Position numbers and translations under genes: made by a program | Notes under the pieces: generated by a model | Told to the model about the DNA's origin: nothing | What the model saw: the letters and a program-made list of their open reading frames with translations, nothing else | The model's database searches: none | DNA from: Octopus vulgaris | Taxonomy: Eukaryota | Reading direction: 5' to 3' | Length of the DNA stretch: 64,000 nt | NCBI GenBank assembly: GCA_951406725.2 | Contig: OX597816.1 | Span: 93,868,001-93,932,000, forward strand | Part shown: one piece after another, positions 1-64,000 of the stretch | Numbering within the stretch: position 1 is the first letter of the stretch | Layout: every line of letters begins with the position of its first letter

Positions 1-747
1 AAAAAAAACGTTTTAAAATAAAACTTTGAATAGTAACAAGGTAAATCAATTTCTAAGGAACTAATAAATAAACTTCACTGTACGTATTGAGTTTTATTTC
101 TACAATTTTTACAACCAAACATATATTAGCTTATATTTTCTTTACATAAACTTTCAAAATTTTGTGGCTATATATTAGATACTGTTTCTTCTCGTTTAGA
201 TGAAGTTGGGTGGAGAATAATCAACACAAAAGTACGCAAATAAGCAATAAAAAAATTGGTTAAGTCTCTCCTTGCCTTGATTGACTGTGTATTTGTAGAA
301 GAGACCAGTTGGTTGACTAGTCTTTGTTTATCGAGCGTCTGTCTATTATTATTGGGCCTCCTTGTCTGCCCTGTTGTCATCATTGTTTGTATTTTCAATA
401 GTGTTGGGCTGGTCTAAGGCGACTGTGGCTCCATGAATATTTCAGATTTTTCATGCTTTAGTCAAGCTGTCGCTAGCATTTTGCCCATTATTTCACACTG
501 CAACACTTCACAGATACTTGTTGAATTTCTTTTATATTTTAGAAACAAAAAATGCATTTTCGTCTTTTAACATCAATTTACCCTGACAAATTGTACCATA
601 GAGAAGAAGAAAGTTTTTTCTTTTTTCCTTTCCAGCTAACTCGGCAAGAATGTCTAGCCAACACTTTAACTGTAAAGCAAAGTAATAGGAGCACCGTCTT
701 TGTTTATATTCAACTCTTCAAATATGTGTGTGTATGTGTGCGTGTGT

Positions 748-832
748 ACATACATACATACATACATACATACATACATACATACATACATACATACATA
801 CATACATACATACATACATACATACATACATA
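748..832. repeat. (CATA)n microsatellite
   Basis: Direct tandem CATA run; it explains the HTYI repeat in ORF 552..854. Confidence 0.95.
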
Positions 833-923
833 CCACATGCTTATTCCCAATTGATCTCTAAAAGTAGTTAACTTTTATTGAACAGAAGGAGTAAAATCTC
901 TCAAATAACCCTCAATACCTTAT

Positions 924-1066
924 TGGTTTCAAGTTTTGGCACAAAGCCAGCAATTTCAGGAAAGCGGATAAGTCGATTACATCAACCTCAGTATTCAACT
1001 GGTACTTATTTTATCGATCCCGAAAGGATGAAAGGCAAAGTCGATTTTGGTGCAATTTGAAACTGA
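924..1066 (-). mobile_element. SINE family A, partial copy (core + tail)
   Basis: Reverse complement of the family core: actggtacttattttatcgatcccgaaaggatgaaaggcaaagtcga. Confidence 0.8.
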
Positions 1067-1815
1067 CTATATAATATTCTATCCAGTATTATTTCTAATT
1101 TTTTGTATCCTCAATTATTTTCTAACTACCATGCTGAAAATATTTTTTACTTCGACAATTTCAACAATATTGATTTCAGCATAGTTTAGCAGCAAGGTAA
1201 AAAGGTGTAAGAATTACATAGGTTGGATGTCAATTCCGGACTGAAGCGATATAGTTTCACCAAATTTTTATTTATTTTTTTTTTATCTTTTGATTAATGC
1301 ATGAAAACTTTGCCGGTCATTTATCTGAATGAAGAATAGAATGTTTACAGAGAATACTATTTGTTAATGATAAAGGGCAGAAAGATGACCGAAATCTTGA
1401 TAGACAAATACTCTTTTACGACATCATATTAATTCGTGGTTTAAGTCTTTCCATTGAAACTACGATTCAGAAACTGAGAAGCTAACATATAGTTTAGGTT
1501 TTGTCAGGTGTTCGTAAGATATTTTTCTGGATCCAAGATAATTTTTCTCCTATCAGTCACAGAAAATTGTAACGCAATTTTTTGTCACCAATATCGTACA
1601 GTTAAGTTGCCAATGTTTTTTTTTTTGCAAGCCTTTTTTAAAATAACGATAATAATAAACTACCTATGTCACTTCACATCCCACTAGGTAGCGATAGCAT
1701 CACTCCGACCACGTTTGTTCATGTTCTGCAGGAATACAAAAACAATCATCATGGTCGAACTCAGAATGCCCTTGAAGGACAGGCTCGATACTTACAACCA
1801 GCTAAAGAAAACCGA

Positions 1816-2068
1816 GTGGAGGCGCGTGGCTAAGTGTTTAGGGTGTCAGCATTATGATCGTAAGATTGTGGTTTTGACTCCTGGACCGGGCGACGAGTTG
1901 TGTTCTTGAGCAAAACACTTCATTTCACGTCGTTCCAGTCCACTTAGCTGGCAAAAATGAGTAACGCTGCGTTGGACTGGCGTCCCGTCCAGCTGGGGAA
2001 CGCATACGCTATAGAAACCGGGAAACTAGGCCCATGAGCCTGGTTAGGCTTTAAAAGGGCGCATTTAT
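1816..2068 (+). mobile_element. tRNA-derived SINE family C, full copy
   Basis: tRNA-like head with A-box (tggctaagtg) and B-box-like segment, CORE-like gttgtgttcttgagcaaaacactt, and tail ggctttaaaagggcgcattt. A near-identical copy lies inverted at 42312-42567. Confidence 0.85.
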
Positions 2069-2495
2069 ATTTATTAAAGAAAACCGAATATCAGGACTTG
2101 ATCGATGAAGCCCTTATCAAGAAATAGTATAGATCCTCATTTCTTCTTGATATCGGCTACCACAGGTTTCCAGTTAAATCAGTGTGCTATTTCCTAGAGA
2201 GGATTAGTCTCGCACTCAAACAACTTAAGAAAACTTCCAACAAGATAAGCAAGACGGTTGAAACCAACTCAAGTTGACTATAGCTGACAGGAGACCACAG
2301 GTGGTACCCTTCGGCGAAAAGTACAGGCTAAAGGATGAAACTCTTGTGACACTGAAGTGCTTTCTGACGATACTGAAGAGTTTCTAACACTGTATGAACT
2401 TAGAAGAGCTTACAAAATTTCTGATTGCTCCTGGAGTTTCTACGTGGGACAAAACATCGCCATATGTGTGTGTGTGTGAGTGTGTGTGTGTGTGT

Positions 2496-2820
2496 GAAGG
2501 TGCGTGACTTAGTGATTAATGTATTTGGCTTACGATTGTAAAGTAATGAGTTCAATTCTCGGTGACGAGTTGTGTCCTTGAGCAAGACACTTTATTTAAA
2601 GTTGCTCCAGTCCACTCAGTTGGCAAAAATGAGTAATACCTGTTTCCCAAAGGGTCAGGCTTGTCACACTCTGTCTCATGCTGAGCTCCCTGAGAACTAC
2701 GTTAAGGGCACACGTGTTTGTGGAGTGCTCAACCACCTGCGCATTAATTTCACGAGCAGACTTCCGTTGATCAGATCAACTGGAACCCTCGTCGTCGTGT
2801 CGTAACCGACGAAGTGCCAG
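2496..2820 (+). mobile_element. tRNA-derived SINE, family C head with a different 3' tail
   Basis: Shares gagttcaattc...gttgtgtccttgagcaagacactt...ccagtccactcagttggcaaaaatgagtaa with 1816-2068, then diverges. Confidence 0.75.
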
Positions 2821-3269
2821 TTCAATACACACACACACAAAGATAATTTCTCTCCTATCAGTCACAGAGACACCCGACCATGGAAGTCGCAACACAATTT
2901 TTTGTCAGCAATATCTTACAGCTAATAAGTTACCTCGATATTTTTTACAGGCCTTTCTAAATATAAAGAGATCATATGAGATTTGAAATTTTCATCCAAC
3001 GAGCATTGCGATACAAAGATAGGCAGGTCCGTTCGCGCCAACCAGGAGAAATATCTATTCAGAAGTAAAACAGCAACGTATTCAAACGTATTCAAACCAA
3101 GAACACAATAGAATAGTTGTATATGCATGCCACTGTTTCAGAGGAATATATACGTGAATTTATTTTTTAATCTTTTTCCCTCGCTCTGATGAAGAACAAA
3201 AACGACCAAAGCGTCAAACCTAATCTTTATCGTGTTATTCCTTTGTCTGTGTTGGTATTATAAGCTGGA

Positions 3270-3505
3270 AAGGCGGCGAGCTGGCAGAAACGTTAGCACG
3301 CCGGGCGAAATGCTTAGCGGTATTTCGTCTGCCGTTACGTTCGGAGTTCAAACTCCATCGAGGTCGACTTTGCCTTTCATCCTTTCGGGGTCGATTAGAT
3401 AAGTAGCAGTTACGCACTGGGGTCGATGTAATCGACTTAATCCGTTTGTCTGTCCTTGTTTGTCCCCTCTGTGTTTAGCCCCTTGTGGGTAGTAAAGAAA
3501 TAGGT
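3270..3505 (+). mobile_element. tRNA-derived SINE family A (monomer)
   Basis: Head ggcggcgagctggcagaaacgttagc, B-box gagttcaaa, core gactttgcctttcatcctttcggggtcgat (resembles the Meta/MESC SINE core). Many copies in the window. Confidence 0.92.
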
Positions 3506-3518
3506 GTTATAAGCAGGA

Positions 3519-3549
<31 letters not shown>

Positions 3550-4569
3550 CACGTGGAAACATTACTTTGAAAATGATAATTCCCTTCGCGGCTACCCCAA
3601 GTCTCTCAGTCTTGTATATTTGTTTTCTTTGTTGCCAAAACAAACGCATAAAAGCAATAAATTCAGGATGGCAACAGTGTGAGCCATAAGCTTCGAACAA
3701 ATAAATAACCTCTACGGTAAGTATTGAGTACTTATTCTGTTGTTTGTACACCGGTATTTACATGTGTATGCGTGAGTGTGTGTATGTTGGTCATTCAATT
3801 CCCCAGGTAATATGAGAACAGATTATCTCTAGTTTTTTTTTCTATTCTTTTACGTTTAAAGGTACGTAGAATATTAAAAAGAATAGAGTTACAATTTCTA
3901 ATTTATTTATTCGTGTAAAGCATTCATTTTTTTTTATCTATTTATTCACCTCTTTCTACTGTAACAACCAAGGCTTTCAGACAATACTATCAATACAGAA
4001 ATTCCAAAGTATCGAAAGTTACGAGCTGAGAAAGGGAAAGATATGTTCGTGAATTTAACTACAACAAAAGAATATACCTCAGAAAAAGAATGAATGGGCA
4101 ACATAAAGGTAAAGCATTGTTGACAGAAACGAGTCATATATTATATCCACTTAATGAGAAATTCACTGTAAAGAAAAAGGCCTTGTAGAGTTATTGCTTG
4201 CAAAACTGCTGGGAAACCGCAATTATTTGATAAATTTCGAGAAGCTGGTTTCTTTGTATTAAAGCTTGGTGTTGACATTGTTATTTATTGTTCTATACTT
4301 TAATAGAGCGTGAGTAAAACGGACAAAGTAGTGTTTGAGGCTCTTGAATTATGAGTTCAAATCTGTTTTCCGGTGTTTCATTGTATCAGATTAGAATACT
4401 TCCTTTTATATAAATATATATATTTTTAATTGCCATACATATCAAGATCATGATTATGTGCCGCAGCTTTAACGTTTTTCTTTAATAACATTTCTTCTAT
4501 ATCGAAAAAACATATGCATAAAAATGTATTAAACCTTATATCCTCAAGATAAACATACAAAAAAAAATT

Positions 4570-4614
<45 letters not shown>

Positions 4615-4994
4615 CACAATGAGGATATTTAAACCTCTTATTGGGATATTTTATCCAATAAACACTGGTTTAATATATTTTAAAGAGATATTTCTTCAAT
4701 AAATATATTATATAAAACATCGTAAAATATCATACATTATTATCGAGTTAGAAAACAGAGAGATCTAATGGATACAAATTAATTTATGAATTAATTATCA
4801 TATTCACCTACAATTGTTTCATGTCACAAACAAAATTAAAATTATAAAGCATATATAAATATATAATTTTACATTTTAAATACCTTGTATGGAAAATCAT
4901 CAGGGTGTACAAAGGACAATAAAGATTACATTAGGATACGTTTGGAATACTTAGAATAAATAGACATGTTTATTATTACAATATTATTATTATT

Positions 4995-5553
4995 GAGTGA
5001 GTGAGAGAGCAGTGCATGCCATCAAAGTGACACTGGGATAAAATATACGAAACCCAGTATACCCATCATGACTACCCGTCTGATAAGGGAACACTAGGCA
5101 CATGCATAACAACCATATATGCGCGACATGGTGATCTCATATCAAGATAAACAGCACATGACCTTGCAGGTGGAGCCCAGTTAGAATTTTCTTCTGGTCG
5201 AGTAACCCATCCTGCTCAAAAGGTCCCTCAATAAGAGTTGTTTAAAGATGTTGAACGAACCACCCATGTTTCCACATGTGAATTATTCAAACTCCAATGA
5301 ATCCCTCTCAACACATGGCTATGGTACTTCCCCACTACTTCTGCTCGTGATCAGAAGTGCACATATCGTTAGCCACTAAGGGACATGCTCAACTGGTATA
5401 GGGTCAAACAACTGACAAACAAGTCTGTGGTACTGAGCAGAATATTTGCTGTAGCCCATCTTTTATACAAAGACAAAACAATGTACGTGATAACACTTCC
5501 AATCAGTTAAGATCAGAAGCCATGAGAGCCACTGTCTGGTACTGCATCAGGGT
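4995..5553 (-). mobile_element. ~555-bp non-autonomous element D in an (ATT)n tract
   Basis: Colinear over its full length with 50462-51016 in the opposite orientation, with the same endpoints. Strand is inferred from the 3'-terminal fragment at 28715-28754. Confidence 0.85.
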
Positions 5554-5643
5554 ATTATTATTATTATTATTACTATATTAAACATGTCTATATATTCTGA
5601 GTATTACAAACGTATCCTAATGTAATCTTTATTGTCCTTTTTA

Positions 5644-5746
5644 CACCCTGAGGATTTTCCATGCAAGGTATTTAAAATGCTGAATTATATATTTGTATAT
5701 GTTTTGTAATTTTAATTTTGTTTTTGAAATGAAACAATTGTAGGTG
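5644..5746 (+). ncRNA. Candidate type I hammerhead ribozyme motif (mirror copy at 4805-4907, minus strand)
   Basis: cacc-CTGAGGA...GAAAC-AATT-GTA-ggtg. Stem I is cacc/ggtg, stem III is the palindrome ACAATTGT, and the triplet is GUA. The mirror arm has CTGATGA. Stem II is long and decayed. Confidence 0.5.
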
Positions 5747-6859
5747 AATAAGTTAAGTAATTAATAATTCATTTCTATCCATTAGCTCTCTGTTTTCTAA
5801 CTCGATCATGTGTGTGTGTGTATGTGTACGTGTGTGTAATGTGAAGTACTCTGACCAAGTGACAATCCCTAAAAAATACGATAACCTATATCTTATAATA
5901 CTTTCATCACTCAAAATTAACTGAGAGACATTCGCAATTTTGAATTAATATATTTTCATAAACTTTTGCACAGAATTGTGAAATCTGTTTTAAATTGGCA
6001 AAAGAAACTATTAGAGAACCATTCGGCAAAAGCGGATTTCAGTCTCTTTGGAAGCAATAAAAAGTTATTTCATGACATAAATGACGATTTCTTGCATTTT
6101 CTGGTTTGTGGTTACTTTGTTTCTCTTACATTTTTTGTTACCACTATTTAAGACGATATGGACCTTAATCTTTCCCCATGGCTGGTTAATTTCACCGTTG
6201 ACCCCGCTTCTTTTTTTTCAACAATAGATGGATGGTAACTTCTCTCCGCCTATTAAAGTATTTCTTTCTCACAAAACATATCTGACAGCAGATTATTCTG
6301 AAACTTAGGTCTCGCCTGTTCCTTATCGCTTCCCCACAAGTCCGTAAAATATAAAATTAAAACCTTTTCAGATAATATAAGCGACACACAGATGATTTAC
6401 GATTATTACATAGAGACGTAAATTGCTAAATATATTCGTCTGTTGAACAGATTCCTGTTAAGATTACAAAAATTGCCCATAGAGTCTTTCTATGTGAGTG
6501 TGTGTATGTGTGTTTGTATGACTGTGCGTGCGTGTGTGTGAGTGTGAATTCATTGAGATATTTTTCATTCATCTTTTCGTCAAGTAAGAAAAATGGAAAC
6601 CGTAACTCTTTACATCTACCCCAATATCAGTTCTTTAGTTCGTGTGTATATTATTCGTTTATGTAGGTAAAGACATAATAAATGATAGCAAAACAAAATA
6701 CATCCAAGACATGCAGTAAAAGGCAAATCGTTGTTTTCAGTAGAATGGTAGTAGATGGTAGAAGTGGTTGTGTGACTTTTAAGATACATTATAAGTTTCA
6801 AGCAAACGGGTGTTTTCATCCTTCCAAGATTTATAAAATATACATCAAGTACAGATATT

Positions 6860-7092
6860 TATTTCTTTATTGCCCACAAGGGGCTAAACATAGAGGGGAC
6901 AAACAAGGACAGACAAACGGATTAAGTCGATTATATCGACCCCAGTGACAAACTGGTACTTATCTAATCGACCCCGAAAGGATGAAAGGCAAAGTTGACC
7001 TCGGCAGAATTTGAACTTAGAACGTAACGGCAGACGAAATACCGCGAAGCATTTCGCCCGGCGTGCTACCGTTTCTGCCAGCTCACCGCCTT
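6860..7092 (-). mobile_element. SINE family A (monomer)
   Basis: Reverse complement of the 3270-3505 type sequence. Confidence 0.92.
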
Positions 7093-7862
7093 TCATCAAG
7101 TACAGATATTGTTAATCGATTGTTCTTTAATACATGTCTGCAAAGCATTTCATCCTAAATATCTTCTATCGGTGTTAGAATTATTATTCTCAGCTGTAAC
7201 CGCCCCATATGTTTTTAGCAGTATGTAGGACAATTATGACCGAGTGGGAGAAGTCTTTAGGGATTCATAACCGAATGTGATACTTCCCTTATAAAAGACA
7301 GTGTGGCGTGCTATGAGGGTGATGTAGCTGTTATGAGGAGGATCCTTTGTTAAATTGGCTGGTACTTAATTTATCTAGACCAGGGTGGTGTTATGGCTGC
7401 CACAATCATCGCCAGTGGTATAACTTGAGGATAATAACGAATGCTATTAAACATTGTCAGTAAGTGTTATGTCAGTAAATGCTGTTCATATTTCGGCAAG
7501 GAATTATACCGGAAAAATACGAGTGAAAGGTATTATGTTAGTAAATACAGTTATATGGTTCGTTTCTCGTCCATAGCATACATCCGCTTATGTTGGTAAT
7601 CGATTTCAAAACATGCATCTTAAATCAGAAAATGACGTGATACGAAAACACATTTCATTATCTTGTATTTATTTTAATAAATAAATGGTTTGTATATTTT
7701 TCACATGCATCTTATATGATTTTTCCACTTGAGTATTGTTTTTAGAAATTCTACAGAGATACGCTTTCGCGGGTTTGCTTTACGATTAGGCAAAAAAAAA
7801 ACTCCCAGAAAATTCGAGCGTTTTTGAGAAGTCTTCCCCACTCACACGCACGCACAAACACA

Positions 7863-7896
<34 letters not shown>

Positions 7897-8189
7897 CACA
7901 CACACACACACACAGACACACAACTTTGCGACCTTTAATTTTCGTAACTTGAATAATTTCTTCTTTTGTTGTTTTTTCAGATTTCTACGTTTGAGCCATC
8001 AACATTAAGCAATCAAGAAATAATGTATTCAGCAAAATGTTATTTAAAAATTTTTTAGGGATTATGAGGAACCAAGTTTTCGAGAGTATGGAATGATCCG
8101 GAAAAAAAAAAATCCATCTCTTATTTAAAGAATTTTCCTTCATAGAATCGATCGCAGTCTACATCCGCGAAAATATATCTCTCAAAATA

Positions 8190-8579
8190 ATCTTTACTCC
8201 AGGCACAAGGCCCAAAATTTTGGGTGAAGGGGCCAGTCGATTAAATCGAAACCACTATGCAACTGGTACTTAATTTATCGACCCCGAAAGGATGAAAGGC
8301 AAAGTCTAACTCAGCGGAATTTGAAATCAGTACGTAAAGACAGACGAAATACCTATTTCTTTACAAGGGGCTAAACATAGTATGGACAAAAAAGGACAGA
8401 CGAAGGGATTAAGTCGATTACATCAACCCCAGTGCGTAACTGGTACTTAATTTATCGACCCCGAAAGGATGAAGGGCAAAGTCGACCTCGGCGGAATTTG
8501 AACTCAGAACGTAAAAGGCAGACGAAATACGGCTACGCATTTCGCCCGGCATGCTAACGTTTCTGCCAGCTTGCCGCTT
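8190..8579 (-). mobile_element. SINE family A (dimeric form)
   Basis: Two core units (gaccccgaaaggatgaa at ~8280 and ~8457), each followed by a different tail. Confidence 0.92.
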
Positions 8580-9390
8580 TATATCTCTCAAAATAATGCA
8601 TTCTTAAGAAAGTTAGTATGAAACAAAGTAGGAGGTGTACCAAGCTGTAGTTATGTCAAACTTCCAAAACTGTAAAAATTACATTACATTTTATTTGTCA
8701 TTGTAATATTTTTCTGTGAAATAATAAGTGCAAAGTCTTTAAGAAAGAAATTTATTAATGGTTTCTCCCATTGTTTTAAATAAATGTTGTTCTCTATCAT
8801 TAATAAAACTGTTGTCGTTTTTGACGATACTGGAATGTTGGTCATTATCATAATTATTAAGCTGTTTGGTGGAAAATTCGAAACAGCACCGTACAAGATA
8901 TAGTATTTTGTTACTTTCCCTTTTTATTACTTTTTAAATTCCAATTTCATTGAGTTTAACGCTGCTCTCTTATCCGCTTTAATAGGTATCATAGTTACTA
9001 ACCAATTGGAGTCAATATAAGGGATGATTCTATCTCAAAATTACATGACTTTTTACCCATTTCAGTAAATGATAAATAAACAGGGCCTTTATATGTACTA
9101 TCATTCTCTCATGTAACTCATCCTGCAAGTAAAATTCAATACACGATCGGAAGTCAACGATAGTCGGCCATACGCTCACTAAAATACAAATAAAGAACTG
9201 AAAATGGTAGTGAAGTACATATGACTTTTAATACATTGTTTTTGTTTGATGTACTTCCGTAGTCGAATTTCCAGTAAAATAATCAATCGGAAAATAATCA
9301 GATTTCATATTCTTTTCATTTTGCTCTAAGCCTTCTCTGATTGAGCAAAACCTTAATCAGTTATGTTCGTGCCAGTTCTTATCTGCTTCG

Positions 9391-9492
<102 letters not shown>

Positions 9493-10309
9493 AATGGTGT
9501 AAAGAAAAATGAAGATACTGATGTCTTTCTTCCTTTCTTTATGACAGTAAAAAGTGATTTTACTTACTTCAGTCGCTGGATTGCGACCATGCGGGTGTGT
9601 GGTTACAAAAGATTTATTCAATCAAGTCCATTCCATTATTTGACTTTAATTGTGGTACTTATTCTATTGCTTTCTTTTTGTCGGGCTTCTAAGTTTCGAG
9701 TAGGCAAATAAACACAAAGTTTGTCAAACAGTGAGAGACGGACACAAAGGTAAAAATGCGCACATTCATATGTGCATGCTTCCAGCCTCCACATACACAT
9801 ACACACAACACGCACGCACATGCACAGACACACACACATACACATACATACACACAAACACGCAATGCACATATTTGTTTTCTTTACAAAACAAAATGTA
9901 ATATAGAAATGCATTTAGAATTACGTCATTGTGTGACATGAAACGTAGAATTTAATGACAGCTGAGTTAAATCTCTGAGTCAGATACTCTTTGATAAATA
10001 TACATCGACATAAATACGAATTCACATACGCACTCATCCACACACGCACACATGAACTCAGATATAAGAATATATATATATAAATATTCGTCTTTCTTGT
10101 GTACATAAATGTAAAAGTAAATATTTATGTGTATCTTCGTCCAGTTAACTCAGCAATGTGTGTGTGTGTGTGTGTTTGTGTGTGGGCGCGCGCATACACA
10201 CAGATACATGCATTAATACATCTTTTTTTATCTTTACTGCATCCGGGGATTTTTCCTGTATTGCTTCTGGTGAAGTAGCGAATTGAACGTTGCCGCTCTT
10301 CTTTGTGCC

Positions 10310-11415
10310 TCCTGAAGGATCTAAGGATCCAACCTGCCACCTGCCTGCATAGTGTTGCCGTCTGATCAATGTGCACATGGAAAGTTGCGTCATTGCTCAT
10401 GCGGATTCCCAGATCACGCACCGACTCTAACTCTGGGATTACATTGCCTGCTGGTCCAGTGTACTACAACTGTAGTTTGTTTGTAGGCTGATAGCGGAGT
10501 GCTTGAAATTTTGCGCCATTGAACTGCATATTATTTTCATCAGTCCATTTATATATTGCGTTCCAAGTCATTCTGCAGTCTTAGGATGTCAGCAGTGTCC
10601 TTGACTACCTGCGATACTTTTGTATCATCGACGTAGCTGGTCAGTATTGTTCTGTCCGACATTCCTTCAGCTACGTAGCTGAAGGAATGTCGGACAGAAC
10701 AATCACAAACAGTAGTGGTCCCAGTATGTTCCCTGGGGGACTCCACTGAGAATCGGTGTCACTTCAGAAAGAACACCATTTGCTGTGACAACCTGAGTTC
10801 TGTCCTTCGAGAAATCATGCAGCCACTCTCTCAGTCTACCAGCGATACCGAAGTCACGAAATTTGTGACAAACCATACCATGATCGACTTTGTCAAAGGC
10901 CTTGGCAAAGTCGAGGCATATAACATCCACACTTGAATGGCTGAGTTGTTGCTTTAGTACCCAGTCGAAATGCTGTAGTAGTTGTGTTAGGTAGCTCCTT
11001 CCAGGACGGAAACCATGTTGTGTGTCTGTAAGCAAGTCATTTTCCTCAAGGTACGTGGTCAGCCTTTTTCTGACAATGCGTCCCATGATTTTGCTAAGAT
11101 GAGGTCAGAGAGATGGACTTGTAGTTTATAGCATCTGCTCTGCTTCCTGTTTTGTGGACAGAGCAGATTATTCCTTCTTTTAACATTTGAGGAACTCAAG
11201 GGAACTCTGGAAAAGCATTTGCAGTGGTTTGCAGAGCTTTCTCGCATGTTTTAAACAGAATTGCTGAGAGTATATCTGGGCCTATTGCAGAGTTTGAGTT
11301 TATCTCGCCAATGGCCGACAATACATCCTCTTCTGTAATGTTAATGTAACTGATGATCACCTTTTTTCTCTTGTAGGTTAGAGGTGTTGAAGAACTCATC
11401 AGGTCTACTTATTTT
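10310..11415 (-). mobile_element. Non-LTR retrotransposon reverse transcriptase remnant (CR1/L2-group), frameshifted
   Basis: Successive minus-strand ORFs give GPD, QHGFRPGRS, DFAKAFDKVDH, SGVPQG, YVDDTK, LQNDL and RDLGI motifs. Confidence 0.95.
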
Positions 11416-11603
11416 CGTGTTTTCTATATAAATGTGTGTTTGTGTGTAGTGTGTGTGTGTCTGTGTGTTTGTGTCTGTGTGTGTGTGTGTGTACACAGGT
11501 GTATCTTTTATATATGCAAACATATGTGTGTATGCATACATGCACACACACAAAGATAATATCTTTATACATATGTATATATATTTATACATAGCTATGT
11601 AAC

Positions 11604-11670
<67 letters not shown>

Positions 11671-11686
11671 ATAAATATGTATATAT

Positions 11687-11922
11687 TTTCCAGGAAAGGT
11701 TTGCTCGTATATATTCTCACGGTGAAGGATACAATCTTAATGTTTTACTTGCATCGTACTTTTCACAGAATATTTTTTGTCAGTTTTTGTTTTCTAAGTA
11801 CTTACAGTGCAAATTTAACCTCATTTTGTAAAGATGGCGTGTCAGGAGTATTACCATTCATGTATAGCTATTTGTGTGTGTGTCTGTATTCACGCACACG
11901 TGTATGTGTGTATATATATATG

Positions 11923-11980
<58 letters not shown>

Positions 11981-12177
11981 ACACATACACAAATAGTTAT
12001 ATATGAATGGTAATACTCCCGACATACCATCTATACAAAATGAGGTTACACTTGCACTGTAAGTGCTTAAAAGACAAAAACTGACAAAAAAATATTCTGT
12101 GCAAAGTACGATGCAGGAAAACATTAAGATTGTATTTTTCACCGTGAGAATATATACGAGCAAACCTTTCCTGGAAA
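11687..12177. mobile_element. Foldback/MITE-like element with ~195-bp inverted arms around a (TG)n core
   Basis: tttccaggaaaggtttgctcgtatatattctcacggtgaa... mirrors ...ttcaccgtgagaatatatacgagcaaacctttcctggaaa. ORFs 11665+ and 11858- encode near-identical peptides. Confidence 0.9.
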
Positions 12178-13429
12178 CGAAATTTTACGTTGATATCATC
12201 AGTATAAAAGTAAATATTTAAAACAAAATTCAAACTATTAAATGTTGCAATTAAGGACTTTACTCATGAGAACACACTCTACATATAGGTGCAACCTTGC
12301 ACATATGTGTGTGTGGTGTGTATGTTTGTGTATTAAACTAGTATTACCCAATTCTCTAAAATATATAGCAAACCAATTTCAATATTCAATTTCAATTGTA
12401 ATAAATATATATTTAAACATATAATATACAAGTGTTGATACAATAAAGATCATAATAAAAAATTTACATATAACACTACTTATACTAAATAATCGTGATA
12501 CTTTAATAACTATTAACATAGCAACAATTAATAATAAATAACATTTATACTATGTGTGTGACTGTTCGGTGTGTTTCTGCGGTGTTTATGGATCTATGAA
12601 CCTTTAGGTATATCACTTTGATCTACTTAACCGATGATCTCTCTCTCTTCCCCCTCCCTCTCCCCCTCCCCCTCTCTATCTCTCTAGACGTGATACAAAT
12701 TTTCTCTTGGTAAGTCCCAAATCATAATGCATTGTTGTGGCTGTTTGGTTAAGCCTTTCGATTTAAACCATGAGGCCATGGGTTCGAGTACACAAGGCAC
12801 CTTGGGTATCTTCAACCAAAGCCTAAAGTCGATCTATACCATTTGCCAGAGATGAGGCAATACAAAAGTCTGTTATATGCACACACACACACACAGAGAA
12901 TGGGTGGGAGACAATGATGAGTGAATTCAAAGTCAAAACATCGGGATGCGTCGAACGGGAATATTAACTTCTGTACGGTTTAACCAAGTTGACTTATCCA
13001 TCTGCAGTCGTGGTCGATAAATAAATACTCAATCAAGTACATTGTGTGAATGTGAAAAAGTCGACCAAAACCAGCATGGCTTCCAGACTAATGGCTGAAC
13101 TAATATACTAAAAGCAAAAGGGAACTATTATATTAGAACTTTCATGACTATCACAAGACTTAGCATCGTAATTAATTACCGTGACAGGAGTTTCAAGTTG
13201 AAAGCAAAAGCAATATCGTTGGCCTTTGCACCTTATTAAAACTCTGCTGTTAATACTGGTTCTATGTAACTAAACCCAAAGTTAGTTATCGAAAATGTAA
13301 TATATCTTACCTTGGACCCTCGACTCATTGATGAAGCCTTAGCGATACCATCATGATTTAGGGTCCACCCACCCGCCATCAAGATAAAGAGACAGACAGA
13401 CAAATTATCAACACGAGAAAGAGTGTATA

Positions 13430-13840
13430 CTTCATTTATCGACCGCTAAAAGATGAAAGGCAAAGCTGACTTCAGCAGAGTTTAAATTCAGATTGCTAAG
13501 AGCCGGAACGATTACTGCAAAAAAATCTATCCAACACTTTTCATGACTTAGTAGATTGGCCATCCAGATGAACTATATAGCAGGTTGAATTGATCTGATA
13601 ATATTATTGATACTTGAATCGAAAGGCGGCGAGCTGGCAGAATCATTACCGCATCGGCTAAAATACTTAGCTGCATTTCGTCTATCTTTACGCACTGAGT
13701 TCAAATTCCGCCGAGGACGACTTTACTCTTTTATCGCTTTAAGGATCTGGAAAATAAGTACCAGTTGAGCACTGGGGTCAGTGTAGTCGACTTTCCCACT
13801 CTCCCAAAAATTAAGGCTTTGTGCCTATAGTAGAAAGGAA
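13430..13840. mobile_element. Two older SINE family A copies head-to-head (13430-13560 minus, 13624-13840 plus)
   Basis: A degenerate core on the minus strand, and a ggcggcgagctggcagaatc head plus core on the plus strand. Confidence 0.75.
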
Positions 13841-14129
13841 TATTGATACTTGTTTTACTGACCAGAGTGAATTGCTGTCAAAATCGACAACTATATGATT
13901 TGAACTTATGGCAGATTTGTTAGAAAAACTGTTTAATCCGGCATCCTTTCTTTATACCATCTATAAAACCTCCAATGAACTTAATTCCAAATTTTGGTCG
14001 ATTAACAATTGATTTAATCGTACGCCGTAAGATATTTTCACACAGTTATGATTTAACTACATTCTTCAAGCACTGAAACCCTACCACGAAGAATTGCTTT
14101 ACATAACCTCATCATCGCTCTCCAATCTT

Positions 14130-14133
<4 letters not shown>

Positions 14134-14182
<49 letters not shown>
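14134..14182. repeat. (CT)n microsatellite
   Basis: Pure CT run. Confidence 0.95.
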
Positions 14183-14186
<4 letters not shown>

Positions 14187-15002
14187 CTTCCATTTATAAT
14201 ATTTCTGTTTATTTTACTGAATTAAAGCTTGTAAACAAGATTGATAAAAGCATACCATGAGAACGACCAATTACCCAAAACGAAGAAAATAAGTTATCCT
14301 GTACATCACTATGTGGTTACTTCCGCACTAAATTCACTGATAGCTTTAAGGTTTAGAGTTAAATGTTATTATATACATAACACATGTTTAATGCTATGTG
14401 TTTTCTTTATTACATTATTCAACATTACTAGCCAATTTTTTTTAAAATTTTATCGCCCCTTAAAAATGAAAAGTAGACAGTGAATTAATATATCATGCTG
14501 TATTTGTGAGGCTTAATGTCTTAACTGAAGACTTGACATAATCTCATTTTCAATCGGCACCACAACCATTAAATTGGAAAAGGGAAAGAAAAAAAATCAT
14601 CTGTAAACGTGGGCTGAAATTTTGAAACCTAGAGCTAAATATTTATCTAATTAGGCAAGTTATACAAACATTCTTCTTAATGACACCAAAGCTACAATAT
14701 TCTTTAATTTCAATGTCGCCGCTGTAAGAGACCAATAAATCCAGCCCCTATCGGCTGAGTCGCCACTATAAAACTACCACACCCACTCCACCAACAATGA
14801 CTAAAAGAAAAAGGCCCTACATACTCTCTAGACCTGCTAGAAATAGTAAGCAAATCTCTTTCAAATGGCTTTGTACTAGAAAGGATAACACATTAGATAA
14901 TGTAGTCTTAGATACAATATGACGGGAAAAAATACATTTTGATCATGTCTATTCGATCAATACTGACCTGGAGTTAAATAACAAGATAGGTAATATTTTT
15001 CT

Positions 15003-15388
15003 TATTTCTTTATTGCCCACAAGGGGCTAAACATAAAGGAGACAAACAAGTACAGGAAAATGGATTAAGTCGATTATATCGACCCCAGTGTGTAATTGGG
15101 ACTTAATTAATCGACCCCGAAAGGATGAAAGGCAAAGTCGACCTCGGCGGAATTTGATCTCAGAACGTAACGGCAGACGAAATACCTATTTCTTTACTAC
15201 CCACAAGGGGCTAAACACAGAGAGGACAAACAAGGACAGACAAATGGATTAAGGCGATTATATCGACCCCGAAAGGATGAAAGGCAAAATCGACCTCGGC
15301 GGAATTTGAACTCAGAACGTAGCGGCAGGCGAAATACTGCTAAGCATTTTGCCCGGCGGGCTAACGTTTCTGGCAGCTCGCCACCTTA
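15003..15388 (-). mobile_element. SINE family A, dimer with tail-1 repeated
   Basis: Two core units, each accompanied by the cccacaaggggctaaaca tail. Confidence 0.9.
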
Positions 15389-15985
15389 ACGTGGTTATAT
15401 TTTTCTACTGTGCTATGTAGCAATCCAATCTTCCCCAACAAACATCTCACAATTTTTTAATTTTGGGACATCTTGCGATGATCGCTATCAGAAATAACTG
15501 AATAAATGTTTCTTTCTGATCAATACTGAACAAAATCATCGATCATTGTAGCACGTTTATCATGTCATATGGCATTGCTTCCTAACACTGGTTTAAGGTC
15601 TCTACTGGGAAGAAGACTAACAGAGGGTTAAAGAATAAAGCAGTGTTCAACAGCTCCACTCACTCTATCACAAAAAAAGAGTGTAGTTTAAGAATAACAT
15701 TACCGTTCAATTATTCTCCCTTTCACAGTTTTCAAATGGATGTAAATAGAGATCAGGCAGACGTTATTTGAGTAATCAAACCACCATCATTATTATCTCA
15801 ACCATATAGCAGTCTCAATTTCTTTTTTTTTTTTTTACTATTTCGGTGTTTTACGACATCAATTATTAGATTGCACCTTGCAGGCCAGAATTTATAAGCG
15901 AAGTCATAATGATCTCAGCTTCCTACTTCCTCGAGCCACTTGTTACAAAACACAAAAGGACACAACACATACACACAAATATTTA

Positions 15986-16025
<40 letters not shown>

Positions 16026-16254
16026 TGAGAATGTGTGTCTGTCTGTCTGTGCGTTTCCCTAAAACTTGAGAACTACACAAACAATTTCATTCAAATTTTA
16101 CACATGCCTTACTTAGGGTCCATGTAGTGTCATGGGCAAAAAAAATGTTTAACTTCTTGCCTAGCGCGAGCCCACAGCAATATCACATCTTCTCCACTAT
16201 TTCAGTATTACGTGTTAAAAGTGAAACAAAAGCATCTCTCTATTGTATGTATAT

Positions 16255-16259
16255 GGATG

Positions 16260-16346
<87 letters not shown>

Positions 16347-16458
16347 GTATATATATATATACATATACATATATATATACATATATATATATACATATAT
16401 ATACATATATATATATATATACATATACATATACATATATATATATATATATATATAC

Positions 16459-16503
<45 letters not shown>

Positions 16504-16645
16504 CATATACATATACATATACATATATATATATATATATACATACATATATATATACATATATATACATATATATATACACATCTATATACATATACAT
16601 ATATATACATATACATATACATATACGTATATATATATATATATA
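16255..16645. repeat. Compound (TA)n/(TACA) microsatellite
   Basis: ~390 bp of TA-based repeats; source of the YI-rich ORFs. Confidence 0.97.
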
Positions 16646-17112
16646 AAGCCTTGAAACTCTACTCTCTCCAGCGTCGCCGTGAGCGGTAATTCATTTGTAC
16701 GATGTGGAGAATATACCGCCAACTTTGCCCAAACGACCTGAACATTAGCTTCAAGGTTCATCCAAGACTAGGAACACGGGCCATACGTCCCCTGCCCAAT
16801 TCAAGATCACAGCATACATGTACACTGCAACATAATTTCTTTGCCTCAACAGGCCCTGCCCTATTTAACATTGTCCCAAAAGAGATCAAAGAGGAAAATG
16901 ATCCCATCAACTTTAAACGGAGTCTGGATAGATTCCTTCAAGGAATACCAGATAAGCCACCCATAATTGGATATAACTCACCCAACAAAAACTCACTACT
17001 TGAATGGACCATGAACAAAACTTGACTTAAACAGGGTTCAAATAATCCTATCAGGTTAACTATTAAGTTAGACATGGCCTGGACCAATCTTTGGTCGAAA
17101 CATATCTAAGTT
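16646..17112 (+). mobile_element. 3' end of a CR1/L2-group LINE (ORF2 C-terminus + 3' UTR), 5'-truncated
   Basis: [13 protein letters not shown], then WRIY...GPALFNIVPKEIK...FKRSLDRFLQGIPDKP...NSLLEW, typical of LINE ORF2 C-termini. Confidence 0.88.
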
Positions 17113-17136
17113 TATATATACATGTATATATATATA

Positions 17137-17557
17137 GGCGCAGGAGTGGCTGTGTGGTAAGTAGCTTGCTAACCAACCACATGGTTCCGGGTTCAGTCCC
17201 ACTGCGTGGCATCTTGGACAAGTGTCTTCTGCTATAGCCCCGGGCCGACCAATGCCTTGTGAGTGGATTTGGTAGACGGAAACTGAAAGAAGCCTGTCGT
17301 ATGTATGTATATATATGTATATAAGTGTGTGTGTATATGTTTGTGTGTCTGTGTTTGTGCCCCTAGCATTGCTTGACAACCGATGCTGGTGTGTTTACGT
17401 CCCCGTCCATTAGCGGTTCGGCAAAACAGACCGATAGAATAAGTACTGGGCTTACTAAGGGTGGGTCCCGGGGTCGATTTGCTAGACTGGGGGCAGTGCT
17501 CCAGCATGGCCGCAGTCAGATGACTGAAACAAGTGAAAGAGAGTAAAAAGAAAGAGA
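17137..17557 (+). mobile_element. tRNA-derived SINE family B (CORE-like), full copy
   Basis: Head ggcgcaggagtggctgtgtggtaag, B-box ggttcagtcc, CORE-like catcttggacaagtgtctt, internal TA/TG tract, tail gactgaaacaagt. Confidence 0.92.
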
Positions 17558-17559
17558 GA

Positions 17560-17631
17560 ATATATATATATATATACACATATATACATATATACATATA
17601 TATACATGTATATATATATATACATATATAT

Positions 17632-17666
<35 letters not shown>

Positions 17667-17701
17667 CATGTATATATATATACATATATATGCATATATA
17701 C

Positions 17702-17732
<31 letters not shown>

Positions 17733-17790
17733 CACATGTATATATATTTACATATATATACATATATACATATATATACATATATACATT

Positions 17791-17836
<46 letters not shown>

Positions 17837-18345
17837 TATACATATATATATACATATATATATATATACATACATATATATATACATATATATATATACA
17901 TATATATATACATATATATATACATATATATACATATATATATACATATATATATATATATACATATATAGACATACATATATATACATATATATATATA
18001 TATACATATATATATACATAAATATATATATACATATATATACATACATATACACACATATATATACATACACACATATATATACATACTTACATATATA
18101 TACATACATACATATACATACATACATATACATACACACATATACATACATATATACATATACAACATATATATACACATATATATATACACATGTATAT
18201 ATATAGATGTATATGTATATGTAAACATGTATGTCTAGATGTATATATAGATGTACATGTAACATGTACACATATATATATACACATATATATGCATACA
18301 TATATACACCCATACACACATACACACACACATCCACCACACACA
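17560..18345. repeat. Compound TA/CA-rich microsatellite
   Basis: ~790 bp of (TA)n interspersed with CA. Confidence 0.97.
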
Positions 18346-18351
18346 TACATA

Positions 18352-18650
18352 AGCGCAGGTGTGGCTGCGTGGTAACAAACACATGGTCCTCAGTTCAGTC
18401 CCACTGTGTGGAAACTTGACCAGTGTCTTCTGCTATAGCCTGAGACCAACCAAAGCCTGATCAATGGATTTTGTAGACAGAAACTGAAAGAAATCAATTG
18501 TATGTATATGTATGTATATATGTAAGTCTATGTGTCTGTCTTCGTGTTTCTCCCTCATCACTGCTTCACAACTGGTGTTCGTTTATTTACATCCCCATAA
18601 CCTACTGGTTTCACAAGAGGAAACTGATAGAATAAGTACCAGGTTTATCA
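18352..18650 (+). mobile_element. SINE family B, older truncated copy
   Basis: Diverged match to 17137-17460. Confidence 0.85.
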
Positions 18651-18722
18651 CAATATAAAACAGCACTACGAAATGTCTCATATTTTTGTTTGCCCACTCA
18701 GTTGTATCTATCAATTTATCTT

Positions 18723-18756
<34 letters not shown>

Positions 18757-18780
18757 TATACATATATATATACATATATG

Positions 18781-18857
<77 letters not shown>

Positions 18858-20012
18858 CTTGTACCGGTACTTCAAGTAACGACTAGGGTAGGGTAACTGA
18901 CTGCTTATTGTGATCATTCGTCTTTTGATTTCCTGTAGCTTTGCTCTCTTTTACAAACCCATTGAACATATATTTCCTATTTCAAAGAAATTCAAACAAT
19001 AGAAATAACACCCAAGTTAAAAAGATTTTCAACAATTCAACTTCTCTGGTTGACATTAAGATGCCCACCCCCAACAGGAGCCTTAACTCTCACATTTTAG
19101 AGCTCCATGACTTCCATTTTTTTAGGAGCAAAATTGTTTTAACAGGTTCAATAACACTGGAATTTTGGAATATGCGCATAAAAATCAGTAGTATGGGATA
19201 CATGTGGCAAGATTACAAATTTTTTAGGGTGTGTAAAGATGGAAATAACGCTCATCTGCAATTTTGATGAAATTCGAAACATAGAAATTCTAGTTCATTA
19301 CAGATAATATAACAGAAAAGTCTAATTCTTCATTTGAATGTAACCGGGCAACGCCGGGTATCTCTGCTAGTATATATAATAAATGCCAAAACGAATTTTT
19401 GCTTTTTTCTCAGAAAGACGTATGGTAAAATCAACTGCGATGGGATTTGAACTCAGAACTCAATTGAATTCTCGAAATTATTCGGTTTGGTTCTATCTTT
19501 CTTAAAATTCATTTCTCGGAAATTGAAATGATGGCAGGAAATCGAAGTAATGATATTGTTTTCAGTGATAACACTCTACTGATTTACTTTTACATACATA
19601 CACCCCACCACCCCCACCCACACACACACATCACACACACACATCACACACACACATCACACACACACATCACACACACATACACACACACATACATACA
19701 AATACACATACACACACAGAGTATGTATTTTAGTCGTTCCATTAACTGAACTGCCTACTTCTTGTATTAGCGTATGATGTGGTCGAGTATTCCACATATA
19801 TATGTGCTCCTAACGCAATGCTGACCTTATAAATTACAGGTATAATCCCTCCGAAGGGCTTCCACACATTTTCTATCTTTACAGTTTCATTAGACAGTCA
19901 TGGTTCGATTCGTGGCTATGGCGGAAGATACCTGCCCAAAATATTTCGCAGTAGAATTCTGAGACCTCATTATAACGGACTGAAATTAATAACCACCCAC
20001 CCATGTCAGTGT

Positions 20013-20079
<67 letters not shown>

Positions 20080-20113
20080 ACACACACATACTGAACTAAA
20101 GATTCCTGAAAGG

Positions 20114-20145
<32 letters not shown>

Positions 20146-20179
20146 AACTCAAATGTTTTTTAATATTCTTGCCAACTAT

Positions 20180-21085
20180 GGGTATAAGGCTCGAAATTTG
20201 GTACTCCAGTACTTCACTGCTCTTATTCCATCGACTCCGAAAGGATTATCAGAATTTGAATTCAGAACGTAAAGAGGACGAAATGCTGCTAAGCATTTTG
20301 TCCGGCGTGCTAACGATTCTGCCACCTCACCACCTTCGTATTTCTTAATATAATTAAAGCTTTCCTTGTATGCCTTGAAGTAAAATCTGTTAAGTAAAGC
20401 AGCCAGCTGGCAGAAGCGTTGGCAAGTCGAGCAAAATGCTTAGCGGTATTCTGTCCGTCCATACTTTTTGAATTAATATTCCGTCAAGGTCGACTTTACT
20501 TTTCATTCTTCTGGGGTAGATAAAATACGTACCAGTTGAACACTGGAGTTGATGTAGTCGACTTAGCCCTCTTTCCAGAAATTGCTGGCCTTGTGCCAAA
20601 ATGTGAAGCCATTTGAAACCAATTAAAAAAGAATGTAGCCAAAGATTGGACCAAATCCACAATTCAGTTTCGATTCCTGAAGGAAACCACGATATGGTTT
20701 CGATTTCTGATCGAAATGTATGAAGGTAACGAAATCCACTATACCCAGCTTTTGAGATTGTGGCTGTTTATGTTTAGTTAAAAGTAAGTATAATAATTTT
20801 TATTTATTTCTAATTGAATCTGTTGCGCGTATCTCTTAATACTCTCTTTGGGAAGTACTTCAACATCAATTGTAATTTTTCTTCTTCCCTGAAATGCAAG
20901 AAGGCGGCTAGCTGGCTGAATTGTTGGCACGTTAGACAAAATACCTATCGGCGTCTTTTACTGCGCTTTACGATCTGAGTTCAAATCCCAGCGAGGTCAA
21001 TTTTACCTTTCACCCCTTTGGGATCGGTTAGGTAAAGTACCAATGAAGTAATGGTGTCGATGCAATTGACTTGTCTCTCCCCTAC
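20180..21085. mobile_element. Cluster of older SINE family A copies (20180-20336 minus; 20398-20620 plus; 20901-21085 plus)
   Basis: Recognisable heads and degenerate cores in each copy. Confidence 0.75.
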
Positions 21086-24077
21086 CTTCATCATTGCTGG
21101 CTTTGAACCCTGCATCTGTTCGATAGAATGTTGTGGTCCCTTATACGGGAAATCGGATAACGAGCCTTATGAGTCATAAGGCAAAAACAAAACAAAGAAG
21201 TAATAGTAAATAACATACAAACTATGTACAGTTTATCAAAAGGAAAATATTTGTCTAAAAACCCAACGCAAAAACCCTTCGAAAAAGATTTTATAGTCAC
21301 GTCATCCTATTTTTCCATCACATAAATATTGAGTATTGCGTCTTGTCAGATTTTTTTTAATGAAACGAGTGCCATAGACCAAAATGCTTGCTCATGACAA
21401 GTCGAAATCATTACGTGGTTTCGATTACCGAATTACAAAAAATTCATTTCATTTACGCAGCTAATGTATTTGAAAGAAAACACGAGAATCACAAGCGTGC
21501 AGCTTTTTTTTTTTTTTTTTTTTACTCAATTACAGGGTTTTTATACCATAGCCGAAAGGAGCTAAAATTATTGTCCCATATTCCTTACTTCTAAAGTCCC
21601 CGAGAAAGGCATAAACGTCACCACATTTCTTTGTACTCGCTCAAAAGAGAAATCAATATTACTATTCTGTTTTAATTAGACAAGGCAACAAGAACACATA
21701 AAACAATAGTTAAGATGGATAAGTAATAAACATATTTGCTGTATGGTAATTAGCTTTGGCGACGAGCTCCAGAATGTAATAAGGCGCCAAAAGAGAAACG
21801 CTACTTTAGCTAGCCGAAATCAAATATGTAAAGAAACATTTTGTTGCTTTTCTTTCTTTCTTTCTTTCATCCATTATTTATTTATTTATTTATTTACTTA
21901 TTTGTTTATTTACTTATTTGTTTATTTTCTTATGTATTTATTGGTGAGATTATGGTCTCCTTTAACTTTGTTTCTGTTTGTTTCCATTTTAATTCCAGTA
22001 TCGTAAAAAGAACAGACAACAAATAAACTACTACTACTACTACTACTACTACGACTAGTAGTAGTAGTAGTAGTAGTAATCTGTTCTTTGTACAAAGCGA
22101 AAATACATTACAATATAGTCTATTACACTAAAACATAAAATAGGGCCAACTACAAACGTATGCGTGTGTGTTCGGGCCCACAAACATACACACACAGACA
22201 CACACACATATACACACATATACATACATATATATATACATACATGCATACATACATACATACATACATACACACATACATATTTTTAAATAAAGCGGAA
22301 CGTGGTAATGCAAAGAATATTCTCGTGAGTCAGAATACAAGTTTGAAACACGGTGGGAGTAGAACTTACGTCTCATTCTAATGTTCCTGGGCAACGATCA
22401 CTCTACAATACGTCTCACCAGGCATTTACAACCTACGAAAGTGTAATTGTCCCAGCAGGCATCGAATATCCCCATCGTAGCACATGCACTATCTAATCGA
22501 CTCGATTAGACAGCGAAATCTCTTTCCTGCACTATATACACTGTGAAATCCCTTCCCTATAAAATATAATAATTAAACGCAAACAGCAAGATACGAAGTA
22601 CGAGGCAGAACATTCACGTCACACGAGTGAAAACGATATCAAAATTCGATATGTGTTTGAATAAAAGATAATACTGTGGAAAGTGTATTTCTATCAAAGT
22701 CACATAGTAAACTGTTCATCACAACTAGAACATCTACAAGAAGACATGGGAACGATTCACACCAGATTTTCAAATGCTTGTTTGCTTTCATACGCGTATA
22801 ATTTATAAAAGCAAGTTTCACTTCGTTTAAGATATGCATACATGTAATCGCCATTAATCCTCGTTTAATCAACAATAAATTTAATTCAATTGAAGTATAA
22901 GTGGAATTTTTAAACGAATAAGAAAATTACTATCACACTGCAGGGATTAGTGCTACACAAAACCGCAAACAAGCTTCCTTTTCAACCTTGGACTAAAAAT
23001 TATAAGAGCGAATTTTTCAACTTCGGTTAATGTGTTACACTCACCAAAAATAGGTATGCTACGAGGTTGCTTGATCTTACAGAAATAGCTACCAAATCTT
23101 CTTCAAAATACATCCTATCTTGGTAAAAGAGAAAAGGACGAAGAGCCTAATGAGGCTCTGGATGCCTGAAATGAAATTAAACGAGACGTTCACAGCAACA
23201 ATGCTTATCATCGTAAGTCCATACAATAAGGTTTGAGCTGATGCCAAACAACAATATTTCGTAAAATCCATACGCGAAGACGGAAATTTTCGGTGACTTT
23301 TTTTTTCTCATCAAAGGATGATAAAAGATTTTGAAGGGTTTTCTCTGATAAGAAAAAAATGGAGTCAAACAATAACTGTTTACTAGGGTGCATAACGACA
23401 TACACCAAGAATACCACTTCAGACTTCAGCTGTCATAGGCCCCATATTTGGTCATTCGTTCTGCCAGGAATAATATTCAAATCTTTAAATCCACCATGTT
23501 GCGAATAAAGGACGCGTTTATAACGTAGTCCTTGATATAATCTCTGGAAATATAGGATGGTTGAGGTTGTAACACATTTGATAATAGATAAAGTTATTCC
23601 TGGCACCTTGAAGCTAATCAACAATAACTTTTGACAAATATTGTGTCAACTCACCAGCAGTCACAAACTTGGTGGCCGTTTCACTACAATGCATTTAAAA
23701 CGACAGAAGAGAAGGGAAGACTACATTGATACATTCCATAAGCCCTTTCGTTTCCTAAAATACAGTAACACCATTTGATAATTTGCCAAGAGGATCTTTA
23801 ATTTTGTAGATCCCACCTTACTCCTTATTTGTTGTTCTTCAGTAACAGAAGATGTGGAAGTAACATTACGGCTGAAAGAAAAGCCAAGTACATCTGATGG
23901 TTATTTTGTTTCAAACTCCAAACAGCACAAAACAATTCCCCTCAAAACGTTCCTTCTCCACTCCACCGTCAGTTATGAAACCTTCGTTCACTATCTCTAC
24001 AAAGTGATTAATGTTATGGTGTTTCATCTCTCTCTCTCTCCCTCGCCCTCTCTCACCCCCTCCCCCCCCCTCCCCCT

Positions 24078-24121
<44 letters not shown>

Positions 24122-24229
24122 CAGAGAATTCCTAAATTAACTTGTATTGTCACCAAAAGCTTTGTTTTAATCTTTCTCTTTCAAATTAAAACTCCGCTTA
24201 AATTATTTAACATATGGACTGATACTACA

Positions 24230-25060
24230 ACATATACCGTTGTAAAACTCGAGCAACTCTCTCAAACTGCCATCTATCAATCATCTGTCACCATTCATCC
24301 TAAGTTCCATCTTAAAGTCAATGGAACTAGGCGTTATCAACGACCTGTTTTAAGTCTTTAAATATTTTTCTCTTCTCAGTTATCACAAGTAACTTTGCAA
24401 GATCACACCAGTTGTTTCTTGCTCCTGAACTTAATGAAAATATTGTCTTACTCTTGAAATCGACAAAAATTTCGACTCCCTAACACAGTAACCTCCAGGC
24501 TAAACTGCTCGCATACGGCTTCCACCTGTCTTACATCGAGTGTTACCTATCAAACTGCACCATTGCAAAATGCACTGATTCTCTCTATATTACCTTTCAC
24601 TCCCAACTCAATCAGTTTGGGTGTGCAACAACAATCGGTAATGTCTCCCATAAACTTTTTTCTCTGTACATTAATGATCTACATGATGGTACTTAAAGCT
24701 GATTACACTCTTATACAGATGATAATCTACTTCATACCTCCTTAAACCTCAGTACACAGGCGTCACTCACACTTAAGTGAGACACCTCATACAGCGTATG
24801 TATATATTTCTTGTACAATGACCTCAAAAAATCCTCCAATAAGTACATGATAAACTTGTTTCCTTCACAATTACTAAAAGCACCAAAGAAACTGCGTTAC
24901 ACTACACTTTCTTTTTGGGTAAATAATATTCAAATTAATGATATTCAAATCAGCAAGATCGTTTAGATTTCATAATCACTGATAATCACTCGTGGGGACT
25001 TTGATATTAGAAATGGATCACGAAATGTTTGCCAAGGCAAGCTAGACGATCATAAGGTTG
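24230..25060 (+). mobile_element. Highly decayed LINE reverse transcriptase fossil
   Basis: Across frames: EIDKNFDS..AKLLAYG (~DISKAFD..KL.SYG), LGVQQQSVMSP..LYINDL (~GVPQGSVLSP..INDL), HSYTDD (~YADD). Confidence 0.7.
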
Positions 25061-25944
25061 TTTTTTGTTGTGTTTTTATTCTTTATATGGCCATGTTCAA
25101 AGCGAGATAGGAAACCCAAGATAATGGAATTTCAAAATAAAACAACTTCTTCAATTCAGAAATTGCTTGTGTTTTATGATATGACATATGGTGATGGTGG
25201 ATGTAGTTTTGTTTGTACTGTAGAGTTAGCAATGTGTGATTTTATTGTGCAGATGTCAGTCTTCGGTTGGAAAGCTCATAATGGAAAGAAGGCATTCATT
25301 TAGACCATATCAATATCCTTGATCCCGGAAGTGTGGGGTGGGAATCAACCGCTCCCACTCCATCTTTCTCTTCCGCTTCAAGAGAAAATTTACAGAAAAA
25401 AAAAACTGATGAGGGACTGATCGAAGAGGAAAGTGTTTTTATTAAAGCTAAGTATAAAACACGTGTCAAATATGGCGGCCTTTACACACAAGATGGCGGA
25501 AAAGCCTAAATTTTGATTGATCGGTTTCAGAGCTTACTTTGGAGAACTAACTGCTTTGTTCTCATTTTCATACTGAAGTGGATTCCTTCAGTGGCAAACT
25601 TCCTACCGCCTATGCGTACTTGGTGGGAAAATATTCAAAAAAGCTACTTCTCCAAGTTAATCCACCTAAAGCTTAAGAATATCTTTCTGTAATTCTTTTA
25701 GAAGAATTAACAGTCAAGTTGTCCATTCAGAGAATGTTTTTCAGACCATTATTATTTGCTTCAGAACTGAAAATAGGTTGCATTTTCTGGTTTTTAAACA
25801 TGGAAACGTCGGACCAATCCAAAAGTCCTAGACAACCAGCTGACACATATAGCATCTTTAAAGTGTATTTTTCTTTTTTCCAAATGGGTCTGTGGTCAAG
25901 ATTTTCGTTGGTCCAACACGTCGAGTGTAGTTGAGGATCAGAAA

Positions 25945-26067
25945 AGGTCGACTTTGCCTTTCATCCTTTCGGGGTCTATAAACAACGTACCAGTTGCGCA
26001 CTAGGGCCGATCTAATCGACTGACCTCCTCCCCCAAAATTTCGGGCCTTCAGCCTAAAGTAGAAAAG

Positions 26068-26132
<65 letters not shown>

Positions 26133-26555
26133 CATCATCATTATTATTATGCCGCGAGGATGAGGAATCGTTAGCAGGCCGGGTAAAATGCTTAGCATTT
26201 CGTCCGTCTTTACGTTCTGAGTTCAAATTCCTCCAAGGTTGACTTTGCCTTTCATACTTTCGGGGTCAATAAATTAAGTACCAGTTGAGTACTGGGGTCG
26301 ATGCAATTGACAATCCCTCATTAGAAAATTTCAGGCCCAGTGCCTACAGTATTAGTAGAAATGTTACCGCGCTGGACAACTCCTTAACGGTATGTCATCT
26401 ATCTTCACGTTCTGAGTTCAAGTGCTGCCGAGGTCGACTTTGCCTTTCATTGCTTCGGGGCCAAAAAATAAGCACCACTGGAGTACTGGGGTTCATGTAA
26501 TCGACTTACACCCTCCTCCGAAACTGCTGGCCTTGTGTCAAAATTTGAAACTAAT
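25945..26555 (+). mobile_element. Three SINE family A pieces in tandem, separated by an (ATT)n tract at 26068-26150
   Basis: Core gactttgcctttcat at ~25950, ~26240 and ~26435. Confidence 0.85.
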
Positions 26556-27187
26556 ACTGTATAGCATGTATTTTTATCATTCCATTCTCTGTAAATCCCC
26601 ACTCTTTATGTCCATCTTCGTATTGTACTCTTCATCTGTCACTCTGGCGACAAATAAAAGAATTCATCGCCATCGTCATCATTATCATCGTTATCATTAT
26701 CATGATCATGATCATCATCATCATCATCACCATTATTATTGTTATCTCTATTATTATAAATGAGCGTTTTGTTTAGGATACGACCTTTCTTGTGGAAGTT
26801 CAAAAGAAAACAAACCAAAACTTGGTAACATTGGAAAATATTGAACGAAAATAAAATATGAAAAGACACAAAATGATAGAAAGTTTAGCGGATAAAATTA
26901 CTACAACTATTACTACTAAAATTCTGTTACTAGCAGCAGTTGGCAGCAACCTACTATATACAAGTAAAATTAACCCACACAGTTGAATTTTTTAAACGAA
27001 ACCCTATCTATTACAAAATAGCATTAGAAATATCAAAATCTATTTGAAAATAAACAACATCAAAATGACCATGCTTATGTATAATATTGTATTATCCTCA
27101 AGTAGCCAAATGGTACCAGACTATAACTGCATCATCACACCGAGTTGATTCACAAGACGAGTGAGTTATTATTGAGTGAGTCAGTAA

Positions 27188-27189
<2 letters not shown>

Positions 27190-27232
<43 letters not shown>

Positions 27233-27296
27233 TGGTGAGGAAAAAGATGAGAGAGACGGTGAGAAAAAGCAAGAGGTGTGAGGGAATGAGAGAAAC

Positions 27297-27329
<33 letters not shown>

Positions 27330-27540
27330 AAGAAAGTGTATGTAGTAAAAAGAAGATGAGAGAGATGGTGAGAAAGAGTAAGATAATTGTAAGAGAATGA
27401 GAAAAATAGAGAGAGAGAGAGGGAGAGAAATTAGTGAGAAAAAGAGATAGTAAGAAGAAGCAAGCAGTGTGAGGGAATGAGAGAAATAGAGAGAGAGAGA
27501 AAGAAATAAAAACAGACAGAGAAAGAGAGAGAGGGAGACA
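27190..27540. repeat. AG-rich low-complexity tract
   Basis: Degenerate (AG)n blocks. Confidence 0.9.
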
Positions 27541-28110
27541 AAATCAGACGTATTACATGCGATAGTAAGGATAGGAAGACGGGTAGAGACATTACCAATC
27601 ATTTGTAAATTAATGCGAAATTAGCAGAAATAATGTAAGCACATCCGAAATGAAATTGAAATAATAACAGAATAAAGTATAGCATATAAAAAATGTGTCT
27701 CGTGTTGAAATCATGTAATATCTGTTAAATAAAGCGTCCATAGTCTGGGCGTCTCGTTGTTGGTGACCATGAGCCATTTCTATGGGAATTTCACTTAAAA
27801 ACCAATTTAGATGATATGAAATTGACCAAAGGCTACTACCTCATTGCTTATGTATATCTGCATACATTACATCCCCCCCCACACACACACACAAACACAC
27901 ACATACATATGTATGCGTGTATGCATATTTACACATATACTCACACATATTTGCAAGCATATACATGTGCATATATATGTCTGTGCATTTAAATTCATGT
28001 GGATATGTATATGTGTATGCAAGCGCACTTGCATGCATATATATCCGTATAAATATGTGTGTATGTGTCTGTACTGGTAACACAAGACGATGATGACGTT
28101 GGTAATAATA

Positions 28111-28145
<35 letters not shown>

Positions 28146-28169
28146 AATAATAACAATAATAATAATAAC

Positions 28170-28209
<40 letters not shown>

Positions 28210-28644
28210 GAGGGTCAACCTTAGGAATAAGCAAGTGCCTCCGCTGTTCTGCATCTGGAATAGAGTGGGTGAAGCCATTGCCCATATCACGAACGAATGC
28301 CCTAGTCTTGCCAAAAATCACTACATGTTGTGACGATATGACCAGGTAGCGAAAGTGCTACATTGGAAACTGCGATCATACCAGTAGTAATTGATGCGTT
28401 GGGAATGCCCAAAACGGGAGCTGAGAAGTATATTAAGCAACTCCCTGGTAACTCCAATTTCCGTGAACTACAAACGATAACATTGACGCGTACAGCCCAT
28501 ATACTACGGAAAGAACTTTGCATCTAAAATGGAATAAATGTAGTGATAATTTTAGCATGCATAGCAAAAGTGCCCTTGCAGCTCTAGGCCTCCGGAGGAT
28601 GCCCAGTACTAAGCTGAAATAAGTTCTTTTGAAAAGAAACCATA
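28210..28644 (+). mobile_element. 3' end of a restriction-like-endonuclease LINE (R4/Dong-like) inside an (AAT)n array
   Basis: EAIAHITNECPSLAKNHYML*RYDQVAKVLHWKL (zinc-knuckle/RHD region) is joined to IIPVVIDALG...LQTITLTRTAHILRKEL*. (AAT)n flanks both sides. Confidence 0.85.
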
Positions 28645-28714
<70 letters not shown>

Positions 28715-28715
<1 letters not shown>

Positions 28716-28754
28716 CACAGTGTCACTTTGATGGCATGCGCTGCTCTCTCACTC
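28715..28754 (+). mobile_element. 40-bp terminal fragment of element D within (AAT)n
   Basis: cagtgtcactttgatggcatgcgctgctctctcactc matches the terminus of both long D copies. Confidence 0.85.
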
Positions 28755-28797
<43 letters not shown>

Positions 28798-29232
28798 GAT
28801 AGATAGATAGAAATAATAGGTTATATACATTTATTCATTTATTATAGGCTTACAGTCGTTTCAGTTACGCATTTGGGTACGTTCATGCTTCAAGTTTATC
28901 AGTCGATCGATTGTTCGATTGAAAATATAGAGAACGACTCTCACAATGATTTCTTCTTCTAAGCCGAAACAAATCAACTGCCAAAAAAAGAAAAAGAACA
29001 AGAGAAAAGAAAGAGGATGGAATTTGGTCCGCATGGAATTTATATAGAATTAGGTCGCCTGTTTCAATCTATCAATCTTAAGCTATTGTTCTTTCTTATC
29101 ACGGATGAATAGTGTTGACATCCAGTAAAGAAATTTTATAACAAACAGCCTCTTATGGCCAGCGTGGCCAGCGTGGCCAGCGGCAGGCTTTTGGAGTTTA
29201 CTGCAATATTTTTGGAAGCTATGTGAGCGGAG

Positions 29233-29272
<40 letters not shown>

Positions 29273-29634
29273 ACACACATACACGCACATGCGGAGAGAG
29301 AGAGGGGGAGGGGCATTGAGTGAGGGAAATTTCTGAAGATGCATATGAAAGTACATCCCATTGCACATAATTGTTTTTGCTCTTACTCATGTATAAAGTT
29401 TCAGAAAGATTCCAAAGATATACACATGTACAAAAAAAAAAGATGTAAACTAAAAAACGAATATTGTTGCCGATTATGTTATATTTTGAATTCTAATTCA
29501 TTGAGTTCCTCATTCCCGAGTAGTGGTGACATGACCTTATGTTTACTCTTATTGGTGTAAAAAGATGAAAGAATGGACTTGGTTGCTCTAAATTTATAGT
29601 CTGATATAAGGACGTGAATTTGGCTCACATATTT

Positions 29635-29866
29635 TATTTCTTTATTGTCCACAGGGGGCTAAACATAGAGAGGACAAACAAGGACAGACAAAGGGATTAA
29701 GTCGATTACATCAACCCCAGTGCGTAACTGGTGCTTAATTTATCGACCCCGAAAGGATGAAAGGCAAAGTCGACCTCGGCAGAATTTGAACTCAGAACGT
29801 AACGGCAGACGAAATACGGCTACGCATTTCGCCCGGCGTGCTAACGTTTCTGCCAGCTCGCCGCCC
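29635..29866 (-). mobile_element. SINE family A (monomer)
   Basis: Well-preserved reverse-complement copy. Confidence 0.93.
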
Positions 29867-30039
29867 TATTAAAATAAATGAGTTCTCTCCTTAACAATAA
29901 ACATTTCGTGCTTCGCAGGTAGAAGTAGGTTTAATGTCAGCTTCTATTTTTTCGTATCACATAGATATAAAGAAGAGTGTCGATTCACTTAATATTCCAC
30001 ATTTATGGCTCTTGTAGTTCAAGAAGAAGCTTGGTTTGA

Positions 30040-31000
30040 TATTCGACTGTATTTTGCTTCAGATTTATCTCTCTTAAAAACTTGACAATAGTCAACAGGC
30101 ACATTGGGACTCCAGATGTTTTGGTAACACTTATTCATGGTGGAAATACTTTGAAGGAAATGCTCTTAATGTTCGTCGCTTACTGCACCCAAGTTTTCCG
30201 AAAAAGGTTCGAGTAAGAATCCAAAGAATAAAATTTTAATATCATACCCCACCCCCAATATTCAGTAAGTTCAGAAAATTTAATACTATTCAGAACAGCT
30301 TCGACCATGCGTTTTCCAAAACGTTTGCGTTAACACCGTTGCTACAGAGCTTGCTTAACTTCGTTTAATTCTTCTTCAGATCTTTCATCTCTTAATTCTT
30401 CCCTGAGGGTTTTATAAAAATGCCTTCTCTAATATTAATTCACTGATTCAGGGAACTTATTTTCCAAATATCTGAAACAAATTTTTATTTTATGAATCGG
30501 TTTAGTATGTCCAAGCTTAATATATAATGGAGAAAGAAAAACTTTTTCAGAATCAAGAATCGTTCAAACATTTTTCTTGCCTGTAACAAATTCTTATGAA
30601 CATAGTAGTTATTAGCATCCTGCAGTTTCATTCTCATAAACAATACCGATTGGTTGTGTGATCTTGTTGCAATCCTTGCAAACAAGTAATACTCTTCAGA
30701 ATTCCACAAGTTATCTACTTACATTTACATTATACTTACATTCCACGTTATATGACAATTTTATATTTGTAGCATGTGGAATAGACGAAGAGAATTTATA
30801 TTGTTCTAAATGATTTTTGAAAACTCATCCACGACGAAGAGCCAGTCATTGAATTAGCATCTTTACAAAGTACAAATAATATCTTCATGAGAGAAAAAAA
30901 ACTGTCTCTTAGATAAATTCAAACCCCAAACTATATCCTTTAGATCCCATTAAGATCTTGAAATCGTAAGAAAACGTTAGAATTATATATCTGTTAACTT
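30040..31000 (-). mobile_element. Chapaev-type (CMC superfamily) transposase fossil
   Basis: The minus strand reads MILKFYSLDS..FSENLGAVSDEH*EHFLQSISTMNKCYQNIWSPNVPVDYC. This matches the Chapaev3 C-terminal motif as I recall it (MSLKIHFLHSH..ENLGAVSDEHGERFHQDI..YQG.W...DYCW). No ORF is called over this motif. Confidence 0.8.
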
Positions 31001-32962
31001 TTAATCATCTTTCAATATATTTATTTCACAATGTAACTAACATCAACAGTAAAGATGTGTGGTGTAGAAGTTCAGACGTTGGTATCACAATCATTAGGTT
31101 GTCCGTCCGATTCTTGGTATTTTGAGACGCGTTGTGCTTTTGAGCAAAGCAAATCATTTTACATATAGTCTGTCCAAGCAATATTGTGAGTAGGGATTAA
31201 GCCTATGATAGGCATTTGTATTGTGCAGGGAAGTGTATCATATACTCATTAGTTTAAACGGCCAGGAGGAACGAATCGAGATAAAATCGACAAACTTAAC
31301 TTTTGGTTAATATCAGCACCTGCTCTATATACGGTCCACGGGTATGACGAATAAAATATTCTCCTTTAAATAGTTCCCTTTTCTTACTTTCATTTCCTAT
31401 TTCTTTTTGGGTGGTGGTAGTGGTGGGGGTGTAGATATTTTGGTTTCTGTTTTAATCTCTGTGACTCCAACGAAATGAACTGCTTTCTCTCATCCTCTAA
31501 AATCTCCCAACATAAGTCAGTTATTTGATAAAATCTCCTGCATTAAAGATTTATGATTTCAACATTCTCAATTCTTGAACTGCATTTACACAATTCCAGC
31601 TGATACAAAACTGGAAACTCTTACCATCTTAAATAAGTAGTGATATTAAAATAATTAATCACAGCATAATGTTAGCGGTGGCAACACTACCGTGATATGA
31701 CAACACTATGATATTTGCGCTAATGATATAACGTTAGGAGTATCAACAATGTGTTGCTATAACAACAACCTTTGTAACGTTAACGTTGTTCACTGAATAG
31801 TTACAACCAAACTAATGTGTTGTGATTATAAAATCCGTTAGCAGTGTCCACACAAACGATATTGTTAACAATGTCACTTATGATGCAATATTTATGAAGA
31901 GAATATACAGTTATGCCTAATTGTGTATTTATGTATGTATGCGTGTATGTATGCGTGTGACATGTCTATGTGTGTGCGTGTCTGTGTGTGTGCGCGCGTT
32001 TGTGCGTATGTGTGTGTGTGTGTGAGCGTATGTCTGTGTGTGTATGTGAGTGTGTGTAGAATTGAAGAGGTGTAACAAACCTTATATAGGCTCATTGCCA
32101 TAGCACTGACGTAAGCTCGATGCTGTTGAGTAGAAGCCAGTGAATATCTCTGGCTGCCATTTGAAGCCTCACCCTTCGTTGCTCAGTCTCACTCTCTTGG
32201 CGGCTTGTTCACATAGTAAAACGGAGCGCCAGTCTGTCTCAGCCTTTCTACCACACCCGATTATGCTTACCTTTTCTCTTAACCGTCTAGCTTCCTTATA
32301 GCCGACCTAATGGCGACAATGTCTCCGCCTTCGTCCATGATTTTAATCTTACCACTTTTATGGTACGATCGTTATTTTTTAGTTGAAACGTCTACGTATT
32401 CTTGTTATTCTTTTAATTCTGTATTTCTCAATCTTCAACTACAAACAGAAGAATCAAGAAGCTACCAAAGAAATTCTATGCGTATGATTTGTAATTTCAA
32501 ACCGCTTGTCGACGGGTAGGTACAGTATTAGTATACCAATTCACAGGTTGCAAGCTCTCGTTTTTTTTTTTGCGTGCTTTATGCTGTTTCGTATGAGTGG
32601 GTAGCTTAGTTCTTCGATACTGTTATAATTGAAATAGTTTTAAAGAAAAGAATTTTGCTTTCTCTGTGTATGTGACACCAACTCAAGTGATTGATTATTG
32701 CTTGGTCCTTTATCAAAGAAACGAGAACTTTGCAGAGTCTTTGTGATACAGTGATTAATGGAAGGGTAAAGTTTCAGGATGTATCAAAATATTTTTTTTG
32801 TTTTTTTTTTTAACAAAGGGACCGAAATATAACAATAAGAAGATTTGCTTCATTTGTTATAATGGACTTGGCGACGTAAACGAGAGAGGACGTAGTTTCC
32901 TCAATGAAAGAGAAGTAGAAATGGCTATTACTTCTCAAAAGCTATACTATTCTGTTTCTGAA

Positions 32963-33111
32963 GGGCGACGAGCTGGTTGAATCGTTAAGCACGCCGGACG
33001 AAATGCATAGCAGTATTTCGTCTGCCGGTATTTCGTTCTGAGTTCAAATTCCGCCGAGGACGACTTTGCCTTTCATCCTTTCGAGATCGATTAAATAAGT
33101 ACCACTTACGC
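32963..33111 (+). mobile_element. SINE family A, 3'-truncated
   Basis: Head plus core. Confidence 0.85.
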
Positions 33112-33240
33112 AGAAGGAATACTTAATAATAGTAGCTATTTATGACCAGAAGGCCTGAGTCAGGAAGCATTAAGTGTCATGTTATGAAGTACATTGCTAA
33201 TGAGAGAATAGGAATAATAAAGTGTGTTGTCCGACACCCT

Positions 33241-33274
<34 letters not shown>

Positions 33275-33278
<4 letters not shown>

Positions 33279-33672
33279 CTTTTACTTGTTTGAGTGACTA
33301 GACTACGGCTGTGCTGGAGTACCACCTTGAAAAATCTTAGTCAAACGAATAGACCCCGTGACATTTTTTTCATACCTGGTACTTATTCTATCAGAACCTT
33401 TTACCGAACTGCTAAGTTATAGAGACGTAAACACACTAATACCAGTTGTTAAGCAGTGGTGCGGGACAAATTCAGACACAAACAAACACACACATAGATA
33501 TATATATATATATATAGGATAGGCTTCTTTCAGTTTCCGTCAACTAAATCTACTCACAAGGCTTTGGTGTGCCTAGAGCTATAATAGAAGACATGTGCTC
33601 ACTCAGTTGCCACCCAACCGGGAACCATTTGTTTGGAAACAAACTTCTTACCATGCAGCCATCTCTGCACCT
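33275..33672 (-). mobile_element. SINE family B, older copy
   Basis: Reverse complement of the 17137-17557 type. Confidence 0.85.
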
Positions 33673-34444
33673 ATAAAAACAATTCTTTATTTTAAATATT
33701 TTTATTTTATTTTAATAAACTACAGAAACAAGAGTATACTTTTTGACTTATCCTCGTACACATACGCATACACACACACACACAACCTCCTAATTGCATT
33801 GAAGCCCTCACCCCATCCGCCAGAGATACAAATTTATCATTTTTGTCTACATCCCCTTCTGTCGTAGAAACCACATTCTATACTCAAACGTCACTCTGAA
33901 CAGTACTGTTTATACATATGTAGATTCCACTATTCTCTTCATTCACTTCTCTCACCTTGATAACAGTAACAAGGATTTGCTCTGGTTCAAGGATTTGCCG
34001 TAACTCTGATATCAGTTATAAAGATTTGCAGTAACTCTGGTTCTACTTCTTCCATTCCTCTAAATGCATGTCATTTCTTCCAATGAGCAGCAACTATATT
34101 GGACTATATTTCTTCGTGCCTCAATGGCATCAATCTCATTTCACTCATTACTGAAATCTTTGTCCTCAGTGACATTAATATTCTTCTTGGATCTCGCACT
34201 CATCTGACGTTAGTCCGGAAACCGAATCAGTCTCAAGCCTTGACTCTTTACGTCAATAAATTTATTCATAGCTGACACACAGACATTCGAACTACCTTTT
34301 ATTTCTTCCTCATTTCCTAACACAACGCCACTTAGTTAGATCGAACCCTACGCCATAGTTGCCAATTGAACTTCTTAACGACACGGCCGTCATAAATTTT
34401 AGGAAACGCTTTACATATTTACAATTTAAATGTACGCATTGTGA

Positions 34445-34500
<56 letters not shown>

Positions 34501-34656
34501 GAGAGGTAAAGCTTTTTAAGAAGGTCGAAGGTTAGATATAGAATACTTATGAGGCACTATAGGTATCTTTTTGACTTGAATCAATGGCTTTGATCAAACT
34601 TCTTGAAGAATTTCAGTCCTCTACATGTAACCTTCATGTATATTTTTATTGAGTTG

Positions 34657-34742
34657 GCGAGCTGGCAGAAATATAAGCAAGCCGGGCCAAAGTCTTAGCG
34701 GCACTTTGTCCGTCTTTATGTTCTGAATTCAATTTCCGCCGA
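34657..34742 (+). mobile_element. SINE family A head only
   Basis: ggcgagctggcagaaa...gttctgaattcaatttccgccga. Confidence 0.7.
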
Positions 34743-34835
34743 TTAAAAAGGGTGGTATATACCGGTGGGGCAGGGAGTGTCAATAATAACAAAGAATAGC
34801 ATATTACTGAAAATATAACACTGTATTGTAAGTGG

Positions 34836-35112
34836 TGTGGAGGCCCAGTGATTAGGGCAGCGGACTCGCGGTCGGAGGATCGCGGTTTCGATTCCCAGGC
34901 CGGGCGTTGTGTGTGTTTATTGAGCGAAAACACCTAAAACTCCACGAAGCTTCGGCAGGGGGTGGTGGCGACCCCTGTTGTACTCTTTCGCCCCAACTTT
35001 CTCTCACACTCTTTTCCTGGCGTCCAGTCCAGATAGGGAGGTGGGAACACATACGTCACAGAAACTGGGAAACTGGGCCAATGAGCCTGGCTAGGCTTGA
35101 AAAGGGCGCATA
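34836..35112 (+). mobile_element. tRNA-derived SINE sharing the family C 3' tail
   Basis: GC-rich tRNA-like head (ggcccagtgattaggg...gtttcgattccc) and tail gaaactgggccaatgagcctggctaggcttgaaaagggcgca. Confidence 0.8.
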
Positions 35113-36159
35113 AACAAATAAAAATTGTAAATGGTAGGTAAGCTTGTGTGCAACAGTCTGTTACCTAATACACATATCAATAGAAACAGCTTTCCGCATT
35201 CAGTGAATTTTGGGATACATTTTTGCGTATACATCATCAATAGGGTTGACTTGGCTATCCGAGCCAAATAGGGGACTAAAGTTAAAGTACACACAATATT
35301 TACAGTTTTCGTAACAACTGGCCACATATGTAGATAATTTATGAGTGTATGTTATGTGTCTATGCAATTTTTCTGAAGTTGCGTGAAAGTGCCTTGTAAT
35401 AAATGAACATAAGTATGTAGTAATAACAATAAAGATCCATAGTAAGAGACAGTCAAAATAAATAAATTCAGTTGATGACGAGGTGTTGCCGATGCTACTG
35501 ATGATAATACTGATGACGCTGTGGACAACGACGACAGTGATGACGGCAAACAATTGGGAGTAGAGCTAGAATATAAAACAAGCCGCCGTGACAGCATAAG
35601 TGAGCTAATGAAAAGCTAATTCGCATTCGTTATACTAACATGTGTACAGACATATCGGCAGACGGTCTATTAACAATTTCACTTTGTCTGCTGCTTCGTT
35701 CGTTCTTTTCTCTTTATTCTCTTCTCTTTTTTTTGTTTTTTTTTTTATTTCTTTCGTTCTTATTTTTTCTTTGTTACGTCTATCTTTATATATTTAGACA
35801 TAAAAATAAAGCATCCATTCGAAATACTTCACATAACTAGAGTTTCACCTCCTCCTTCGGACTACATTTTTTCATACCAAACAGATGTTGACTGCAATCG
35901 AACTAATAATGATTATGTTTTCTCGAAAGGAAAGCTATACTGTAGCCTCTGTCCAGTCCGATTCAGGTAAACACAAGTTTACTGAGGCTGGTATTTCATA
36001 AACGACCAACAAAATAAAGACTAGCTACAAAATCTACAGCAGATAACGTTCAAGATCTTCCCAAAACCTTTATCCATCGGAATGAGATGAGTGCAAAGCA
36101 TGAAAGCTGAGTAGCTTATCCCACTTGCAGATGGAGTACTACTACTCCACTCTGTTGTG

Positions 36160-36405
36160 AGGATGTAAACACACCAGCATCTGTTGTCAAACGATGTGGG
36201 GGGGGGGGGAGACAAACACAGACACACAAAATTATACTCATATATACATATACGACGGGCTTCTTTCAGTTTAGGTCTACCAAATCCAATCACAAGGCTT
36301 TGGTCGGCCCCAGGTTATAGTAAAAGACACTTGCTCAAGATGCCCCGTGGTTGGACTAAACCCAGGACCATGTGGCTGGTAAGCAAGCTATTTACCACAC
36401 AGCCA
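36160..36405 (-). mobile_element. SINE family B, partial
   Basis: Reverse complement of the family B 5' two-thirds. Confidence 0.85.
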
Positions 36406-36833
36406 TTTTATATATGTGTGTGCGTGTATGCGTGCGCGCGTGTGTGTCCATGTGTGTGCGTGCATGTGCAAATATACATGTAATGCATACTTGCATCGAC
36501 TTAAAACTGGCCATAAATTTGTGTGCTGAGCAAAAAATACTTCGTGAAATTGATTCGGTCTTGTCACACACCAGCAACAGAGATTCGGTACTCGTTATAA
36601 ATATTCGTTCGTTAAATTTAACAATTACTTTTTGTTTGTAGACTTTAACTAAATCTCCATATTTGTGCATAAAGTATGTAACAAGTATGTACGCGTGTGT
36701 GAGTGTATTTACACGCGCGCATGCGTGTAAGTGTGAATGTGTGTGTGTCTGTGTGACATATATGTACATCCCTATTATTTTGCGATTGATTTGCGTACTT
36801 CATCTGTATACTGGCTAGCCACAAATTTCTTCA

Positions 36834-36902
36834 CAGTTATCCGGCCATCGGAAAAATACTATGAAAAATGACTATAGTATTTTTCCGATGGCCGGATAAC
36901 TG
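36834..36902. repeat. Perfect 29-bp inverted repeat with an 11-nt loop
   Basis: cagttatccggccatcggaaaaatactat / atagtatttttccgatggccggataactg. Confidence 0.97.
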
Positions 36903-36960
36903 AAGAGATGACGACGTGGATTTCCACTTCGGCATCCGAAACTTGAAGTTTTATCATGGC
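36891..36960 (+). ncRNA. Candidate type I hammerhead ribozyme
   Basis: Stem I gataa/ttatc (extendable by gccg/tggc). Core CTGAAGA at 36900-36906. Stem II gatg.cga.gtgga/tccac.tcg.catc. GAAA at 36938-36941, near-palindromic stem III ACTT-G-AAGT, GUU triplet at 36948-36950. Confidence 0.7.
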
Positions 36961-36990
36961 TACCGAATAATTGTCACATATTACATTTAC

Positions 36991-37031
<41 letters not shown>

Positions 37032-37034
37032 GCT

Positions 37035-37182
37035 TGTGTGGTAAGTAGCTTGCTTACTAACCACATGGCTCTGCGTTCAGTCCCACCGCGTGGCATCTTG
37101 AGCAAGTGTATTTTACTATAACCTCGAGTCGACCAAAGCCTTGTGAGTGGATTTCGTAGACGGAAACTGAAAGAAGCCCGTC

Positions 37183-37230
<48 letters not shown>

Positions 37231-37420
37231 GAGTATATGTTTGTGTGTTTGTCCCTCCAACATCGTTTGACAACCGATGCTGGTGTGTTTACATCCTCAT
37301 AACTTACCGGTTCGGCAAAACAGGCCGATAGAATAAGTACTAGGCTTACAAATAATAAGTCCTGTGGTGCTCCAGCGTGGCTGCAATCAAATGACTGAAA
37401 CAAGTAAGAGAATAAAGAAA
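37035..37420 (+). mobile_element. SINE family B
   Basis: Matches 17137-17557, with an internal (TA)n. Confidence 0.9.
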
Positions 37421-37479
37421 AGAATATATATATGCTCACATCCACACACCCTCTCCAACATCTTCACCACACGCACCAG

Positions 37480-37662
37480 TTTCTTTATTACCCACAAGGG
37501 GCTAAACGTAGAGGGGACAAACAAGGACAGACAAACGGATTAAGTCGATTACATCGACACTAGTGCGTAACTGGTACTTAATTTATAGACCCCAAAAGAA
37601 TGAAAGACAAAGTCGACCTCGGCGGAATTTGAACTCAGAACGTAACGGCAGATGAAATACCG
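37480..37662 (-). mobile_element. SINE family A, head truncated
   Basis: Tail-1 plus core on the minus strand. Confidence 0.88.
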
Positions 37663-38459
37663 CACACACACCACACCCCATTATGCACACTCCCACACAC
37701 ACTCATGTGCATATGCATCCACACACACTAGCACCCAATATCTGCCAACGCCCGTGATCTCTATCACACCACCCCTGAACCCTATCCCACCCCTCCTCAC
37801 CCCTATCCTATCTCCCAACGCTTATCTCTCACCACCCCTAGCCCACCTTACACTTCTATGCATTCCCCCGCAGCACACAGTATTCATTCCAAATACACAC
37901 ACAAGGCACAACACGCCTGAACTCAGACATTATACATACAACATGCATAAACACATACAATTTTTGCACAGAAACATAGACAATACACATGTACACTATA
38001 GGGTCACACGCACACATTTACACACGTGCACACACACAAGCTGAACAAGCACACACCAACTACGATACACAAGCGTTTACACACGGACACACACATGCAC
38101 ACACGCACGCACACACATATACACACGTCCATGTGCACACACACATGATAGCCGCACAGATATACATACGTCCATATGCACACACACAACTACACGAAAC
38201 GCACACACTAGGTTACCTGTGCACACACAACACACTCCCATAGACACACACACACAGGCCCATGCATTTGTACACACACATGATAACCTCATAACCTGAA
38301 GAAATGTCCGATGGCTCATGAGTGAACTCAAAAATTTTAAGTCAAGACAATCAGCGTAGTACTCGCTCAAGGTGCTTTTAAGAGTAGTTCTATACTACTA
38401 TGAGAGGCTTGTAGAGATATATTGTCTCCTCTCATTCATTTCGACGTCTTCTTGGTGAG

Positions 38460-39240
38460 AACCACGATGAATGCTCTCGAAGATGGTGTGGTCAAAATTA
38501 GCATCTGAGTGGAAACATTGCAAGCATCAGTTTTGTTGACGACCTTGGATAGACTGGCAGAAAGTGAGAGAGAGAGTGAACTGCTTTTCTTCGTCAGCTG
38601 CTTTGATAGAGCCTCCGTCGAGTTTTGCATGGAAATAATTGTTTTAAAATATCACAAGAAATGCAAGCGGTGTCGACACATGGGACATCTCTGTCCAAAT
38701 ATTAGAAACACGGACAGAAACGAGAGATAGTACAAAATTCAATTTTAAAGGGAATAGTGGAATTAACCAATAGAAGGCCAAAACCAAAAATTCTTGCAAG
38801 AACTGAACGTACAGTGAGTGCTTTAAAAAAACTCGAGCCAACATGGAGAGCTAGAACAAGATCATATTCTTGTGTTACCCTCTATTTTTCTGTATGTATA
38901 CGAAGTATTTACTTTCATAGTAGAGTCACGTAAATAAGAAGTTACAGCAATATGTTAGGCATCTCGAAAATTAACTACATCACATGGTCTGCAAACCCAT
39001 CTGGCACCGCATTAGCTCTCATGAAAAACCTTTCCACAAATTTTCAAAGAACTGTGAAAGGGTCAAGTATAAGAGACAGACAGAGGGGGAAAAAATGGAC
39101 AGATAGTATAGAGGAATGGACAGGAAAATTATTATTGGAGACTCGAACTCTGATACGCAATCACGATATATAGGAAAGACTGGTACACAGCATGGGGCAA
39201 TGGTGTCCTTACGATTCCGTCAGGAGTTAAGGGCTCAAGC
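38460..39240 (+). mobile_element. RTE-clade LINE remnant (RT and C-terminus)
   Basis: Across frames: MNALED..ISI..ISFVDD..LAESE..FDRASVEFCMEI; KPKILART..ALKKLEPTW; SIFLYVYE; LGISK; QRTVKG..RQRGKKWTDSIEEWTG (~RTE QGTVKG.RRRGRQ.KRW.D.I.EWTG). Confidence 0.85.
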
Positions 39241-40771
39241 ACCAAGCAAGCAAATAAGCGAAAAACCACCGAGCATATTTTGTATGAAAGTATTAAAGCA
39301 ACGCGGCTTTTGAAGATCCAAATAACTATTAATTCAACACCAGGAAAAACTTTCTCGTGTATTTACAGACGTCAGACTTTTATCACCAGCTGAAATAATT
39401 GCGATGAGATCACTAAGAAAATAAAATATGTTATTTATTATTTAATACACGTCTAACAAGTGCCCCGCCTCCAAATATCTTGCTGAACCAATTTCGACAA
39501 ACTTTGGTATATCATCTTTCAGCTGCTACTCACTTCACATGATACTGTCACAGCACCACCCAGAATATATCCACATCCATCTTCCACTTACTCTATTTGA
39601 CGTTCCACCCTATCAGCTTTTAAAAAATATTCTACTCTTGATATTGCTGAAATTTTAGTTTCTAATATTGTGGCTTATTCCCACCAATCTATTCAATACT
39701 CCACTCTTCCTTTTATTGCTGTTTTGACGTATAAGTTAAAGCTGGTTAATACCTTATATCCAAAGAAGGATGTCACTTCAACTATACAACCCCCCGAGAA
39801 GATGGAAATGATTATTAATAAACACTTGTTGAAGCACTGAATTATTGCTCTCTTCCTTATACAGCAAGGTGAATTCGGAAAATCATGATATGTACGTGAT
39901 GGTTTCCCTTAGAAGTTTTTAAATTTCTATTATGATTTCTGAATCATTATTGACACTTTGCTTAGACAAAAGTTCCAATTTTGTGAGCGGAAACACAGGA
40001 ATTTCATTCTTTCACCAGTATATTATTTTAGTGTATTTACTTTATCAGCTTACAAGAGGAAATTAAAAATCAGCTTTTGAATAATTTTTATTCTCAAAGC
40101 GAGGAAAGACAAATGCCTAACTGTGTTGGTCAACCTATTTTCGTTCATGTCCTCAGTATTCGTATAGTGTTACTAGAATGCCTTCGGAGTAAAATACATG
40201 CTCATTTTACTCCGACTAAAATATTTAAAAAAGGAAATTGTTAGTCTGAAACCATACTACAACACAGTTCTCTCGTGAAATATTTGCAGTTTCCAATACC
40301 TTTTACGTATCGCAATTCTCTTTAACTCATTACGTTCGCAATACTTCCCCCATTTTAGTAAATACATCGAGAAAAATTGGTTTCAAATCCATTCGAAACG
40401 TACATTAGCATGGAACAATTTTTTTACTTTCGCTATAATGCATTTTAGACGTGTGAAAAGATAATTGGAGATTTAACACTATGATAAACTCACAGATACC
40501 ATCAGCGATAATTGCTATTACTTTCATTGTTAATATTTATAAGACATTATTTGGCAATTATCATCATTTAAAGTGAGCAGGTATCAAATCAGGAAGTCTA
40601 GTTGTAAACAGTATAAGAAGCTAGTATAAATATATAAAATAACGAGAGGAATGCAAATTCGTTCACTTTTTTTTATCTTATTACGTGTGCGTGTCCATAT
40701 ATATTTATGTATATATATATACCGAAATTTAATCCAGTCTCCATGACCATACGATTGAGTATGTTAATTTT

Positions 40772-41625
40772 AGTTTCAAATTTTGGCACAAGGCCAGCAG
40801 TTTTAGAAGAGGAGGCTAGTTGATTTCCTTGACTCCAAAACTCAACTGGTATTTATTCTATTGACCCCGGAAGGATAAAATGTGCAATTAGTTTCTGTTG
40901 AATTTAAACTCCGAACGTAAGGAACTGTTTAAGCATTTGGTCCGGCGTTGTAATGATTTTGCCAGCTCTCCGCCTTGAGTATGGCAATATTCTTTTCCTC
41001 TCTACTATAGGCACCAGGCCTGAAATTTTGGGTGGAGGGGATAAGTCGATTATATCGACCCCAGTGCTCAACTTCATTGAATCCGAAAAGATGAAAGACA
41101 AGGTCCACCTCGGTGGAATTTGAACTCAGAACGTAATGGCGGTCAGAATACTGCTAAACATTTTAGCCGGTGCGGTAATGAATCTGCCCGCTGGCCACCT
41201 TGAGTACGCTAATGTTACTAAATACTAAGGCGGCGAGCTGGCAGAAACGTTAGCACACCGGACGAAATGCTTAGCAGTATTTCATCTGCGTTACGTTGTG
41301 AGTTCAAATTCCGCCAAGGTCGACTTTGCCTTTCATCCTTTCGGGGTCGATAAATTAAGTACCAGTTACGCACTGGGGTCGATGTAATCGACTTAATACC
41401 TATGTCTGTCCTTGTTTGTCCCCTCTGTGTTTAGCCCCTTGTGGGTAATAAAGAAATAGGTATTTCGTCTGTCTTTCGTTCTGAGTTCAAATTCCGCCGA
41501 GGTCGACTTTGCCTTTCATACTTTAGAGGTCGATAAATTAAGTACCAGTTACTCACTGGGGTCGATCTAATCGACTGACCACCTTCCCTCAAAATTTCGA
41601 GCCTTGTACCTAGAGTGGAAACGAA
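40772..41625. mobile_element. SINE family A cluster: two minus copies (40772-40977, 40995-41202) head-to-head with a plus dimer (41228-41625)
   Basis: Heads and cores are visible in both orientations. Confidence 0.9.
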
Positions 41626-42311
41626 TATTACTAAATATTAACACCCATGAGATATCAACGGTTTATCGAGCTGGTATCAAGTTGTGTTGGTCTGAATTAT
41701 CCAAAAGACAAAAACTAGTGTGCACTTGGGTACACAGGCAAGGCTGAGGGATTAAAAATTCACTTCGCAATCATCAGGTACAGGGTTCGGTCCCACTGCC
41801 CTGTCCTTGTGGGTGAAACTCGATAGACGGAAACTGTGTCGAAGCTCGTCAGATAGGTTGTATCCGTAGTTTAATGGTCCCATTTAGTCACATATTGTAT
41901 TATATTAATTCTACCCGAGAATTTTATTTGGAGTGTACATTACTGTAGATTACTCCACCGCCTATTCGCAAATATAACATGTTAATATTTTACTTGATCG
42001 AGCAAGTGGAAGTAATCGCCGACAATGACGGAGGACCAATTAAATTAGTGTATCTTTTCGCTGATTTCTCAAAGGTCGTGGGAGTAATTTGTTCCCATCA
42101 ATGCAAGTAAATGCAATAGTTGTCAGCAATGCTTTTCGATAGTATATGTATTTTCAGCTCGATAGACTGAATCCGTAGGAGTTTTAAACATTTACCAATA
42201 AACATAGTTTAATGTTGATGAGAGAACGTGAATTATCGACACTTTAGTAGTGCCCTTACCACACGGCTACCAGCAACTCTCTACATGAGATATTTTACAG
42301 TTCGGTCTAAA

Positions 42312-42567
42312 AATAAAATGCTCCCCTTTTAAAGCCTAGCCAGGCTCATGGGCCCGATTTCCTGGTTTCTATGGCGTATGTGTTCCCCAGCTGGGCGGGA
42401 CGCCAGTCCATCGCAGCGTTACTCATTTTTGCCAGCTGAGTGGACTGGAACAACGTGAAATGAAGTGTTTTGCTCAAGAACACAACTCGTCGCCCGGTCC
42501 AGGAGTCAAAACCACAATCTTACGATCAAAGTGCTGACACCCTAACCACTAAACAACGCGCCTCCAC
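42312..42567 (-). mobile_element. SINE family C, full copy
   Basis: Reverse complement of 1816-2068. Confidence 0.9.
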
Positions 42568-43993
42568 ACAGTTCGGTCTATACTAATTTGAATATTTCTT
42601 TTGTGAATCGTAATGGATTAACGTTAGAGCCAAGAAAACATTTGTCATAGTAGCAATAAAAACACTGTGGTCGTACATAAGTATATCTTCAGTATCACAC
42701 ACGAAGAAGGAAGTGGCGGAGAGACAGCCTTCAGTTCTCGATATTTTTTACCCAACAGGTGGACAGTGGCGAACAGAAAATAAAAGTTGCTTCATACAAA
42801 CGTGTGTGTGTGTGTGTGAAAGTGCGTTTAGCTATGTGTATATTTTTGAGTTACATAGTTTCTATATTTCTGTGTGTGAGGAGTGCATCAGCTGCCTAAG
42901 TTAATGTTATCTTTGTATATTCTATTGAAGATTTTATCTCGTTAGTCTGGAGACGAATTTATTTACGCTAACCCAAAACTCTTTTATTAGCTGTTTCGTT
43001 TAGAAAGCTAAATCAGTCGTGATTTGAACTTACATAGATCTTCCCTAAACGACTTCCAGTAGTAAATATGCACCACCAGAAAAGCGGTAAGTCAGATAAG
43101 CACTCTATTTATCACTAGTTATAGCAGCTCGTTTTCAACATTAACACGCAGTATGTTTACAATTATTAATACATCAGATTGTTATTATTAGCTTTGTGTG
43201 ATATCAGGTGCTCAAACAGGCGACCAGCTGACGCCATAAGGCTGATCTCCACACTTCCCCTATTCTTCAACTTATTCCGGCTTCAGCAGTCTTCGTTCGC
43301 TTGCAGATCAAATGAATTTCTGAAAGCACTTTTGGATTCTTACTTTTGGCAACCATTCATGGGACAATGTTTTAATCTCTTTCCAGACCCTAGACAAACC
43401 GTCATCAGTTTGGACAGGTTAAATCGTAAGAAATGGACACTTGGGGATTATAAACATATATGAAATTAATGGAAAACAGAAACACACACAAACATATCGT
43501 ATACACACACGCACACACACGTATACATATATATATGTGTGTGTTTATACATAAGATAGATAGATAGATGTAGATATAGATATAGATATATATAAATATA
43601 TACACACACACACACATCGCATTTATATTTATAAGCACATATGCACATATGGACACCCGTAATATGATTTTGTGTGTATGTATATATTTATATTCATATA
43701 TTGACCCGTAGACACACACACATACATACGACATACACCCACAAAAAATATATATTTATATTTCTATATTCAAAGTGCCTCATACTTAGTGATACTGAAA
43801 GTGACATGTATCAACAAATGAAGTTAAGGATCTGATGAATACAATAGGTGTGTGGAAATAGAGAGAAGGAAATAGAGATAGAGAGAGGGAGAGAGGGTGG
43901 GGGAGAGAGAGAGACAAACAGGGGCAGAGATAGGGAGGTAGATGGATGGAGACGTACATACATATACACACGACAAATGCATATGTATATATA

Positions 43994-44028
<35 letters not shown>

Positions 44029-44030
44029 TC

Positions 44031-44061
<31 letters not shown>

Positions 44062-44311
44062 CATGCATACGTACATATATACGTACATACATACATACAT
44101 ACATACATACATACATACATACACACACACCTTCATGTGTGTGTATGCATGTATGTAAATACGTATGTCATTATTCAGTTTATAGCTAATAGAGAAAGAA
44201 CCGGTTTCTAACCTAGATCCAAGGCTTCTTCCTTGGAATTTCAACATCAACAACAAGGTATGTATGTATGTATGTATGTATGTATGTATGTATGTATGTA
44301 TGTATGTATGT

Positions 44312-45372
44312 AGGTGCAGATTTGTGTGTTTTATGTATGTATTCTCAAGCATATTCTTGAATATCTAGGCATGCTCATATATATTTAAATGATAAACTTC
44401 TTTTTTTACAGTTCCAGTGATGGATTGGATCTGTAGTCTTCGAATTAGCTTTCTCCTTTCAGGTTTTCAGAAGCCTAATTTCTCAAGATTGGTATTTAGG
44501 CAGTGTGTCCATATCTTAGGGCCCCAATAATTATATGTAAAACCTGAACTTGTAATCCGGATAAAGTTACTGCAGATTTCTCAATAGTTCAGCACAGGTA
44601 ATCCCTTTTTCACTGATCTTTACGTTTATAGCCACTGGGCAACTAATTTCCACAACTGTGCACAGTTTCTCTTCTCTATCCCAAATCATTATATCAGGTC
44701 TGTTGTGCTTACATTTTATTGAGGTTTTCATTGGTACATTCCACCAGTATTATGAGTGGCTAGGGATTCTACCATATTGTGGGTTCTTATTTTTTTTGTC
44801 CTTGGGATTATCCTTCCAATGGATTTCATTACAGTGTGCCCTAGCTACAACGTCATGTCTCATCGATAAATATACCGTGATGACATTTTCGGACAACTGT
44901 TTATGATGTGGGTGACATCTTCAGTGTGAACTCCACAAAGTCTGTATTGGTTGTCACATTTTACGGCTTTTCCCGCGTCTCTATCCCTTTTGTCCATCAG
45001 GTACTTGGTTGATATTTCCTGCTCCTGGATTGCAAACACATACCCTTCAAAGTGGGCGGTAGTAATCCGGCTATTGGTCCATGACAAACTGCTTTGATGA
45101 TCGATGTTACTATTATCACGGAGCTTTCTACTAACATATCCATGCATAGTCTTCTGCTCATACCGGCTCATCCTTTCATCTGATGATACGTTGCGGTTGA
45201 GTCATGCAACTTCTTTGGACATCTATTCTTGATTATCAGACAAAGAGTGTTGCTCAAGGAGCTGCCTTCCAAATCTTATGATGTTATCAGTCTCATGTAT
45301 ACAAACTTGGTTAAGGGATGCACTTCGACACTTGCTGGTTAAACGATGTTGCCGAAGGGATATGATGCAACA
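44312..45372 (-). mobile_element. 5'-truncated restriction-like-endonuclease LINE (3' UTR may extend to ~44165)
   Basis: EGYVFAIQEQEISTKY, decayed CCHC (YRLC..EDVTHIINSC), RHDVVA, HNRPDIMIWD...VEISCP (PD-(D/E)xK nuclease), IIGAL. Bounded by (TATG)n tracts. Confidence 0.92.
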
Positions 45373-45436
45373 TGTATGTATGTATGTATGTATGTATGTA
45401 TGTATGTATGTATGTATGTATGTATGTATGTATGTA

Positions 45437-45471
<35 letters not shown>

Positions 45472-45525
45472 ATGTATGTATGTATGTATGTATGTATGTA
45501 TGTATGTATGTATGTATGTATGTAT
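45373..45525. repeat. (TATG)n microsatellite with a TG interruption
   Basis: Direct tandem run. Confidence 0.95.
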
Positions 45526-45860
45526 ACAGGGTGGGCTAGACAACTTAGATCAGGACAAAGCACAAGAAAAATAAGACACCAAACCGAAAAATATCTCATT
45601 CTTAAAAAAGGGAAAATATAACACATTCATCTAGATACCTCGAAGAAGCAGTCTCTTCAACGACCTCGTCCTCATTTCCAGTGTGAGTTCAATGCATCTA
45701 TGGAAGTGAACGCATGCTTGAATTGAGTGACTCCATCCATCCCGCTCACCATAACCATGACAGCAACGCCTACGTGTTTTTTAAGGCATACTGCTACTGA
45801 TCATTCTCCACTCCGCGACATGACCGAGGTGTTTTAACGATCTAAATCAAGAGACCTTGT
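45526..45860 (-). mobile_element. Possible Tc1/mariner terminal fragment
   Basis: TA followed by CAGGGTG, a typical Tc1/mariner TIR start. Weak minus-strand similarity to a transposase C-terminus (QACVHFHRCIE). Confidence 0.35.
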
Positions 45861-46149
45861 AGGTTACATAGAGTGGGGGGCCGGGCCACATAGTAACTGG
45901 GTTGTCTCGGGCTTTGCTGAACATAAACTGCTCCTTCTTCATCCTACTGAACGTGTGCCTGATGTCCTCTTGCGCTACACGTCTGATAGAGGACATGTGG
46001 AACTCGGTAAAGATCAAGGGTGAGCATCTTAAGCTGCTCGCCAATGACCCTCGCCAACACAAGGAAGTTGCCACTGATGCTGTCTTGGACCTGCAAAGCA
46101 CTTTCAGCCACCATGACATAGATGTTAAGCTCAAATTTAATTTTAAATG

Positions 46150-46950
46150 ACGAAATGTCGACAAAATTCTCCATTATATAAATTTTAGCAATTTCTTGCA
46201 CTGGATAGTGACGAAGAATCTAAACATCGGAGCAGGAAAGTAAAATTGTTGGCAAATTTGATCTTTTCATGTTTGGGCAAGAACTCTGGAAGAACATCAT
46301 GTTTTTCTCTCCATTAGTGCTCAATTAAAATTTTTCAGCTATTGGCCTCTTCTGTTCACCACAAATTGTAATATAGCAATTGTTTTTATTCATCCATGAG
46401 ATCAAATATTTGGCCTCCTTTTTGACTCTATTCAGAATTATGCATATCGAGAACAAGTGGTAAGTTAGTACTCATATGTGTTTTAAGAAAGCAAAAGTTT
46501 TAAAATAATAAGAGCCTTTTCCTGGATTTGTCAAATTAAAAAGAAAGAATGCTAAAAACTTGATGGAAGTAATTTAGAATCAACTTACTTGAATAAGACG
46601 AAATACCATTATATAACCCTCGCTTGAAAGTTGTGACAATGCTGTATTTAAAACTGGCTATAAAAATGGTGTTCAAAAATGGTGTTCATTTTTAAAAATT
46701 GCCAAGTTAACTGTAATTATTATTTGTAAACTCTCAATTTGGTTGCAATGCTTACCATGGTGTATTGATGGTAATTTTTTCGGTGTAATCCATTCTTTTC
46801 GTTCGTTCTCTTCCTGCTTAGCACCCCGTTGGCAAAGTTGATAGATAGCATATCAAAAGTTTTCAATTCTGGTGATACAAGAAGTGACAAGGCAGGTTCT
46901 GCATTCTAAGCTTTCATTTCTTGGTCTTACTTGGATTTTGGGACGGACTT
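46150..46950 (+). mobile_element. Decayed hAT transposase fossil (ZMYM1/Tip100-like)
   Basis: Across frames: FGLLFDSIQNYAYREQ (~FDSTPD..H.EQ), AFPGFVKLKRKNA, SCDNAVFKTGYKNGVQK (~YDNAA.MAG...GVQ), FFGVIHS...RW. Confidence 0.65.
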
Positions 46951-47761
46951 TGCTCAAGAGCAACTCAAAGATCATAATATGAATTTTTCTAATGCTGTAT
47001 GTGATTTAATATATTTCATATATTTACTTTTTCAGCAGTTTTGGATTATTGGTCAATGATCACATGAAGCTGGAATGACACTAAGTAATGAATTAAATGT
47101 TTAGCTCATAATTCCATATATAGCATTTGTTAATATTTTCTGTTGAGCTAAGAAGTTCGTTTTATGTAGGAGACTGTGAAATGACAAATGGAAACGTTTC
47201 TCTCATAACTGTAAGCAAAATACTTCACCTTTAATCGGAAGTTCAAAACTAATTATATGTAGTTCTTCAGATTGTTATAAAGTGTCTAGTAGCGTGAATT
47301 TGTCATTGCAGAAATGTGGTCCAAACTGTTAATAAGCAGTGTGTGCAATCTCACGTATATTAAACTTAACGATCTTCCAATTTCAAATCTGGAAACTAGA
47401 TGACTATATACATAAATGTCTTAAGTATTGTTGTTCAATAACTGATACACAATAAAAAAAATAGTGTACAAGAAAAGTGTAGACTCAGTTCAGAAATTCT
47501 GCTAAAACTTTCTTTAAGTGCAAAAACATCAAGGTGAGACTAAATAACTCATTTCATGAAATGTGCCTAACAAACTTTATTGCTTAGAGATCGTAAAACA
47601 CCGAGCCAGTCCACGGTGCTACCTAACCAGATCGTGGGACGCTTGAGACATATTCAAACTTGTAAGAAAGCCATTCACTGTATTTGTAGTGGAAAACATT
47701 TCTCGCCGTTGACAAATTGGTGTAAAAACACCGAGTTAGCCCACAGCGGTACCTAACCAGA

Positions 47762-47809
47762 CCGCAGCATACATGCATTTCGGAATGGTTATCTCCTCTT
47801 CAGCCACAG
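47762..47809 (-). ncRNA. Weak/decayed hammerhead ribozyme motif
   Basis: Minus strand ctgtgg-CTGAAGA-GGAG ataacca TTCC-GAAA-TGCATGTAT-G-ctgcgg. Stem II and a near-palindromic stem III are present; the cleavage-site register is ambiguous. Confidence 0.4.
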
Positions 47810-47893
47810 AGTCCGGAAACATTAATAAGTAATAAATATAAGATGTATATGACAAAAGCAAAGTAATAATAGTACAAGATAAACTGTAATAAG

Positions 47894-47940
<47 letters not shown>

Positions 47941-48819
47941 AAAGAAAAAATGAACTGGTATAAAACTCCACATCTCATTTCAAAGATCACTCTCTTCCGA
48001 GAAGATATAAAAAGTAATGGTAAAAAGTACGACTGTTGTGAGAAAGGAAGAAGAGACCTCACTCTTTCTAAACTTCTTAGGAGAACTTCTTTCTTCTATA
48101 GTATATTCAATAGGGTGTTCTATTACAGAAGAAGAAACAGTCGGGGTCATTTTTTACATAAAAGTATGCAAAATGGATTATCGCCACTTCTTCCGTACAG
48201 TTAAAAAACATTGTAATACTTTGATAGAAAAATAGCTTACACTTGATTCAGCATCCGCTAACAAATGGCGTGTCGTTTTCACAATGTGTGTTCCTGATAT
48301 GGCTTTTTTCTGTTGGTCCCTTACGTCACAGTCCAATCAGTGCTGCAAGGTTTCAGCCTCTTCTTGATGAACAGTTTTTTGTATGTTCCCCGTCAAATCA
48401 TTCACGTTATTTGCGTTCCTTTCCAGATCTACGTGATTACCCAAACCGTAGACTCTCTCTGGAATATTTTAAAGAATCTGGTCACAATGTTCTTCAAGAA
48501 GAGTTCAGACATTAGGAAAATGTTCTTCCTATGGTTTCACTATTAAACATAACATCTTCTGAAACACTTTTGGAGTTACATCAGTAAAAGAGGCCGCTTA
48601 AAAACAGGTCATGATGCAGATGTTTTATGTGGTATGCAGGATTTAACATTTCCTATCTCGCCTTGATCCATCGGGTGCAGCAAAGAAGTGGTATTAGGAA
48701 GCAGGAAATAGACTTTCATAAAAATGAAACTCCTGTAGCATTTGATTCATGTGATTAACAGCAATAATAAATAAATATATAAAAGAAAAGTAAAAATAAA
48801 TGTTATTAAAAATCCATAC

Positions 48820-49250
48820 CGTAGGAGTGGCTGTGTGGTAAGTAGCTTGCTTACCAACCACATAGTTCCGAATTCAGTCCCACTACGTGGCACCTTGGGC
48901 AAGTGTCTTCTACTACAGCCTCGGGCCAACCAAAGCCTTGTAAGTGGATTTGGTAGACGGAAACTGAAAAGAAGCCCGTCGTATATATATATGTATATAT
49001 ATGTATGTGTGTGTGTGTTGTATGTTTGAGTGTCAGCGTTTGTTCTCCCAACATCACTTGACAACCGATGTTGGTGTGTTTACGTCCCCGTAACTTAACG
49101 GTTCGATAAATGAGACCGATAGAATAAGTACTAGGCTTACAAAGAATAAGTCATGGGCCCGATTTGCTCGACTAAAGGCGGTGTTCCAGTATGGCCTCAA
49201 TCAAAATGACTGAAACAAGTAAAAGAGTAAAGGGAGTAAAGAGTAAGAGT
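48820..49250 (+). mobile_element. SINE family B, full copy
   Basis: Head, CORE-like caccttgggcaagtgtctt, and tail gactgaaacaagtaaaagag. Confidence 0.92.
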
Positions 49251-50243
49251 ACCGCATTCCAAATATCACTTGAAGATATAAAAAGTAAATCATAAATTAC
49301 CTATAAAATAAAAATACTTTATTAATGTTAAAAAAAAATTTAATTTTAAGAACAAAATATTATAAATTACACAATTAAAAAGTCACACGAATTCTCACCG
49401 AAGTTTAAAGGCTGTTCGACCAAAGAGTAAAATGTTCTTGGGGTAGTCATCGTTGGAAAGCATACCAGTGAACCACATCATAGAATTTCAAGTAACACAA
49501 GCATTCTTGTTGGAAACATATTTTCAATGTCTAGAGAAGAATATATAAGCATAATGCAAACTGTGTATAAGAAATCTCCGCCAGCGAGAATAGTAGTCGT
49601 AGTAAAATTTTATTCAGCATGTGTTGAAGGGAGTATAATGCCCTTTATTAATTTATCAAATGTTTATCCATTATGTCTTTAGATATAGTGAGGTCATGGT
49701 CTCTATAGAATCTAAAAATCTATGTCTTGCTGAGTGCGGCTAATTCATATGTATCCCTTCAAGGTCACATGTTTCTTCAGTCTTGTAAGCCCCCAAAATG
49801 AAGTGGTAAGTGCCTACTTGATCAGGTTTCTTACTCCTGGTAGCATCTCTGTCAAAAATGATAGCATTACTGGCATGCATGATAGTGTCAACATCGTTGC
49901 CTTCTATATTATTATAGCCATTGACCAAGTTTATTGTACTATCGTACATGGGCTTAAAAATAAAGGTGTAACTATATGCGGTGTGCATGCGTGCATGTGT
50001 GTATGTTCATATATGCATAATCGATATGATGAAAGAATACATTTGATGAATTCTACTGAAAAAAGGGGCTATTAGTTTATGGTATCCTTTTGTAGTGGTC
50101 CACAAATTAAACAAATTAAAGTATCCTTTTGTTGCTTTGCTGGAACTTACATACAGTGCTCTGTGCATAATGCTTACGTACTAACAACTAAGCATTTTGT
50201 TTGGTGGGCTAATGGCTTTGCCAGTTCGCCACCTTAATAACAA

Positions 50244-50325
<82 letters not shown>

Positions 50326-50345
50326 GGTGTTGATGGTGGTGATGG

Positions 50346-50386
<41 letters not shown>

Positions 50387-50416
50387 GGTGGTGTTGATGG
50401 TGGTGATGGGTAGTAT

Positions 50417-50460
<44 letters not shown>
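50244..50460. repeat. (TAG)n/(TGG)n compound microsatellite
   Basis: Direct tandem runs. Confidence 0.95.
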
Positions 50461-50461
50461 A

Positions 50462-51016
50462 ATGCCCTGATGCAATACCAGGCAGTAGCTCTCATGGATT
50501 CTGATCTTAACTAACTGGAAGTGTTATCATGTACATTGTTTTGTCTTGGTATTAATGATGGGCTACAGCAAATATTCTGCTCAATACCACAGATTTGCTT
50601 GTCTGTTGTTTGATCTTAACCAGTTGAGCATGTCTCTTAGTGGCTGACAATATATACATCTCTGATCCCGAGCAGGAGTAGTTGGGTAGCATCATAGCAA
50701 TGTGTTGAGAGGAATTTTGGGGGGTTTAAATAATTTATCTCTGATAACATGGGTGTTTCATTCAACATTATTAAACAACCCTTATTCAAGGACCTTTTGA
50801 GCAGTATGGGGTACCCGACCTGAAGAAAATCCTAACTAGGTCTCTACTGCAAGGTCATGCGCTGTTTATCTTGATATGAGTTCACCAAGTCGCCCACATA
50901 TGGTCATGATGCATGTGCCTGATGTACCCTTACCAGACGGATAGTTATGATGGATAGACTATACTTCATATATTTTACCCCAGTGTCATTTGATGCCTTG
51001 CACAGCTCTCTCACTC
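50462..51016 (+). mobile_element. ~555-bp non-autonomous element D, second full copy
   Basis: Colinear with the reverse complement of 4995-5553; followed by (AAC)/(AAT)n. Confidence 0.85.
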
Positions 51017-51179
51017 AACAACAACAATAACAACAACAATATTAATAATAATAATAAGTTTGGAATTTTGGTACGACGCCATGAAAAAAGTTAAATATTT
51101 AGGTGTTAATAAAAAATGTGGAAGATGCTATTTATGTTGAGTTAATAATTCTGCAGGAAAAATTGGTGTCAAGGTATAT

Positions 51180-52500
51180 ATTAGAAAGTAAATAAACCAG
51201 TTCTCCAATACTAGATAGGGTTACTTAATGGGCTAAAAAATGGTTTGAAAATATTTTATTGATTTAAACAAGAATCTATTTTTTCGAGTAATTTTTAAAA
51301 GATGTCTTTTGTATAGAACATTTCACAAGCCCTTGCAATAGTGCAGAGCTTGCTTCGTCTCTTCTTTCCAGGGCGTGATTTTGCCTTAGAGAGAATATTT
51401 CAATTTAAATTATATGGTATATTCACATTCTTTCAATTCTCAAACGTAACTCGAAAGTGAAATGGCATTATTTATAGCACAATTTCGAAAGTGTGGATGT
51501 TCTCTTGCGAAGAGACAAATGTATCTTAGTAGAAATTGCAGTTTGTGCATTACGATGGTAAACAGAATGAAGTTTGTAGTTTATTTGCCCGAGGACGCAA
51601 TTATTTGAGTACAGGAAAGTATTGATATTGATATTGATATTTTAGTTTTGCTAAATTTGGCTAGATTAGTAGATACGATAGTTTCGGCAAAGTTAGGTGC
51701 TGTCGAATAAGTGACTTTAAAAGTAATTTAAAGATTCTAGAGCTTATATTTTAGTAGGTATATTCAGATGTTTCTTCATTTCAAAATTGTAAACATTCAA
51801 TAACTCAACAAATAGGAACAAACCACAAATTCGAATACCTTAACTCAATCGCTTTAATAACATAGCCTTTCTATCTACGAAATCTATTAAGCAACTCATA
51901 CTGTAGACGGAATGTTTTAACAAAAATATGAGATGATATGCTTTTTGTTTTGACAAAAATGATGAAAACTTAAGAACTATAATGAATTCGGGTTTAGATC
52001 AATTATGAGGCTTTCCGTTAATCGATTGATATTACCATTTGGGGATGAATTATAAACTCTCATTGGAAACATTACATTTTAGTAACACGATAATTCTTTC
52101 TAACAAGATTTTAATAAAAAGAAAAAAGAAAAATCTGGTATTTTAGAAACGCGCTTGAGAATTCGATAAGACTGAGAACTTGTGCTAAATAGATAATAAA
52201 TTTTACCATAGCTTTGTCTTCAACCCTATCCAATGTTTATATAAGAACACACATCAGAACATTGAATAATATTAATAATGAGGATCTACAGAATACCTTT
52301 GTAAAAGTACTAAGCACTCCCCTTAGACAACGCTTAATGAACGTAAAGCTAATTTCAATAAAGTTCCATCAATTTAAGTTTTTTAACTCTCCAAAATCTG
52401 ACACAAGTATAACCAGTTCCCAAATTTCAAGTAACATTTTACCGAAAGCTCACGTTGATATCCTTAAGCTTATGGTAAAATACTCAAGGTGTCACTAATT
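51180..52500 (-). mobile_element. Decayed Penelope-like element (RT thumb, linker and GIY-YIG region)
   Basis: Across minus-strand frames: EIWELV (~E.CELVG), RKPHN, LWFVP (~IWFNPP), FKVTYSTAPNF (~VKVSYSCMPN), SLSSYV*ELKE.NIPYNLN*NILSKAKS (~LSKH.W.LK....Y.I.W.IL.KA). Confidence 0.65.
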
Positions 52501-53089
52501 AGTTTAGAAGCCCTACTAAAACTTACTCTCAGCTCGAAGGTGGTTTCTATTATTTTGACAGCCTGTTATCTATGAACTGTAATCTTCGAATTACAGATAG
52601 AGTTTTAAAAGATTCACAGCTTTTTAAGAACCCAGGACCGCTTAGAACTCACCTTAGAAACTAATTTCACTATATCTAACTTCTTAGTCCAATAATTTAT
52701 ACAACCTATTTCATAAACGCGCTGAAACTCTGGACTGTGCACATAAACACCTAGACTAACCCAGGACAACCATAAATAACCTAGTAGGACAATATCATTT
52801 AGACAATAGAATATTTACACATATGAATAAATATCTGAGAATGTTTCAAGGTATTACAATAAATGGGAATTGTTTAGGTGTCTTAAAAGTTTCCAGAAAT
52901 CGACGAGTTTCATGGTAGATGTTTTAAACATCCCTGGGTTGTGCATCAATGATATTGGCATTGGTTGTAAGCAGCGTAAGAATTGGTTTGATTAGGTTCA
53001 GTCTGTCTGCTGTAAAAGAAAGCATTTAACTTGTGCGGTGCAGAAACCATCCAATGATGGTCAAAATCTAGAGCTTGTCCGCTGATAAA

Positions 53090-53650
53090 GTTACTCTACC
53101 TTTCTCACCTGCACCTGCAGCACTGAACACATATTTATATACCTCAACCAGTTCTTTTTACCCTTGGTAGCTGCCTCCATCACATATCTTTGGCAGAAAT
53201 CATACACTCCATCTTTTCAACTCCTTTATTCTACTGGTCACTTCCAGTTATTTTTCCATATAGAATTTAAAACTTTCTGTATTGTTATACCCCAGTATTG
53301 ACAGATCCCTAGCCCCCAAATTGAACTAACGCACTATGTTTCAGTATAGTGCAACCACCAAACTCGTCCTCATTATCAGTAATTCTTTCTTTTTCCAGAA
53401 ATTTCTAGTGACAGTTCTCTGGCGTGGTCACTTGTACCATGATGGGGATCAACTTTATCAGCGAATTTGTTAGCTACTCTTCAGGTTCAGATTTTCCACA
53501 CATTTCATCAGCTCTTCACATGAGCTATATGCTCGTTATATTGACGACTGCATCGGCGCCACCGCCTTTAATTACCAGCAGCTCACTTCCTTCATTTCCT
53601 TCGTTAACTCCTTCCACTCTATCAGGGAAATCACATCTATCAATTTCATC
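53090..53650 (+). mobile_element. Penelope-like reverse transcriptase fragment
   Basis: TCSTEHIFIYL (~CSCPTELIS.YLD), GVVTCTMMGINF..FVSY (~GVAMGT.MGP.YA.LFVGY), ELYARYIDDCIGA...FISFVNSFH. Confidence 0.85.
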
Positions 53651-54294
53651 ACATCTGTCAACTTCTTTGAAAACCAGAAGTTGGGCGAAGCAGTGCAGAA
53701 CTCGGGTTAAGTGAGATCACAACAAGACAATTGAGGAAGACTGCTGAAGCTTTGTGGGGCGATAACTCTGCAAAGCAATGAGTGGGTTTGGAATCATTCA
53801 TGCAACAAAGCAAATGAGGTGGAGTAAGATACATTACTAAAGTCACAGACAAAGTTACTAAGGGACTTTGGATAAAGAAGGCTGGCCCATGGCATTTTCG
53901 TGAATGGATGCAAACTGTGAGTTGATCAACCTCTGCTAAAATAAGTACTACAAGGGCATTACTAATGATTCATCTTAGAGCATCTCTGTGAGATGCATAT
54001 TGAAAACACACGCGTAAATACACACACGCTCACACACACACATAATTAACGAGAGAGACAGAAGATAGAATATTTGGGAATCTTTATTAATCATTACAAT
54101 GGTTTCAACCCATCTAGCATATAAGTCCATTGTCCTGCTTTCGTCTTCGATCTCATTGTTTGTTTACATCTGACGACTCGAATACGAAACGTCTTACAAA
54201 ATCAGTACTGGCTATAATTTGTATAGGATATATGCAGAGATAACCTTAACATGCATATCGAAGTATATTAAAAACGACTGATATACTTTATAGT

Positions 54295-54692
54295 AAGGCG
54301 GCGCGCTGCCAGAAACGTTAGCACGCCGGGCGAAATGCTTAGCAGTATTCCGTCTGCCGCTACTTTCTGAGTTCAAATTCCGCCGAGGTCGACTTTGCCT
54401 TTCATCCTTCGGGGTCGATTAAATAAGTACTAGTTACGCACTGGGGTCGATATAATCGGCTTAATCCGTTTGTCTGTCCATGTTTGTCCCCTCTGTGTTT
54501 AGCCCCTTGTGGGTAGTAAAGAAATAGGTATTTCGTCTGTCTTTACGTTTTGAGTTCAAATTCCTCCAAGGTCGTCTTTGCATTTCATCCTTTCGGGGTC
54601 GATACATTAAGTACCAGTTGCGTACTGAGGTCGATCTAATCGACTGCCCCCCACCCCCAGAATTTCGGGCTTTGTGCCTAGAGTAGAAAAGA
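54295..54692 (+). mobile_element. SINE family A (dimeric form)
   Basis: Head-core-tail1-core-tail2. Confidence 0.93.
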
Positions 54693-54756
54693 ATGTACTT
54701 TATAGTATATTATGGTTGCATAACGAAATACCGCGTCCCTACAAGTCAATAATAAG

Positions 54757-54824
<68 letters not shown>

Positions 54825-55025
54825 ATACTATTATACACACACACACACGAGAGTGGTTTTCAAAGCTGATGATTCATTCTTCTCTTTGTCGCTACTCCGA
54901 GCTTCTTCCTTGTATACATTCGTTTAATCATCTAAGCGTGTACAAACAACTTTGGAGAAACGACAAATGAATAAACTTTACTGCATGCATTGAGTACTTT
55001 TTCTCGTTTTTACATACACGCGCAA

Positions 55026-55061
<36 letters not shown>

Positions 55062-55180
55062 TTACATGCATATTTTCAAAACATACAGATCCGTAAACAA
55101 AAGTCTGCTCTAGTACGCGTACAGACTCGCCTAAACATGCAAACACACTCATACACACACATAAGCACACACACAGACAT

Positions 55181-55216
<36 letters not shown>

Positions 55217-56859
55217 GCTCACATGAAAACATACGTAAATATTTCACACACATACTCTCTCCCTCTCCCTCTCTCTTTGACACTCATAGACAACAAACTC
55301 GTGTACGGTCACCGACACATAATACATACACGTTCTCATACATTCATTCAAGCACACACATATATGCAATGTAGCACACACATATATGCAATGTAGCACA
55401 CACACACATACACACACAGAAATACGCAAACAGACACACATACCACATACATGCACACAAACGAGCGCGCACACGCTCACACACATTCACATACAAACGA
55501 AAATGTCTTGCTTGACGCCATTAAAATAGTTCGTCGTCTGCATTTTGAAGCCAACGTTGCCAACAGTTGAGCGGTTGGGTTTCTATCCAAAAGAGCAGAC
55601 GGATAAATAAAGCTGCTCGGACACCTTAAGTCTTGAAGATTTGCCAAAATATGTTACAATTGTCCCTGAAAACCTACACAACTTTTTCTTTACATTTTCA
55701 TACATACACGCACGCACGCACACACACATACACACACACAAATACACACACACACACTTCCAACTACACATTCGTGCATGCATACATACATACGAGGAAA
55801 AGCAAATCTTTGTATACATTAATCCACACACATACACGCAAAAATATAGATTCACACACCCCACTATACGAAAACACACACATATACAAAAATGCAAACA
55901 CGCTCACACAGTTCATATAGCTAATTGTTCATATTATATTCTGAAGTATAGTCCTATCACTTTATGAGTTTATAAAGAATTTATTGTACCCGACGAAGAT
56001 ATAGTCTTTGTCTCTTCATTTCACCTATTTATTCCTCCAATTAATTCTCTTCCTTCTATTCCTCTTCCAATCATCATCGTTAAACTAGCCTTTCTTGTTT
56101 CAATTATTTATTATTAATATTGCTTATAACATAAGAGGTCTTAGACTTCCAGTCTTATTTTATCTAATTTCGTTTATCTAAGCTGGGAGCTACATAGCTT
56201 TTATCACTGTGGGGTCGGTGAAATAAGTTTCAGACATTCAGCGGAGTCTGCTCAATTAACTCTACAAGCTGCCTACAGTTGTGTGGCCTTGTATCAGTAT
56301 ATGTATATCAGTTTATATCAGTTTAAATATCATCATGTTAGATCAGTAAAGCAAGTCGTAAGCTCCTTGTGAGTGAAGATTGCGATGAGGTTTCGATTTT
56401 CGGATGAGAGAACTTTAAGCTAACTTAAGCCTTTAACGTCACTCGAAATGTATCAAAACATCTCGTTGCTTCTTCGCTTGATATGAGCAACCTGTGATAC
56501 TATCTTAATATAACAGACAAAAATTGGGTAGAGTTACATCTACCTAAATCATCTAGGAATTATTTTGTTGCTATTTTCTTTTACTGGATGTTGCTGCTGT
56601 TACAGTTAAATTATAAACTAGTATACTAATCACTCGTTTAAAATAAATCATTGTATCCATAATGGCATCGTTATCCAACTTATTTAATACATAGTCAAGT
56701 ACAATGTTTTGTTGATATTTTAATAATGTTTTTACCTCCACATACATAAATTTGCAAGCGGCTATAATAAAGTCACGAATGAGATTTGATTTACCAGTTC
56801 CCTTCTAAATATCAAGTTGCTGTTTTCTTCATCAGTAAATCTTGACCATTTTACATTTT

Positions 56860-56869
56860 GTGTGTGTAT

Positions 56870-56922
<53 letters not shown>

Positions 56923-56929
56923 CGCGCGC

Positions 56930-56960
<31 letters not shown>

Positions 56961-56985
56961 CGTACGTGCATGCGTACGTGTGTGT
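56860..56985. repeat. (TG)n-(CG)n-(TG)n alternating purine-pyrimidine tract
   Basis: Direct reading, including a run of 8 CG dinucleotides at 56915-56930. Confidence 0.95.
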
Positions 56986-57859
56986 ACACCAACAATGTAC
57001 AACACTCAAAGTATCTTTTGCAACTTTGTCCCATTTTTGACAGAGTATTTTCAGGATAATTTTAAAGGCTTGAAAATTATCAGTGCTGTCCTGCTTCTTA
57101 TTATTAAGTGTTCTTCGAGGATCGCAACCGCTAATAGAGTTTTAGTACCAGATGTGTTGATGTGGTATCATTTAAAAAGCTGCCACGAATAGCTAATATT
57201 TTTCGATTGATCGACTTTTTTGATCTTCCCGTTTATACAGGGTTTTTTTTCGGTGGGGCGTTCAGTATATTGAACTCATAACATTTAATTCTAAAACAGG
57301 ATTCAATACTTTTATCTATAATACAACAGTGTCATGTTATTAAAGAACAAAGAAATGAGAACATAGAAAAATAGAAAATGAAACATTGTTTAATAGTATA
57401 AATGTTTAAAGACATATAACCATCGAACAATGAAGTTGAAGTTAGACAAAATATATAAGGTCATGTCAATAAATGATCGGTACTAGATGATGAGCCTATA
57501 TTTTGTAATTTGACTATTTTTATACCGCTTCTATGAAGCTGCTTATTGTTTATTTTTATTTTGTGTGCATTTTAAATGGTATTTGTTGCATTCCTGGTTC
57601 AGCCATATCATCAGTGAAAATGAGTCCTACAGAGTTTTGAATGAATGAAAAATACTTGTTACCCTGTAAGAGTCCATATCATGGAATCAGTATTTGTGAC
57701 GGTATTTGTGTTTCATAAGTCTATGAAGAAAAGGGCTGTGGCTTTCATTCTTGTTGTCGCAGGGTCCAAATTTACATATGCTTTGGCATGCTATCAGTTT
57801 ACTTTAAAGCGTTTTTATTTGTCTGAGCTGATAGATTTGTTGTCAAAGTAGAACTTTGC

Positions 57860-58263
57860 TGCTGCTGCTGCTGAATATCAGCCTGTTGGAAATGCTCCTG
57901 ACGCCCTGAAATAAGTGTTTGATGAAATGAGATCGGATAAGATAAAGATTTTGTGGTTCAATCACGTGGGTAGCAAGCTCCATAATTGAACAATGCTGCT
58001 GCTGCTGAATATCAGCCTGTTGGAAATGCTCCTGACGCCCTGAAATAAGTGTTTGATGAAATGAGATCGGATAAGATAAAGATTTTGTGGTTCAATCACG
58101 TGGGTAGCAAGCTCCATAATTGAACAATGCTGCTGCTGCTGAATATCAGCCTGTTGGAAATGCTCCTGACGCCCTGAAATAAGTGTTTGATGAAATGAGA
58201 TCGGATAAGATAAAGATTTTGTGGTTCAATCACGTGGGTAGCAAGCTCCATAATTGAACAATG
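57860..58263. repeat. Three apparently identical 134-bp tandem units
   Basis: gaatatcagcctgttggaaatgctcc begins at 57873, 58007 and 58141. Confidence 0.97.
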
Positions 58264-58675
58264 GCACTAGGCGTAATGCAAGCATTGTTACACAGGATTA
58301 ACAAACTTAAGTTTTTCTTAACATCTTAATCACAATTAAAAGATCTTTTTTCCGAATAAATATGTATCTAAGGTTATATATAAACAGCGGTGACAGTCTT
58401 GGTCTAACATTTTAATAAAGGCTGCAATCCGGTGAAAACATAGCAGACCTAATATTGTTCAATGAGAGAAGGAAGAAATTTTTTAATTTTTACAGAGGTC
58501 AGCGGCCCAGTAAATGTAATTTCATAGCTGGACTTACAACACCCAGACTCTAGATTGTCAGTTGCATCTATTTTTATAGGTGCACTGGGTTAAGTAGCAA
58601 TACATTTGCATAACAGTCTGGAAATGCAAGATTTTCTCAGAAGGAACAAAGCAGACTGACTTGCATCCTCTAGAT

Positions 58676-60871
58676 CAGTGGTTCTCAGCCGGGGGCGAAA
58701 ATCAAATTTTGGGGGGCGATGAATACAGTCTTCAATTGGCGACTGTACTCACAACAAGCAATCCCGCATCCAGTGCATCATAACAACAAGGGCTCTTCGC
58801 AATAACTGCGGTCAAGACGTAAAAACAACACTTTTTCTTAATTCAAATACTGTAACTATGTCCCTCAATAAGTGCGGTATCTTCCAGGATTTAGTTCATC
58901 GATTTATAATGACTCATTCATCACTGAATTTCTAACCCTTGTTATTATGACACTGGCCTCCAGATTGCGTGATTCATCGATGAGTACTTACAATATGGTT
59001 TTATCAAGAACTCTACAGACCCAAAGCAGCCCTTCTGTATCATGTGTCATCAATCTTTGTCCAATGAAGCCATAAAGCCTTCTCGACTCTCTGACCACAT
59101 GAGAAGAAAACACCCCGAAAAATTCGGTAAGCCTATCAAATATTTTGAGGGATTGAAAACTGATTTTGAAAATCGGAGTACTGTTAAATCGTTATTCAAG
59201 AAACAGACAAAAATTAATGACGCTGGACTGATTGCTTCCCACAAAATTTCAGAAATTACTGCAGAAACAGGTAGTGCACATACGGTAGCTGAAAAGATTA
59301 TTGTACCTCCAGTAGAAGCAGTAATATCAGAAATCCGTAAGAGAATTGATGACATATCAAGTCATATCGAAGACGTACTAATTCAAAGATTGAAAACAAC
59401 GAATTTTTCTATTCAAACTAACGAAAGCACAGTTATTGACAATAAGGCTTTTTTAATGGGATATGTACAATATTTTGATAGAAACTGCGCATTACAAGAA
59501 GATTTATTATTTCTATAACTGACTGACACAACGGGCACTTCTATATTTTCTGCAGTGAAAACATTTTTTGAAGAAAAATAAATTCCATATTATGAAAATT
59601 TAGTTTCACGTGCTACTGATAGTACAATATCTATGGTTTGGAGACATAAAGGATTTATCTCTCATTTAAAAAAGTTGTGCCCCCTCCCCAATTCTAGTCA
59701 TACACTGTGAGCTACACAGGCATAAACTCGTGGCCAAAAATATAAGTCCTATTCTAAATCAGTCATTGAGCACTGTTATGAAAGCAATAAGCAAAAACCT
59801 AACAGTAAATGTGACCGTCGTTTTCGAAAATTTTGTGTCGATGCTGACGAACAATATACAAAACTTCTCTTGCATACCGATGTCCGTTGGCTATCCAAAG
59901 GCAACTGCTTGGAAATATTTCAAAACCTATTTAGTACACTAGTTGCATTCTTACGAACAGAAGGACACTCAGACTTAGCCGCCGAAATTCAAGCTCAAAA
60001 GAACATACACTATCTTAGTTGGATTTTCCGTAAGCTGAATGAGGTCTCTCTTCTGCTGCAGAGAAAAATGATAACGCTGACAGACTGTAAACGGGTGATG
60101 AGAGTTTTTGTTGAAAAACTCGATCTTTTTCAAGTTAATTTGAAATTAAGAGTTTTATAATATGCCCGAACTAGCGGAAATCGACTTACGTGAAAATGAG
60201 ATTGGTATCTATTGCGACCATCTGCCCGCCTTAAAAATGATTTAGAAACCAGATTGCCGATTTATTTAACTTCACTATTTAGCCATGGAGGATGGCCCAT
60301 TCGATTGTGATCCTCACAGTGCATGCGAAAATATCCAGGAAGAAATCATCGAGATGAAATGTAACGATGAATTTCAAATCAAGTTAAAAAAAAAAAAAAG
60401 ATTGTTTGAATTTTGGCAATCAGACACTGTAAAATCACTATAGCCAAATCTGTGGTCACAAATGTCGAAAATCCTTTTGCGTTCACGACATCATATCTTA
60501 TCGAAACTGAATTTAGTACTGTCAATCACATTTTGCGGAAGGAAAGAAACAGATTTGACATTATTTCACGTGAAGATATTCGTATCTTTTTGAGTAGCAT
60601 TAAGCCTGACATTGAAATTTTAGCAGAACATCACCACTATTAGGGCTCACACCAATTAGTCCTTTTCTAGATTCAAATTTAGAATAAGGTTTTATTTTAA
60701 TTCTTTTTTTTTTCTTTTATATTTACATGTACAAACTTTTTTTAGTGTTGATTAGCTGTAATTACGTTATATTTAATATTTGTTATCATTTTTTGGTGGG
60801 TGATTATCAATTAGCTTACGTCAAGAATAGCATTTAGGGGGCGATGGCCGGGAAAAGGTTGAGAACTACTG
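58676..60871 (+). mobile_element. Full-length hAT transposon of the Buster/Charlie family with a pseudogenised transposase
   Basis: 15-bp TIRs cagtggttctcagcc / ggttgagaactactg. Perfect 8-bp TSD CTCTAGAT at 58668-58675 and 60872-60879. Transposase motifs: BED finger C..C..LSNEAIKPSRL..H...H, FSIQTNES, HC..HR, DVRWLSKG, FTTSYLIETEFS. Confidence 0.96.
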
Positions 60872-61189
60872 CTCTAGATCATAACGATTACCTGCACAAT
60901 AGAGACGTCCGAAGGTTTTCTATTTGTCTTTCTTGGAATAAAGTAATGTACGCAAACTTATGTATGCATGCATCATGCACGCTCAAACACACACATAAAT
61001 AGTAATCATGCACGATCATGTACATGAGTGCAAATGCGGCCACACATGGGCCGATATATGTGAAAACTTACATATAATATATTCTACAAACCTATATAAA
61101 CGTATATATTCATATATTCCAGGAACTGTTTTAACTTAGACGGCAAAGCCTTGTCCCATTGCAGGTGGTCGGTTTGTATTCTGCGAAGA

Positions 61190-61870
61190 AGAACTTCAAT
61201 AAAGCTGTGATTTCAACATTCGATGTACTTAATTGTCCTATAGACAAAATTCGTTCCAGAAATATTAAAACTTGCAAGATCCAGATTGAGTGTCGTATGG
61301 TATCATTTAGTCAGCATCTGCTAAAAACAGCAACAAAAATACAAGTGAAGGCAACAACTCTTCGAAAAGTACTTCCTGACGATTCTTTATACGGTTCTGG
61401 AACCAATGGAATAGCACACCTCAACAAATACTAGGGAATGAAATACACAAAGATTCTACAAATATATGTTTCTCGTAGTCTTGAAGATGATGCTAACATT
61501 AGTGTTGCAAAATTTGACTTGTGCATAATAATTTCCATTATTGCCACTCTCTTTTTCCGAAAAGTTCAGCTTCTCAGGTTTACAGCATAGATATTTAATA
61601 AGCTGTATAAATTTTATTGGTATAAAAGTAAATTTATAATCTAGGAAGAGAAGCTGTAGGTTTCGAAGCTGTTTTAAGATATTCTCTTTTTCACTGATTA
61701 TTCTTACTACATTAAATGTTGACATCTGCAAAGCAAATCTTATACTTAATAACTTTTTTTCTGTTTCAAATAAACAAATATATGGGGCTTGTTGTATTTG
61801 CTTTTGACGGAAGGTGACAATGTTCCATAGATATGCTTTGCGCTGAAACGTATGTAATATACTCAGTAAC
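61190..61870. mobile_element. Two decayed fragments of the 44.3-45.4 kb RLE-LINE family in opposite orientations (~61190-61430 plus; ~61610-61870 minus)
   Basis: The plus fragment ECRMVSFSQHL matches CCIISLRQH at 45.3 kb. The minus fragment ISEKENI...LRNLQLLFLDYKFTFIPI matches the 44.5-44.6 kb segment. Confidence 0.65.
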
Positions 61871-61969
61871 ATAACTATTTTTTTGATATATCTCTCACAC
61901 GGCTGGCATTGTATATTGTGGTGTCATCAATAACATATCGAATTGTAATGTCAATATGTCAATGCATAA

Positions 61970-62773
61970 AGGCGGCGAGCTGGCAGAAGCGTTAGCACGC
62001 TGGGCGAAATACTTTGCGGTATTTCGTCTGCCGCTACGTTCTGAGTTCAAATTCCGCCGAGGTCGACTTTGTCTTTCATCCTTTCGGGGTCGATTAAATA
62101 AGTACCAATTACGCACTGGTTTCGATATAATCGACTTAATCCTTTTATCTGTCCTTGTTTGTCCCCTCTATGTTTAGTCCTTTGTGGGTAGTAAAGAAAT
62201 AGTTATTTCGTCTGTCTTTACGTTCTGAGTTCAAATTCCACCGAGGTCGACTTTGCCTTTCATCCTTTCAAGGTCGATAAATTAAGCACCAGTTGCGTAC
62301 TGAGGTCGATCTAATCGACTGGCCTCCTCTCCCAGAATTTCGGGCCTTGTGCCTAGAGTAGAAAAGAACATTCGTCGGCGAGCTGACAGAAACGTTAGCA
62401 CGCCGGGCGAAACGCGTAGCTGTATTTCGCCTGCTGTTACGTTCTCAGTTCAAATTTCACCGAGGTCGACTTTGCCTTTCATCCTTTCGGGGTCGATAAA
62501 TTAAGTACCAGTTACGTACTGAGGTTCGATGTAATTGGCTTAATCCCTTTGTCTGTCCTTCTTTGTCCCCTCTGTGTTTAGCCCCTTGTAGGTAGTAAAG
62601 AAATAGGTATTTCGTCTATCTTTACGTTATGAGTTCAAATTCTGCCGATGTCGACTTTGCATTTTATCCTTTCGGAGTCGATAAATTAAGTACCAGTTGT
62701 GTACTGAGGTCGATCTAATCGACTGGTCCCCTCCCCAAAACCTTCGGGCCTTGTGCCTAGAGTAGAAAAGAAT
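61970..62773 (+). mobile_element. Two dimeric SINE family A copies in direct tandem (61970-62368, 62376-62773)
   Basis: Four core units; both copies end in gccttgtgcctagagtagaaaagaa. Confidence 0.93.
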
Positions 62774-63345
62774 ATACACAGATTTAGATACCTACTAACA
62801 CAATATGTGTTGAGTGATTAATAATTCGTCTCTACATCTACCTCTGTGTGTACATAAATGCACTTACATATAAAAGACCAATGAAACAGAGAGACAGTTT
62901 CTGTAGATGGTTATCACTGATTAAACTTCGTTTCAGTAAGTTACTAATAATTATTATTTCACCTCTACGAAGTTAAATCCAAGTTAACACCGCTAGATTT
63001 TGAACGCAGATAGTACACTTCAGAAAACCAAGCACTGCAAGATAACTAGTTTCGCTTATCAAATTACATCGCTGAAAATAATATCTCACATTTTGCAAGA
63101 TTAAAATCTGTAATAGGGCAGGAATCATGAAAGACATTTCATTGTTTGTTTTGACAAAAGTAAAGCTAATTTTACGCTTAAGTCTTTCATTCGTCTGGAT
63201 TACATGAACTTGTCATTCTGTAATTGCAAATTTTTTCATCATATTTATTCTACAAATACATTCTAAACACATACCCACCCACCCACATACACAATGGAAT
63301 AAAATCTCATGGGCTTTGTTAAATCATTCTTAATATCTATCTTCA

Positions 63346-63545
63346 GGCGTCGAGCTGGCAGAAGAATCCTTAGCCTGCCGAGCAAAATGCTGAGTGGCAT
63401 TTCATCCGTCCAGGGTTCAAATGCCACCGGAGTCGACTCTTTCTTCCAGTCGAAGTTGATAAAATAAGCACTAGTTGAGCAATGAAGTCAACTGGTCGAC
63501 TTAGCCCCTCCCCCGAAATTGTTGACTTTGTGCCATAATTTTAAA
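63346..63545 (+). mobile_element. Old SINE family A copy
   Basis: Degenerate head, core and tail-2. Confidence 0.7.
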
Positions 63546-64000
63546 TCTCTCTCTCTCTCTATGATGTGTGATGTGTGTACATATGTACGTACAGTGATAT
63601 GGATGTTGAATATAGATAAGACAGCAAGTTGCTGGGTTAAAAGTGTTAAAATTTGAAGTTTCACCTCAATTTTAAGATCATTATGGCTAAGTTAAAAAGA
63701 AATTCGCAAACGATAGAAATGCTTTTATATTTTATTCAAAGTTCTAGGGAAAATATTAGACTAAGTACAACTTTTATCAAGTGACCAATAATTCTTTAAC
63801 GATGCTGGTATATCGCTGATAAAATAGACCAAATATATTACTGAAACTTATTTGACACTAGAAAAATGAAAGGGATAATCCACCCAAGTGAAGGTGAACT
63901 GAAGCAGTAAGAGACTGGAATGTTAGTATGTTTTTGTGCTAACTAATCAAAATATTTCTTATCTTGGCGCTTGACGCAAGTTTATAGAAAAGATAAATGA

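What the first reader, a model, noticed from the sequence alone, without database searches (positions are those of the whole stretch)
36834..36960. Hammerhead ribozyme overlapping a perfect 29-bp hairpin: a ~130-bp mini-element with two competing folds
Seen: a complete type I hammerhead topology. Stem I is gataa/ttatc and flanks CTGAAGA. Stem II is a long near-palindrome with one extra C before GAAA, probably from a lost G. Then come GAAA, stem III ACTT-G-AAGT and a GUU site. The 5' strand of stem I and the first core bases are also the right arm of a perfect 29-bp inverted repeat. Established: Penelope-like elements carry minimal type I hammerheads with palindromic stem III in their pLTRs and often leave inverted, 5'-truncated pLTR junctions. 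Inference: this is a solo non-autonomous Penelope/retrozyme-like unit in which the upstream hairpin would sequester stem I and switch cleavage off in read-through transcripts.
Basis: partly seen in the sequence, partly recalled or inferred. Interest (0 to 1): 0.72.

Follow-up and report, generated by a model that had tools for sequence, protein, structure and literature searches.

The report
Penelope retroelement end-stub with hammerhead
This is one of thousands of cut-short ends of a Penelope-like jumping gene in this genome; it carries that group's usual hammerhead motif, predicted to cut RNA, and the hairpin beside it is likely the worn remnant of a common back-to-back insertion rather than an evolved on/off switch.

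Summary
The sequence is as described: an exact 29-bp inverted repeat (36834-36862 / 36874-36902) overlapping a type I hammerhead motif, predicted cut after 36950. It is not a solo mini-element. The motif has 1,903 exact genomic matches (control 0) and belongs to the pLTR of a ~3.1-3.3 kb Penelope-like element whose ORF carries the Hydra-clade motifs (RWK, DKT, CxCX5C, C-terminal endonuclease). The 4-bp palindromic stem III with a 1-nt loop and the GUU site are usual in the published Hydra table. The extra C is family-wide, not a lost G. In 61 position-picked loci, 27 have an abutting inverted partner, all with different junctions; 15 partners cover the whole ribozyme, one is a short hairpin like this. 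The left arm here was likely shortened later. Sequestration is predicted by folding but looks like a by-product. Secondary results: partners pair one short with one long 3' end (20 of 20), share rare variants, and 5' ends are fivefold denser just upstream of the hammerhead. A cap/initiator idea was not supported. The layout is published, and this scan noted this kind before in this and other genomes. Low interest.

The parts
36834..36872 (-). Left arm: inverted, 5'-truncated pLTR copy (element positions -36 to +2 relative to hammerhead C3); outer part missing, likely deleted after insertion
   Evidence: BLAST to a natural pLTR copy, 37 of 39 identical; junction mapping; the flank to its left is single-copy; no rest of the arm elsewhere in the window
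36873..36873 (.). Head-to-head junction, one spacer base
   Evidence: locus L001
36874..36995 (+). Right arm: 5'-truncated pLTR copy (positions -26 to about +95), ending at the family's short 3' end
   Evidence: 95% identical to L031 over 126 bases; 3' end classes
36834..36902 (.). Exact 29-bp inverted repeat formed by the overlapping parts of the two arms
36889..36962 (+). Type I hammerhead motif with extended stem I; core 36900-36906 and 36938-36941; predicted cut 3' of 36950
   Evidence: sequence; column counts; constrained folds; clade table File S2 of PMC8557442
36994..37030 (.). (TA)n run at the 3' end of the right arm, likely the insertion target
   Evidence: TA runs at copy ends

Best explanation
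The stretch is a head-to-head pair of 5'-truncated pLTR fragments of a high-copy Penelope-like retrotransposon with Hydra-clade motifs; the right fragment keeps an intact hammerhead motif, and the 29-bp hairpin is likely what remains of the inverted partner after its outer part was lost. Shown: the same DNA sits about 265 bases upstream of the ORF start and also downstream of the ORF in long copies; short copies end at two fixed 3' sites about 67 bases apart at TA runs; inverted partners are common and their junctions differ. Inferred mechanism: the element's endonuclease cuts a TA run, its reverse transcriptase likely starts twice on pLTR RNA, once at each of the two internal sites, and the two short cDNAs join head to head. 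The RNA was probably copied uncut, since copies run through the cleavage site. The hammerhead would act in the parent element's RNA, probably weakly and as a dimer or with the element's protein; in this copy it is probably a passive relic, and any read-through from the left is predicted to fold it shut.
For: 2241 first-look candidates for the stretch; 1,903 exact matches to a 25-letter core-and-stem pattern, reversed control 0. Hammerhead upstream of the ATG in L077, L109, L112, L113 and downstream of the ORF in L108, L110, L111; inverted copy upstream in L077, L108, L109, L111. ORF motifs RWK, DKT, CSCRDKNxC, IIYEA..KKYVG, CxxC, CxH match the Hydra definition (PMC8557442). Published Hydra hammerheads have the same build, e.g. 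actc-g-gagt and actt-n-aagt stem III and U at the cut site (File S2). Position-picked sample of 61 loci: 30 with an inverted partner, 27 abutting, 27 distinct junctions, 15 covering the whole hammerhead, 1 short hairpin. Score-picked sample: 90 junction types in 92 pairs. Short+long pairing in 20 of 20 classifiable abutting pairs (7 unclassifiable) and 41 of 47 (P 5e-8). Partners share 31 rare non-CpG variants against 3.2 +/- 1.8 in 2000 permutations, 67 pairs. At most 1 of 29 copies found with a query starting at the cut site begins near it. Head-to-head inverted pLTRs with a one-sided tail are described (PMC3846280; PMC8557442); two internal RT starts, both strands extended and uncut RNA used in vitro (PMC11167929).
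Against: No intact ORF was seen; clade placement rests on motifs and a by-eye comparison with Hydra-1_Obim, not on a tree. Pfam gave no RT or endonuclease hit for 4 fragments; the Atlas gave only leads (RVT_1 at 0.87-0.88). Rfam gave no hammerhead. Loss of the left arm by deletion is inferred: an empty site or orthologue was not seen. Shared variants between arms could also come from later gene conversion. This copy has 5 changes in the hammerhead and none breaks a core base or pair (chance about 0.09), which leaves a little room for selection on it.
Confidence: 0.9

Rival explanations
1. One reading: a self-contained ~130-bp non-autonomous (retrozyme-like) unit whose upstream hairpin evolved as an off-switch for the ribozyme in read-through transcripts.
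For: Folding predicts complete sequestration of stem I when the left arm is present. Other hammerhead families of this genome also have inverted partners close upstream of the core (7 of 30 loci had an inverted hit, two of them the same pair).
Against: No fixed unit: all 27 abutting junctions differ, 31 of 61 loci have no partner, 11 of 27 partners do not cover stem I. The short-hairpin form is 1 of 27. A coding parent exists. Among the first 100 listed exact matches there is no run of same-strand neighbours at a fixed short spacing, whereas non-LTR retrozymes are defined as tandem arrays (bioRxiv 10.64898/2026.07.22.740005).
Confidence: 0.04
2. A palindromic DNA transposon (MITE or foldback) with terminal inverted repeats that inserts at TA.
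For: Many copies look like 300-400 bp palindromes between TA runs.
Against: The two ends are unequal (short with long), centres differ in every copy, and the arm sequence continues into an RT-endonuclease ORF.
Confidence: 0.02
3. This particular copy has been kept as a working ribozyme in a host transcript (domesticated), with the hairpin tuning it.
For: Five substitutions, all structure-neutral, including the C-G to U-A change in stem III; 1 of 21 arms with five changes is strictly intact, and it is this one.
Against: Chance of that is about 0.09; the same stem III change is in 2 of 194 arms against about 1.2 expected from the single changes; the sample was found with this copy as query. No host exon was recognised by eye among 170 long reading frames of the window. 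With the left arm present the fold is predicted closed.
Confidence: 0.04

Closest known systems
Hydra clade of C-terminal EN+ Penelope-like elements, especially Hydra-1_Obim (Craig et al. 2021, PMC8557442; passages and supplement parts read)
   Same: RWK, DKT, CxCX5C linker, CxxC and CxH near the endonuclease end, (TA)n targets, type I hammerhead with 4-bp palindromic stem III, 1-nt loop, U or A at the cut site; long runs of like protein sequence to Hydra-1_Obim by eye.
   Different: A different family: hammerhead stems differ from Hydra-1_Obim's (whose motif occurs separately in this genome, L164); unit about 3.1-3.3 kb with a long 3' UTR (published ones mostly under 3 kb); one unpaired base on the 3' side of stem II only, a layout not among the rows of File S2; tail about 67 bases against 30-40 described.
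Inverted-pLTR insertions with one-sided tail of EN+ PLEs (Arkhipova et al. 2013, PMC3846280, passages; PMC8557442 Fig. 2 legend)
   Same: Head-to-head inverted, 5'-truncated pLTR copy, palindrome at the junction, tail at one end only.
   Different: Here mostly ORF-less stubs, in thousands; in this window the partner is cut down to 39 bases.
Minimal PLE hammerheads (Cervera and De la Pena 2014, PMC4209133, parts 1-2 of 4 read)
   Same: Type I, long stem II, palindromic unstable stem III, mostly single dispersed copies, pairs on opposite strands noted; low activity in vitro, dimer-dependent.
   Different: Stem III is 4 bp rather than absent or 1-2 bp; the extra base is 3' of stem II, not between positions 9 and 10.1.
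Poseidon_Ac in vitro system (Frangieh et al. 2024, PMC11167929, parts 1-2 of 4 read)
   Same: Two internal RT starts that define the tail; AT-rich target; both strands extended; hammerhead cleavage not needed.
   Different: Different clade; there the starts lie inside the ORF, here about 170 and 105 bases before the ATG.
Non-LTR retrozymes (bioRxiv 10.64898/2026.07.22.740005, part 1 of 5 read)
   Same: Non-coding, type I hammerhead, related to PLE pLTRs.
   Different: Retrozymes are tandem arrays with a hammerhead per unit; this is dispersed, variably truncated and head to head.

Membership tests
Hydra-clade PLE | RWK motif near the N-terminus | tested here: met
   RWKAF in L108, L109, L111, L112, L113; RWEAF in L077; pattern not hit in L110 scan but RWKTF in the overlapping L087
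Hydra-clade PLE | DKG motif changed to DKT | tested here: met
   DKTKNLY in L077, L109, L110 of 7 loci scanned
Hydra-clade PLE | CxCX5C linker before a C-terminal GIY-YIG endonuclease | tested here: met
   CSCRDKNVC (L111), CSCRDKNLC (L109), CSCRDKSLC (L108); decayed in L110, L112; followed by IIYEA..KKYVG. Endonuclease identity is by motif, Pfam silent
Hydra-clade PLE | CCHH motif absent; CxxC and CxH near the C-terminus | tested here: met
   No cysteine pair between the IIY and YVG motifs in 5 copies read; KCxLC and SCPH present, read by eye
Hydra-clade PLE | Insertion into (TA)n | tested here: met
   TA runs at copy ends in most loci printed and at 36994-37030
Hydra-clade PLE | Canonical hammerhead in the pLTR | tested here: met
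   Core columns 94-98% conserved, stems I and III paired in 93-98% of 194 arms
Hydra-clade PLE | RT phylogeny groups with Hydra elements | not tested
   No tree built; published sequences were only read in the supplement
Type I hammerhead ribozyme | Core C3U4G5A6NG8A9 / G12A13A14, A15.1-U16.1, NUH triplet, three stems | tested here: met
   one extra C next to G12
Type I hammerhead ribozyme | Match to an Rfam hammerhead model | tested here: not met
   None at E up to 10 in 35000-39000
Type I hammerhead ribozyme | Covariation in stems | tested here: inconclusive
   Within the family double changes are 0-8 of 194 per pair and core divergence (3.2%) equals stem I (2.6%) and stem III (3.2%): neutral decay. 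Subfamily changes fall in the loop, wobble and mismatch positions of stem II. Across families: stem I of 4 bp or more in 6 of 30 other motifs against 1.1 in shuffles (max 5), stem III 4 of 4 in 17 of 30, partly imposed by the pattern; published Hydra rows pair with different letters
Type I hammerhead ribozyme | Self-cleavage | not testable with these tools
   Needs transcription in vitro
Non-LTR retrozyme | Tandem head-to-tail units each with a hammerhead | tested here: not met
   Single copy in the window; no array among the first 100 of 1,903 listed matches; the other 1,803 not seen
Non-LTR retrozyme | Circular RNA produced | not testable with these tools
   Only assembled contigs were available

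The most novel reading that the evidence does not exclude
Every inverted PLE insertion is made by two primings, one at each of two fixed RNA sites and one on each strand of the cut TA run, from one uncut RNA template; the hammerhead fold acts there less as scissors than as a landmark just past which copying stops or jumps, which would explain the short-with-long rule and the fivefold pile-up of 5' ends in the 40 bases upstream of the core.
Probability: 0.3. Interest if true: 0.5.

Novelty: new member of a known kind. Interest (0 to 1): 0.2.

Why it matters
The copy itself matters little: it is one decayed stub among thousands. The family is a usable natural data set for an open question, how Penelope-like elements make inverted insertions and what their hammerheads do. 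The counts here (short with long in 20 of 20, shared variants between arms, 5' ends crowded just upstream of the ribozyme, almost no ends at the cut site) give numbers that an in vitro PLE system could be tested against.

Tried and rejected
Cap-G / initiator idea: in pooled loci 12 of 17 arms starting at -33 were preceded by G, beside an initiator-like TCATTT (consensus recalled). A genome-wide count gave G:A 6:5 at -33 against 1:11 or 1:5 at a control start once six hits of one duplicated region were counted as one and likely A-insertions set aside, Fisher P 0.03-0.30; the first sample was biased by the query's own junction letters. Not supported. The sharp -33..-31 mode in the score-picked sample is the same bias; only the position-picked sample is used for 5' ends. 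A 3' splice site at -23 was considered and dropped, since many copies run across it. Twin hairpins behind the two 3' ends (lead from earlier findings): a 2-nt-bulge hairpin is predicted behind each in the family majority, about 8 and 20 bases behind, but four natural segments had z of -1.3 to 1.3, two of them not spanning the hairpin: inconclusive. Expression: no RNA holder listed; contigs of four runs covered only the repeat, none the unique flank: no evidence either way. Rfam, Pfam: nothing. The search of earlier findings by sequence: nothing. Literature searches showed no paper on this family or on a hairpin switch; subscription papers are not in the library and supplements of the bioRxiv preprint were not seen, so this is not proof of absence. 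PMC6962438 (two passages) only counts 235 hammerhead loci in squid.

Full report
Observation. The inverted repeat is exact over 29 bp, 36834-36862 against 36874-36902, with 11 bases between; no shuffle of 200 folds as well. Rfam does not detect it at E up to 10. Positions below count from C3 of the core (36900 = 0).

It is a repeat. A search of the own genome gave 2241 first-look candidates; an exact 25-letter pattern spanning stem I, core and the foot of stem II has 1,903 matches, the reversed control none. Only 78 of 194 aligned arms match that pattern exactly, so the family is probably several thousand arms strong (inference). Contigs of public runs labelled as three organisms carry the family with the majority letters. 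The host is likely an octopus: a motif and flank close to the published Hydra-1_Obim occur in this genome, and the flanking SINEs look like octopus repeats (recalled).

The parent. In L031 the repeat continues past its usual 3' end into an ORF. Searching with that part and extending seven loci showed the hammerhead about 265 bases before the ATG in L077, L109, L112, L113 and downstream of the ORF in L108, L110, L111, giving a unit of about 3.1-3.3 kb. All copies read are broken by stops or frameshifts. They carry RWK, DKT, a CxCX5C linker, a C-terminal IIYEA..KKYVG endonuclease-like part without a cysteine pair inside, then CxxC and CxH: the features that PMC8557442 lists for the Hydra clade (passages). 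The protein resembles Hydra-1_Obim by eye but is a different family. Pfam found nothing relevant in 4 fragments; the Atlas gave RT leads under 0.9. No tree was built.

The ribozyme. File S2 of that paper shows that 4-bp palindromic stem III with a 1-nt loop, U at the cut site, and extra or mismatched bases at the foot of stem II are ordinary in this clade. The linked subfamily differences sit in the loop, wobble and mismatch positions of stem II and outside the motif, compatible with selection in the active lineage. The extra C is the family state. 48 of 194 arms are strictly intact, this one among them despite five changes (chance about 0.09). A looser pattern finds 786 motifs of other families against 49 in the control. 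As a monomer the hammerhead fold has an ensemble probability near 0.003; the dimer form scores -50.4 kcal/mol against -40.2 for two monomer hammerheads and -53.3 for the best dimer fold, in line with the weak, dimer-dependent activity reported for PLE hammerheads (PMC4209133, parts 1-2). These are predictions without tertiary contacts.

The hairpin. To avoid score bias I took the loci of the first 65 listed matches on contig C1 (61 loci). 30 have an inverted partner; three with 62-306 bases between were dropped, leaving 27 abutting. All 27 junctions differ; 16 partners cover the 5' strand of stem I, 15 the whole motif, one (L247) is a short hairpin as in the window. In the score-picked set 92 pairs gave 90 junction types. 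Copies end at two 3' sites, near +95 and +162, both at TA runs; partners are one short and one long in 20 of 20 classifiable pairs (7 others have an odd end) and 41 of 47 in the other set. Arms of one insertion share 31 rare non-CpG variants against 3.2 expected (67 pairs), so they come from one template lineage or were converted later. In the window the right arm has the short end; the left arm stops at +2 beside single-copy DNA with no TA run, so it was likely a long arm that lost its outer part. With it, the hammerhead fold is predicted shut (4e-13), as it would be in most intact pairs: a consequence of geometry.

Mechanism. Shown: link to the ORF, two 3' ends, variable 5' ends, short-with-long pairing. 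From the literature: inverted head-to-head pLTRs with a one-sided tail (PMC3846280 passages; PMC8557442); two internal RT starts, extension of both strands, and uncut RNA as the main substrate in vitro (PMC11167929 parts 1-2). Inferred: two primings per insertion and head-to-head joining. PMC3846280 proposes self-priming on an antisense template instead; my data do not exclude it. At most 1 of 29 copies found with a query starting at +50 begins near the cut site. 5' ends are five times denser per base in -6 to -44 than in -45 to -284 (30 ends in 1708 bases at risk against 15 in 4298, P 1e-7; solos alone P 5e-4). The cause is open: fall-off after the structure, A/T-run microhomology, or a transcript start. 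The cap-G test for the last was not supported.

Verdict. Real motif, right superfamily, wrong unit. A new family of a known clade in a known insertion layout; earlier notes of this scan describe the same kind in this and other genomes. Interest 0.2.

Noticed in passing
G000, loci L164-L193: At least six further hammerhead families of the same build, one close to Hydra-1_Obim; L184/L185 and L188 show head-to-head junctions about 15-25 bases upstream of the core, as in this family.
   Followed up: partly
family positions +93 to +104 and +160 to +172 (e.g. L031, L084): Both 3' end sites are followed by nearly the same word, TAAATT(A)CCTC, then by a predicted hairpin with a 2-base bulge; a candidate RT start signal.
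   Followed up: partly
window 36154-36415 and 37021-37303: Two SINE-like repeats in opposite orientation (85-92% complementary) flank the element about 600 bases apart; read-through RNA could form a long duplex.
   Followed up: no
window 53474-53707 (+): Reading frame with ARYIDDCIGAT..FVNSFH, like the RT of another PLE clade (compare the Neptune-side rows).
   Followed up: no
window 58973-60640 (+): Broken hAT-like transposase remnant (label recalled from the translation).
   Followed up: no
window 10128-11408 (-), 16690-17022 (+), 24484-24693 (+), 44863-45201 (-): Fragments of non-LTR retrotransposon reading frames (labels recalled).
   Followed up: no
window 57846-58225: Tandem duplication of about 119-134 bases seen as two near-identical reading frames.
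   Followed up: no
G000:C23:42.30-42.60 Mb: Six hits of one junction variant, some 29 bases apart: a locally duplicated region.
   Followed up: no
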